Shown here: positions 1 through 64,000 of the stretch, in pieces
Layout of the letters: each line of letters starts with the position of its first letter
How positions within the stretch are numbered: position 1 is the first letter of the stretch
From: Epiperipatus broadwayi
Lineage: Eukaryota; Animalia; Onychophora
Assembly (NCBI GenBank): GCA_028023455.1
Contig: JAQFVV010000010.1
Span: forward strand, 8,184,001-8,248,000
Length of the DNA: 64,000 nt
Direction of reading: 5' to 3'
Made by a program: the position numbers and the translations under genes
The notes under the pieces: model-generated
What the model was told of the DNA's origin: nothing
The model's database searches: none
Seen by the model: only the letters and a program-made list of their open reading frames with translations

Positions 1-874
1 TATATAGTGAAGATTTAAAGAATAAAATGAATATGAAAGAAGGAGAGATAGAATTTGAAAGTTTAATTTAAATTTAAAAATAGCCGTAGATATAAGCTGT
101 TGAGAATAATGATAATAATATTGCAAAATATATATTTTTACTAACTCCAATGAATCTTCAGAAAATAGGCTGCGAGAACAATAAAAAATATTTGTTTATC
201 ACCAGTAATTAATTACTACTGCAACATCTATATTATAAAACATTAATACTGTACTTTCATGCCAAGATACACACACACGCTCATAAATTTTTTGATACTT
301 ATTTTATTTAAAGTGAAAAATGAAAAGAGTGGAAGCATTGCCTTTAAGTTCTAAGTTTTTATCTTTATTTTCCTTTGACATCTGAATAAAGAAAATCATG
401 CAAGGTTTCCAACTAATTGTAAGACAAATCCAAAAGATTCTTAAAATGTCAAAAGAATACAGACAAAAAAAATTTGCAATAATACATTTTTGAAAAACTG
501 AAAATTTAAGTTACCAATAATAAATATTTTATGCAATTAAACTTTTATTGTAAGTCAAATTAAGATATTGTTTGCTAAAGCTTAATACAAAAATTTAATT
601 TTTATATCTTTTATTAAATTTCTATATATTTATATTGCTTTAAGCAATCTTTTGTTTAAAAATGTACTGAAAGTAAAAATCACCCCTTCCTCTAAAATAT
701 AGATTATTATTTTTGCATTTACTTACAATTGAAATATATTTTTCTATACTGTAATATTATATAAATTTAACATGTTCACAATATATATATAGTATAAAAT
801 ATTTTTATGACTATATGATGAAAATAAAGTCTTATTTGGGTTGCATTATGCTTTATCTTTTTGGTTAAATTTTC

Positions 875-910
875 AACATTTCGATGAAATAACATTCATT
901 CTTATGAAGG
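875..910 (-). ncRNA. Degenerate minimal hammerhead ribozyme motif (PLE tail)
   Basis: Minus strand: TTCATAA-G-AATGAA-tgttat-TTCATC-GAAA-TGTT. Stem II and GAAA are present, but core G5 is mutated to C. Confidence 0.5.
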
Positions 911-1721
911 CTAAGATTTTAATGAAGAACTGTTATATCTTAAGTAATATCAAAATTGAGTGTGAATTAAAGAACACGTTCAGAATAGATGGATACTTTC
1001 TTCTGTTTTACAATTAGTCGATTTATTAAAATTGATTTCAGAAGAAAGAGATAAATTAGTTTCTATGAGGCTGGAATTGTATTTTGTCACTTTTGTTTGA
1101 ACTATTTAATCTTTTTAATATTTCAATAGACTCTTTCATAGTTCTTAAATCATATTTTTCCAAATTATCTAGTATTTTAATATTATCAAAGTCAAGTACG
1201 TGATCAATTTTTAAAAAAATGCAATGTAAATACTGATGAAGTCAACTTTTGATTAAAGGCATTATTATGCTCTATAATATTGATACTAATACATCTATTT
1301 GATTGTATAGCTTCTTGAGCACTCAGTATTTAGGCTTATGAAAAAAGTCACCAATTTTTTGTTCCTGGAAATGGCAGACTTTATATTGAAGTTAGATATC
1401 TTTCTAATAATATTATCAATAACTCCTTTAATATAAAACAACCCTACTATTAGTTGAAGAGTTGTCAATTTTTATCATCTTTTCTCTTCTTAGTATTAGT
1501 ACTAAGTAAAGCCTATACATAATGTTTATACTTTAAACTATTAGAAAGTAGAATATTTTTAGTTAGTGTTATTTTTTGATAAAGATGATCTTTATCAGAC
1601 AAATATCTGCTTTCTTGTATACTTATAGTCCACCATCAAATATATATGTAAATGATCTTTCTTTAATTCAAATTCAGTTTCACTATTACTTAAGATGGAA
1701 CAGTTCTTCAATAATATCTTA

Positions 1722-1760
1722 GCCTTGATAAGGATGAATGTTATTTCATTGAAACATCAG
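1722..1760 (+). ncRNA. Minimal hammerhead ribozyme motif, U3-A8 core variant (PLE inverted tail)
   Basis: TTGATAA(1725-1731)-G-GATGAA-tgttat-TTCATT-GAAA(1751-1754)-CATC. Stem I is not well paired. Confidence 0.5.
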
Positions 1761-3899
1761 AAATTTTAACAAAGAAATAACACACGTATAACATAAATAA
1801 GACTTTATTTTCATATATATATATATTGTAACTATAATAAGGGTTATACTACAATACTAGAAAAAAAAAGTTTAATAAAACTCAGTGATTGACTAATAAA
1901 TGTACAATCTGCGCACGTGTCACTTGAGAATATACTGCCTAAAGGTTAAAAGAAAAATTAATTCATCCACATTATTAATATTATTAAATATTTACTTTGT
2001 GATATGTAAGGCAATAATAAATCACAATGTAAAAGGAAGAAAAAAAAGTACTTTTGATATGCAAAAGAATTGCATAGTTTTTATTTAAAAAAAAAAAAAA
2101 TTAAATTCAAACCTTATTTAATCTGCCTTTCAAATGGAAGGTATAATTAAAGAACGCATCCATTTTTATAGAAAATCAAATGGTGGATTTGAAAAAAAAA
2201 TTAAAATATTATAATTGATAACAGTTTATAAGTCATAATTAAAAAAGTAAAAGTGGACAGTAAATTTTCTTAATATATTAATGAAATGTAAATAAAGAGA
2301 GAAAAAGACAAGCTATTTGTATCTCTTTTTCTCTTATTTATAAAAAAATACATGATATAATGTAATAAAATTTGTATCCACAAGTAATCAGAATGTTTTT
2401 CAAAAAAATATATTGTTGTAATGATGCAAATATCATATATCCCCTAGCTGGTGACATATATGATGTTTGACAACCATGTTGTTTGAACAAGATTAGTTGA
2501 TTATAAATAGGTTGGAATCAAGCAATTAGACATTATTCTTATTACTATCATTTTAATTCTAAAAATCCAGCAGTTCATTCCATACTTTACATTAGAGTGC
2601 ATTCTAGTACTGAAGCCATAGTGCCATGATTCATGCTGAAAAAACAGCAATCCATGATTAAAACTTTCCCCCCACCCTAAGCCATATTTTACTGACTGTT
2701 TTTAAAGTATTTTTCAATAGTCCAGTTACAACAATCAGTATGATGCATTTATTTAGAAGAAATCAATTTACCATGTGTGACTAAATAACCATCACTCACT
2801 CCAGTCAAAACAATCTGGAAAATGCGGTCAGATCCAGAAATTAGTATTGAAGTTCAAAAAATCAGCTTGTGCAACACCTCTATAATGCCATAAAAGAAAT
2901 GGCTAGTGCCATATAAATTAATCAAGATCTACAGAACATCACTAGTATTTCTATATTTATTCTCTCTAACATCACCAGTATTCAAGAAGTAGACTATCAT
3001 TGGAAAAAACTAAGGAAGATAAGAATAAAATATTAAAAGAATGATACCTGAAAAAACCATGGTTACTGTTTTCCTATTTAACATAGTAAGATCATATCAT
3101 TATAAATGCTATAAAGGCCCTAAGATTAAACTCAAATTATCTTTTGTTACTGTAATGCTTTTGTGTGTGTGTCAAGAGTTGAAATGATATACACAACCAT
3201 TTTATTTATCTATTATTAATAAATTGTTAAATATTTTTTTATTAATCTATTTAGTTGCGTTTTTAACTAATATATGCTTTTAATATGCATATGCTAGCTA
3301 ATATTCACAGCCCTGAGAAATCATACAAACTATTGCAGGGCATGCTGGGATGGCAGTAATAATTGATGATTATCATTCCTTTAAAAACTTTTCCAAAAGT
3401 AAACTCTTTTTATGAAGTTTGCACTTTTGAGTTTGTATTTTTAGATTATAAATCATCATCATCATCATCACATTAATTAATATTATTATATATCTGAATT
3501 AAAATTTCTATTTGAATTTTATTACCCATTCAATTTATTATTTATTTGAACCAACATGTGCAGTACATATTTTTCATTTAATTTAAATTAAAATACCATA
3601 TTGGACATTTTTTTATCATTGCATAATTGGTAGAAACAACATTTCGAAATATGAACATCCCTTTATTTTCTTAAATTTCAGTCTTGTATGATACATATTG
3701 CACAAGCAACTTTGTGGCTTGAACATTCCATGCTTATTCCAACACAATTGTCAAATCATATCCAATTAGTATTTGGTATAATAAAGCAAAGTTATCAAAA
3801 GATTGTTAGTGTTTATTATAATCAAATATTAATATTAAAATTTAATATTTAAATTGAATTTATGGTTAATGAATTTTAACTATAATTAAGCAAATCACT

Positions 3900-4063
3900 C
3901 CAATTTGTAACAGAACAAAATATATTACTATTACCAGGTCTATAACTGAATAAGATTATGTTCTTTATGGCTGTATTCTGACCAATTTGTAACAGAACAA
4001 AATATACTATTATTACCATGTCTATAACTGAATAAGATTATGTTCTTTATGGCTGTATTCTGA
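3900..4063. repeat. Tandem duplication, 82-bp unit x2
   Basis: ccaatttgtaacagaacaaaatat...ggctgtattctga occurs at 3900-3981 and 3982-4063 with only a few mismatches. Confidence 0.95.
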
Positions 4064-5349
4064 CTTAATATAATATTCACTTTAATCAATAATGATTTAA
4101 GGTAAAATGCATGATTATTTAATTGCAATTACCATTATTCATCTTCAATAATTATCATACTTGTACCTTTATCAACCATCATATCAATTCATATATAATT
4201 TCTATCTTAATATAATTGTAACTTGTTATTAACAAAATAATTACAATAAGCTTCTAATTATTTATTAAATATTTAAAATATCAAATCAATTAATTTATTG
4301 CTATATAAAAATCTATACTATTCAGATAATAAACATTAAATTGAATATAAAGAAAATATGTAATTATACTCTCTTATCTATTTTATGGTTTGGATTTTGA
4401 ACTATTTTATAACTGCTTCTATTGAATTATGTGGTATAATCAATTAGTGAATATTGTCTTATCTAAGTATAATTAATCAATAAATTTGTATTGTAAAATT
4501 GAATGACGATCTATCAACTTTGTTTTAAATTAATTCAAAATTTATTAACACATGGATATAAATTATAATCAAATACATATATGACAAATAAAAATTTAAA
4601 ATATATTCATATGATTTGATTATGCTTTAAGCAATAGATTTTAAATTGACATTAATTCACTTAAATTAAATAGGTGATTGTATATCAAACTTCATCTATA
4701 AAATGCCCAAACTATAAATGTATATTTATGTAACATAGACATTATGAACTTTTCAAAATATAAGAGCATCAAGGACAATCTTAATATTCATATATATATA
4801 AAATATAGTTAATGGAAATAAAAATATACTAAAGATGAATCTACCTATAGCCTTCACATTATTCTAAGATAATAAAATAAAAATAAATATTTGAGATTAA
4901 CTTATATCAAAGAATAAAAAGATAACTATTTTTAAAATTAAAATAATAATTACTAAGTTATGAAATATAAATTTGAATTTAGAAAAACACAACTCTCTTA
5001 TACTTTAAGCATGTAAACAAATCTTTACTTATTTAAATTATATTATAGTTTATATTAATATGTAAGATACTGTTATATAAAAACAATATATATATATATG
5101 TTAATTCTAATGTTTTCATGGATAAAAGATGTCATATTATTATTACTATTTGCAGGATATTCCGTGTAGTGAAAAAGCTAAATGCTGACGTTTCAGTACA
5201 ATATCAAGTACCTTCCTCAGAGCATCCTCTTTCTCAAATCATAAGAATGCATGTGAGATATATATATATAATAGCAAATGGTCTGAGTACGTGTCTTTAA
5301 ATATATTTTTAAAATAGTATCATAGTTCTAATGTCTATTTCCTAAATCA

Positions 5350-5890
5350 CAATCTAACAATGTTTTGTTATTCCAGAAAAAGTAGAAATATCACAAAAAG
5401 CTATTAGATTTAAAGCACATTTTATTCATTCTGATATTTCCCAAATATCCAAATTATTCTTTCATTTAGCAGGTGTTTGATCTATGATGTTACCAGTGTA
5501 GAAATACTAGTTTATATCCATGATGATACAGTGTAGATATCCTTTCATTTAGAAAGTAATTAATTCATAAAACATTATAAATGAAAAGGCACTAGTTTCA
5601 TCCATGAGAATAAACCAATTTCTATATTGTGTATAAATAATCAACAAGCTCATAAAATTATATCAGCAGGTGAACATAATCTTTCTGTACATTTTTCTGT
5701 TGTTAGCATTTATCTTATCATTGAAAAGTAGGTAATATCTGTTTTTAAAGCAAAGACATCTGATGGTTTTTGAAATATTACGAATTAATTTTCATACTTT
5801 CAATAAATTGCTGCTTTTCACAAATCCTCAATAAATTTTATTCAGGGAATGGACAAACATTATTGCTTTCACCCATCATTCTATCCACTT
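5350..5890 (-). mobile_element. Possible pogo/Tigger-like DDE transposase remnant
   Basis: Minus-strand fragment NWFILMDETSAF resembles the first catalytic DET motif; surrounding frames are broken. Confidence 0.3.
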
Positions 5891-6019
5891 AATAATTATA
5901 TAACTTTAAAAATAAATTTAAAAAATCATAAGGAATTTAAATTCATTTTTATTGAAGCTAGGATAAGAGAGAGATCATTTAGTCTGTAATCACTAAACCA
6001 AGTCATTGTATTTACAAAT

Positions 6020-6207
6020 ATGTGATATAGGGAGCATACCAATAGCTCAAAACAAGCTTTTATTTAATAAGTTTGGCAAGAGAAAATATTTAAAATCTCT
6101 ATCTAGAATATTCTTGTCTCCAGACCAATTGGCTTTGAAATTATGACTCACCTTACTTATTAAATAAGAGCCTGTTTTGAGCTATTGGTATGTTCCCTAT
6201 ATCACAT
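6020..6207. mobile_element. 188-bp hairpin (MITE-like) element with ~53-bp inverted arms
   Basis: Arms 6020-6072 and 6155-6207 (atgtgatatagggagcataccaatagctcaaaac... and its inverse). The spacer is homologous to 18060-18200 on the opposite strand. Confidence 0.85.
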
Positions 6208-7699
6208 TTAGTCCGTTTAGTTCTATTTATATTCCATTGATGTAGAAGAAACTTTAGCAACACTCTGTATTAACCTTTTGGTCAATTCTAACCAGCATCC
6301 CATAAATAAAAATGTTATTACATAATAATAATAAATAAAAATAAATATTGTATAATTATTACATCTAATAAATATTCATGTTTTTTTTAAAAAAATACAA
6401 ATAAGATTCTTTTAATCCAATATAAACTAAAACTATTTATACTACATTCTCTCATTCCACAATGAAAATATACCTTTTACTCATATTTTTCAATACAATA
6501 TTATACAAATAAAATAACCAAAGATACTCAAAATATTAAACATTTAAGTGTATTATTTGTAATACTATTATGAATGCAGTAACGAAAATATACATAATAA
6601 AAAATATTAATAATTTCATCAGTGTGATAAACTTTATTATTTACACATTCATTTTTAAAATGAATAAAGTCAATTCACAATTTTTACAAACTATAATTAA
6701 TAATAAACATTTTTTCTCCAATATTATTTGTTGTCATAGCAATAGTTTAAAATATATTTTTTTAAAAATTAACATTATACCACATATTGTAATTTATTTC
6801 AAAATTTCAATAGGCACAATATATATAAGTTGCATTCCAGAAATATAAACAATCAATGAAATCTCTTGATTTATAAATGCATTAATCATATTGTGATGTC
6901 CATCATCTTATTAGCATAAAAGTTTTCACCAATTCTTTCTCACTCTGCATGTATTCACACACCAACCTCATAGAGATAGATCTATAAAATACATATATGT
7001 TGAGTAAGAAAGTACAAGAGATGATGTGAAATTTTAACAATGGTAAATAATAATGTTACAATGAATGTCAAAATACCTTCATGACAATGTGATATTTATT
7101 TTTTCTAAACTCTTTGAATATAGCTAAAAATTGTCTTAAATGTTGTATGTACATTAACTAGTGAGTGAAATTCAAGCTTTGAAATCAAATATATTACAAT
7201 TTGAATATATTTATACATAAAATTGGATAATTATTTCTCATGTGAAGTTTTAAAGGATTTCAATCTCTAAGTCATCTGAAGAATAGAGGTTAATCATGAA
7301 CTACATGTATAGTGATAGTTAGTGATATGTGAAGTTTACACTGGTGGATAGTCATATTATGATAGATATCAAAATATGAGGACTAATTGATAAATAAAGA
7401 GATTTGATTGGAATAAGTAAATAAATGAATATGGAATTAATCATATAAAATTTAGTTTATTATATATTAAATATATATATATAAATAAAAATTAATAACA
7501 TTCAACTTATGGCATGCTGCTATGCTATTGGTGATGAATCGCTATATTTATTTATATATTTAACATTCATGTACTATATTTTGTAAGTTTAATTCATTTC
7601 ATTCTATTATACATAATTTTTCAATTTTTTCTAAAAACATATTAAATCATCAAAGAATTTTTAATTTTAATTAGGTGCAACAAGATTACTTCTACTAAT

Positions 7700-7950
7700 T
7701 ATAAGGGATTTGAACACAGACTTTCAAGCTCCCTTCGGCTGTTCACTCCATCTTATATAGCTGATGCACACGACCACATACACGTGGATAAAATCTGGAT
7801 CGAATGATGAGTACTGGTTCAGCACAAACTACATATATTGGAGATCATTTATCTTTTTCACATGTATGTGGGTATTCATGTGTATTGGTTACATAAAATG
7901 GAATGGGTAGCTGAAGGGAACTTGAAAATGTGTGTTCAAATCCTCCATAG
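7700..7950 (+). mobile_element. Palindromic PLE-tail-derived element centred on a hammerhead motif
   Basis: Inverted arms ggatttgaacacagactttcaagctcccttcggct / agctgaagggaacttgaaaatgtgtgttcaaatcc. The right arm and centre are homologous to 36760-36900, 42840-42990 and 43345-43495. Confidence 0.8.
7792..7846 (+). ncRNA. Degenerate type I hammerhead ribozyme
   Basis: aatc-tgg-atcgaa-TGATGA-gtact-ggttc-agcac-AAAC-tacata-TA-ttgg. Aligns to the intact copy at 36844-36900, but C3, G12 and A15.1 are mutated. Confidence 0.65.
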
Positions 7951-8299
7951 TTACATTTAAAGGACCGTATAGTTCAATATACTTGTATTTAAATCAATGA
8001 GAGTTTAAAATAATTATATTTAATGCTGGTGTGTTTAAAAACATCTCACTCTAAATTGGTGAATAAAAATTAAAATTTAATAGTTGTATTTTTTTCTTTA
8101 GATAAGAAACAGAATCTCATCATCAGTTTTTGTTTAAATGGACTATTTCAGTTTGCTTTGGACATCTAAGTTCTGTTGCTAAAAATCTCAAACACTTAGG
8201 TTGTGAAACAAAGCTATTTTTTAATAGCTATAATAATAAAAAGAGTAATAATAAATGCTTTTAACATATTAGCATTTTGTGAATTAAAAATTCTGTTTT

Positions 8300-8421
8300 T
8301 TTTTTTTTTGTTTTTTTTTCATATGTCATAGCATTGGCCAGGAAGCGAACCCACAACTGTCTGCAACCAACTATTTGCTTGCAAGGCGATTACGATGATC
8401 TCTCGGCTAACAACGCTTGAC
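8300..8421 (-). mobile_element. tRNA-Gly-derived SINE (long variable-arm type, TGC at anticodon position)
   Basis: Minus strand: GTCAA-GCGTTGTTAGCCGAGAG...CTTGCAA...GGGTTCGCTTCCTGGCCAATGC-TATGACATATG-A tail. The tRNA-like part spans 8330-8416. Flanking direct repeat aaaaattct(g/a)ttttt. Confidence 0.8.
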
Positions 8422-9162
8422 CTAAAAAAAAAAAAATTCTATTTTTGTTTAAAAATTTATAAATTCAACAATGATGTTTCATTAATCTTTATTCTATGAT
8501 CTTCTTATACAATATTTAGAATATTTATCATAATCAAATAATAGATATTTGTTTTCATCATTTTTTTAAAAAAAATGAAATTCGTCCTTTTAAAAAGAGC
8601 ACTCTCATATTTCCTAATATAATCTCACTATACACATTCTCATGTTTGTTTTTATAGATAAGCTTCTTAAAACTTTTTTAGCATCTGTTTTATCTTCATT
8701 TCTTTAATTTTATTACATTGTTCAACATTTTATATTTTAACTTCTGTTGTCTTTCTTTATTTTTTTTATTCTTTGTATTTCTCTTTCAAATTACATAAGT
8801 CCCATCTTCTTATCTATATATATTCTCTATCAACTTCAACTAACTTTTTAAAATATTATCCAAATTAAAAAAAACAAAAACATTTCCATCCCATTAATCA
8901 CACCAAGTATTTATTGAACACACAAAACATGTAATTACATTTATATACTTCTGATAAAAACTTTTCTCTCATCTATACATTACTCATTTTGTCCACCATA
9001 AAGGCAGGGCTTTTATTTTGTAAAATAATATCAAATTTTCATTTTTTAAAACTTAATTAAGGTATTTAACATAAATGTGAACAGATTCTAAAGTTTTAAT
9101 CAAAACATTAAATGTTTGCCTTCGTTATATTATTCATTTTATTAACACAAATGCAAACACAT

Positions 9163-9265
9163 GTCTTGCATCGGTGGTCGAGAGGTCAGCGCGACTGCCT
9201 TGCACTAGCAGGCAGTTGCCTGGGTTGCGGGTTCGCGTCCCAGCCGATGCTATTACACTTAAAAA
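9163..9265 (+). mobile_element. tRNA-Gly-derived SINE
   Basis: GCATCGG(9168)...CCGATGC(9250) forms a perfect 7-bp acceptor stem with A- and B-box-like motifs and an A tail. 13-bp TSD aat(g/a)caaacacat at 9150-9162 and 9266-9278. Confidence 0.8.
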
Positions 9266-11061
9266 AATACAAACACATCCTATAGCACTATCAAGTAATA
9301 TATTTTTTAGAAAGAATAATAAATAATAAGTCATCCAGTAAGAAAATAACAAAAATTTAGCAATAATGAATTAACAAAACTATTTCTCTATCTCTAACTC
9401 TATTTATCACTGTTTCCAAATTGATTTTTAAGTTTTGTCTTTTCAATAAGAACAGGGTATTCAAAACTGAAATTAATCTAACTATACATCTGGAGCTCTT
9501 TTGTTTTATAATCGAGCCTTTAACTTGAAATTAAAAAACTTCAGATTTTAAATTCAGAGAATTTTCTTGTATAAAACTGTTATTACCAGTTCAGTTATTA
9601 TACATTTAGTAGTCTTAGTATGCACCCAGAGCCACTGTATGCCGGTGTATAGGTTGTGCAGGGCACAAAGGTACTTCATCAATGCAGGCACAAAACTGTA
9701 GTAATAATTAATAAAATAAATGCTTAGTTTTAAGAATCACTCTACTTTTAGAAACACATTCTGACTCAAAAATACTTAGAAAAAAATTCTGATTGCAAAT
9801 ATTTGTTATTTAAATATAAGATGTTTAATTTTTTTACTCAGAATTGTGACAATTGATTGAAATATACTAAATATTATATTGTTTATGACTAAACCAAATA
9901 GACTGGTGACATTTTGCTGTGATAATTTAATAAAATTTATATGTAAATAAAAGCCTTCCAAATTATTTTTCTTTAAGCATCCAAATTTATATAAAAAATG
10001 AGATATTATCAATAATTTATTTAAAAATAAACTTATTTAAAACATATTACCTCATAATAATTATGCATAGTAAGTAATATGATTTATCATTCATATTTTG
10101 TAAGATCTTTTATTGTGTATTTCATATGGCTGTAGGGTTAGAATATCAGAATCTAAAATATGGGTTTTGTGGGTTGATTCCATTGCAGACTCATACTATT
10201 TTACAACCATATTATCTTATTTTTCTTTTTAATACTAATATTATCTTTTTTAAATACTGATATTTTTTTTTTACATTTTATTAATTTGCTTTCATTGGAT
10301 TGGGACTGTCATGAAATTTGCTATTTATCTAAAATTCATAATTGATCCATAATATTAACCAAATACCTAATGATTCAAATCCAAGAAAAACAGAATTAAT
10401 AAAAAATAATTTGTTAAATAGATATTATTCTGCACCTTTCAATAAAATGTTATGATTTAATGCCTTTCTGTTGATTGTAAAAACCACACAACATTACTTG
10501 TAATTTCTATATTGGAAAAGTACCTACAAAATTCTTAGTCAATTCTAGTGGAAGAAAGCAATTGTTTGATTTTTTTAGTTATTATAATTTATCATTAAAT
10601 AGAAGAAAGTATAAGGCATGGTGTAAAGGCTTCTAAAAATTATCAAATAAACACTATAAGCATGAAGATTTCTTGCTCTAGATACCTGACTATATAGTGT
10701 GACTAAGTTTTTAGACTTAAATAACAAGTATACAAAAAATTAAACCATAAAGTAGTATAAATATTCTACTATTAAATAAACATTTGAGAAACTAACTTTA
10801 ACTTTGTTAACAGTAAGCATAAGTTATACATGAGAGATTCTGAATGAATCAAAGTAAAAACAATAGTTATTTTTAATTAAATAATGTGTTAGTTAGAGTT
10901 GATCTACTAAAAGCTAATCATTATTTATCACATTGTGGCCACCAAAGTCTGAAGAGTTAATATGTAAATAAAAAGATCAAAGTGTGAATTATTATAATTT
11001 TTATTATTCTACTGTATGTTTTGTTAGACAAAATTATATAGAATTCACTTTGTTTGAATTA

Positions 11062-11391
11062 AAACAGATACAAAACTCTCCATACATTAGTGCCACCATG
11101 TGCAAGCCAGAGTAATCAATGGCTGCAAGAAGGCTTAGCATAAAATTCATGTCTAGGGCCTATTCATCCAATATCCTTAGACTGGTTTCTAGCTTATGGC
11201 TTTTATCAGTGAGGAGCCTTGGATCTGAGAGCACTGCATTTAGATCTTAGGATTTAATACAATCCTCTATCAGCCACAAGTCCAAAATTAAAGTACAATA
11301 ATGTTTTCAAGCCAAGCTCATTCACTTGCATACAATGATTACTCTGGCTTGCACTGGTTGGCATTACTGTATGGAAAGCTTTGCTCTGTTT
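11062..11391. mobile_element. ~330-bp MITE-like element with ~60-bp TIRs
   Basis: ccatacattagtgccaccatgtgcaagccagagtaatca / tgattactctggcttgcactggttggcattactgtatgg. Ends are related to 48136-48243 and the interior to 14560-15160. Confidence 0.8.
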
Positions 11392-14300
11392 AACGGCTTG
11401 TCTAAGCATAGGAAATGATGATCATGTGGTGTTTGTTTCAATTAACTAATTTTATTTTATAGGCAATAGGAATGGGATAGTCTTTTTTAAATGCTTAGAT
11501 ATTTTAAAAAAGTAAATTATCTTACTTGCAAATACAGATATATTAAAATTGCATAAAGTGATATTTATAATGTATATATAATTATTTTTTTATTATAAGT
11601 ATGATTTTGAATCAGTATTTGAGAAAACAAAACAAAATACATATAATGCATATATATATATATATATTGTTTATTTTCTTCAATATTTTTATCATCCTAA
11701 TTTAATTTCTTTTTTGTGTGTAAATTTTGATTCAATATATAAAAATGCTTCACATTAACATGACCAGGATATTGTAAAACATTTAACTATACAGCATAAC
11801 TAAAAAATCTGCATTCCTGTATAATCAATGCCTCTACAATTGTATTATTTTACATATGATATTCATTGTAGGTCCTACAATTTACAGAAATTTGACAAAA
11901 AAAGAAGACTTGTAATTTTGTTTAGCATGTAATAAAATGTGTGATTTTTTGATTTTTCCAAAATACATAGACTATACAGGCCCATCACACTACCCATAAG
12001 CTGACTGTGGGTAAAAAAAATTAGCTTGCACAGAAGTGCCTGTTACCCAGGTAGCAACATTGTTGACACCTTTTCTGACCTTTGTCTAAGAGTTTTAATG
12101 CTAACACAATATCATTGACTTTAAGAGCTTACTATCAATAAAAAAAAAAACATTTCTCTCTAATGTTATTATAGGCTTATGTTATCAATGATTACTCAAT
12201 AGTAGTGCAATTTAATCATTAATCTTAAAGCAATTTTTGATTTTTGCCCTTATCAATAAGGACTTTGAGTTCAAAGCTGAAAAACATTTTAAATTATTAT
12301 ATTACTAACAAATTTTTAACTTATTTTGAACTCAGATCAATACATCTTGCAAAATTGGTAGATTTAGCAGATCAATAACTATGTATGTTAATAGTCTTTT
12401 TTTATCTATAGATTATTAAAATGTATATTCTATAAAGTTTTATACATGCAGGTATGAATTAGCTTTGAAAACATAGGATTTTTTTGGATTTCAAAACTAA
12501 AAAAACTTGTGATTCCAGATGCATAATTGCATTGACTCCCGTTTATTTTTATAGCTCGTAAAAAGCGCATGCACAATAGCTTGAAAAGGCTGGTCTTTAA
12601 TGTATTGACTCCCGTTTTAAAGCTAAGTTCTCATTAATAAAAGCAAAAAAAAACATTTAACTTATCAAGAGATGAGATTAAACTGCATTACCATCAGTTA
12701 GACACTGATAAAATTAGAATAGAGTAGAAAAAAAAAAAAAAAGCTTTTGTTAATATAATGCTTTGTGTTAGTAATATCTTACTCTATATAAATTTTCAAA
12801 TTTCAGAAATATTGTTCTATTTTTTTATATAATAATATATTTTCACATTTTTTATGGCTATAAATTAACTTAATTTTTTTTTTTTTAAACCATAAAATCT
12901 CAAATCAATTTTCAAAAATAAATACTTTCGTAATTTTATCAGCTTCCAACAGCTTTTCAATATTTTACCTGTATTTTTAATTAACTTTTATTTGCACTAA
13001 TAATGAAAGTATAATTTTAAAAAAATGAAAAGAATTCAAAACATTAAAAACAAAGATTAGTATATATTGTGAATACTTGAGTTCTTTTTCTTTTTTGTTT
13101 CTCTACACACAAACACACGTCATACTGATTTCTGGAATTTGTATACTACTTGTATAATCTTCATAAATTAATATATATATTATTTTAATGGGAATTTAAA
13201 TTCATTGCTTATGTAAATTTTCTAGAGTATTTACAATTTCGGGAAAATTTATTCGTTTCCTGTCTGACTGTAATTACAAAAAAATACATCAACTTTATTT
13301 ACAAAAACCATTAAAACATACATATAAACGTGCACACGCAGTGCGATAGTTAGTCAGACAATACAATTGTATTTTTTTTTTATCTATTTGTTTATTAAAA
13401 TATAGGATGAAGGATCATAACCATGACAACAGCAAAACATCATTTCAAATTAACATTTAATAATTCACAAAATGTTTACTAATAGAAAATAATGCCAATT
13501 CTAATCAAATTTCAAAATATGTACTGAGCAATTAATTAGTTCTAGTTATAAAAGAAATTGGTTGGATAAATAAATGAAGTTAGGGTTTTTTTGCTCATCA
13601 CTCTGTGTCCAAATGTTATATAAAAATATCTTATTTACTGAAGACAGTAAATAAAATTCAAGATAAGATTATTTTTTTTCAGTCGTGAAGTGTTATAAAG
13701 AAATCTACTATTGATTTCTTTCCTTACTTTATAATGTTTAATTAAAAATTATATGTTAAATAAACATAAAATGAAAATATGTAAATAGATGCAAATCTAA
13801 TGTAAATATCCTCTAGTTTAAAATAAAACTTGTATTTTAATATAAATATATACATAAATTATTGCAATATTTACAAATAAAAGTAATCTAAATTTACTTT
13901 ATCAATTTAAATTTAAGACCATAAGCTAAAATATGTTAGTTAAACACATAAAATAATAAGTAATATTTATACAGATTAACTAATTAATTAATAAATGAAA
14001 AATAATTTTAAAATATTATATTTCAATTCCTACAACTGCAACGGGCAATAAAAAGTACTGCAGTAAACAATTCAATTGGATTTTTCAATTTATTTAGCTA
14101 TTGAGTAATCAGTTGCTCAAAAGATAAAAAAATATTGGACGGCTAAATATAGCAAGAATTTTGAACACTAAATGTTAAGATTTCCTCACATTAAGCTATT
14201 GAACTCAATAAAGAAATTTCTAAAGCTAGATTGCTTAAACTTAGTTAAGGCGGTTTTTTTTTCTATATTTATAATACCATTTATTAAACTTGACTAATTT

Positions 14301-14559
14301 GTACAATGACTTAATTTCCAGATCCACACCAGTTTCTGGTATCAAGAAATTCAAAATAGCTGCACTGATTTTAGGTTTGCATTTCAAGTTTTCATTGGTC
14401 TGGGTCTGATATCCACAGATTACTCATTCTTATAAATGATGTTAGAGTAATAGAAATAGATAGAGAAAAGGGAAGAGAGAAAAAGAGTTAGAGACATATA
14501 TAGGAAAGAGAGAGAAATGGAGAGGAAAGAGAATGCAAGAGAGAAAAGATGGTAGTGTC

Positions 14560-15160
14560 TAATAAACCGTCATCCAGTATTGTCTTATCCATATATTATC
14601 AGATTAGTTTCTAGTTGATGACTTTTATTAGTGAGGAGCTTTTGGATTTTTGAATGGTGGATTTTGTTGGCTCTAATGCAACATTTCCTCTGGGAATCAT
14701 TTTTTACATTTTTGTTAAATTACTAACTAAATTGAAAAACTTGTATATTTTTTAAATCCAATCCAATTTGCTTGGATAGTTGAGATCTGAATCCAGTTCA
14801 GTTTTTATACATTATGATGGTCTTAGTTTTTAAAAAACCATAGACAGATCTGGATAAAGAATAAAGGTACTTAAGATTATGAAAAAACTGAGATCACCAT
14901 AATATAATAAATTGAACTGGATCCAGATCTATATAACTAAGGAAGAAAATTGGTTTGGATTGAATAAATTCACAAGTTTTTCAATTTCGGGTGATAGTTT
15001 GATAGCATCATAAAACAGGAAAAAGTGGCCAATAGAAAAATATACATTAGATCCAAAAGAGTCCAAGTGCACTATTCAAAAGTCCAAAATCTCTTGCTGA
15101 TGACTAAAAGCCATTTGGTGATATTTGGATAATAAAGCACTGAATGAGAATTTATTAAAT
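14560..15160. mobile_element. ~600-bp foldback element with nested inverted repeats
   Basis: Inner arms ~14730-14830 and ~14880-14985 (atctgaatccagttca / tgaactggatccagat); outer arms ~14560-14680 and ~15045-15160. Homologous to the interior of 11062-11391. Boundaries approximate. Confidence 0.7.
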
Positions 15161-15921
15161 ATTACCATCGGACATCTATTTATTACTAAACCTTATACTA
15201 GATGGTAATGAGATTGAAAGAAAATTGCTAAAATTTATTTTTGTCAGGTTCCTAGCAGTTTAACAAATTTTAAAAATGAATTCATTCTTAAGTAATATGA
15301 TTGTAAGCTGAAAATAGCTCTTTTAAAAAAAATAACATTGTTTCACCGCATCACCTTTAAAAATTTATCTTAAAATAGTCATCCTACACAATTTTTAAAA
15401 AATATTTTAAACTATTTCCTTTGGATATTTAAATTAAAATTTTAGGCATATCTTTATTACTATCTTTCCTAGTAACATTTTTAGTTCAGTCTCTTAATTC
15501 TGTCAATAACATCACTTATACCTGCTTATTATTTCATATATACATTTTACTTTTGATTCATCCTTGGTAATTTCAACAAACAATTTCATACTTCAATAAG
15601 TGTCATTCATTTTATTAAAATTTTACATCTGTGACCTATAAGTAATGACTATGATTCAACACATTACATATATATAATTCTTTAATTTATTTTTAACAAA
15701 AGCACTCCCCAAGTTTAATTTTGGTTAATTTTAATTATGATGTTTTTATGCAAATTAATAATTTATCCATATATTTATAATTGCATATATAACAATACAA
15801 ATATTTACTTTATAATTTAATAACCAAAACTCATGGCTAACTATACAACTGTTCTGATCAGATTATTCCTTGGATAAACATTATTTTTTGAAAATGTATA
15901 TTTTTGCATGGTAGGTAATAT

Positions 15922-16027
15922 ATTTTTTTCTCATGTGTCATAGCATTAGCCAGGAAGCAAAGCCACTAACCTGGGACAACTGCTTGTAAAGCAGCTGTCA
16001 CTGACCTCTTGACCACCAATGCTTGAC
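15922..16027 (-). mobile_element. tRNA-Gly-derived SINE (TAC at anticodon position)
   Basis: tRNA-like part 15942-16022 with GTCAA leader and TATGACACATGAG-A tail. 14-bp TSD atggtaggtaatat at 15908-15921 and 16029-16042. Confidence 0.85.
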
Positions 16028-16099
16028 TATGGTAGGTAATATTATAAGTAAATTTTTTATATTTTGATGGATTTTCTTATTATAGTAATACTACATAAT

Positions 16100-16440
16100 T
16101 TGTGTGTGGTGAGCATATAAAATTGTGCTTTTAAACTATCTATCTAATTCAGATATGTAGATGACATATTTAACAATATAGTAAACATAAGCTATAAATA
16201 ATATCCATCCTCATATTAAATTTGCAGTGAAAATAGAAATGAGCAGAATTTCATTTCTTTGCAAGTACTCATTAAAACAAAAACAGAATAATTTTTTGCT
16301 GCTATAATTTTCAGAAATAAACATACAGACAGAAAAATACATAAGAATTTATTCTCTTATCAATCCATTTCATATTTTTTCTGTAGTAAAACCCTCTTTA
16401 CCAGAGCAGTTAATTTTGTGGATAAATCATATCTAGAGTA
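16100..16440 (+). mobile_element. Penelope-like RT remnant
   Basis: FRYVDDIF at 16148, then HPHIKFAV and RNKHTDR-like motifs typical of the PLE RT palm and thumb; frameshifted. Confidence 0.7.
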
Positions 16441-18059
16441 AGAAATAAGTTGTACAAATAATAAATAACAATTACAATAAAAGACAATGAATAAAGCCAT
16501 AGCCCAGAACCAAGCTAATGATAATAAAAACAAAGTAAAAATTATCGAGATAGATATTTGCTACTCAATATCTAACATATGTTAAAATATTTCATGGTTG
16601 ACGAAGCAAGTTTAATTTCAACTCTTAATTTTTTTTTGTTTATATATAATGGTATTATATATTCACACACATTAATAGTTTTGCAATTATTATGTTGGTC
16701 AATGTTATTTTTAGTTGTAAAAACATAAAAAATATGTACTTTCTATTAAAATTATTATAAATACTGGACAATACTTAATCTATAAAACTTTTTATGAAAT
16801 CTTAATTAATTCGTTTTTATTAATTAAAAACTTTTAAGAAAATTAATTTTTAATTTTTTTAAATATTGTTTCTGATTTTAATATTCTTTTATCTGTAAAA
16901 CCTCCCAGATTGATTTAATTAAAAATTTGGTACATCTATTAAATAAAAACAATTATGTTAAAACAGGCAAAACTCACTATACGTATTGCATAAGAGGTGG
17001 TGGTCACGTGTTGTTTATTGGCTTAAAAATAATTATGGTTTTAAAGGTTAAGACAGTCCTAGTAAATCTATTAATTAACTAATTATAGGCTTATCTAAGT
17101 TAGAAATGTAATCACTGGATTTGCTAACTAAAAATTCTTAGGAAATGAATAAATTAATTATCTAGATTTAGTGCTGTTAAAAGGACCAGCTCATAATTAT
17201 ATTTTTATTCTGTTTATTCTACCTTCTATTCTGTATTTTTCTGGTATTCTACTTTGATTCTGGTTTTATTTGTGATCATTATCTTAACTGCTTAGCATCT
17301 ACCAATGGCAATGTTAAAAATTATAAGCAGTTAAAGTTCTGGAAAACAAATTTCACTTATCAGAAATCAACTACTATCTTCAAATATGCCATACAATTAA
17401 ATGCACTTCTCATTATGAAAGAGCAACTCCAGGACAAACTCTATCAGATCAACAAAACCAGTAAAATAAAATATAAAAATTGCTATCTACATTTGTATAT
17501 ATGTACATTTATCTAATTCAACTTTTCCGGAAAATATTAGCCTCTTTAACAACTCTTCTCTGGACTTATAATAAAATTTTCTTATGAACTGTTTTATTAA
17601 GTCATTTCTGTAATCCAGTGGTATATAGGTTAAAGGATTTAATTTTCTATTTGTACCATTGTCTGTTTTATAAACTATTTTTTGTATTATTATTGTTTCT
17701 ATCTTTAACCCTTAAGAAGTATCTGATATAGCTGATAGTTGAATCTAGTTTTAAAGTTGAATCTTTTTTATTTACCTTTGTAAAAGTTTTTTTTGAAAGA
17801 AAATTAAAATAATCTTTAGTAGTTCCCTTGATAAGATGTTAGTTATTTGAAAGAAAATCACTTCCACAATTGTTGTTAATTGGAGTCTATGTTACTTTTA
17901 ATGACAAGTTTTAAAAAGTTTTAAAAGAGATTTTATTTTATAGTTTTCTTAATTAATAATTAATAATGCCACTGAAAAATTTAAAAATTACTACTATAAA
18001 TGAATACTTGGCCATATATATATATATGCATAATTTTATAAATCATTAAGGGGTTTTGT

Positions 18060-18200
18060 GTCTGAATATTCTAGCTCTTCATTGAGGTGAGCCGTAGGTT
18101 TGAGGCCAGTTGGTCTGGGAATGGGAGTGTTCTGGATAGAGGATTTAGGTGTTTTCTCTTACCGCACTTATTAATTAAGAGCTTGTTTGAGCTATTGGAT
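18060..18200 (-). repeat. Copy of an unclassified interspersed repeat family
   Basis: Reverse complement matches the arm and spacer of 6020-6207 (caatagctcaaacaagct...gagaaaacacctaaatcctctatccagaacac). Confidence 0.7.
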
Positions 18201-19777
18201 TGCCAGTTTTATTTATAGTCTTACATGCATCTAAAGTTACAGAAATTGTTTTACCTATGTTTGGGCATTATATATAGTAATCCCAGATATTTAACTACCA
18301 CATGAGTTTATTATTATGTGTTTTAACCCCTGTGATTTATTATTCTGCTTACCACTTGAGATAGTCACAGTTATTGTTATTTTTGCATTGGGTAAAGTGA
18401 TGTTTCTTCCCATGAGTTCCCACTTGAGATGTTTGTGGATATGTCTGTTTTGCAATGGAAAAGAGACTATCCTTCCCATTATTATCTATATATTTTTGCT
18501 TTCTAAGATGAGTTATTAGTGGGCCTGTTTATTGTCATTTCTTATTTATTGTTTTTCATGGTTAAATCCAGTGCGTTGCATATAGGTTTGATTGTTGTAG
18601 TAGGATGAATGTGTGAGCATAGAGTAGGCCTACATTATTATTGATGGATTTGTTTATTTCAAGTGTGCAATATACATGTACACACACTCTGGAAATTGTC
18701 AAGCTATTATCAAACTTCAGGGATTATCTATTAGTATTTTAAGTAGAATTCTTTAAGAAAGTGTAATATAATATTTACATAATCAGCTGTCAAATAAACT
18801 CTATACTTTCCTAAAAGAGTTAATTAATAATCAATTACTGTCAGATTTGAATAATTCTGGTATTTAAATCCATAATTGAATTATATATTATACTTATTGT
18901 TAAATTGTTAATAAATTTTGTTTTGTTAATTATTATATTTGTCCAGCATTTTGTTTATTGTTCTTTCAAATATTATTTTGCCAAGAATGTCTGCTTTCCA
19001 TGATCTAGAGGTGGTTTTAGGTATATGAGTGATGGTATAGCTGTAGTTGGCATTTATACTTGTATCCTCATTAGCAAACTATACATTTTCTGGATTAGAG
19101 GAATAATGGTGCCCTCTGATGATGAATATTATGTGTCTGCTGTCCATCACACTGTATACCCTATCAAACAAAAATTAGTAACATTTTATTCAAACTAAGG
19201 ACTCAATCTGTTTTGAGGCATGGAGAGTTTACAAAATCCCATGTTGGAGTATCTTAAATGAGCAATTATTGCATTATTTCTGGAAAAGATAAACATACTA
19301 ATTTAATAAAGAAGCATTCATTATCATTGAGACTCTCATGCTAAAGAAAGATTTTACTCACAATGTAAATTTTTCAAATGAAAATTATTCAGATATTATA
19401 TTCACTATCAAAAAATAAATCAAAGAGATCATCAAGATTTTAAAAAAAACTTATCTTAATTAACAAACATGATAATAATCTAAGTCATGTTTTCATTTGG
19501 AAAAATTTCTTCAAGCTCATTAATCAAACATCTGTTATTTTATAACAGATGTTTAATCTTATATCACCGTTTTCTTCACATTTAAAAAAATTTCTATTGT
19601 TGATTTATTGATTGTACTTTCAATTTTATTCTACAGCATATTTTAAAATAATGCTTCTTGCCCAGTTGAGAAGGTATATAATCCAGCTGAAACAGTACTA
19701 CAACAATACTGTTAATTATTCATGGCTGAAACAATATATATAAACATTAAAAGCATAAAGCTAACCTAGTCATTAAG

Positions 19778-19905
19778 TAATCAAAATTACACTAAATTCA
19801 CAACTTAACTAGACCAGCCAAAAAAATCAACTCCAAAACACTACTAATGGTAGTTTATTTTTTTGGGTGGTCTTGTTGAGTTTGAATTTGGTGTAATTTT
19901 GATTA
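19778..19905. repeat. 128-bp imperfect hairpin
   Basis: taatcaaaattacactaaattcacaacttaactagaccagcc / gggtggtcttgttgagtttgaatttggtgtaattttgatta. Confidence 0.8.
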
Positions 19906-20559
19906 TATATACTTTTTTATATATGTTAATGACATTATTTTTGCACTATAAAAATGTGAAAAATGAAATAAATAGTTTTCACTTAATAGTAAATAGTAGT
20001 ATTAATTGTTAGGCCATATTTATAGCTTAATTTCCATTATATTTACAGTATGAAACATGTTATAATCCTAATTTTACATGAGATAAAAGAAAGAATATTT
20101 AAGATATTTAAGATATTATTACAACTTATAATTGACATTATACAAAAATTGACTGATATTTTTCATTTTCTTATTTGCAAACAAAATCAAATATTGAAAT
20201 GATTACAAAATAACTGACGCAACAGCCCTCAGAAATGCTTCTCATGAATAACCACGGAAATATTAAAAACCTCAAACACTGGTCTCTAGAACGTTAAATA
20301 TTTTATTTGTTAAACAAAATCAATCTTTTTTTTCTCAAAATATGATTTATTAACATAATATTAATCTTTGAATTTACATGTTATATGTAGTGATATACAA
20401 GATTCAAACTATGATTTACAAAGCAGAACTTGATTTACTGAGTGAACAGAAAAACCTTGAATTGTATATGCATATAACTTGCTAATTTCATAGCTTCTCT
20501 CATAGTTTACTAAGTAACCTCTGGCCTTAATGGCAACTAGGTACATCACATCTGCCAAG

Positions 20560-22310
20560 AATCACATCATCCCCACCATCCAGAGGACAAGAAAGTGAAA
20601 ACCCATACTAATGCCTGCAGCACCCATGTCCCAGCCCCCCTCCTAAGGACTAGGAACCAGGCCTTGGGGTATTTCCAAAGTTCAAATTCTCTCATCCAAT
20701 GCCCTTACTAATCCCCACAGCAACCAGATCCCTTCCAAAATCCAGGCTTGTGAGACTTTCCAAGCATCAGAACCTGCCATCCAGATGGCAGAGATGAGTG
20801 ACACAGCAGCCCCAATTTAAAGTTTAAACCATAGTAGAACTCTCTGGCCTGAGTCACCCAAGCATGAGATTCTCTCATCTTCACAGCCAAGACAAGAAAT
20901 GTTGCAGCACTAATCAAAAATGTAAATCTCACATGCTTATATCATATGCCATCTACAGATTATCAGATAGTCTAATAACCAACCTATGAATCATATAGAG
21001 AACAAAGAGACTAAAACCACAATGCATCGTGTCATCTCCACTGCCCTGAAGATGAGAAAGATGAAACCCGTACTAATCCCCATAGCACTTCACATCCCAG
21101 CCCCCCCCATAAGAACCAGAGTTCAGACCCCAGTATCCCAAATTCCAGACTCTCTCATCTGAAGCTCATATTAGAATCCAATACACCCACATTCCAGCCC
21201 CCCTCCAAGATCAGGAAGCAAGCCCTGGGAGCTCTCCAAGCAACAAACTCAGTCTTCAAGACCGCAAAGATGAGTGACCCAGTAGCCTCAATCCAATGTT
21301 CAAATCACAGTTGAACTCTTCGGGAACTTTAGTTTTGTCCATCATGTTTCAGCTTCCAGACAGCTTATAAAAAATTAGAAGTCTTAATCCATGAGGTCCT
21401 TAACTATTGGTAAAAATCAAATGATAAAACTAGAAGCACAATCCATATAATGAGGTACAACTGTTAACAATTCAATGTCATAATAATTGCTAAGTGCAAA
21501 TCTTCAGGATTTCCAATGCCTTGCATAAAAAATTCATTATTACTTTCCAAAATCAAAAACTTTAATGTATATGTAATAACCAGATGCTTGCATTATGTGT
21601 TATACCACAATATAATTCTAGATTTATAGAGCAATCAAAGATGTACATACAGTAATGTATCCATTAAAATCACATATTGAATAGTGTCCATCATGTTTCA
21701 GCACCCTGATAACCTATGAAAACCAGAAGCACTAATGCATATAGTCAAATGTTAAAATTATCGATTTGCACAGTTCTGCATTCAATATAGAAAAAAACGT
21801 TTAATATAGAATGTAAGGTTGAATAATTAAGCAACAAATGTTCAGATACAGTCTAAAACAATTCACTATAGTAGAAAAGAATCAAGTCAAATCTCAGGTC
21901 TAAACTGCAAGCACAAAACTGCAATGAATAACGTTGTCATTTTTAACAAATGAATGAGCCATCCAAATCTGGTAAAAACATTTTAAAAGACATAGTCAAT
22001 GATCCAACATCAAATGCATGGATAAAAGATAAAGCAACACCTGAAATAAATGATCAGGTACAATGAGAAACAATTTACTATTGTGGAAAAATTCTTTCTT
22101 TAAAAGTAAAATCTCAGGTTTAAAAAGCAAGCATTAAAGCTTAAATGAATAATGCTGCTATTGCTAACAAATAAATGAGCTATCTAATTCTGGTAACTAT
22201 CCCCAGAGCACCTTTCCCCAGCTCTGCCTCATATAAAAACTAGGATTTAGGCTCTCAGGGGTCCTCCCAACAATCAGACACTCTCACCCACGTCAGCAAA
22301 GCTGCCCTGA
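20560..22310 (+). repeat. Relatively GC-rich unclassified repeat with internal degenerate direct duplications
   Basis: A ~470-bp period unit (20560-20850 vs 21025-21320), a duplicated gtccatcatgtttcagc (21338, 21687), a duplicated aatctcagg...tctggtaa (21890, 22110), and an aactaggatttaggc motif at ~22240 shared with 60300-60420 and 60920-61040. Confidence 0.65.
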
Positions 22311-23100
22311 CTCAAAATATTCCCTGAAAATTAAGTCTTTCAATAGAAATCTCTAGAAATTTACATGGCTGTCAGTTATTTTTAACCGCACTCCAAAGAA
22401 AACCCAGTTAATATTTCATTTATATCTGCAGTTCATGAAATTCTTTAATATAATATATTTATATGTTAAAACAAAGATTTTCATAGGATATAGATATAAA
22501 TGACATATTATTTTTGTTCATTTGTGTATAATTTATTATGTCAAAAAAACTGCTGATGTTGAATGGGTCAGACTAACCATAATGATTATTATAAAACAAT
22601 TGTACAACTGCTGAAAACATTAACGTATAATAATACTGAACATTCCAACAATAGCAAACAGAAATAATAAAAATCAGAAATCTTTTAGATTAATAGTTTA
22701 GATTGTATCAACAAAAATTACTTTCTATTTGGAATAACTTTTTAAAAAACTATTAATCTAAATAATTTTTGATTTTTATTATTTTTACATATCTTCTATT
22801 GGTAAAACTTTATGTCAACATTTACAGCACCTCTGCAATTGTTTTTATAATATCCATTACTCAACTGACAGCCAGTATGATAAATTAAAAATGGGTAAAC
22901 CTGTATAATATATCATTTATATATATATTGTAATAGCACCAATTTGATTGCAATTCCAGTTATTTGTATTACAGGGCTACATGGTTAAAAAAGCTTGCTA
23001 AAAGACTCTGTATATTGGCATGTGTGTGCAATATATATGCATAATTAAATTATACCAGTGTAAGAAATTAAAAAAAATAGATCTATAGAGTTAATACTAA

Positions 23101-24481
23101 TTAATGGTCAAACTGTGAGTGCAGACCAGATGCCATGTGCCGGAGTTCTTAATCCATAGATTAGCACCGGTCTGGCTCCCACAGGAACCGGAGACTCCTT
23201 GTAATACCAAATCCTGGATTCAGCACATCTACATTCTCTCCTCTAATACCAAATCCTGGATTCAGCACATATACACTCTCTCCTCTAGTATGCCACCCTA
23301 GGTTAGAAGCAGATAAACTTCTGCAGCTGGGGATATCCATTCTTCAGTGGAGAACCACACCATCAGATTGCCAGAGTTGATTTCCTTCGCACACATACTC
23401 ACATAGGTAGCACCAAATCTCTCTATTAATATTTGCAATACAGCCTCTAGCCACCACAGGTAACTTGTAAATAAACTTATAGTATTATTAATTTAAACTT
23501 GTGAGTCAGAACTAGTTATTAATTAATTATTTTTAGAAACACATCCATTCATTTAATTTTGAAAGCATAGAAATGTTTAACCTCTGAAACCATGTAAATA
23601 AATACCAGATAAATAAAATGATTTAAGACTTAGGAGTGCTGGTGCTTTGTCATGTGGTATGTTATGAAGAATCCTGAGACTTTCAAACCCTAAGTTACAA
23701 TGAGCTATATGAAGAAGGGAAGCTGTGTGACATCGAGGATGTTAATTAGATGGTTGAGACTAGGGTTTAAACATTTTTATGAGACTTTCAAAATTAATAT
23801 TATATCATAAATTACAAAACCATGAAGTGCTAATTAAGTGAATGGATATGTTTCTAAAGATAATTAATTAATAGCTAGTTCTGATGCATAAGTTTAAATT
23901 AATAATACTATAAGTTTATTTATATGAATAAATATAATTAAGAGAGTAGCTTACAAGCATAAGATGATGATTTACTGAGTTTTACATAATGTTATTAAAG
24001 GTAGGGGTAGCTTACAATAATGATGTGTGCCCTATTTCCTTAAATTGGAATTATAATGATTGATCAGCCCATTCTAGGTCTAATACATATAATTATATTT
24101 TGATTTATTAGGGAAGAGCTTGTGGATGGATTTGATTGGAAGTTACCTGGGATTGCTAATGAGTGTAGGTGGAAGCTAGACAGCAAATATTGATAGAGAG
24201 ATTGTGGTACTACCTGAATGAGTTGGGACAATGTTATATCAAGATGGCTGTGGTAATCTGATGGTGTGGTTCATTGCTGAACAGTGGATGTCCCAGACAC
24301 AGAGGTGTATCTGCTTCTAACCTAAGTTGCTTACCATAAGAGAGAGTGTAGATGTGCTGAATCCAGGATTTAGGGTTGCAAGAAGTCTCCACCTCCTATG
24401 GAATATTGACCAGTGCTAATCTATGTATTAGGAACCGAGGCACATTGCATCTGGTCGGCCCTCATGCAGTTTGATCATTAA
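23101..24481. mobile_element. 1.38-kb foldback element with several nested pairs of inverted arms
   Basis: Outer arms 23101-~23245 / ~24340-24481; further arm pairs ~23295-23370 / 24250-24325 and ~23405-23435 / 24183-24213; inner hairpin ~23470-23560 / 23820-23915. No ORF. Confidence 0.85.
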
Positions 24482-27400
24482 GACCCATGAACCACTGAAA
24501 ATATATACATAAAGTTCAATAATAAAATGACCATTGCCACACATACAGGAAGATAGGAACACAAGTATATAAAGATAAATGATAATTTATTGAGTCATCC
24601 ACATACATAATTAATATTAACAAATTTATTTTAGATATATGACTATGAGAATCCCCAGTTAATGATAACTGAGTATTTGATAATTTAAACCCAGTCACAA
24701 TAATTATTTATGTAAATTTAAATTGCAAAATCATATAAATAATATCTTAAAGCATGGGGAGATTACTGATTCCTAAATGGACTGAACTTTATACATGGAA
24801 TGTGGTTTTATTTATATAGAAAATATATTGCATTGATAGGCAATGCAATATGCACATACCCATGATTTTATTGTTACTACTTTTACAAAATTATAGAAGC
24901 TTGGATTATATATATTAGCCCATTTTAAAGAAGTTTCATTATATAACATCATTATTAAAAGAGGAATATTAAGTTAGCAGTGTGTCAAGTAATAATTTAG
25001 TTAGAACTAATAATTTATTTATATTGAATATTCTTAATAACAGCTTCGATTGCACATACGTTATATATATAATTTATAATGCACATTATAAATAAACAAC
25101 ATAATTTATAAATCAATTAAATAAATACACTTGCCATCCCTTCTTAAATTCTTACATAATTCTGAGAATTGACATATAAATCTCCTTGATACATGGGGGG
25201 GGGGGGGATAAGAAGAAATTTTAAGAAAATTTATATGTATTATTTTTGACTTTTAACATTTAAAAACTTTAGATCTGGCATTTTCTCAACTCATTCTATC
25301 CCTTGGGACATTGAGAGTCAAGATAAGTAAACAAAAATTTTAATGATTTAAGCTTTAATTAACTCCATCATTCAAGGTAATATGTAAACAAAAAGTTTTA
25401 ATCTGTTAAATAATTAAGCCAGCAGATTTAACATTTAAAATAAATAAAATATGTGATATATAAGGTTAAGACCACTTAAGAAATATTTATATAAGTTGAG
25501 TTATAGTTAAAGTATTTAAAATATAATTCAAACATTTACTGGCAAACTTCAGTGGTGGCTTTGGAACTTCTCTCTGCATAGACAGATAGATGAATGGTGA
25601 ATTTCAGACTGTCGTTGATATGGGAGGATGTGGATGGATATTCTTACATTTTAATGGAACTGTTGGATGCCACCTTCCCCATAATGACCGGAGAAGCTGA
25701 TGCCTGAGTACTTACTCATGATGGTAGGTATGGTTAACATAATCATTCTTCTTCTTAAGCAGGGTAACAAATATATCTTCTAGACTATATATTTTGTTTA
25801 ATAATAATTATCAGATTTAGAATAACTTTTAGACTAATATTAGAAAAATATTAGAACAATTTCAGAAAAATCTTAAAGAAGAATCTTAAAGATTAACCAA
25901 TGGCCTTTTGATGCTTATATATGTTATGTTATGCCTGGAGTTGTACCTCATGAGATTTCTTAATAGATTTTTGAACCATTTTTTCTAATTGCTGTTCCAT
26001 TAGTATTTTCATTTGCTCATATTTTCCTGCCACTGGTTTGTTTTCCTGAGCATTGTTTATAATTTTGCACTACAATACTTTGCAGTATATACAGGATGTG
26101 AAGGTGTTGAACTGTAACTATTTCTGCTGATTGCATGGATAGATAGGGAAATACAGCACTTACCCTTCCTTATTTAATGACTTTCAACCCCTCTCCCATT
26201 GTATTAAACATTTTTTGTTAATTGATTTTGCTTTTAAAATTCTTTTAATAAAATATATATATATATTTTTACTAAGTACTTTTTGTACTAAAATATAGCA
26301 TGATTAGAATAATCAGTTTTTAACATCGAAATTATATGCACACAGGCATGCATATTACAAATGGGTGTGGATATTCCTAAATAAATTATATAGGTTGAAT
26401 TAAATTAAACTTGAAGCAAGTATATCTGCATACAGATATATACCGCTTCAATATATCTATATCAGTCTTTAATTTCAGATATATGAAGCAAACAAAATAA
26501 GGAGATAAACAGCCTATAAATTTAAGCACAATAAAATCAACTTATTTAATGACATATAACTATGCACACATCATGTTAGACACACATATATTTGCTTACA
26601 TTAATAGTTTTTGAATATCTTTTGAGAGACACTAAATTTTAATTATGCTAAATTTAAACTATAAAAAAAGAGCAAAAAAATAACTAATCTTCTTACATTT
26701 CTTTTTTTAGAAACTTTTTCTTTTGGAGAAAGATCATTCTTAAACTAAATGTCAATTATATTAAAATTAATTTGTGATTATTAGCAACTATGGAAGTAAT
26801 TTTTACAAAACTTTTTCTTCAGGACAAAAAAAAAACTATTTTAAAAAACAAGATCAATTTCTTTTAAATCTTGAATGTTTAAAAATACAAACTAATTTAC
26901 CAATTAAATTTTTTAAAAGGAACTGCATCTGGTATCTTTAAAATAAAAATATTTAAAATACAATCAAAGCCTAAAATACTGAAATACATTAATATAAAAG
27001 ATAAATACACCAATACATAAAATCATCTAAATTAAATTATCAATATAACTGGTTGGTCTATTGGTAATGGAAGTTTAAAAATTTATAAAATAGTTCATAA
27101 AATAAATAAATTATTACATTTAAGTCCAAAAACATGGCTGGGTAGAAATTATTTCTTTTAGAAAAGTGGAATTTTATATACATATGTAGAGTGGTAAAAT
27201 AGACCTCTTCAATGATTTATAAATGAAGTCTTTCCATTTACTGGGTTCCAATCCTGGTAACAATCAGATGTTTTAAGATAGAATTCTTATAAAATTTTAT
27301 TTCCTGTTGAAAAATGCATCTGTTTAACTGCATATGTAAAGATAGTTAGATAATGTTGAATCAAATTTAGCAAGCAAGATTTGACATCCTGGTTATAGAT

Positions 27401-27581
27401 TTCATTCTGGAAAAAGTTTATTCAGGTTTATTAGTTACACATCTTGGTCTTTAAGTTGCCAATAAAGATTCAGTATTCATCATGTTAAGTACGTAAATGC
27501 AAAGAGTAAAAGAAAAACTAAGTTACTTTTAAAGCTATTCTTTTTGTTTTATTACTAACTTGACAAAACACATTTCCCCCT

Positions 27582-27735
27582 TTAATTAACAAACCCATAT
27601 GTTTACAAAATTCTTTAATTAAACAAGCCAGTAATTACTTTAATTACCCCTGTTTAAAAAAATTCTTTAATTAAACCAGCTCACATGTTTACACAATTAT
27701 TTAATTAAACAAACCCATATGTTTATACAATTCTT
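27582..27735. repeat. Degenerate minisatellite (~35-40-bp unit, ~4 copies)
   Basis: Repeated ttaattaaacaaacccatatgtttacaaaattc-like units. Confidence 0.7.
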
Positions 27736-28942
27736 ATAATATTATTACTGAAATTTAACGGTTTCAAAACTGGAAACAAAACTTAAAAGGAATTATTTTT
27801 TCTAGAATTTTGATACAAAATAATTGAGCAAAAGTTTTATAGCTTAATATTTAATCAAGTTTTGTTCCTACAACATAATTTTAAAGCAGATTTATTTGAA
27901 ATACAATTAGTTAAAATAAAGCAGTTCATTTATCTTTTTAGAACAAAAGTAAAATTGACTTAATTTGATTAAAACACAGACCTTTATCAATGTGTGCATT
28001 TATATAATATAAACCTATATGGAAAAAATAATCCAATTTGTGAACCCTAAATTTGATTATAATTTTCCAAATACTATTCATTTTTAAAATAAATTAAAAG
28101 TTAAGATATGTCACTATCTATCTCAATATATTTGCTAGCTATTTAATATATGTGTTCTGAAAATGATATTTAACACATCACTGCCTTTACTTATTTTAAA
28201 TTGTGATGAGTCAGTTTATTTCATGTTTATAATGAATTTCATCCATGGTACCTTTTTTTAAGTATTCATTGCAATGGTTACCACAATACTGATTATATTT
28301 TAATGATATTTTTGTTTGATTTATCTTTATGAGAGCTTGACAATCATGTGTACGTTAGTTGATTCCTAAAATGCAAATTTTAAATATTCAATTCAATTTT
28401 ATTAAGCATGTAACAACAAGCTAATAATAATCCTTTTCAAACCAAGAATTATTATACATTCACTTAAAAAAATCATGAAAATTCAAATGAAATATATCAG
28501 TATCCAAAAATATTTTACACATGGGCATTTTAATCATGGCAGATATCAGTCAATTATGATTATATTTTTAAATATAAAATAAAACGTTATTTTTAATTAT
28601 AGTAGGAATTCTATAATTTATATATTGAATGAATTCTAATAAATCATACTGATATGGAACAATTCTCTCAAAAAGATTAATATCATTCAACATTTTTTTT
28701 TTTTCATATATTTTTCACTACACACAGGTAACTGTAAACATACATATTTAAAGTACATTTTAATTTAGTAAACATACAGTGATTTTAAGTTTTTATTTAT
28801 TAATATTTAATAAATTAATAAAAGAGAAAATATGTGTAGTACATTTATGTAGAGGGTATACTGTATATTCGCTAGTAGTACAATATATATATATATGTAA
28901 TAAATAAAGTTTGATATCTGTATTCGTTTCACAATATATGTA

Positions 28943-29141
28943 ATATACAAATCAATATATATATCAAAATACAGTACAATTTATATAAATTATATTCTTT
29001 TAGAAGTACTTTCGACTATACACTTTGTAGTCTTTATCAACGTTATATAGTTGATAAAGACTACAAAGTGTATAGTCGAAAGTACTTCTAAAAGAATATA
29101 ATTTATATAAATTGTACTGTATTTTGATATATATATTGATT

Positions 29142-29148
<7 letters not shown>
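28943..29148. repeat. Perfect 99-bp inverted repeat with 8-bp spacer
   Basis: 28943-29041 is the exact reverse complement of 29050-29148 (checked base by base). Spacer gttatata. Confidence 0.97.

Positions 29149-29208
<60 letters not shown>
29144..29208. repeat. (TA)n microsatellite at the RTE 3' junction
   Basis: Uninterrupted TA run. Confidence 0.98.
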
Positions 29209-29210
<2 letters not shown>

Positions 29211-29219
29211 TCATCATTA

Positions 29220-32207
29220 TTAACCATTATCAATCCACTGCAGGATGAAGGTCTCTCCAAGTTTAATCCATCTTCTCCGATCTTTAGCTTCTCTTCTCCA
29301 CATCACCCCTACACATTTTCTTATTTCATCCATCCACCTTACATGTGGTCTCCTTCTAGGTCTTTTACAATCTCTTGGAATCCAGGTTAAAATTTCAATT
29401 GTCCATCTATTATCATCTCTTCTAGCAATATGTCCAGCCCAACTCCACTTCAATCTTTTAATTTTTTCAATGAGGTCAGTAACACCTGTTTGTTCTCTTA
29501 CCCATACATTGCGTTTTCGATCTCTTCTTGTTACTCCCAACATACATCTCTCCATACTTCTTTGAGTGGTCTGAAGTCTCTGTATTGATCTTCTATTAAG
29601 TATCCAAGTCTCAGATCCATAAGTAAGAACTGGTAAAACACATTTGTTAAAAACCTTTCTTTTCAAACACATAGGCATATTTCCTTTTAATATCAAGTTA
29701 TTTCTACCAAAAGCACTCCAACCAAGTTTAATTCTATGATTAATTTCCTCTATTATGTTTCCATCTGTATTAATAATCTGACCAAGGTATTTGTAACTGT
29801 TAACTTCTTCTAATTCATCATAATCAATCTTTATTTTCATATTTTGAGCAAATCGATTAAACATTACTTTAGTCTTTTTAACATTTATCTTTAGTCCTAC
29901 TTTCCTACTTTCATCTGATAACTCCTGCAACATTTCCTGCAGCTCGAAAGCATTATTTGCAAAAACAACTACATCATCTGCGAAATCTAAATGACTTAAA
30001 TAATCTCCATTTACTTTCACTCCTTTAGTTTCCCATTTTAATCCACAAAATACTTCTTGCAGCACTGCTGTAAAAAGTTTTGGAGATATGGAGTCACCTT
30101 GTCTTACACCTTTCTCAATGTTGACTTTCCCAGTATCATTATGTAATCTAATTGTTGCTGTTGCATTTTTATAAATATTCTTTAAAATATGACAATATCC
30201 TGGATCTATACCTTGATGATCCAATGCTTTAATCACTGAAGAAATGTTTATAGAATCAAATGCCTTTTCATAATCTACAAATCCAAAACATAATGACAAC
30301 TCATATTCATTTGTCCTTTCTATAACTTCTCTCAATACTTGAATATGATCTACTGTACTAAAACCACTTTTAAATCCAGCTTGTTCTCTTGGTTGGTGAA
30401 AATCCAAGGTTCTCTGTAGACGAGTTGTAATTATCTTGGTAAAAATTTTATATAAAACTGATAAAAGGCTGATAGGTCTGTAATTTCTAATATCTTCTTT
30501 ATCACCTTTTTTAAATATTAATATTATTACTGCATTCTTCCAATCATCCGGTACATCTTTATCATTTAGACATTTGGTATATAACTTTGCTAATATTTTT
30601 TCTGTTTCTTCACCTGCTTCTTTTAATATATCAATTATAATTCCATCATTACCGGGAGCCTTTCCTTTTTTCATACATTTAATTGCATTTCTCACTTCTT
30701 CATTTAAAATTCTGGGCAATTCGGAAGATGTAATAGATATAGGAGGTACTTGTTCTTTATTACTATATAATTCTTGATAAAAATCTTCTACCAATTTCAT
30801 AATGTCATCCCTCTTTTTAGTAATAATTCCATCTTTTTTCCTTATTGCAGATATAAATTTCCTACCAATATCAAAATGTTGTTTTACATTCTTAAGACTT
30901 TTATTTTCTTCTACAGCTTTTCTTGCTAGTTCACAGTTATACTTTCTTATATCATTTTCAACTCTTTTCCGCACCATTTTACAAAATTCGAGATATTCAA
31001 TTCTTTTTAATGCATCATTCTTGCATATCTTCATATTCCTTCTTTTCTTCATAAGTTCTCTAGTCTCAGTAGAAATTTTATTAGTCAATTGCTGCTTTTT
31101 TCTACCAGCTATCTTTGTTGCAGTTTTTAAAAGTGTATCAGTTATTTTTATATTAATTTCATTCAAATCTGAATCATGTTCAAAATCTACTAATACTTGA
31201 AACCGATTTGTAAGTTCTAATTTAAATTCATTAGAATGTTTCTGAAGATTAGGAATATCAACTGTAAATATGGTTTTTCTTAATAATTTTTGTCTCTCTA
31301 GTTTTACATTAACATGTATCTTACCCCTTACTAATCGATGATCACTTCCTGTGTTAAATTTATTAAGAACATTACAATCTTGAAATATGTATTTCCTGTT
31401 AGTCAAAATATAATCCAATTCTGCTGTACCTTCATTTGGATGCTTCCATGTCCATTTCCTTCTAACATTTTTCTCAAAAAAAGAATTCATAATATAAAGT
31501 TTTTCCTTCTCTGCAAACTCCACAAGTCTATGTCCTCTGTCATTTCTATTACCATAACCAAAATTACCTACAACACTTTCATCTTTCATTTGTTTACCAA
31601 TTCTAGCATTAAAATCTCCCATAACAATTTTAAAATGTTGTTTACTCTGATCAAAAGCCTTTTGTACATCCATATAAAAATCTTCTACTACTTCATCACT
31701 GTGAGAACTTGTTGGGGCATAAACCTGAATTATCTGCATTTGATATCTGCTATTAAGTTGTATAACTAATCTTGCCACTCTGTCTGATACACCATCAATC
31801 TCCACAATATTGTTCTTCCACTTTTTATTTATAATGAATCCTACTCCACTTGTATTTCCAATATTTGTGCCTTTATAATAGAGCATATGTCCACTTTTTA
31901 AATCAATTGTCTCTTCACCTTTTCTTCTAACTTCACAAAGTCCAATAATATCCCATTTAATATAAGAGAGTTCTTCTTCTAATTCTTGCAATCTTCCTTC
32001 ACTTGAAAGTGATCTGCAGTTGTAAGTACCTAAATAAAAAGTCGTCATCAAATGGCAGCCTGGGTCCGCCTCCAGGATATTCTTAGCACCCTCCGCCTTC
32101 GGCCACCAACGGCTGCCTTGGTTGGTGACTTTACAGCCTCCTGGGATTAAGGGCCATGCTTTATTTTTGTCTGTCATAATTGTATAATTGGGAAAAATCT
32201 TTATCAT
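29220..32207 (-). CDS. RTE ORF: AP-like endonuclease plus reverse transcriptase, 995 aa, uninterrupted
   Basis: APE motifs [33 protein letters not shown]; RT motifs [25 protein letters not shown]; RTE-type C-terminus [11 protein letters not shown]...RW. Confidence 0.97.
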
Positions 32208-32336
32208 TTACACAAACATTCATTCTGCCTTATCAGGCACTGAGAAGAAAGACCATGGTGTTTCTTGATCTTAAACTCAAAGGTAAAATGCCAATAAACT
32301 TACCACGCTGGCTAATGCGTGTTGGTGAGCAGCCCA

Positions 32337-32497
32337 TCCATGTTCGTATACTATATGAATAAACATATAGTAATAACAGCTGCAACGACAAGAACGTATG
32401 GAGTGGACATTAGGAATTTGCCCTGCTCGGTTCCTTTAAGGCCTCCAAGAGGAATCAAAGGGTCTCCTTTCAGTTAATAGCAAACTCCTTTCTGCAG

Positions 32498-32499
<2 letters not shown>
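32337..32499 (-). ncRNA. HDV-like (CPEB3-type) self-cleaving ribozyme in the RTE 5' UTR
   Basis: P1 GGCTGCA(32499-32493)/TGCAGCT(32384-32378) with G1.U; 90-nt J1/2; P2 TCCAT/ATGGA; P3 ACG/CGT; L3 TTCTTGT; G32377 for P1.1; P4 TACTATATG/CATATAGTA (9 bp); J4/2 A-C(32346)-GAA. G1 coincides with the element's 5' boundary. Confidence 0.85.

Positions 32500-32561
<62 letters not shown>
32500..32561. repeat. (TA)n microsatellite at the RTE 5' junction
   Basis: Uninterrupted TA run of ~62 bp. Confidence 0.98.
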
Positions 32562-32564
<3 letters not shown>

Positions 32565-32765
32565 TGTAATTATAACTGTCTACTGCAGGATGAAGATGTT
32601 TTCCAAATTTAATTCAGTTTCTCTAATTTATAGCTTTTTTCCTCATCATGTTGCAAATGTTCATATTTCATTAATCTCTATCATGGTATTTTTTGAGCTC
32701 TTTACAAATTTTGGGATTCTGTTTAAATTTTAGTTATTCATCTAGTACCATCTTATCTAACAATA
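32562..32765 (-). mobile_element. Old 5'-truncated RTE 3'-end fragment
   Basis: ctactgcaggatgaagatgttttccaaatttaattc... aligns with the RTE 3' end at 29225-29430; heavily diverged. Confidence 0.75.
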
Positions 32766-32850
32766 TTTTATTTATACAAATTATAATAAAAATAACATTT
32801 CTTTTATGTAATATGCACACACACAAATATCAGATTATAACTTAATTTAC

Positions 32851-33004
32851 CTGCACTGTTGTTTCCACCATAACCATTTTTACCTTCTGGTGATAGATCT
32901 AAGTTCTGACCATCACTTAGATTAATATTCGATAGTCTGGAATATGACATTCCACCTCCACCACCGGCCACAACAAGAAGAGTAATTTTTCCTTTTTTAT
33001 TTTT
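32851..33004 (-). CDS. Alk: Internal exon of an ALK/LTK-type receptor tyrosine kinase (glycine-rich extracellular domain)
   Basis: tatacag|AAA AAT...AGT GCA G|gtaaatt; 154 bp, phase 0 to phase 1. Encodes KNKKGKITLLVVAGGGGGMSYSRLSNINLSDGQNLDLSPEGKNGYGGNNSA(G), resembling ALK ...VPLIIAAGGGGRAY...GLNGNSGAA(G). Orthology is recognised from memory; a stand-alone Gly-rich-domain gene cannot be excluded. Confidence 0.75.
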
Positions 33005-33800
33005 CTGTATATAACATACAATCAAATTATAAAAATTAGTGAGCTGTTATATAAAAATAATTAATATTATATATTGATGTATTATAAAGTATATGTATAA
33101 TAATACTGATATGAGTTCCTTAAAGTTTGTAATGTGTCTAAACATTAAGAATACAAAATAATATGCATCTTAAAAAATATAAATAATGAAAAACTTTTTT
33201 GAAAATAATAAAATGTTATTGATTAATTATAATATTGAATCATTTTTTCTATTTACATTAAAATCAGATTTTAATGATATAATAGAATATATTCTAAACA
33301 TCATTAGAACTTGCGATTTTGTAATGATATTTTAATACAATACCAAAACTGTTGCTGCTTTTCTGTGATAATTTTATAAACACTGAGAAAAAATTGACAT
33401 ACAATTTAGTAATGTATATATCAAAACAAAAATTCTCAGGAACTAAAGATATAAATGCCATATTATCTCATTTCATCTGTATATAATTTATTATATCAAA
33501 AATATACACCGACATTCTGATTGGGTCACTCTGATCTCTACATAGCATCTTTAATTATGTATCATATAATATAACCTTTTATTTGCAATAAATATGCTTT
33601 AAAATGTTGATGTATAAAAATTTTGAAAGTTATATAAAAAAAAAAAGCAGGTAAAAGTAATAAAAAAAAAACAAAAAAATTATTTAGATTAACGATTTTT
33701 TAAAAAATATTTAAATAGATAATTTACATGTATCATCATATTCGTTGACACAATCTGACCTTTTAAGCATCTCAATGGCTTCTCTTATCTTACATTATAG

Positions 33801-34075
33801 ATGACCTGGGCCCATATCGTGGAATGAGAGTGCTGCCGATACGTGCTGCTTAACTCTATTAATGTGGTCATATCTTCTAAAAGTGATGATTTCTCATATT
33901 CACATAAGAAGCTTTACAGATGTACATGAAGTTTACAACATTTTATATGCCATCTGTAAAACTTCTTACGTAGATTGACCAATCATCACATTAGTCCTAA
34001 AAATATAAACATATTAATGCAGTTAAGCAACACTCATCATCATTAACATCACTCCATGCTATTGACACAGGTCAT
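33801..34075. mobile_element. ~275-bp imperfect hairpin (MITE-like)
   Basis: atgacctg...caggtcat ends; internal arms gctgcttaact / agttaagcaac and aagaagctttacagatg / catctgtaaaacttctt. Confidence 0.7.
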
Positions 34076-34427
34076 AGTATTAATTTCTCTAATCCCAGAA
34101 TCCTTTTCAAATGTGTCACTCTCCTCCAACATCAGAGCAGAGAAGCCATTGGGGTTCTTAAAAAGCCAGACCTATCAACAATCATGATGATGCATGTTAA
34201 TTACCTTTTACTTGAACCTTTTTTTAAAAGCCGTTAATCTAAATAGTTTCTAATTTTTATTATTTCTATCTGTTTTCTATTGATATTATTGTATATACAC
34301 TAATGTTTACAATGCTTCTACAACTGTTCTTTTAATATTCATTACCCAGTTAATGTGACCCAGTTAAAATACCAGTATATATTTTTAATACAATAAGTTA
34401 TCCATGGATGAACCCATGTAATATGTC

Positions 34428-34430
<3 letters not shown>

Positions 34431-34479
<49 letters not shown>

Positions 34480-34480
34480 C

Positions 34481-34510
<30 letters not shown>
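34431..34510. repeat. Interrupted (TA)n microsatellite
   Basis: Two TA runs separated by tgacatat. Confidence 0.95.
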
Positions 34511-34514
<4 letters not shown>

Positions 34515-34856
34515 AACCATTGATATCTGAGTGCGGCCTATATTAGTTATATTGAAACATGGCATAAAAATAAAAAGATAGAAAAAAAGTACAAACTACT
34601 TTATTATGTGCCATTGGAATATACTGCCTAAAATAAAGTTGATATATGCATTTGACAATAATATTTATTGTGACTGTGAAGAGCAATCTATGCATAAACA
34701 TATATGAGTTATTAAAGATTTGGAGAACAATGTCTATGTTTGTACACTCACATATGTCATAAATTAGAGAAATTGCTCACGAGAAAAAAATAAAAAAGTA
34801 TTAATATACATTTTCCTTGTATTGTATATTTATGGGTAATGTTATCAATCACTTAC

Positions 34857-34882
34857 CTTGTAATATATGAGCAGAAATGAAT
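34857..34882 (-). CDS. Candidate 26-nt micro-exon of the ALK-like gene
   Basis: ttttatttttctcttttttacag|ATTCATTTCTGCTCATATATTACAAG|gtaagtg. The frame xAT-TCA-TTT-CTG-CTC-ATA-TAT-TAC-AAG (SFLLIYYK) ends in phase 0, compatible with the exon starting at 33004. Confidence 0.4.
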
Positions 34883-36008
34883 CTGTAAAAAAGAGAAAAA
34901 TAAAATGCTAGTGATTGTGAATAAATTTTAAAATGCGAATCGATTTAAAATGCATAGTTTATAAAATTTCAAGGCATTTTGAGATTTTTTTGATTTTATC
35001 CGTTCTGAATTGATTTATAAATAAAATCTTGTTGATTCCTATAATAAATATAACGTTAAATTCAAATTTAAGTTTAAAAATTAGGAATTAATGATATCCG
35101 TAAAATTAGAAATAAAAAAAAGAAAAGTCGAAGAAGAATTTTATATCTTCCTGCATTGGAACGGGAGTAGATAAAGAAAAGAAAGCAAACAGGTATTTCT
35201 TTTTTCTTTCATTATAAAATATTATAATATTGTATACAAGTTTATTTCCCTCACATGTTTTAGAAAAGGGCAATGGAACATGTTTTACTCTGGACCTGAT
35301 ATTTTAGAATGGTCTACATTAAGGTTTGAGTGACAGATAATGAAAAAATATATGGATGGTTTACATTATGGATTAATTGGTGGCAAATGATAAAGACAGG
35401 AGATAGAAAGATAACAGAGATGTATAAAAAGGGGCCATTCAAAATTCATACAGAATGCAGACATTCATTCTGATGTTTATTTTGTTGATAATATTCAATG
35501 AGAAAGCTATTCTAATTGCAAGTGCAGTTTGTATTGAAATAGTTGCTAGAGAAGGAAATTGCAATGCCTAGGACAACAGGTATTGAACACAATAAAATGA
35601 TTTTCAATACTCATAGTCATAACAGCTATAAGAATGTTTTATTTCAGTAGTCTATTATTTACTATACAGGGCTACGCAACAAGTAACATTAGTCGAATGA
35701 CCCTGAGTATGCAGTCCAATCTAGTAAATAATGTGGAACGAGATTGCTATAACATCTAACATGTCAATAAATCCATGCTACTAAATTACTGAAGACTTAT
35801 TGATATTCTACATGCAATATATCCACATACTGATATAATTACAATTCAAGTATCCAGCATATAAGGGGAAGAAATTTACTTTTCAAAGAGAGTTATGAAG
35901 ACGACTGTAATTATGGAAAAAAAAGATATATAAAAACTAATGATTTAGGACTTTAGATATTTTGATTGGTAAAATATTAACATATATTAATTATTGTGAT
36001 ACGTTATA

Positions 36009-36250
36009 TTTTATATCTGCAGCTGGATTCATTAATATAGACTTAAAACTAAAAATATATTAATTGTTGTGGTAAATGTTATTTTATATCTGTGGTTGGA
36101 ATTGCTAATATAGACTTAAAATTGAAAATGTATTAACTGTTGTGACACTTTCATTTATAACTAGATTTGGAATCATGAGTATAGACTTAAAAACTAAAAA
36201 TATATTAATTGTTGTGATGTGCTTGATTTTATATCTACATTTGGTATCAC
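36009..36250. repeat. Tandem repeat, ~73-bp unit x ~3.3
   Basis: ttttatatct...tatagacttaaaactaaaaatatattaattgttgtg recurs at ~36009, 36082, 36153 and 36227. Confidence 0.85.
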
Positions 36251-36759
36251 GATGTAAACAACTTATGTATGTTTTGTTAATAAATGGTTAAATTATTGTT
36301 TTGTCAATTCAGTTGTTTGCTTATAATTAAGTTAAACATTATAACTTCAACACACATATGTTAGTTTATAAATCATCCACAACTCTGTGATAATAGGTGA
36401 AATACTGTGAATACGATGGAGGGTTATGATAATAATTGGCAGTGATGATTATTGTTATTTCATTAGTAAACTTTCTCTGTTGAGAAGGTTGAATTCAGTC
36501 ACTATAATTTGGTAGACTTCAGGCATGTGATCTAATACACATATATATGGGCTATGAAACATTGTAAAGCAGGTCCTTTATTCTATGTAAATTCAAACTC
36601 TACCATAGTAACATTAGCAGCAGTTTTACTTTTTGGTTTCCATTATAACTTCATAATAATAATGTTGTATACATGATTATAAGTCATGAATGATTCAAAT
36701 CCACCTTTTTATAGTATTTCATGGAATTTAAAAAAACAATTAATATATAGGGTATATGA

Positions 36760-37130
36760 GCACAGACTTTCACACAATCCACCACTTTCCACTCTATCTC
36801 ATAATACTAATACACATGAACACATATATGTTGAAAAGATAAATAATCACCAATATATGTATTTCATGCTAAACCAGCAATCATCAGTTGGTCCAGATTA
36901 CCATCTCCACACATATATGCTGTAAGTACTCAGATATACATTAAGATAGCTAATCTTCATACTTTAATGGACAGGCTTCAATCTACTCCACACTCCAACT
37001 CTTCAACTGTCCATCCAATTGAAAATCTGATGATGGAATGCTCAAAGGCCACCCTGAGGCCGAGATTATTGTCATATCCATGTTGACCTAAGGTCAATCT
37101 GACCCCTCATGTACAGGACATAATTCATTT
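36760..37130 (-). mobile_element. 3' end of a PLE (possibly Neptune-like) with a hammerhead-bearing tail
   Basis: Homologous to 42840-43150. A decayed IEA..IK..LN-like GIY-YIG end lies immediately upstream of the hammerhead. Confidence 0.6.
36844..36900 (-). ncRNA. Type I hammerhead ribozyme with intact catalytic core
   Basis: taatc-tgg-accaa-CTGATGA-t-TGCT-ggttt-AGCA-t-GAAA-tacata-TA / ttggt-gatta. Stem I is 5+5 bp with a UGG bulge, stem II is 4 bp, and the AUA triplet predicts cleavage at 36854/36853. Confidence 0.85.
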
Positions 37131-37639
37131 AGTACATATACAAGGGATGGACAGACATCTCTACTATGCAATAAAAACAATTAAGTAAATTCTTTTTTTA
37201 TTTTGACTGGAAAAAGTTAATGACTCTTTTCAGTTCATCTTAATTCTTTCAAAAACAACTTTGTAGGATTTTATCAATGTATTTAATTAAAAAAATCTTA
37301 ATCTAATTAAAAAGAAAGTGGAATTTTATAATTATTGGTACTATGCACATACTCTACTATGTAGTTGTATGCCATGGGACTGTAACAATCTCAGTATATA
37401 TGATTTACTATCTTCATCTAATTTTTTTGTATCATTGGTTATGGATTCAAACCTGACTGTAGAAGTTAAAGATCATACTGGATTAGTTTTACAATGTATA
37501 TATAATAGAAAATCATATAACATTAAAATACTAACTATAAACAAATATATACTAATATTTATTTATGACCTTTGTTTCATTTATTAATAAATAGACCTCA
37601 AGTGAAATTTACTAGATACAAACAATATATATATACAAA

Positions 37640-38700
37640 AATAGCCTTCTCATAAACCACTTCAAAATCCATTCAACTTTAATATCAAAGAATATTTTCA
37701 TGGCATTGATCTTCTCAGATTAAACAAGATTTATTATCAAAATTTCTTTGACTCTTTTTTTTGAATAAAAGATAACCTCTGCATTGTCAAATAATATTTT
37801 ATCATCTGTATTCATTTCATAAATATACAAAGCTGTGTTATGTTACCTATTTTTAACTCTAATCTTGTGAACTTTAATTCTTTCTTTAAAACTTAATTTA
37901 CTTTGACCTATAATAATTTTACAGCTGCAAGGAATCTTATAACCTATATCATAAATAGATTTGCCATTAATGAACTGTTTTGAACTATTTAATAAAGAAT
38001 TTAAAGCATGATCTTTCTTCCAAACAATTTTTATATCACCTAATAAATAACTATTTAAATAGATGACTTAAATGGTAAAGAAATAAACTCTTTATTGTCA
38101 ATAACTTCAATTTTTTTAATGATACCAGGCCTTTAGATATTTCTTGTAAATATAATTTCATGATTATAACCCAAATCAATATAATCAGAAGCAAATTGAT
38201 TCCTTTGAATATAAGCCTAATTTTCAAAATTATTAAGCCTTCTTTCTATTCCTATAACAACAATTCAATAAAGAAATTTTCTTATGAGTAAAACATTGAT
38301 AATTTTCAGGTTTTATTATAATTCTTAAATTTTTATATTTATTGACTATAAAATAAATAATTATCAAACTTATCAATATTTAAATATAAAAAATTTTATT
38401 TAACAAAATCAAAAGTACTTCCCTCAGTAGTAAAATTAATATTAAAATCAAGAACATTTAATCTATTAAAAAAATCACCAATTTAACTTTCTTGATAACA
38501 AACAGACAATCATCAACATATCTAACAAGTAATTTTAAAGAAACAGAAAAATGTTTAATAACGCTATTCCCTAAAAATGTCATTGTCGACAAAGCACATT
38601 AAATGAAAAATAATAACCATTAACTCAATCTACGCTAATTTTATAATACATTGAAATCGCTAATAATAATAGCAAATTATAAATAATTTTACTGTTATCT
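37640..38700 (-). mobile_element. Penelope-like element remnant (RT plus GIY-YIG)
   Basis: Minus strand RYVDDCLFVIKK (~38500) and GYKIPCSCKIIIGQSKLSFKERIKVHK...LFDNAEV (~37780-37950). Confidence 0.8.
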
Positions 38701-38796
38701 GCAGAAAGGGAAACTTGGAATATTTTGCTGTAGATAAGATTAAATTTATTCATGATTTGTTATTATTATAGAAAATTCAATGTATTTATGTGGAAT

Positions 38797-41425
38797 CATC
38801 ATCATCAACTATTATCATCCACTGCAGGATGAAGGTCTCTTCAAGTTCAATCCACATCCAATCATTAGCTTCTCTTCTCCACATCACTCCTGTACACCTT
38901 CTTATTTCATTTATCCATCTCACATGTGGTCTCTTTCTAGATCCTTTACATGGAATACAGTTTAAGATTTCAATTGTCCATCTATTATCATCTCTTCTAG
39001 CAATATGTCCAACCCAACTCCACTTCAGTCTTTTAACTTTTTCAATGAGGTCAATAACTCCTGTTTGTTCTTTTACCCATATATTGTGTTTTCGATCTCT
39101 TCTTGTTACTCACAATGTGCATCTCTCCATACTTCTTTGAGTGGTCTGAAGTCTCTATATTGCTCTTCTATTAAGTGTCCAAGTCGCAGATCCATAAGTA
39201 AGAACTGGTAAAACACATTTATCAAAATCTTCCTTTTCAAACACATAGGCACATTTCCTTTTAATATCAATTATTTCTACCAAAAGCATCCCAAACAAAT
39301 TTAATTCTATGATTAATTTCATCCATTATGTTTCCATCTATATTAATAATTTGACCAAGGTATTTGTAGCTGCTAACTTCTTCTTACTCACCACAATCAA
39401 TCTTTATTTTCATATTTTGAAAAAATTCATTAAACATTACTTTAGTCTTTTTAACATTTATCTTTAGTCCTACTTTCCTACATTCATCTGATAACTTCTG
39501 CAACATTTCCTGCAGCTCTACAGCATTATTTGCAAAAGCAACTACATCATCTGCAAAATCTAAATGACTTAAATAATCTCCATTTACTTTCACTCCTTTA
39601 GCTTCCCATTTTAATCTAGAAAATACTTCTTGAAGCAAAAAGTTTTGGAGATATGGAGTCACCCTGTCTTACACCCTTCTCAATGTTGACTTTCTTAGTA
39701 GCATTATGTAATCTAATTGTTGATGTTGCATTTTTATAAATATTCTTTAAAATATGACAATATCCTGGATCTATACCTTGATGATCCAATGCTTTAATCA
39801 CTGAAGAAATGTTTATAGAAACAAATGCCTGTTCATAATCTACAAATCCAAAGCATAAGACAACTCACATTCATTTGTTTTTTCTATAACTTCTGTCAAT
39901 ACCTGGATATGATCTACTGTACTAAAACCACTTTTAAATCCAGCTTGTTTTCTTGGTTGATGGAAATTCAATGTTCTCTGTAGAGGAGTAGTAATTATCT
40001 TTGTAAAATTTTTGTATAAAACTGATAAAAGGCTGATAGGTCTGTAGTTTTTAATATCTTCTTTATCACCTTTGTAAAATATTAATATTAATACTGCATT
40101 CTTGCAATCATCTGGTACATCTTTAGCATTTAGACTTTTGGTATATAGACTTTGCTAAAAAAATTCTATTTCTTCACCTGCTTCTTTTAATATATCAATT
40201 ACAATTCCATCATTATCTGGAGCCCTTCCTTTCTTCATAAATTTAATTGCACGTCTGACTTCTTCATTTAAAATTCTGGGCAATTTGGAAGATATAATAG
40301 ATATAGGAAGTACTTGTTCTTTATTACTATATAATTCTTGATAGAATCTTCTACTCATGATGTCATCTCTCTTTTTAGTAATAATTCCATCTTTTTTTTT
40401 ATTGCAGATATAAATTTCCTATCAATACTAAAACATTGTTTTACACTCTTGAGACTTTTATTCTCTTCTACAGCTTTCCTTGCTAGTTCACAGTTATACT
40501 TTCTTATATCATTTTCAACTCTTTTCTGCACCATTTTACAAAATTCAAAATATTCAATCTTTTTTAATGCATAATTTTTGTATCTCTTCATATTCCTTCT
40601 TTTCTTCATAAATTCTCTAGTTTCAATAGGAATTTTATTGGTCAATTACTGCTTTTTTCTACTAGCTCACTTTGTTGCAGTTTTTAAAAGTGTATCAGTT
40701 ATTTTCATATTAATTTTATTCAAATCTGAATCATGTTCAAAATCTACCAATACTTGAAACCAATTTGTAAGTTCTAATTTAAATTCATTAGAATGTTTCT
40801 GAAGATTAGGAATATCAACTATTGTTTTCTTAATATTTTTTGTCTATCTAGTTTTGCATTAACACATATCTTACATCTTACTAATCGATGATCACTTCCT
40901 GTGTTAAATTTATTAAGAATATTACAATCTTGAAATATGTATTTTCTTTTAGTCAGAATATAATCCAATTCTGTTGTACCTTCATTTGGATGCTTCCATG
41001 TCCATTTCCTTTTAAAATTTTTCTCAAAAAAAGAATTCATAATATAAAGTTTTTATTTTTCTGCAAACTCCACAAGTCTATGTCCTCTCTCATTTCTATC
41101 ACCATAACCCAAATTATACAGCACTTTCATTTGTTTACCAATTCTAGCATTAAAGTCACCCATAACAATTTTAAAATGTTGTTTACTCTGATCAAAAGCC
41201 TTTTGTACATCCATATAAAAATCTTCTACTACTTCATCACTATGAGAATTTATTGGGGCATAAACCTGAATTATCTACATTTGGTATCTGCTATTAAGTT
41301 GTATAACATATACTCTACTATAAAGGCACAAATATTGGAAATAAAAGTGAGTAGAATTCATTATAAATAAAAAGTGGAAGAGCAACATTGTTGAGATTGA
41401 TGGTTTATTAGACAGAGTGGCAAGA
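38797..41425 (-). mobile_element. Degenerate 5'-truncated RTE copy with a 5' inversion
   Basis: Colinear with 29209-~31780 but frameshifted; (TGA)n tail at 38797; inverted segment ~41307-41428; 11-bp TSD ttatgtggaat at 38786-38796 and 41426-41436. Confidence 0.95.
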
Positions 41426-41436
41426 TTATGTGGAAT

Positions 41437-42560
41437 AATGTAATTTATAAAATTAGAGAAGTGTGGGTATTGGGCATTATGTTTTCTTTTGATTTATTCT
41501 ATCTATATTGATTTTTTTTAAAAAATAGTATTATTAATCATTTTATTGCTTCTTTAAAATTACTTTTTAGATATGTTGATGATTATTCGTTTGTTATTCA
41601 GAAAGATAAACTGAAGAATTTTGTTTATTAGACCAATGCATTTGATTCCAATATTATTAGTTTTACTATTGAGGGAGTAATTTCAGTTTGTTAAATTAAA
41701 ATTGTTAGACTAATAAGTGTTGATAAAATTGATATTTTATTTTGTAACCATTTTATTAAATCATAAAAAATTTAAGAAGAGAAGACTTAATAAACATGAA
41801 AATAGTGCTTATATTCAAAGATGTCAATTTTCTTTGGATTATATGATTTGGAATATAATCTTGAATTTATTAGAAACATTAGATTTAATATAATCCTCTA
41901 GACTCTTCCTCCTCAGTATATAACATCAAATCTCCAATTTTTTATACTTTTAGCAAAATAAGTCTTCGTCAAATCTTATTTTTCTCACTGAGAAATAAGA
42001 TCTGATGAAGACTGCTGGGAACAGTCGAAACTGTTATCAAATTAATAAATATATTTTGCTAAAAGTAAAAAAAAGTGGAGGTTTGATGTTATAACATTAG
42101 ATTTAATAAAAATATCTATAGATCTGACATTAATAAAAATTTTAATGTTAGTGAGAATAAAGAATTGGATCATATAACAATTGTTTGGAAAAAAGACAAT
42201 GACTTAACTTTTTTATTAAATAGTTCAAAACAGACCATTGATAATAAATTATTCCTGGTGTAGTTTATAAGTTTTCTTGTATTTGTTGTAAAATTTATAT
42301 ATGTCAAAGTAAATTAAGTGCTAATGAATGAATTAAAGTTCACAAGAGCCCAGTTAAAAATGGGTAAAATAACTCAGCTGAACTGAATACAGACCACAAT
42401 TTATTATTTGATAATGCAGAAGTTAGTTATCTTTTATGAAAAAAAAAAATTAAAAAAATTTTAAAGAAACTCTAATTATAATTCTTCTTAAATCTAAGGC
42501 TATCAATATTATGAAGCTATCATTTGATATTAAAAGTGGTTGGAAGTTCATTTGTTAATA
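41437..42560 (+). mobile_element. Penelope-like element remnant, inverted relative to 37640-38700
   Basis: RYVDD at ~41570 and GVVYKFSCICCKIYICQSKL...HK (GIY-YIG) at ~42260-42340. Alignable to the reverse complement of 37640-38700. Confidence 0.8.
41999..42038 (+). ncRNA. Minimal hammerhead ribozyme (PLE type), core intact, one extra A after A9
   Basis: gat-CTGATGA(42002-08)-A-GACTG-ctgggaa-CAGTC-GAAA-CTGTT / atc. Stem I is only 3 bp. The motif sits inside an inverted repeat (41920-41960 / 42053-42092). Confidence 0.7.
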
Positions 42561-42809
42561 GATAAAACCATTGCCCTGAGAGAATTTTAATATGAATTTG
42601 TTTTTAGGTAGTATTTTAATGCTATATGATTTTTTACTTTATTTATCATTACTAGTGTAGTGTTAGGCAGTATTTAATTTTATATATATGGCAATCATGC
42701 TATAATATAATGTTATTTGTTTATATATTATTATATTGAAAATTGTAGAGTTAATTCCAGTATTTTGTTTTATAAGAGAGTGGGTATAGATATATAATTA
42801 ATCTATTTA

Positions 42810-43495
42810 TTCAGTATACTGAATGTTTACTATAATAAATAGAGGGATTTGAACTTGGGCTTTTCAGTCTATATTCATCCTCCATCCTCCACTCCATCTC
42901 AAACAACATTATACACATTACATGTGTAAAAGATAAATTATCCCCAATATACATATTTCATACAGAATCAGCAATCATCTGTTGAGTTAATTATAATTTC
43001 CCACATGCATATACAATCATTGTCAGTTTATATTAAGATAGCAGATAGCAGTTCATTAAACTTTAATAAACAGGCTTCAATCTTCTCATCCTTCCAACTA
43101 TTCAACCATCTATTTCATTGAAAAACCAATGATGGAATGCTCAAAGTTCTTGATGAATTTGATATTGTAGACACACCAATATAGACATTATTTAATATAA
43201 CTCCTCATACTATCAGACCATTATGAATCCATTTATATTAATAGGAGAGAGATGGGATGGACTCATTTTATAATGTAATGTATTTTCAAGGCAATATATA
43301 ATTAACCTATTTATTCAGTATACTGGTTACTTACTATAGTAAATAGAGGGATTTGAATTTAGACTTTTCAGTCTATATTTATCCTCCATTCCACTTCAAA
43401 AAACCAATGCACATGGTCATACTCACGTGGAAAAGATAAATGACCATCAATATATGTATTTTATGCAGAACCAGCACTCAACAATTGGACCAAAC
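42810..43495 (-). mobile_element. PLE partial tandem: hammerhead tail, ORF end, hammerhead tail
   Basis: Direct repeats begin tattcagtatactg at ~42810 and ~43313, each containing a degenerate hammerhead (42939-42988 and 43441-43493). A KIEA..IK..LN-like remnant lies between them. Confidence 0.7.
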
Positions 43496-43670
43496 AAAAT
43501 TTATTTTAAGTTATGAATTTACAATATTGTCAAATATCAAATCTGTAAGTATATACTCATTCTTCTCCTTTACTTTCCTTGCATTTCTTCATATATATTT
43601 GTTATAATAACTTCTTTCATATACACTTTAATGCAAAAAAAAAAAAAAATTAATAAAACTTTTTTATTTT

Positions 43671-43707
43671 CCTGACAGTTTTGACTGTCCAGCAGTCTTC
43701 ATCAGAG
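43671..43707 (-). ncRNA. Degenerate minimal hammerhead (same family as 42002)
   Basis: CTGATGA-A-GACTG-ctgga-CAGTC-AAAA-CTGTC, with G12 mutated to A. Confidence 0.6.
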
Positions 43708-43800
43708 TTTTCTCAAACTTCCTCTGCCTTTTAAAAGATTTAAACATGAATTACATTTTTTATTCTAGTTTAAGATCTGAATAAATGCAAAGAAATGCTG

Positions 43801-43839
<39 letters not shown>

Positions 43840-44615
43840 AAGATTGAGATTTTTAGATTCCTAAAAATTTAAAATAAATTCCATTATCCATATCTATATA
43901 TAACTTGTTTTAAAACATATTAAGTAGTAATCATTTTAAAGCTTTCAAACCACATTGCTATTTATTATTAATTAGATAATAAATCTAAAATTGCATATTT
44001 GAACAATGATTCTGTAATCTTGTTATCAGAAAAACGTTATATATATACAGTGGCATCACAATATCCACTATGCTTTGCTCCAAGGCATCCCACGTGCATC
44101 ATATATTATGTAAAAGAACTCATGTTTTGTTAATAAATTTTGATAAGAATAGAATAGGTATTGTTTATTGAACTGCAACTGTACAATACTTTTCAAGATG
44201 ATGCTTTATATGTATAATTTCATTAGTATGCACATACAAAATTATAAACACAATGTTAAAATATAATACTAATATAGTTATTGATAATAAAGTGAGGGGA
44301 CACAAGTACATATATTTATTTTACTGTTTTCATTCATTGAAAAAATAGTGTACTGTTCAAAATTGTACGTTAACTCAATACGATTCACAGTCTGGGCAAA
44401 AGTACCTCGAATCCAACCGTACATGAGATCAAAGATAAATAATACTTATGGATTCTGCCCTGTTCACCCACTCTCTAAATCTGCCAAATAATTAACAACC
44501 TTTTTGAGGTAAGCAATAAATCTTTTCTACACTCCGGTCCGCTTGCATCAATGGTGGAGTATGAGCCTCAATGAATTCTAACATCTAACTCTAATATTAA
44601 TTCTAATTAGACCTA

Positions 44616-44689
44616 TTTATTTACTTAAATATAGGAATGGTATGTATGTGACTTTATTTACTTAAATATAGGAATGGTATGTATGTGAC
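44616..44689. repeat. 37-bp tandem duplication
   Basis: tttatttacttaaatataggaatggtatgtatgtgac x2. Confidence 0.95.
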
Positions 44690-45758
44690 CTTGAGTCATC
44701 AGATAGCAGCACAATAATTAATTAGAAACATTAATTTTAGAATAAAATAAAACCACAAGTAGCTTAAATTCACATATATATTTAATAAAACATTTGTATA
44801 ACTTTTCTAATGTCTCTCTGTTTTATTTCATAAACTTGTTATACATAAATTTCTATCCTGTCATTAATTATGCCTCAAGTAAGGGAGTGGTATAATTCAT
44901 ATGGCAATTTACAAATGAAACGATTAGAGTTTTATGGTAGATGCCTACTCAAGTTTGAGATGTACAGACAATATTTTAAATATCCCTATTTTAAATATAA
45001 ATTTATTATAAGTGGAATTATTTTAAGAGATAAATAATTGAATCATATTTTAGGAATTGGCTTCGAAGAGAGTGACATGTTTAAAATATAAACGGATCGC
45101 GATATTCGCAACTAAATATTTTAAGATTGTAAAACAAATAAATTAATCAGACCGTAGTCAATCCACCATGATGTGCACAAAACAAAAGAAATTAAACAGA
45201 TACAGCATTTGATATTGCATCACCAGAATAGACTCAACTCAGCTGCCCCATTCCAGTGATGCCAAAAAATAAAACGAATAGTTTGTGCCATTAGCAAACC
45301 TCAAGATATTTCAGGTGAAAGGATGGGAATCGCTAAGGCTAGCTAAGCTCAGCTTACCCCAGGTCTTCCCATTTTGTCTTTCATATCCTGATAAAAAAAT
45401 TTATAGCCAGTGAAATTATCATGTGGTCTATTTCTGATTTAGCAATCACAAAGAACAAAAGACAAGTTATCAAGCAAAATGCTGGCAAGGCAAAATACAA
45501 GTACTGGAGAATATATTTTAGAATTTAAATATAAAATTGTACTGAGCTAAAAAAATTACATAAATATTATATGGATTGACCAAAATCGAACCAACATAAA
45601 ATAAATAAGCATTAAATATTATTACGAATATCATTTTATGGGCGACACATCTCTCCCTTCAAAATTAAATCCCATTAATATTTAAATTAAAACATTTATT
45701 ACTCTCTCTTACAGTTTTGCAAGAATAAACTTTCTAAAACTTCCTCCCTTTCATTCTT

Positions 45759-45862
45759 TTTTTTCTCATGTGTCATAGCATCAGCTGGGAAGCGAACCCG
45801 CTATCCCGGGACAACTGATCGTAAAGCGGCTGACGCTGGCCTCTCGACCACTAATGCTTGAC
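45759..45862 (-). mobile_element. tRNA-Gly-derived SINE (TAC at anticodon position)
   Basis: tRNA-like part 45777-45857 with GTCAA leader and TATGACACATGAG-A tail. Perfect 15-bp TSD ctccctttcattctt at 45744-45758 and 45863-45877. Confidence 0.9.
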
Positions 45863-47177
45863 CTCCCTTTCATTCTTATGACATGAAATAATATAACTAA
45901 ACAAAATCTCATACTTGACCTCGCATCTCCCCAAAACTAAACTGTATACGCATAAAATATTTCAAAATATATAAGGTAATATAAAATTATTTCATCTTGA
46001 CAAAAGGGTTGCTCCAAGTATTATTCATTTAGAGCTAAAGAGTTAGTTATTTACTGACAGATGTTGGTCGAGAAATATAAGCAAAATATTTAATTATATC
46101 ATACATTTGTCGAGATGGAACAAATTGGCATATAGTGATATTATTTTACATAAGACATTTAGCAATCTTATCTAACAAATACCTTCTTAGCTAAATAATA
46201 ATATTTTCTGAACCACTTTAAAATAAAGTTTAGCATTAAGAGGCATAATTTTAAGACAGACAGAATGAGAGCAGAGACATTCGATTTATAGTGATAGCAA
46301 GTAAAATTTACAGAATTTTAGTTAAGCAATTACTTAAAATTAAAGGGGATTTCATTTAAGAAAACACTAAATGTAGCAAAATTACATTATCAGGTCAACT
46401 GGAGTTTTTAAAAATAAATTAGGCGGTTAGAAATAAACAGATTGCAACGTATTACCTAATTTATTATGAGTCCTTGTGGAAATTTGGATCCCACGATGAA
46501 ATATGAATTTCCGCACAGGCATAGCTAGCTATGTATTTAATTTGAGAGTTTAACAGTCCAGCAGTCCAACAATTACACATTTTGACAAAGTTTCTCCGGC
46601 ATATGGTATTTGGTGATATTCTTTGGGACAGCGGAAAGATGGGCAGGCTACAAGGCCATCTACTCCACTACCATGCTTCTAAACATTTTATATTTATTGA
46701 AATTTTAACCGGTGTGGATTTGCCAGGCAATCACTGAATGAAAACTATACCTGGCTGACCTCTATTGTTCTCATGGGCTATTTATACCCTTTTCTCACTA
46801 TTTTTGGGAAATTTCCCTTTTCATTCACCCAAGGCTAAGTGGATATGTTGAAATTCCGGTGACCACAATTATCGACCTAAAGTATTTTGCATTGTATTCT
46901 TGAGATCCACTCTCCCAATAAACACAATGATTTTATTGTTTCAAATCTATTTTTAATTTAATGTAGATTTGAAGAATTCATGTTTCAAATATCTTTTCCA
47001 CTTTAATTATACTTTAATTAGAAAATTCCATTACCATTTTGTTAATGGATTTTCTTTTGTTTGCCACTAAGAAAAGTTAGCAGGGTTTATCACTAAAGAA
47101 AATCTCCAGAATAAAATATTTAAAATAACATAGCATATTAAAATTTATTGATTGATTTTTATAAAAGTTTCCATCTG

Positions 47178-47181
<4 letters not shown>

Positions 47182-47240
<59 letters not shown>
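47182..47240. repeat. (TA)n microsatellite
   Basis: Uninterrupted TA run. Confidence 0.98.
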
Positions 47241-47243
<3 letters not shown>

Positions 47244-48135
47244 CACATATATATATCTAGGCCCCTCCAATAGTTATAATAAAAACATTTTAAATAGAAA
47301 ATTGATATTTTAATTACTTATTTGTTGGTCTAAAAATTAAATGTATATAAAATGGCAGACGGAAAGTTTTATAAACATTGTAACATGTATGGATCTGGTT
47401 TGATCCTAATCTAGTAATCTAGAAAGATATGAAGTGTGGATCTGGCCTACCGATTCATCGCTTCAATAGGAATAAAAAAATATTGTACATTTTTATTTTT
47501 TTAAATAAAAATAATGAAATTGTCTAATTTTCAACACAATTAAATATACTCTGTGTGATTTTCTTTTTTCCATAACTTCTTTCTTTTATAAAAATATAAT
47601 AGCAGTCTTTTTATCAAAAAACTATAAGCTCTCAAATTGTTTTCATGTTTTTAATTCAGTATCATCAACTCTAAGAATATTCAAATGTGACTTCAAGAAT
47701 TTGGTGAGCTATATCTCAGAAAATTTAATGAACAAAATAAGATAAGTTTTATTTTGTAAAATTAGCAAAATATGACTAGAGCACATTTGACTACTTAATT
47801 ATACTAGTCATAATCATGGCATTATGCAAATTCTTTATTGAGTTTTGTTTCTTTAATAAATGCCACAACTTTCTTTTCACTGTCAATGCCAAGATTATGA
47901 CAAGCACGATTCAGTAGGCATATTTTGCTAATTTTACAAAATAAAGTTTATCTCCAATACAGTTACGGTTATACATATATTTTGTTTGTTTAAGAATATT
48001 CTTACATTTTTCTAAACTTTTTTTTTTTTGAGCTTATGTTGATATGAGAATTTACTTCAAAAACAACATAATTAAAATACATTAAACAAATATAGATGTT
48101 AAATATAAAACTGAATTAAAACATCTGCACTTTTG

Positions 48136-48243
48136 TAAACAAAGCAAAGCAAAACTCCACATAGTAGTGCCAGCTGTGCTAAACAGAGTAATCAATGGAC
48201 GCCAGGTGGCACTACTATATGGAGTTTTGCTTTGCTTTGTTTA
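48136..48243. mobile_element. 108-bp MITE with 37-bp near-perfect TIRs
   Basis: taaacaaagcaaagcaaaactccacatagtagtgcca and its inverse differ by one mismatch. The spacer gtgctaaacagagtaatcaatgg matches the 11062 element. Confidence 0.9.
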
Positions 48244-49469
48244 TAAACAATTATGTGCTAGTATTGGAGATGTGATCATGTGATCTGCACTTTTGATTAA
48301 ATTTTAAAAAAAAAGTGATTAAAAAGATTAAGATTGATTTTGAGATTACATTTTTGAGTTTGGAGACAATGAAATAAGAAATAAAACATAATTAGATAGA
48401 TAATATAGCATAATCCAAGTTAAAAATGTAATCAGTAAGCTAATTAAAATATTTTCTTGTAATTCAAAATGTAATTAAGTTATTCAAGAGTGTGATAAAC
48501 AGAGGTCACTCAGGGTATGAAAATGAGAGGTCAACCAAATAGACATATATAAGCATTCCCAGCAATTAATACTCTAAAACTGGTTTATTAAGTAAACAAA
48601 CTACTCTCAATCCAAAGCATAAATCTTTTTAGAAAAAAGAATGGATGATCTCTTTTTACTACAATTTCTTTTATAGAGGCTAATCTGAAGCACTTGAAAA
48701 GAAAACATAAATATCTTTAAAGCAATCTTATTACTTTTTAAAGCTATATTTTAAATTATTTTGTTATTTTAATATTTGCAATTTTTTTCTATTTACACCT
48801 TGTCAATACTGACAGATTCAAGTAATAAAATGAAATAGATAAATATAAACATTCCTAGTAATTAATATGTAATACATTGAGATTAATATGTAATGCAGTG
48901 AGATTATTATTATTCTAAAACTAGTTTATTAAGTAAATAAAACATTTTGAATCCAAATCACAAGATAATTTTTTTTAGAGAAAAGAACAGACCATTGTCT
49001 CCCTTTATCTCAATTGTTTTCATAAAGGCTAATTTGAAGCACTTTGAAAAAAAAATTCAGTCTTTTAAGCTTTTCAAAGCTATATTTTAAATTGCTTTAT
49101 ATTATTTTAATTGACATTTGCGAAAATTTTTAATTTACATATTATCAATAATGATTCAAATAATAAAATAAGTAAAGCGATTTAAAATATAGCTTTAAAA
49201 AGTGATATGATTGATTTATAAATATTTATGCTGTCTTTCCAAAGTGCTTCAAATTAGCCTCTACAGGAAAAAAAATCAGGTAAAGAAAAAAGACAATTTG
49301 ATTGCTTTATCTCGTACTTTGGATTGAGAGTATTTCACTTACTTAATAAACCAGTTTTAGAGTATTAATCCTAATATATTACAATTAATTGCAGGGAATG
49401 TAATCAGTATTGACAAGGTGTCAATTGCAAAATTTCACAAACGTCAATTAAAATAATATTATGATCAAC

Positions 49470-50160
49470 AATTTCAATCATCTCTCCAAATTCAATCCAT
49501 CTTCTCTGATCTCTACTTTTTTATTTTACATTACTCCAACACACTTCCTTATTTCGTCCATCTGTCTCCCATGTGAACTTTTTCTAGATTTTTTTAAAAA
49601 TTTTTTGGAATTCAGTTGAAGATTTTGAGAATCCAGCTATTATCATCTCTTCTAGCACTATGACTATCTCAACTCCAATTCAGTCTCTTGATTCTTTTAA
49701 TGATGTCTAATACCTGTTTGTTCTCTCATCCATGCATTTCATTTTCAATCTCTTGTTACTCCTAATATGCATCTCTCCATACTTTTCTGAATGGTCTGAA
49801 GTCTCTATCTTGCTCTTCTGGTAAGTGTTCAAGTGTCAGATTCATAAGTAAGTAGTAAAACATATTAATTAAAAATGTTCATTTTCAAAAATATAGACAA
49901 ATTTACCTTTAATATTATATTATTTTAAGCAAAAGCACTCCAACCAAGTTTAATTTTATGATTAACTTTATTATGTTTCTATCGGTAATAATAAATTCTT
50001 CAAGGTATTTGTAATTGTTAAAATCTTTTAATTCATCATTATCAATCATTATTTTCTTCTTTTGAAAAAATCCATTGAACATTACTTTAGTTTTTTTAAC
50101 ATTTATCTTTAGAACTTTTGCAACATTTCTTGAAGATCTAAAGCATCATTTATAAAAACA
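49470..50160 (-). mobile_element. Old 5'-truncated RTE fragment (~0.7 kb of the 3' end)
   Basis: Aligns with 29260-29980, e.g. catctctccatacttctttgaatggtctgaagtctct and aaaagcactccaaccaagtttaat. Confidence 0.9.
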
Positions 50161-50349
50161 ATTACATATAAATTGGAATAGCATTCATGGAAAAAAAGTT
50201 GTAAGAGATGCCAGTTTTTATTTTTTAAATTTTGGTATCTATAAAGAAAGTTTTGGGATAATGCTATCTTGCTTTAAGAAAGTTACAATATCATTATAAT
50301 GAAGGACCTTTGATCAATTCCATCAAAAAAAAAAAAACCTGTTTAACAG

Positions 50350-50700
50350 CATCCCAGGAAATTAAGTTGATTAAAGTGACAGAGCTAACTTGTGAATTAT
50401 TAACACAGCAAATATGTAAAACCATGCAATAGCTAAAAATCACATTATGCTAGGATAAAAAAATTCTAATTTAGTGCATGAATCAATTAAACTTGGAATT
50501 ATGCAGTTTCCTGCAGATGCCAGCTTTAAAAGTATCTCATTCCAACATGTAACAATTATTGTCTAGAATTAGCATTACCTGTTGTCTTTCACTTGATTTC
50601 TGTTAGCCTATTCATCATGAATACATAATCCAGTCATACCATCAATCAGTCTGGAGAACAAATGAATCCCTAACGTTAAAACTTTTATAGACCAATTTTT
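50350..50700 (-). mobile_element. pogo/Tigger-like DDE transposase remnant
   Basis: Minus-strand fragments GMTGL, VMLILDNN and IIPSLIDSCTKLEFLS*HNV resemble the WMT, LLILDN..H and IP..T..LQPLDV motifs; stops present. Confidence 0.45.
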
Positions 50701-51703
50701 AAAAATGGTTCAAACCTATATTTTTAGTAAAATGTAAAATCAGAATTCTGATGCTATGGTAAGATAAATTTTTATTTAAAGTAAAAGGACTTTATAAAAG
50801 AATAATAATAGTAATATTTGTAGCAAATAACAATACTGATTTTAATATTCTTTAAATAATTTTATAATTTTGTTTTCCATTTAAATATGTATTTAATTTT
50901 TTTTAATGTAATTTTTATTTTTATGAATGCTAAAGCAAATAGAATTTAGATTTAATTTTTCATTCAATTGTTAATAGTTAATATTTATTATAACTTTGAT
51001 ATACCTGTTTATCTATTGATTGATATTTTGCAAATCTTTATTTATATTATTATAGTAAAATAATAATAATTATATGATTGTTTTTTACTGAATGTGGGCA
51101 TATCTGAGCCCATAAGTTAAATTCAGTCTAATTAAATGAATTAAAGCAATTTAAAATATAGCTTCAAAAAGTAATATAATTAATATAAAAATATTCATGC
51201 TTTCTTTTCAAAGGGCTTCAGATTAGTAGCCACAAAAGAAATTGAGGTAAAGAGAGTACTATCTATAAACACATATTTTATTAAAGAATAAAGATGTGTG
51301 TGTGTTTGTATAGGCATTAATTGTTGATAATTATAAGCTGATAAAAAGCGTGCAGAAGAATTAAGTGAGAGGAGAATAAAATTTGTGTGTAAAAACTAGT
51401 GAAAAGAGAGTTTAATGAAAGTAAAGTTGTTCTGGAAATTAAAGAAAAACTCTAGAGTCTAATTGGACTATCTCTGAATTATAATGTGTGAGCAAAATAT
51501 GCTTTCAAAAGTATAGATTTATAAGTTAAAGAGTAAAGAGATTTTATAAATATTAAATCTCTAAGGAAATATGAACTTTAAAGAGATCTGAGTGATTTTG
51601 TTCTCAACTAGCAAATTAGCAAGTTAAAAGTACTAATATCTCATTAATACAATTGTTATTATTCAGAGTAAATAAACTCTTGAAATTTATTTAAACTTTG
51701 GTT

Positions 51704-51764
51704 TTTTGTTTGTTTTTATATATCAAAGCGTTGACCGGGAAGCGCTAGGCCACCAACGCTTGAC
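51704..51764 (-). mobile_element. Internally deleted 61-bp mini-SINE of the tRNA-Gly family
   Basis: GTCAA-GCGTTGGTGGCCTAG|CGCTTCCCGGTCAACGC-TTTGATATAT-A tail. 10-bp TSD aactttggtt at 51694-51703 and 51765-51774. Confidence 0.85.
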
Positions 51765-53585
51765 AACTTTGGTTGCTTTTCTTATTTAAAAAATATAATT
51801 ATCCAGCTAACGGATTTCCTGGCTCTGGATATATTAGAGAAAAGATGGTCTATTCTTTTCTTTAAAAAGTTCTAGCTTGTGCTTTAGATTGACAGCATTT
51901 TGTTTACTTAATAAACCAGTTTTAGAGTATTAATCTTGATGCAGTACATAATGTTAATCACTGGAAATGTTTATATTTACAAATTTCATTATAATTTAAT
52001 ATAATATATCAATCACATAGTTCTTCTTTCCAAAACAGTTCATAAATGTCCAATATAGAAATAAAACAAACAAACTCCTTTTTAAAACGTGTTTTTTATA
52101 TGACTATAATGATGAATCAGTATTGATAAGGTATTAATTTAAAAATTTCACAAATATCAATTAAAATAATATAAAGCAATTTAAAATATAGCTTTAAAAA
52201 GTAATATGATTGATGTAAAGATATTTATGCTTTCTTTCCAAATCAGCCTTTATAAAAGAAATTGAGATAAAGAAAGAAGACGAACTGCTCTTTTATCTAA
52301 AAAGTTTTTGGACTGAGAGTATTTCATTAACTCAATAAACCAGTTTTAGCGTATTAATCTCAATGTTAATAAACCTCTGTCGTTATTATAAATAATAGTA
52401 AAACACAACAACAAGAAAATAAAAATAAAATTTAATTACATAAACCAAGTATAATTACTTTTTATTTTCTGTAACGGTATTTAATATTATATTTAATGTT
52501 TTCACGGTTATATGACGTAAGTAAAGTAGTTTTGGGGTTAAACGTTGAGAAGTAATAAAAAATAATATACGATTTAACCCCAAAATTACTTTATTTGTAT
52601 ATATATTTTCTTCAGAAATTCATTCTGATTTCTGAATACTACGTTGAATCTGAATTATATTTATAAAACAGAAACCAATGATTGTCTGGAGATTATTTGT
52701 TTTCCATATTTGTTAACCTGAAATACTATTTTTAAAAAGTTCCAAATCATAATGCTACTGAAAAAATCATGACAAACCAAGAGATATTTATGAAGAGTTA
52801 TATTTAACAAAATTGTAAACTAGAGGAGAAAAATTCTATTCTGTCAAAAAAGCATGTAAATGACTTTTTATCTTTGTCTTGGAAAATAAAAAAATAATAG
52901 AAATCAACGAATAAGCATTAATAAGTGTTAGGAAGCCTGACGATAAATTGAAAAATAATCCTGGCTCAGAAATATTCCACTACTGCTATATGTAAGTATA
53001 TATATGATAAGAATTATTTTTTTTAACACAACAACAACAACAAAACTTTATAAATTAGATATATCAAAAACGTTATTAATTTTTGTTTTGACCACTGAAT
53101 ATGCATTATCTGTAGTAAGTAATACAAAATATGAATATTTAGAAAATTGAGAATGCTGCTAAATAAATCGATAAAAGAAATATTCAAATTAAACGAAGTT
53201 TCAGAATAAATATAGAGACATGTTAATTAATATTATAGATCTTAAAAACGTATCTTATATGGAAATAAATTCCTAAGAGATTAATTAATTGTATGTGTAA
53301 TTAAAAGCTAAGATAAATTTCATTATAGATAACAAACTTTAAATAATACATAAATTGATTAAGCAAACTAATTAAAGCCAGAGTCAAATTACTCCAGAAA
53401 AGATAAAAAAAAAACAAAAGAGATGGTTGTAAAAATGACAGGAAAAAAGGACTGTGTGCTCTTTCTGTGGTTGTTGCTACTGTTACTGCATCCATGAGTT
53501 GAAGGGCAGTGAAGATCATCCGAGGATTTCATTCCCAGGATCTTGGCTCCTGTAGGTCATCAAGCCGATTAGTGTGTTAACTACT

Positions 53586-55351
53586 TCAGCTTCAAGCCGC
53601 CATATTGAATTTTTTAAAATACCGGCGTGAGACACAATTTTCACAATAACTTCAGTTTTAATTATGTTAGAGCAAAAACAATTACATTGTTAGAAACTAG
53701 AACAATTAAGGAAAACAATAAGCATAAAATAAATAGCGATAACTATATAAAAAATAAGGAAAAAAAAGAAATTTTCACATCTGAAATAATTATTATTTTA
53801 TTGTTTGTTCATAATTTGGAAATTAACATTAACTAAAATTCAAAATACATCTTCAGTGATAATTTCTTTATATTCCTCACAAAATTATCTTTCTAAACAT
53901 ATTTAACATGTCTTACCTTAGACAATCGACAGCTTCATAATCTCCAAAAGAAGTAGGATATGACTTCTTCATTTTTATCTTGTACCCCAAATGTTCTAAA
54001 TGTCAAAGGCATATATAAAGAAAAAGATTCATCCTAATAAAAGATAGAAAAGAAATCATCATAGCAATTGGCTTCTTGTCTATCTAAAACTAGAAATTTT
54101 AGGCTACTATCTATATCACTGATAAAATGAGTTTCATCTCTTCATTTTATATTTTTTTTGTGTACATCAGTGATGTTTATATTCTTTATGGACACCAGTG
54201 ATGTTTATATTTTTATGCACACAAGTGATGTTTATATTCTTTATGCACAGAAGTGATGTTATCTTGTTATATTTATTGTACCACATAGATATAATTTATT
54301 TGCATATAGTCCATTTATTAGCTATAGACTTAAAAATAATGTTATGAAACATATAGTAAAACCAAAGCATGAACAAGAATAAACAAAAACAAACAAGAAT
54401 CAGAATTTGATTATATGTTTGTGTATGCAATGTTTGTATACATTTGATTATTAGTTTTATAACTATTTATATTCTTTATGCACACAAGTGATGTTTATAT
54501 TCTTTATGCACAGAAGTGATGTTATCTTATTATATTTATTGTACCACATAGATATAATTTATTTGCATATAGTCCATTTGTTAGCTAGACTTAAAAATAA
54601 TGTTATGAAACATATAACAAAACCAAAGCATGAACAAGAATAAACAAAAAAATAAACAAGAATCAGAATTTGATTATATGTTTGTGTATGAAATATTTGT
54701 ATACATTTGATTATTAGTTTTATAACTCATTACTTGTAAACCATATTATATAAACATAATTAATGATTTTCAAAAAGTGTAGGTAGAACGTTAGAAAATT
54801 ACGATAGATATGAATTCTATACGAGCATAAATAAATATATAACTACTAAACACACACTAATTTTTCTATAGATATGAATTCTATATGAGCATAAATAAAT
54901 AAATATATAACTACAAATTAACACACACTAATTACAAACTAAAATTAAGAAAAAAGATAATTTTTTCAAAAAATTAAAAAAAAAATTTAAAAATTTAACT
55001 TACGAGTAATTATGTTGAAGCTCTATTGTAGGCTTTGTTTGTGAATAATGCCAGAGAAATGTTTACTTGCAGCACGTAAACCATTTTTTGTCTTTTATCG
55101 CTTCATGATAAGTACAAAAATTATATAAAAAACCAAAAAAATTAAATACTGTGGTCGATTAAAACTGTTGCCAAAATTCAAAATTTCAGCCAATTTTTTT
55201 GAGGTAAAGATCATTTGAAAGCTAAGATATTAAGCTATAAAATGGCCATATTTTAATTGACGCCATGCTTATACTTTTTATGTCAGTAAAGAAAGAAAAA
55301 TAACACGTCATCAAATGAACGCATGAGAGTGCACGAAGCGCCAAAAAAGCG
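53586..55351. mobile_element. Unclassified 1.77-kb insertion in the 5' LTR, no TSD
   Basis: The 3' LTR has contiguous tact-gtctcgg, whereas here tact and gtctcgg are separated by this segment. It contains a 28-29-bp minisatellite (~54165-54260), a ~245-bp duplication (~54225-54725) and a ~60-bp duplication (~54805-54930). Confidence 0.75.
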
Positions 55352-55662
55352 GTCTCGGTCTTATTATTTTAAAATATCTCAAGAGGCTCATCAAGGGTTG
55401 TATTATAAAAACTATAGACATTAGTGAAAGTAAAGTGAATAATAGTTTACCTAAACTGTATAAACATTATTTGTTATTCAGTAGTTAACTTGTGAATTAG
55501 ACATGCTCAAATGCAGACTTTATGTTAAAGATCGTATAGTAATTTTTTTTCTTAATTGTTAATAAATTGTTATTGCTAAATGTATAGGTGCTGTTATCTG
55601 TTGAGTTTATTGTATATTTGTTTGCTGGTCACCCACTCATAGTTGGAGACACAGAAAATTAT

Positions 55663-55680
55663 TGGCATTGTCACATCGAA
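55663..55680 (+). other. Putative decayed primer-binding site
   Basis: TGGCATTGTCAC... lies 9 nt after the 5' LTR end. The cognate tRNA cannot be assigned reliably. Confidence 0.4.
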
Positions 55681-55879
55681 CCAGTGAATGGCAAATAAGT
55701 TAAAAAGCCAAATTATTGGAAGTCATTACTGTCTGAACCTAGGGAAATAGGAAAGAGTTTAAACCATTAGTAAGCTTCTGGCATTCAGGTTTTTAGACTT
55801 AGGGAGAAAAGTACAAAATTATAGTCATTAAAGTTAGTTGTAAGACTAATTGTCCAGTAATCAGTCACGAGTGCTTTTG

Positions 55880-56640
55880 GCAGAATAGTATACTTGAATT
55901 TGAGATTAGCAATGCATCTGAATGACCATTGTATATTATGCAGTTACAAAACTTTTTTACATTGAATTGCATTGAAGATAATGAAAGGAAAGTAGCAGTA
56001 TTCACCTGTTTTGTGGGTATTAAAGCCATAGAAGTTGTAAATAGATTATTTGACTTGTCCATTAAAAAGGAAATAAAGTATGAGAATCTTATTGACAAAT
56101 TAAGTGATCATTTCAGCCCTCGTCCATTACGGCTATATAGCTCGCTTAATCTTGTAAAGAAGGAAACAGCTAGAGGGAGAGAAAATTAAAGAGTATAATG
56201 CAGCTCTTAGGGAATTGACCAAAGGGTGTGAGTATGGTGAGTTTATGGATGAAATACTCATGGGCCAGTTACTATGGGGTTTTTCTGATGTTAGGCTTAG
56301 ACAATAATTTCTCATGGAACCTGAGATTATGTATAAGATGGCCATTAAGAAAAGCATAGCATACAAATAAAGCTTGAATAGGTGCAGGTTTTTAGCACTA
56401 AGAGAGATCAAAACCCTAAAATGAGTGTGTGTAAAACAGAACAGGAAAAGTCTGCTACTAAAAGCTGAAAAAAGTAAGAATGTTAGAGTAACATGTTTTT
56501 GTTGCAATAAAATATGCCACATATCATAAGAATGTAGTTGGCTTGAAGCGTCATATTTTAAATGCAGAAAAAAGGGACACTTAGTATGTATGTACAAACA
56601 GGAAGGTAACTGGTAAGGTGAAAGTAAATTACCTCTGCAA
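55880..56640 (+). pseudogene. gag remnant with CCHC zinc knuckles
   Basis: LQNFFTLNCIEDNERKVAVFTCFVG...YENLIDKLSDHFSP; CFCCNKICH..C and C.KKGH..C knuckles near 56490-56595; stops and frameshifts. Confidence 0.8.
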
Positions 56641-56699
56641 AAAAAATAGGAGAGGCTACCATACAATTAGAAAACATGGGCACCCAAGGTCAAAATCAT

Positions 56700-59260
56700 T
56701 TTATAATGAAGCTGAGACTTTGCAGCAAAGAACTGTTGATGGAAATTGATAGTTGGTCAGGTGTTTCACTGATGTCACTCACTGATTGGCTGTCACTCAT
56801 TGGCCAACATCGAAAGTGAAATAGAGAAAACAACATTAGGCACATGATGTAAGCAGAAACATGCTTAAATTAATAGGCTGGGTGACATTGCCCATTAATA
56901 ACTGGGTAAAAAAAGTGAATCTACCCCTGTACATAGTTAATGGGAAAATAAGTCCTATAGTTGGGAGGGAGTGGTTCCACAAACTAGGTATACAAATTAA
57001 CATTATTAAAAAAATCTATCTGGTCCAAAAATGGCATACAAATACCCTAATTTGTTTAATGAAGATTTGGGATTAATTAATATGAGCCTGGCTTAGATAG
57101 AGTTTCTGGAAAATGCATGACTGGTCATGTGTAAACCATGGAAAATCCTATTAGCTCACAAAGAGAAAGTGACAGAAAAACTAAAATCATTAGTAAGGGC
57201 ATATTAATGTCAATTGAAACATCGGATTGAGCCATGCCTTTAGTAATGATAACCAAGCAAAATGGCAAAATTAGAGTATGTGATGATTACAGAGTAACTG
57301 TAAATAAATATCTGAACAGGGGAGCATATCCCATTTCTAATGTGAGGGAAGTACCAGCCAGTCTTCAAAATGCCTCACATTTCGCAAAGTTGGACTTAAA
57401 TTCTGCATTTTACCAGATATAGGTGACAGACAAATCAGTGGAAATTTTAATTTTGACAACACTGATGGGATTATTTAAATCAATCATTTACTGTTTGGAA
57501 TGTCAACAACCCCTAACATTTTCCAAATGAAAATTGACACATTGCTCCAGAGCCTGGAGGGGTTTTCCCCTATTTTGATGATATGTTCATCATAGTTAAC
57601 TCAAAAGAGATGTTGTGTAAAAGGCTGTTCACAGTATGTGAAAAATTAAACAAAATGAGAGTAAAGTTAAACGCTCAAAAAAGTGTATGACATGAAAAGA
57701 ATGTTTTTCTCAGCCACATAATTTCTGATAGAGGGAAGAAACCAGTACCTGAGAAAGTGAAAAATGCAGCAAAGTCTAAAAACATTAAACAACTGCAGGC
57801 ATATTTAAGATTAATAAATTTTTTCTGAGTCTTTTTTAGAGAATAAAGCACACTTAGCAAAACCATTGTACAACTTATTGAGAAAAGATCAAAAATGGCA
57901 ATAGTTGGAAATTCATGATGAAGCATTTAAAAAAACTAAAGACCTATTATCATTTAACAAATTGTTAATACAGAGTAGGGGTGAGGGTGGTTCTCTCTCA
58001 TCCATGCTGTAAAGGGGATCAGCCTATTGCATATGCTTTGCATACACTCTCAAAAAGCAGAGAGAAATTTCAGTCAGATCAATAAAAAAGCTTAAAAAAT
58101 CTTTAGTTATTATCTTCACTCAGAAAAAATTTCATCAATATATTTTTGGCAGAAGGGTTCAAATAATAACTGACAACAAACCATTGCTAGGTAAGTATTC
58201 TGGGACATGATAAATCAGTACCCAAACATTTAAGCCCACACATGATGTGATGGAAAACATCTTGTCATCTTATGATTACAGACTGGAATATAAAAAGGGC
58301 AAAGAAATTTCACATGCCAAAGATCTATCCTGCATCCCAGATAAAGAAGAACCAAACAGCATGGAGATGGAAATAAATTACATTGACAAGCTAAAATCGG
58401 AAATCCTGAACAGTAAAAAAGTAGTGAATTAGACAAAACATGACAAAGGCTACCAACTGCTTATGGAGTGGATAAAGAACAGCTGGCCAGAGTTGAAGCT
58501 GCACTATGTCACCACAGAGTTCTGGAAAAACCATGAGAAATTGTCTACTTGTAAAGGATGATTACTAATGGGGGATCAAGTTGTAGTAGACAACAAGTTT
58601 TAAAGGTTTTATATGGTCACCCCAAACCAAAGCATTAGCTTGTAGCTACATCTTGTGGCCAAAAATAATATCAGACAGTGAGCAATACATAAAAAATGCA
58701 TGACCTGTCAATCTGAATCTAATAAGGAGGCAAAATATTATGATCGATGGACAATAGCAACAGAAGCCTGGAAGAGAGTACACATTAACCATGCAGGTCC
58801 AATAAATAGCAATATACTGCTCATACTCATAGATGCATACTCCAAATGGATGGAATATTGTATTATAAAGGATATGAGTACAAAAGAAATGATTGAAAAA
58901 TTTAAATGCTGTGTTTTTTTGTCATGGTCTACCTGAGACCATCGTCTTCGATAACAGCACTGGATTCACCATGCAAACAATGAAACACTATTTTATTGAC
59001 AATGGTATCAAACACATACATGCACCCCCATATCACCCAGAGTCAAATGGCCTTGCAGAAAAGGCTGTACAGATAATTAAAAAAGCCACCATTAAGTCAA
59101 AGAATGGAAGTATGCAGCAAGCAATATATAATGCTATGCTGCATCAACACTCCACCCCATCAACCACTACTGGGAAATCTCTGGCAGAACTGCAGATGGG
59201 AAGGAAACTGCAAATTAAATTATCACTTTTACTTCCAAGTATGCCTAATAAAATAAAGAT
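56700..59260 (+). pseudogene. pol remnant (protease, RT, RNase H, integrase)
   Basis: LLMEIDS (protease); PLVMITKQNGKIRVCDDYRVTVNKYL, FAKLDLNSAFYQI and YFDD (RT); WKRVHINHAGP, LIDAYSKW, GLPETIVFDN and PYHPESNGLAEKAVQ (integrase). Many disablements. Confidence 0.9.
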
Positions 59261-59724
59261 TGAAAAAAATACAAATAACGGACCAAAAAAGAGAAAATAT
59301 ATACATAATAGGTGGCAGAGTTTGAGTTCGAGACATAATCTGGAAGAAATGGGTTAAAGTAATTGCGAATGTTATCAAAAACAATAGCAATTATCCAAGT
59401 ACAGAATGGAACAGCATAAAGAAGACATGTAAATCATGTCCATCGATGATTCGAAGAAGATTGGCAAATCGCAATGCCCATGCCAAAAGATGAAAATCAA
59501 GAAACACCAAGACATAGTTGAACCAACACCACATGGAATATAAATCAAGGATGAAGAGAGAAAACCAGAAATCTGCAAAATGGAATCTGGAAGAAAGGAA
59601 CAGGAACTAGAATCAACACTGAATCTGACTGGATTAACAACTAGATCACCCAGACCCAGATGCCATATACAAAGACTAGCCAGATTCAATGACTAATATA
59701 TAAGCCTATATAATTTTCTGGAGT

Positions 59725-59735
59725 AAGGGGAGGAG
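59725..59735 (+). other. Polypurine tract
   Basis: aaggggaggag immediately followed by TG, the start of the 3' LTR at 59736. Confidence 0.8.
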
Positions 59736-60086
59736 TGCAAAATATTAATTAATATTTAAAAGACTAAGTATGCTGCTAAATAAATCAATAAAAGAAATAT
59801 TCAAATTAAACGAAGTTTAAGAATAAATATAGACATGTATATATTAATTAATATTATAGATCTTAAAAACTTATATGGAAATAAATTCCTAAGAGAAATT
59901 AATATTATAGATCTTAAAAACTTACTTTATATGGAAATAAATTTCTAAGAGAGTAATTAGTTGTAAGTGTAATTAAAAACTAAGATAAATTCCATTATAC
60001 GATAACACTTTAAATAATACATAAATTGATTAAGCGAACTAATTAAAGCCAAAGTCAAATTATTTCAGAAAAGATTAAAAAAACAA

Positions 60087-61484
60087 GTTTAGGGAAGTAA
60101 ACTTCACTAAAACTATCACTATTAAAGAGGGAAGTTTCTTAGCTCTCTTTTCATATGCAACCTATATCAACAATGTAATCACAAGTAAAAATAATTTCAA
60201 CTTTCATAAAAACGCTATATAAATATATGGCAACCACTGAAATTACAAAAGATTTCTACAGAGATTTTACCTTTTAATGAAAATTTTAATTTCACTTAAT
60301 TTTGTTGAATGAATGAGAGAGTCCGGTTGTTGGAGGGGCCTAAATCCTAGTTCTTTTGAGGGAGGGGCTGGGGTGAGAGGGCTGTGGTGATCGTTACCAA
60401 CTTTGGTTTTTTCTCATTCACAAGATAGAAAAAATAACGTTATTTATGATAATTCTTTAACGTTATCATAATGAATGCTTTTATCCATGTATTATTGCAA
60501 AATAAGTTGCAGTTTGGTCTCATGATTCTAATTGCAAGTGATTTACCTTATTTAATTTTATTACCTCCATTGTTATTATTGACGAGGCTGATTGTCATGA
60601 CAGATTGAAATGGTTTTCAGCAGAGACATTTTGAAGCTTGGATTTTTTTTCCTTGTTCTCCATAGTTTTTCCATAATTTTTCCAAAGTATTCAGGATTGC
60701 TCTCTTATGAAGATATTCAAGGCCATTTTAAAGAACTGAACAGTTAGATTGATTTAGTCTGTATTTTACATTATCTCCAAGTGTTTTCCTATTTCTCAAC
60801 TTATCTACCTCAAATTGGATTTCCCAATACTGCACTCTTAAAACACATTCACATTTAATCCTAGACTTTACAAATAATTCCTAATTGTACCTTTTAATTA
60901 AAATTTTCATTACAATCAACTTTGCTGATTGAATGAGAGAGTCTGGTTGTTGGGAGGGGCCCCAGAGGCCTAAATCCTAGTTCTTTTGAGGGGAGGACTG
61001 GGATGAGGGTGTTATGGGGACTGTTACCTACATTTATTTTCTCATTCTCAAAAAGGAAAAAAAAACTGCCATTCATAGCAGTTTTAGCATTCTTATTATA
61101 AACAATTCTATCAAATATTATTGCAAAATAAACTGCAGTTTGGCCTAATCATTCTAATTGCAAGTGATTCACCCTATTCAAATTTATTATTTCCAATGTT
61201 GATATCTCCAAGTCTTTTCTTATTATCAACTTATCCATTGCAAATTGGACTTCTCAATATTGTGCTCCTTAAATGCTACTCATATTTAGACTTTAAAATA
61301 ATTCGTAATTGTAACATTTATTTGTCTTCAATGGTTAATGCACACCCTTTCCACATCTCTTTTCATATGTATTCTTTCCCTTTCATCATGTTGCTCCTGA
61401 ATTTCATTTTTACCATTCTTTGTAAACCTTATTTAACTATATTTGTACATTTTTTTGATGAATAAACTTTCATCACTGAGAAAA
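60087..61484 (-). mobile_element. 1.4-kb retroposed insertion in the 3' LTR, two tandem degenerate units
   Basis: 18-bp TSD aaaagattaaaaaaacaa at 60069-60086 and 61485-61502. Units ~60300-60880 and ~60890-61340 share ggcctaaatcctagttcttttgag and attctaattgcaagtg. Confidence 0.8.
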
Positions 61485-62014
61485 AAAAGATTAAAAAAAC
61501 AAAAGAGATGGATGTAAAAAGCTAGGAAAAAAGGACTATGTGCTCTTTCTGTGGTTGCTGCTACCATCACTGTGTCCACAAGTTGAAAAGCACTGAAGAT
61601 CATTGGAGGACTTCATTCCCAGGATCTAGCCTTCTGTAGGTCACCAAGCTGATTAGTGTGTTTAGCATACTGTCTCGGGCATTATTATTTTGAAATGCCT
61701 CAAGAGGCTCACTGAGGGTTGTGTTATAAAGACTATAGACATTAGTGAAGGTAAGATAAATAATAGTTTACCTAAACTGTATAAACATTATTTGTTATTC
61801 AGTAATTAACTTGTGAATTAGGCTTGCTCAAATGCAGACTTTATATTTATGTTAAAAATCTGTATAATAATTATTTCTTAATTGTTAATAAATTGTTATT
61901 GCTAAATGTATATGTGCTGTTATCTGTCAAGTTTATTGTATATTTTTTGCTGGTCACCCAGTCATTGTTGGAGACACATCAATTAAAATTATTTCTCTAT
62001 TATATTTAAACTAT

Positions 62015-62045
<31 letters not shown>

Positions 62046-62271
62046 GTAAATTAATAAATTGATTGATTGATGAGAAAGAAAGTGAATGATCTATTACTTT
62101 CTTTTTTTAAATAGGAGTTAAAGAAGCATACTTACTGAAATTCAGAAGGGGATATAACATTGATGATACATGTTCAGAGAAAAAGAAACGAGTATCATTT
62201 TCTCCAAGAATGAATTGGCCTCACAAACTCACAATTAAAATTGACTGCATTATTTAGAAAAACTGATATTA

Positions 62272-62504
62272 CAGTCAAATATCAGCCTTTCACGCTAATT
62301 GTGCATACGCTTTGCGAGTGTTAATAATAAATTAATACTTTCTCACCAATACAAGATATAGTATTTATGCAGGAGTAAAAGGAATCCTCTTATTCCTATG
62401 ACTCAAACGCTTATACATGAGCAAATCTGAAGTACTGGTATTCATTTATTATTAACACTCGCAAAGCGTATGCACAATTAGCGTGAAAGGCTGATATTTG
62501 ACTG
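62272..62504. mobile_element. Young Tc1/mariner-type MITE, 233 bp, perfect 61-bp TIRs, TA TSD
   Basis: ta|CAGTCAAATATCAGCC...GGCTGATATTTGACTG|ta; arms 62272-62332 and 62444-62504 are exact reverse complements. A diverged TIR fragment lies at ~12560-12600. Confidence 0.92.
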
Positions 62505-63408
62505 TAATACAATTGTTTACATACGCTATATAAAATAAATGCTTATTTAAAAACTGATATTAAAATTCCAAATCTCCTTAAAATCTTTACATACGGGTTC
62601 TTTCCCAGAATAAAAGCCTCCACCTTCACACTTTATGCACTGTAGTAAACTAAGTGCATTTTTGTCTGCAATTACAATACCAAATGGCACTCAAGCACAT
62701 AAGAAGATTGCACCACCAGATATTTTTGATGCCATCTGGGTGCACATGAAGCAAGGATCCAGCTTGTAGAAGGGCACATTCAACTAATAACCCAATACCT
62801 GGTAAGAAATAGGCTGATATCAAGTAAATTTATTCATAAGAAATGTGTTTTTAAACAACACATCAGAAAAAATTAATAATATACAATGTATATTAAAGAT
62901 TTTTCACAATATGAAGATTCACAACAATGTAATAACATGGCAACCTTGTAACTTTCCTATTGTTTTTTTTTAACTGTCCTACACATGTGAAACTTTTGAT
63001 AAATGTAACATAGATTTAAGTAAAGACATGTGAAACATAAATGAAGCACTGAAATGCCATTTAATGTACATAAAGTTTTAATTATTTTTTAATTTTTCTT
63101 AAAAAATATAGAATGCAAAAATTCACTTCTTTTATATAAATAGTATGATTTGCCTGAAAATATTTATTTAATAAGAAAAGTGTCTTTTTTGAAATATATA
63201 CATAAAATTTAAAAATCTTATTTAAACAAAGAAAAAAAGTTTCTTATAATATTTTAGTTTGATAAATATTTAAATTTAAGCACATTATTCAGAGAATAGG
63301 GAAGTCATAACATTAAATATATGTAAATAAATATAATGTGTGTATGCAGGCATGTGGAAAAAGTTTTGATATATATGAAATATCCAGCTATAAAAATATC
63401 ACAGCCTT

Positions 63409-63507
63409 GTCAAGCGTTAGTGGCCTAGTGGTTAGCATAGTTGCCTTCCAAGCAGCTGGCCCTGGTTCGCTTCCTGGTCAATGCATTTGACACATAAAAA
63501 TATATAT
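63409..63507 (+). mobile_element. Retroposed tRNA-Gly(TCC) copy / SINE
   Basis: 63414-63485 closely resembles metazoan tRNA-Gly(UCC) (GCGTTAG...GTTGC-CTTCCAA-GCAGC...GGTTCGCTTCC) but has acceptor- and T-stem mismatches and T-loop A58 changed to C. GTCAA leader, TTTGACACAT-A tail, and 13-bp TSD atatcacagcctt at 63396-63408 and 63508-63520. Confidence 0.85.
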
Positions 63508-64000
63508 ATATCACAGCCTTTAAAGCACTGTAATTTTAAGTTAAATAGGTAAATTGAGTGTTATTCCTTTTAAATATGATCAAGAATATTTTGCACATGA
63601 ATTTGACCTTTGCATTAATTACATTAAAATTTTTTTTTTATGTGAATTTGAGGTTATTGTAGAAATAAAATTACTTAGGTATTTGGTCTACATAAATACG
63701 TTTATACTATATATATAATATAATTTGTAAAGCAATATTGATTTTGTATATCTGAGATTGGATCTGAAGATAATCACCTCATTGAATTAAGTCTATATTA
63801 TTGTGTAGAATAAAGAGTAGGAAGCAAGAAATATTAATATAGGTAGTAAATAAAATATTTACATATATGTTTACCAAAGTTTACAATGGAGGTATATATA
63901 TATATATGTTAGCTATAAAGCTAAAGATAGCTGAATAAATAATAAATGAATTATATTTATGGGGGTCAAAAGTATGTAGGATTACATATGTGATGCATTA

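Follow-up and report, generated by a model that had tools for sequence, protein, structure and literature searches.

A probable HDV-like self-cleaving ribozyme at the 5' end of an intact RTE retrotransposon

The minus strand of positions 32499-32332 very probably specifies a self-cleaving RNA of the HDV-like class, located at the very 5' end of an intact RTE non-LTR retrotransposon. The window, henceforth the whole 64,000-nucleotide stretch of Epiperipatus broadwayi DNA that was analysed, contains at 32499-32337 a complete HDV nested double pseudoknot, read directly from the minus strand with its elements in the canonical order P1-J1/2-P2-P3-L3-P3'-P1'-P1.1-P4-J4/2-P2'. Its first base, G32499, is also the first base of the 3.3-kb LINE, which carries (TA)n on both flanks, and cleavage is predicted immediately 5' of this base. 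The HDV-like identity put forward in the initial annotation is upheld by the uniqueness of the structure in the window, by compensatory changes in elements that are ~35% diverged in DNA, by an invariant core and by genomic copies ending at G32499.

Anatomy of the predicted ribozyme and its element

The positions of all features are collected in Table 1. Every pseudoknot element that had been reported on the minus strand was found again in order upon re-reading, including the 7-bp P1 with its G1.U wobble, the 3-bp P3, L3 UUCUUGU, the single C-G pair of P1.1, the 9-bp P4 and C32346. The first G had been described as abutting the (TA)n flank, and A32500 indeed opens a (TA)n run. P2 had been given as 5 bp; this inner helix stands, but pairing goes on past C32403 to a total of 10 bp (5+5, with a 1-nt bulge). 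Because P2 continues beyond the bulge, the ribozyme extends to 32332, ~168 bases from G32499, and J1/2 measures 84 nt instead of the 90 nt (32492-32403) claimed before. The separate folding attributed to J1/2 was retained, with an MFE of -29.5 kcal/mol, a z score of -3.2 and 77% of the ensemble.

An AAAGG/CCTTT helix proposed within J1/2 was not recovered: both the MFE and the consensus folds instead pair CCCUUUG with the downstream UUAAAGG, a pairing kept in the relatives described below. AAAGG/CCUUU (32456-32469 minus; columns 31-35 and 40-44 of alignment A3) is an alternative, mutually exclusive pairing inside J1/2 that is also possible in the related loci L001 and L002, with a U-to-C change matched on both candidate partners, and it may represent a second conformer or coincidence. 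The two deviations from the HDV fold that had been listed, the single P1.1 pair and one extra C before the 3' strand of P2, are real. Their weight against a ribozyme is probably small. CPEB3 shares the weak P1.1. The extra C (C32342) separates CGAA from P2 in each of the four family members and so would be tolerated or used, although it departs from the canonical J4/2 length.

The element was described as intact, which agrees with an open ORF retaining every residue that is invariant across 15 aligned RTE proteins; in the same alignment it keeps the reverse transcriptase FADD and endonuclease SDH motifs. Pfam placed Exo_endo_phos at residues 60-290 and RVT_1 at residues 570-812, with an overlapping Exo_endo_phos_2 and nothing else, and found no RNase H domain in the 995-aa ORF. 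Among named proteins, its nearest relatives are endonuclease-reverse transcriptases of psyllids and Lepidoptera (42-55% identity), the nearest Atlas clusters are arthropod, and the 3' UTR of the relatives described below consists of (GAT)n. Judged by its single-ORF layout, domains, short 3' UTR and similarity, the element fits the RTE clade.

Table 1 Features of the predicted ribozyme and of the RTE element, in window coordinates.
Feature	Position	Strand	Description
5' flank, (TA)n	32500-32561	minus	abuts G32499; outside the ribozyme; run begins at A32500
P1	32499-32493 with 32384-32378	minus	GGCUGCA with UGCAGCU; 7 bp, G32499.U32378 wobble first
J1/2 domain	32409-32492	minus	84 nt; P1.2-like irregular hairpin with several internal loops
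P2 5' strand	32398-32408	minus	GUCCA, bulged C32403, UCCAU
P2 extension	32408-32404 with 32336-32332	minus	GUCCA with UGGGC; beyond the 1-nt bulge C32403
P2 inner part	32402-32398 with 32341-32337	minus	UCCAU with AUGGA; 5 bp
P3 hairpin	32385-32397	minus	ACG 32397-32395 with CGU 32387-32385
L3	32394-32388	minus	UUCUUGU; U32394, C32392 and G32389 are the invariant positions
P1 3' strand and G32377	32377-32384	minus	G32377 follows UGCAGCU 32384-32378
P1.1	C32392-G32377	minus	one C-G pair; second position U.U
P4 hairpin	32349-32372	minus	32372-32364 with 32357-32349; 9 bp, UUUAUU loop; variable peripheral helix
J4/2	32348-32342	minus	UACGAAC; predicted C75-equivalent (C75/C57) C32346
P2 3' strand	32332-32341	minus	AUGGA and UGGGC
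Rest of 5' UTR	32208-32331	minus	contains the conserved block ~32290-32331
ORF	29220-32207	minus	995 aa; AP endonuclease and reverse transcriptase
3' UTR	29219-29207	minus	13 nt after the stop, TAAUGAUGAUGAU (also given as UAAUGAUGAUGAU)
3' flank, (TA)n	29144-29206	minus	follows the 3' UTR

Descriptor searches, related elements and genomic copies

A strict descriptor demanded a G in first place, a P1 of 7 bp (three or more of them GC), a P3 of 3 bp (two or more of them GC), U[UC]C at the head of L3, a G following P1, five or more pairs in P2, and C[AGU]A within J4/2. Its sole match on both strands of the window (128 kb) was 32499-32337, and ten dinucleotide-shuffled versions (1.28 Mb) yielded none. 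With a looser descriptor of our own design, hundreds of matches arose in the AT-rich window; it is therefore non-specific, so that the motif alone is weak evidence unless combined with the strict terms and the comparative data. Scoring against the Rfam HDV/CPEB3-type covariance models, proposed at the outset as a check, gave no support. The HDV-type families (HDV_ribozyme, CPEB3_ribozyme, drz-agam-1, drz-agam-2-2 and related families) gave no match at the gathering score in the window and none at E <= 10 in 32250-32560 or in L002 60-300. This failure is expected from the long J1/2 insert and the pseudoknots; it is still a failed test. The Rfam matches that were obtained (mir-1277 and a pestivirus UTR among them) were rejected as (TA)n-driven noise.

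The relatives compared were loci L001, L002 and L118-120, the last three reached via the P0003 cluster, with proteins 57-60% identical to the window ORF. Each begins with (TA)n or a short TA run, followed by G(G)GCUGCA and an alignable 5' UTR. DNA identity to these relatives is 65-70% in the ORF, 63-71% in the ribozyme region and 80-85% in the core columns. RNAalifold, run on three sequences, recovered the multi-helix J1/2 domain and the continuation of P2; within this extension an A-U pair is reversed to U-A in L001. When a covariance model was trained on the window, L001 and L002, it recovered L118-120, which had been used in deriving neither the structure nor the model, at 127.8 bits (E 2e-32) and had no match in 19 other RTE loci.

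Pairing was counted in a model-fitted alignment (A4) of four distinct sequences, to which P1 and P1.1 had been added as pseudoknots. Standard pairs occupy 93.8% of the pair cells, compared with 32-46% when the partners are slid, with the J1/2 helices and the P2 extension derived from three of the four distinct sequences. Covariation was found among these sequences: pairing is kept and 18 of 52 pairs are changed on both sides, a number reached by 0 of 500 shuffles and set against 0-5 in the slid versions. Compensatory changes affect 12 of the 23 J1/2 pairs. All ten P2 pairs are formed in every sequence (100%), three with both sides changed, and pairs 4 and 5 read AU/AU, AC/GU, GC/GC and GU/AC. 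The third P3 pair is G-C in some members and C-G in others; P3 is imperfect in L001, where an A.G lies beside two C-G pairs. P1 itself is without variation in the four sequences, and the G1.U wobble is common to all of them. In L002 (99-252) the register of P1 and P3 moves by one base (GGGCUGC/GCAGCCU and ACC/GGU) and the wobble is preserved.

L3 reads UUCUUGU in the window, UUCACGU in L118 and UUCUCGU or UUCCCGUU in the remaining members, that of L002 being 8 nt long; the P1.1 C-G pair is present in all four. The invariant single-stranded positions are U1, C3 and G6 of L3 and A-C-x-A-A-C of J4/2 (alignment columns 160, 161 and 163-165), the intervening G being replaced by C in L118 (ACCAAC). 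P4 ranges from 9 bp in the window through 8 bp with a bulge in L001 and 6 bp in L118 to absence in L002, which is the expected behaviour of a dispensable helix. L002 is a natural P4-less member, with only GUUUAAGACGAAC between P1 and P2. In L118-L120 (73-240), the 1036-aa product is predicted by gene callers to begin at an AUG within the ribozyme J1/2; in this lineage the reading frame runs uninterrupted across the 5' UTR, which it does not in the window copy.

Downstream of the ribozyme, the block at ~32290-32331 (minus; CACCAACACGCAUUAGCCAGCGUGG) is conserved in L001, L002 and L118 and recognisable in L117. It has a weak consensus fold (-9.9 kcal/mol) with no covariation bonus. A DNA pattern derived from the block gave only chance matches in GC-rich bacterial MAGs, which were rejected, and no match in viral contigs.

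Beyond this family, the 5' regions of the nearer protein relatives P0004, P0005, P0007, P0008, P0014 and P0033 (loci L083-L086, L116 and L117) were unalignable to the ribozyme by the model and, for L083-L086, by nhmmer. A metagenome protein scan returned mostly distant RTEs (~30% identity), in none of which a homologous 5' UTR was detected by nhmmer or, for 19 loci, by the covariance model; a viral-contig protein scan gave no match. Possible HDV-like arrangements were noted by eye in two loci with ~52% protein identity. In L085 (60-240) CCCCUCC...GCC-UCAUCGG-GGC-GGAGGGG directly follows (TA)n, and in L005 (1-70) ACC-UUCCCGU-GGU stands at the contig start with a 9-bp P2. Neither candidate was called by the covariance model or the strict descriptor.

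Logan contigs of four public runs (labelled RNA, a label that is unverified) were compared with 31800-32511. Each run held 462-2353 matching contigs, of which 36-457 were at least 99% alike; the RTE family is therefore high-copy and partly recent. These contigs also lend indirect support to the earlier description of the window copy as young. Loose ends lie just beyond 32499 in 14 contigs of run X8 and 17 of X19, with further ends at 32497 (12 in X19) and 32498 (4 in X20). The flanks beyond the copy ends are heterogeneous and AT-rich (agreement 0.5-0.6), and contig depth falls ~10-fold in the last bin. This pile-up of ends against differing flanks means that independent copies end at the predicted cleavage site, the contig ends being ends of DNA or RNA copies, as distinct from mapped RNA 5'-OH termini. 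The window copy departs from the majority of contigs at several places, P4 positions 32363 and 32366 among them, and 73 further places are variant.

Other RTE sequences were observed in the window. An old 3' fragment at 32579-32766 (minus) shares 70% identity with element positions 3069-3266 and stops directly before the (TA)n run; the intact copy thus seems to have been inserted into a TA tract behind an earlier insertion. The same RTE is present in 5'-truncated form (91% identity) at 38795-41307 (minus), and the adjoining 41306-41428 matches element positions 610-733 in inverted orientation, an inverted head that looks like twin priming. Further 3' fragments lie at 49481-50167 (minus; 77% identity) and 15684-15762 (minus; 76% identity). 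A Gly-rich ORF at 32804-33025 (minus; VVAGGGGG...) had no Pfam match (E <= 1) and no PDB sequence match. A borderline tRNA match was observed at 63414-63485 (plus strand), with 29.7 bits against a gathering score of 29.

Every family member seen (the window copy, L001, L002 and L118-L120) is bordered at both ends by (TA)n or a short TA run. One 5' flank is common to L118-120, whereas their three 3' flanks differ, beginning ATATATA, ATAT and ATA. These flanks suggest a preference of the family for TA-rich targets; insertion of lepidopteran RTEs has been described as not sequence-specific (PMC2887409).

Proposed function and alternative readings

By analogy, the most likely function is the published one, release of the element RNA from a longer transcript with G1 as its first base. 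The element, with no demonstrated promoter, would be transcribed within a longer RNA that is a host transcript or arises by read-through from DNA upstream. In the emerging RNA, P1, P3/L3, P1.1, P4 and the 10-bp P2 would form the nested double pseudoknot, with the 84-nt J1/2 hairpin and the long P2 holding P1 and P2 side by side. C32346, together with Mg2+, would then catalyse scission, the 2'-OH of A32500 attacking the phosphate on the 5' side of G32499. The released RNA would start with a 5'-OH at G32499 and could serve as the template for target-primed reverse transcription, so that each full-length copy would again begin at G1 and carry the ribozyme. A possible second role is cap-independent translation of the ORF 126 nt downstream, as reported for this ribozyme class. 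Cleavage itself, co-transcription and the role in translation are what we infer from these data; the element may be active, and cleavage would set the 5' end of its RNA.

The scission predicted here is read from sequence, which leaves a small chance for a conserved 5' UTR fold that does not self-cleave. Such a fold could be IRES-like, could bind the protein that the element itself encodes or could serve as a DNA-level internal promoter, with G32499 as the transcription start. It would suit the conservation of J1/2 and the downstream block in sequence as well as in pairing, which exceeds what a pure 'pinch' helix needs. The conserved positions are, however, exactly the HDV catalytic set (G1.U; U1, C3 and G6 of L3; C followed by AA in J4/2; P1.1), every member has its boundary at the first base of P1, and IRES or protein-binding roles in this class have been reported alongside cleavage, not in its place. 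About equally improbable is a working family ribozyme whose catalysis has been lost or strongly slowed in the window copy, or in its subfamily, by substitutions of its own. The departures of this copy from the contig majority, in P4 among other places, speak for it; against it, the pairs of P1, P2, P3 and P4 are all intact, the invariant core is present, the majority variant A32366 to G would still pair as G.U, and the intact ORF argues for a recent insertion. A chance match to an HDV descriptor in AT-rich DNA deserves hardly any credence. The hundreds of loose matches and the missing Rfam match speak for such a coincidence, but the strict descriptor found nothing in the 1.28 Mb of shuffles and 18 compensated pairs recur across diverged elements, so that coincidence is in practice refuted by the comparative data.

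A wider reading adds to self-cleavage a homing of this RTE lineage to (TA)n microsatellites, including the TA tails of earlier copies. Head-to-tail arrays would result, in which the ribozyme would resolve read-through, and J1/2 with the downstream block would constitute a second functional module serving, for example, cap-independent translation or recognition by the element's own protein. This reading is unlikely. The preferred reading remains that of an HDV-like ribozyme heading the element.

Significance and comparison with known systems

RTE elements headed by HDV-like ribozymes are already established, the kind having been known since 2009-2011, and current understanding is unchanged by the present case. 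Ruminski et al. (2011, JBC 286:41286; summarised in PMC6765202) reportedly described ribozymes of the HDV-like type heading non-LTR retrotransposons of the RTE and baggins groups. The ribozyme predicted here pinpoints the 5' boundary of a high-copy, apparently recent RTE family, an aid to annotation, and its natural variants, from a 9-bp P4 to none, could serve structure-function work.

A review lists HDV-like ribozymes in RTE and baggins elements, where they free the element RNA from a longer transcript and possibly aid translation (PMC6765202). As described, these published ribozymes share with the window ribozyme the slot (starting where an APE-type LINE lacking a promoter starts), the proposed role and the fold class. 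In contrast to them, the window family is without an Rfam match and, in the examples seen, sits behind (TA)n or short TA runs. R2 ribozymes (Eickbush and Eickbush 2010; PMC3774820) are likewise HDV-like, lie at the LINE 5' junction and cut the element out of a co-transcript, again the same slot. R2, however, has a restriction-like endonuclease and is confined to 28S rDNA, whereas the window element is an RTE of the APE type, scattered over sites that are AT-rich or (TA)n. In Schistosoma mansoni, the RTE-family LINE Perere-3 carries a 5' self-cleaving ribozyme in the same functional slot, but it is a twister variant and thus of another ribozyme class (PMC8501958). The element itself resembles lepidopteran RTEs, which have a 990-aa ORF, a 276-bp 5' UTR and a 14-bp 3' UTR (Tay et al. 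2010; PMC2887409), in its single ORF and simple-repeat 3' UTR.

The periphery of the ribozyme is closest to that of drz-Agam-2-1 and drz-Agam-2-2 (Anopheles gambiae, RF01788), which likewise have a large structured J1/2 (P1.2) and an extended P2, of 12 bp in drz-Agam-2 and 5+5 bp in the window. In drz-Agam-2-1, P1 and P2 are 'pinched' by a stable helix in J1/2 and by the 12-bp P2, which make scission almost 1000-fold faster (Webb et al. 2016, PMC4908430). The window ribozyme differs from drz-Agam-2 in having no covariance-model match at E <= 10 and a J1/2 in the form of an 84-nt irregular hairpin with several internal loops.

L3 of the CPEB3 ribozyme is UUCACGU. The L3 of L118 is identical to it, while UUCUUGU of the window differs at two positions. 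Mammalian CPEB3 (RF00622) further shares with the window ribozyme a 7-bp P1 with G.U first, a J4/2 with CGAA and a weak P1.1, which in the active CPEB3 ribozyme consists of one G-C pair and a U.U (PMC4836649). CPEB3 is single-copy and intronic with a short J1/2 and a 4-nt J4/2, whereas the window ribozyme belongs to a multicopy LINE, has an 84-nt J1/2 and carries the conserved extra C after CGAA; C32342 is absent from both HDV and CPEB3. Taken as predicted, the window ribozyme resembles a CPEB3-like core joined to a drz-Agam-2-like periphery and would offer a clear example from nature of a large ribozyme of the HDV-like type with this composition.

What the first reader, a model, noticed from the sequence alone, without database searches (positions are those of the whole stretch)
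32337..36900. Two potentially active ribozymes flank the ALK-like exon on the host sense strand
Seen: the ALK-like exon, the HDV-like ribozyme (about 350 nt downstream of the donor at 32850) and the intact-core hammerhead (36844-36900, about 3.8 kb upstream of the exon) are all on the minus strand. Known: the intronic CPEB3 ribozyme cleaves its host pre-mRNA co-transcriptionally. Inference: the kinase pre-mRNA could be cut on either side of this exon. The RTE may lack its own promoter and excise its RNA from host read-through, while influencing splicing or attenuating the receptor transcript.
Basis: inference. Interest (0 to 1): 0.75.

Follow-up and report, generated by a model that had tools for sequence, protein, structure and literature searches.

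The report
One credible ribozyme, one decayed, flank exon
An exon of an ALK/LTK-type receptor gene has a young, intact RTE jumping gene with a convincing hepatitis-delta-type self-cutting RNA 350 bases downstream and a decayed hammerhead inside an old repeat 3.85 kb upstream; both kinds are already known and any effect on the host gene is untested.

Summary
The exon (33004..32851) belongs to an ALK/LTK-type gene. The genome's only match to the glycine-rich-domain family lies 75 kb upstream on the same strand and matches solved ALK and LTK structures.

The HDV-like ribozyme is credible. It is the first 167 nt of an intact RTE (995-aa ORF) and identical to the family consensus. All 30 sampled genomic copies begin at the same G, right after a (TA)n run. 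The full double-pseudoknot anatomy is present. Covariation could not be tested.

The hammerhead is a real relic, not a chance motif. It sits in a solo copy of a ~434-bp hammerhead-bearing repeat (retrozyme or Penelope-like type). Its core is intact, but this copy lost the helix III palindrome needed for dimer cleavage. Its subfamily has U.U in place of G10.1-C11.1. It is probably inactive here.

So there is one plausible cutter, not two. RTEs released from intronic read-through transcripts by HDV-like ribozymes were described in 2009-2011, so this is a new member of a known kind. The scan has already noted this RTE ribozyme many times elsewhere in this genome. The contig is not human.

The parts
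32851..33004 (-). Exon of an ALK/LTK-type receptor gene (glycine-rich domain); acceptor AG at 33006-33005, donor GT at 32850-32849
   Evidence: Open 51-codon frame with LLVVAGGGGG and GYGGNNSAG motifs. Protein-atlas features: 20 of 30 nearest clusters carry ALK_LTK_GRD, score 0.94. Same-strand exon 75 kb upstream scores 26.7 bits against PF12810 (cut-off 24.5) and matches ALK/LTK PDB chains at about 1e-7. This exon alone gives no Pfam, PDB or meaningful phmmer hit.
32500..32561 (.). (TA)31 microsatellite directly upstream of the RTE 5' end; half of the insertion target
   Evidence: TRF. All 30 sampled copies have a (TA)n run of variable length at this junction, with unrelated DNA beyond it.
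32333..32499 (-). HDV-like self-cleaving ribozyme, predicted cut between 32500 and 32499. P1 32499-32493 / 32384-32378 (G.U at the cut site). J1/2 hairpin 32492-32407. P2 32402-32398 / 32341-32337 (possible extension to 32406 / 32333). P3 32397-32395 / 32387-32385. L3 32394-32388 (UUCUUGU). P1.1 C32392-G32377. P4 32372-32364 / 32357-32349. Catalytic C at 32346 within CGAA.
   Evidence: Descriptor scan. Best Rfam match in this stretch is drz-agam-1, in the same register, at 17.4 bits, below its gathering score of 37. MFE z-score -2.94. Identical to the family consensus. Exact shared 5' end.
29207..32499 (-). Full-length RTE-clade non-LTR retrotransposon: 292-nt 5' UTR, ORF 32207..29220 (995 aa, APE endonuclease plus reverse transcriptase), 3' UTR of about 13 nt (TAATGATGATGAT)
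   Evidence: ORF. Pfam RVT_1, Exo_endo_phos and Exo_endo_phos_2. 438 homologues at 42-60% identity, including Bombyx 'endonuclease-reverse transcriptase'. 8 differences from the consensus in the first 1840 nt. 3' end.
29127..29208 (.). (AT)n run at the RTE 3' end; other half of the target, or a simple-repeat tail
   Evidence: TRF; sequence.
36741..37174 (-). Solo full-length copy of a ~434-bp non-coding hammerhead-bearing retroelement (retrozyme or non-autonomous Penelope-like type), with a 7-bp target duplication ATTGTTT at 37181-37175 and 36740-36734
   Evidence: More than 2000 candidate copies in the genome, top hits at 93-95% identity. Constant 3' end, variable 5' truncation, head-to-head and linker-joined head-to-tail pairs. 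No ORF next to the copies.
36844..36900 (-). Type I hammerhead motif. Helix I 36900-36896 + 36892-36888 with 36853-36849 + 36848-36844 (UGG bulge at 36895-36893). CUGAUGA 36887-36881. Helix II 36879-36876 / 36870-36867 with U.U at 36880/36866. GAA 36865-36863. Helix III remnant AUACAUAU 36862-36855. Cut after A36854.
   Evidence: Sequence. Family alignment. 42 of 54 copies keep the core and 20 keep the UACGUA palindrome; the window copy has UACAUA. No Rfam hammerhead hit at E<=10. Fold z-score -0.42.

Best explanation
The stretch is one exon and parts of its two flanking introns, in an ALK/LTK-type receptor gene transcribed from the minus strand. Each intron has received a retroelement in sense orientation.

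Downstream: a very young, intact, full-length RTE inserted into a (TA)n microsatellite 350 nt after the 5' splice site. Its first 167 nt fold into an HDV-like double-pseudoknot ribozyme with an 86-nt hairpin in J1/2. The ribozyme should cut just 5' of G32499. Any transcript that reads into the element, including the host pre-mRNA, would then release an RTE RNA beginning at its exact first base. That is why every full-length copy starts at the same G. This is the known way that RTE, R2, R4 and L1Tc elements process their 5' ends.

Upstream: a solo copy of a ~434-bp non-coding retroelement whose type I hammerhead is of the weak-helix-III, dimer-dependent metazoan type. This copy keeps the catalytic core but lost the helix III palindrome by CpG decay. 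It shares its subfamily's U.U in place of G10.1-C11.1, so it most likely cleaves poorly or not at all.

Shown: the anatomy, the exact 5' ends, the family membership of both elements, and the host strand. Inferred: catalysis, read-through transcription and any consequence for the host.
For: Host strand and identity:
- PF12810 has a single genome hit, at C10:8292568-8292714 on the minus strand.
- That exon scores 26.7 bits against a 24.5 cut-off and matches ALK and LTK PDB chains at 8.5e-8 to 5e-7.
- Protein-atlas features of the window exon point to ALK_LTK_GRD.

RTE:
- 995-aa ORF with endonuclease and reverse-transcriptase domains and 438 homologues.
- 30 of 30 sampled copies at 98-99% identity start at the same G after a variable (TA)n run.
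- The window copy differs from the consensus at 8 of 1840 positions, none of them in the ribozyme.

Ribozyme anatomy:
- P1 of 7 bp with G1.U.
- P3 of 3 bp; 7-nt L3 (UUCUUGU) with U at position 1 and G at position 6.
- P1.1 C-G; P4 of 9 bp; CGAA in J4/2; P2 of 5 or more bp.
- Best Rfam match in the 186-nt stretch is the HDV-like drz-agam-1, aligned in the same register.
- 11 of 20,000 shuffles give a hit starting at nt 1; MFE z-score -2.94.

Literature:
- RTE ribozymes cleave at the element's 5' junction (PMC3774820).
- RTEs lack promoters and are transcribed from introns (PMC6765202).
- J1/2 loops of 216-498 nt occur in R2 ribozymes (PMC3774820).

Hammerhead:
- Repeat family.
- The palindrome self-duplex is -6.5 kcal/mol for the consensus and +1.0 for the window copy.
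- Metazoan type I hammerheads with weak helix III need a second copy nearby, and single motifs showed no detectable cleavage (PMC4209133).
Against: - No covariation support for the HDV-like fold. All retrievable copies are 98-99% identical. A covariance model of the core found nothing significant in 59 loci holding RTE relatives at 24-56% protein identity or elsewhere in the held DNA.
- No Rfam model reaches its gathering score.
- My descriptor is permissive: four chance loci turned up in the 128 kb of both strands.
- A shared 5' end could also come from an internal promoter.
- The kinase exons were not located: no PF07714 match on this part of the contig among the 147 candidates scored, and downstream DNA could not be fetched.
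- The hammerhead's subfamily grew to many copies with U.U at 10.1/11.1, so that pair may be tolerated and some activity cannot be excluded.
Confidence: 0.75

Rival explanations
1. Both ribozymes are active in the host pre-mRNA, so the receptor transcript is cut on both sides of the exon, with effects on exon inclusion or transcript level.
For: Both motifs are on the host sense strand with intact catalytic cores. The hammerhead's helix I (5+5 bp with a bulge) and 4 bp of helix II can form. The subfamily amplified despite U.U at 10.1/11.1.
Against: The window copy's helix III cannot form as a monomer (2 bp plus a 4-nt loop), and its dimer duplex is +1.0 kcal/mol. No second usable hammerhead is nearby: the other window copies have broken cores. 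Single motifs of this class showed no detectable cleavage, and dimers only low activity, in vitro (PMC4209133). No Rfam hammerhead hit.
Confidence: 0.08
2. The motifs are real, but neither matters for the host. The gene may be little transcribed where the RTE is active, the RTE may use its own start, or cleavage may be slow enough that splicing of the tethered nascent RNA proceeds normally. The arrangement would then be neutral intronic clutter.
For: Both elements belong to families with more than 2000 candidate copies scattered over the genome, so landing in a long intron is expected by chance. The exon frame and splice sites are intact. Reviews state that a function for intronic ribozymes in pre-mRNA processing remains unproven (PMC6765202).
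Against: The ribozyme copy is identical to the consensus of a recently active family. It lies in sense, with at least 29 kb of window DNA downstream of the RTE showing no further glycine-rich exon. A cut would therefore long precede synthesis of the 3' splice site. From my own knowledge, not checked here: fast ribozymes placed in introns can abort co-transcriptional processing (Fong, Ohman and Bentley 2009).
Confidence: 0.4
3. The HDV-like fold is a structured 5' UTR that only resembles a ribozyme, for example an internal promoter or translation element. The constant 5' end would then reflect a fixed transcription start.
For: No covariation could be obtained. Rfam scores are sub-threshold. The descriptor has chance hits.
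Against: Every defining element sits in the canonical order and spacing, starting at nt 1: G.U at the cut site, 3-bp P3, 7-nt L3 with the conserved U, C and G, P1.1, and CGAA with the catalytic C just before P2. RTE ribozymes with this placement are published (PMC3774820, PMC6765202).
Confidence: 0.1

Closest known systems
HDV-like ribozymes at the 5' ends of non-LTR retrotransposons (RTE, R2, R4/Dong, L1Tc, Baggins; Webb 2009, Ruminski 2011, Eickbush 2010/2013)
   Same: Double-pseudoknot fold that begins at the element's first nucleotide. Cleavage at the 5' junction frees the element from an upstream co-transcript. Large J1/2 insertions are tolerated. RTEs are described as promoter-less and transcribed from introns (PMC3774820, PMC6765202).
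   Different: Only the particular sequence, the 86-nt J1/2 hairpin and the (TA)n target context. No activity data for this family.
drz-agam-1 (Rfam RF01787), HDV-like ribozyme of Anopheles gambiae
   Same: Best Rfam match. It aligns P2, P3, L3, P1', P4, J4/2 and P2' in the same register as my hand fold.
   Different: 17.4 bits against a gathering score of 37. The model's P1 5' strand cannot reach across the 86-nt J1/2 insert. Not a family member by Rfam's threshold.
CPEB3 intronic HDV-like ribozyme of mammals
   Same: HDV-like fold in sense in an intron of a protein-coding gene, able in principle to cut the pre-mRNA co-transcriptionally.
   Different: CPEB3's ribozyme is a conserved single-copy host sequence. 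This one is the 5' end of a young multicopy transposon with no sign of host conservation.
Metazoan type I hammerheads of Penelope-like elements and non-LTR retrozymes (Cervera and de la Pena 2014; de la Pena 2020 review)
   Same: Type I topology; helix II of 4-5 bp; short helix III with a palindromic loop that implies a dimeric active form. Carried on an abundant non-coding repeat forming partial tandems and inverted pairs (PMC4209133, PMC7761336).
   Different: This subfamily has U.U instead of the highly conserved G10.1-C11.1. The window copy is solo and its palindrome is broken. No link to an autonomous Penelope element was shown here.
Lepidopteran RTE elements with simple-repeat tails (Tay 2010, PMC2887409)
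   Same: [quoted passage not shown] Bombyx RTE proteins are among the homologues.
   Different: Here (TA)n flanks both ends, which suggests insertion into existing (TA)n tracts and not only tail slippage.

Membership tests
HDV-like self-cleaving ribozyme | Nested double pseudoknot: P1, P1.1, P2, P3 and P4 in canonical order | tested here: met
   Descriptor scan finds P1 7 bp, P3 3 bp, P4 9 bp and P2 5 bp in order, starting at 32499. The Rfam drz-agam-1 alignment uses the same register.
HDV-like self-cleaving ribozyme | Cleavage site immediately 5' of P1, with a G.U wobble closing P1 | tested here: met
   G32499 pairs with U32378. This G is the first base of 30 of 30 sampled copies.
HDV-like self-cleaving ribozyme | Catalytic C in J4/2, and conserved L3 residues (U...G reverse wobble, C pairing with the G after P1) | tested here: met
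   C32346 lies in CGAA directly before P2'. L3 is UUCUUGU with U1, C3 and G6, and C3 pairs with G32377. The conserved L3 G/U pair is described in PMC3774820.
HDV-like self-cleaving ribozyme | Compensatory changes that keep the helices in diverged relatives | tested here: inconclusive
   Sampled copies are 98-99% identical. The model R1 found no homologue in 59 loci of RTE relatives or in other held DNA. Further sampling of the genome was blocked.
HDV-like self-cleaving ribozyme | Reaches an Rfam gathering score | tested here: not met
   No hit at gathering thresholds. Best is drz-agam-1 at 17.4 of 37 bits. The 86-nt J1/2 insert and the unmodelled pseudoknot explain much of the shortfall.
HDV-like self-cleaving ribozyme | Self-cleavage activity | not testable with these tools
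   Needs an in vitro transcription and cleavage assay.
Hammerhead ribozyme, type I | Conserved core: C3-A9, G12-A14, A15.1-U16.1, H17 | tested here: met
   CUGAUGA at 36887-36881, GAA at 36865-36863, A36862/U36855, A36854.
Hammerhead ribozyme, type I | Helix II closed by G10.1-C11.1 | tested here: not met
   U36880 and U36866 face each other. 33 of 42 core-intact copies share this stem. Older copies show G-C or G.U. G10.1-C11.1 is 'highly conserved' (PMC4209133).
Hammerhead ribozyme, type I | Helix III stable as a monomer, or palindromic for a dimer | tested here: not met
   Family consensus AUACGUAU self-pairs at -6.5 kcal/mol. The window copy AUACAUAU gives +1.0. As a monomer it has only 2 bp plus a 4-nt loop.
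Hammerhead ribozyme, type I | Matches an Rfam hammerhead model | tested here: not met
   No hammerhead family at E<=10 in 36800-36940 or in 31800-37200.
RTE clade of non-LTR retrotransposons | Single ORF with APE-type endonuclease followed by reverse transcriptase, and a very short 3' UTR ending in simple repeats | tested here: met
   Pfam Exo_endo_phos, Exo_endo_phos_2 and RVT_1 in one 995-aa ORF. 13-nt 3' UTR plus (AT)n. Matches the description in PMC2887409. No tree was built.
ALK/LTK receptor tyrosine kinase | Glycine-rich domain (Pfam PF12810) | tested here: met
   Upstream same-strand exon: 26.7 bits against a 24.5 cut-off, and ALK/LTK PDB chains at about 1e-7. Window exon: atlas features only, with no Pfam or PDB hit on its own.
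ALK/LTK receptor tyrosine kinase | Tyrosine-kinase domain in the same gene | tested here: inconclusive
   No PF07714 match near this locus among the 147 of 850 candidates scored. Downstream DNA could not be fetched.

The most novel reading that the evidence does not exclude
The consensus-identical HDV-like ribozyme lies in sense 350 nt after a 5' splice site, in an intron that continues for at least 29 kb beyond the RTE. It may act as a natural co-transcriptional attenuator of the single-copy ALK/LTK-type receptor gene, possibly as a presence/absence polymorphism. More generally, the many near-identical RTE copies of this genome would impose ribozyme-mediated transcript cutting on every gene they enter in sense. 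That should leave a measurable orientation bias, and a difference between copies with an intact and a decayed catalytic C.
Probability: 0.15. Interest if true: 0.55.

Novelty: new member of a known kind. Interest (0 to 1): 0.3.

Why it matters
Taken alone, this is an ordinary example of two described classes: RTE 5' HDV-like ribozymes, and dimer-type hammerheads on non-coding retroelements.

Its possible value is as a natural test case. An intact ribozyme from a recently active family sits in sense, close to a splice donor, in a very long intron of a single-copy signalling receptor gene. Sister copies have lost the catalytic C by CpG decay (4 of 30). Comparing such copies could show whether transposon ribozymes actually damage host transcripts, which reviews still list as unproven.

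Tried and rejected
Checks that led nowhere:
- I first took the hammerhead for a chance motif. I rejected that once the genome search showed a repeat family with a proper consensus hammerhead.
- The 51-aa exon alone gave nothing useful. The PDB search found nothing and Pfam found nothing, even at E<=10. phmmer against 1.84 billion proteins returned two spurious repeat-protein hits.
- Glycine-containing frames at 20.6-21.2 kb and 62.6 kb are not exons of this domain.
- The PF07714 search of the genome showed no kinase exon near the locus.

Covariation attempts:
- 438 RTE protein homologues were found.
- 80 metagenome loci were fetched.
- My descriptor found no hit in the 5' region of the closer relatives (L062-L064) and only weak, chance-like hits in two distant loci (L072, L132).
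- The covariance model R1 found none either, nor any diverged copy in the held genome DNA.
- Inspecting the 5' UTRs of L062-L064 by eye gave no convincing fold.

- The genome search with the RNA model failed twice.
- Two papers were not held: Ruminski 2011 and Lunse 2017.

Full report
**What the window is.** It is AT-rich eukaryotic DNA, 22-35% G+C, from contig C10 of a 5.6-Gb genome. I do not take it for human. It carries RTE and hammerhead-repeat families with thousands of candidate copies. Its ALK/LTK-like exon is only distantly similar to the human proteins.

**Host gene.**
- On the minus strand a 154-nt exon runs 33004..32851. AG precedes it at 33006-33005 and GT follows at 32850-32849.
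- Its 51 full codons read KNKKGKITLLVVAGGGGGMSYSRLSNINLSDGQNLDLSPEGKNGYGGNNSA.
- Alone it is too short and too biased for sequence searches. The PDB search and Pfam found nothing. phmmer against 1.84 billion proteins gave two spurious hits to repeat proteins.
- Two other lines place it in an ALK/LTK glycine-rich domain. Protein-atlas features put 20 of the 30 nearest clusters in ALK_LTK_GRD, at score 0.94. A whole-genome search with PF12810 found a single match, at C10:8292568-8292714 on the minus strand, 75 kb upstream in the gene's direction.
- That upstream exon reads ISAMGASGGIGVTNPQISRGAFVHATFNLTEDENIYILVGQEGESSCPP. It scores 26.7 bits against a 24.5 cut-off. It matches solved LTK and ALK ectodomains at 8.5e-8 to 5e-7.
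- No other glycine-rich frame is in the window. The flanking introns therefore look to be tens of kb long.
- The kinase exons were not found, and downstream DNA could not be fetched. 'Kinase pre-mRNA' therefore rests on the domain family, not on a kinase domain that I saw.
- I searched the exons one at a time by reference and built no joined model.

**The RTE.**
- A 995-aa ORF (32207..29220, minus strand) carries an APE-type endonuclease and a reverse transcriptase.
- It has 438 homologues at 42-60% identity, including Bombyx 'endonuclease-reverse transcriptase'.
- The 3' UTR is only TAATGATGATGAT, followed by (AT)n. This matches the description of lepidopteran RTEs with simple-repeat tails (PMC2887409).
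- Thirty genomic copies at 98-99% identity all begin with the same GGCTGCAG. Each follows a (TA)n run of variable length, and the DNA beyond that run is unrelated between copies.
- The element therefore has an exact 5' end at 32499 and sits inside a (TA)n tract.
- The window copy differs from the majority consensus at 8 of its first 1840 nt, none of them in the first 167. It is young and intact.

**The HDV-like ribozyme.** Numbering the RNA from G32499:
- P1: nt 1-7 with 116-122 (GGCUGCA/UGCAGCU, G1.U122).
- J1/2: nt 8-93, an 86-nt hairpin of -29.5 kcal/mol.
- P2: nt 98-102 with 159-163, perhaps extended to 94/167.
- P3: ACG/CGU.
- L3: UUCUUGU.
- P1.1: C108-G123.
- P4: nt 128-136 with 143-151.
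- J4/2: CGAAC, with the catalytic C at nt 154 (window 32346).

L3 has the U at position 1 and the G at position 6. That matches the conserved reverse-wobble pair described for this class (PMC3774820).

Rfam finds nothing at gathering scores. When only 186 nt are searched, the best match of all 4227 families is the HDV-like drz-agam-1, at 17.4 bits and E = 0.26. It aligns P2, P3, L3, P1', P4 and J4/2 in the same register as my fold. The shortfall is expected, because the model cannot bridge the J1/2 insert.

My descriptor is permissive: it gives four chance loci in the window's two strands. A hit starting exactly at nt 1 arose in only 11 of 20,000 dinucleotide shuffles. The pseudoknot-free fold has a z-score of -2.94.

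J1/2 loops of 216-498 nt are documented in R2 ribozymes, and RTE ribozymes are reported to cleave at the element's 5' junction (PMC3774820). The anatomy is therefore within the known range.

Among 30 copies, 23 keep every modelled pair and the catalytic C. The lesions in the rest are mostly CpG decay, including C154 to T in four copies.

Covariation is missing. My descriptor found no convincing fold in the metagenome-derived RTE relatives and the covariance model found none. Further sampling of this genome was blocked.

**The hammerhead.** I first expected a chance motif, because CTGANGA-N8-40-GAAA occurs four times per strand in the window. It is not one.
- Positions 37174..36741 are a full-length solo copy of a ~434-bp non-coding repeat, with a 7-bp target duplication.
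- The family has more than 2000 candidate copies; the best 40 are 93-95% identical to the window copy over the 181 nt around the hammerhead. Copies share a constant 3' end and vary in 5' truncation. They often form head-to-head pairs, or head-to-tail pairs joined by a shared ~39-bp linker. No ORF lies next to them.
- The family consensus reads: helix I of 5+5 bp with a UGG bulge, CUGAUGA, helix II UUGCU-GGUUU-AGCAU, GAAA, UACGUA, UA, then the cut.
- AUACGUAU is self-complementary at -6.5 kcal/mol. This is the weak-helix-III, palindromic-loop design of metazoan type I hammerheads. That design is thought to work as a dimer when a second copy is nearby. Single motifs of this class gave no detectable cleavage, and dimers only low activity (PMC4209133, PMC7761336).
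- Older copies show G-C or G.U at 10.1/11.1. This subfamily has U.U, where G-C is normally highly conserved.
- The window copy also has CG changed to CA in the palindrome (UACAUA), which destroys the dimer helix (+1.0 kcal/mol).
- It is solo, and the other family remnants in the window have broken cores.
- No Rfam hammerhead model matches, and its fold is unremarkable (z = -0.42).
- I rate its activity in the pre-mRNA as unlikely.

**Interpretation.**
- What does not hold is the symmetry: there is one credible cutter, not two.
- Whether the HDV-like cut matters to the host is open. Intronic ribozymes have no proven role in pre-mRNA processing (PMC6765202). From my own knowledge, unchecked here, slow cleavage can be tolerated through exon tethering, while fast cleavage aborts processing.
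- Because the 3' splice site lies tens of kb away, a reasonably fast cut would precede it by minutes. An attenuating effect is therefore plausible but unmeasured.

**Novelty.** Both ribozyme-element pairings were described in 2009-2014. The scan's own notes show 48 entries for this RTE ribozyme and 29 for the hammerhead repeat in this genome. Those are leads, not evidence. I class this as a new member of a known kind and of modest interest.

Noticed in passing
window 28943-29148: Perfect palindrome: 99-nt arms, 100% complementary, 8-nt spacer. It lies immediately beyond the (AT)n at the RTE 3' end. It could be a foldback or MITE-like element, or a by-product of the insertion.
   Followed up: no
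window 32500-32561 and 29127-29208; loci L002-L030: The RTE family appears to insert into (TA)n microsatellites. All 30 sampled 5' junctions follow a (TA)n run of variable length, and the window copy has (AT)n at its 3' end too. The sample is biased, because my query included 21 nt of TA repeat.
   Followed up: partly
loci L032-L060 (e.g. L046, L050, L037): Copies of the hammerhead repeat cluster together. They join head-to-tail through a shared ~39-bp linker, or head-to-head at variably 5'-truncated ends. This pattern is typical of Penelope-like or retrozyme-type integration.
   Followed up: partly
window 35982-36249: A 73-bp unit repeated 3.7 times (75% matches) in the intron between the exon and the hammerhead repeat.
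   Followed up: no
window 33662-34264: Imperfect nested inverted repeats (33662-33717 with 34209-34264; 33801-33876 with 34000-34075). They suggest a ~600-bp MITE-like foldback element in the same intron.
   Followed up: no
window 63414-63485 (+): A tRNA-like sequence just above Rfam's gathering score (29.7 against 29 bits). It may be a tRNA-derived repeat or a pseudogene.
   Followed up: no
loci L017, L023, L025, L027: Ribozyme lesions in RTE copies are almost all CpG decay, including loss of the catalytic C (ACGAA to ATGAA) in 4 of 30 copies. These are natural 'dead ribozyme' controls.
   Followed up: partly
window 20600-21300 (-): A G+C-richer stretch with internally repeated motifs and short glycine-containing frames. 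It looks like a repeat, not an exon.
   Followed up: partly
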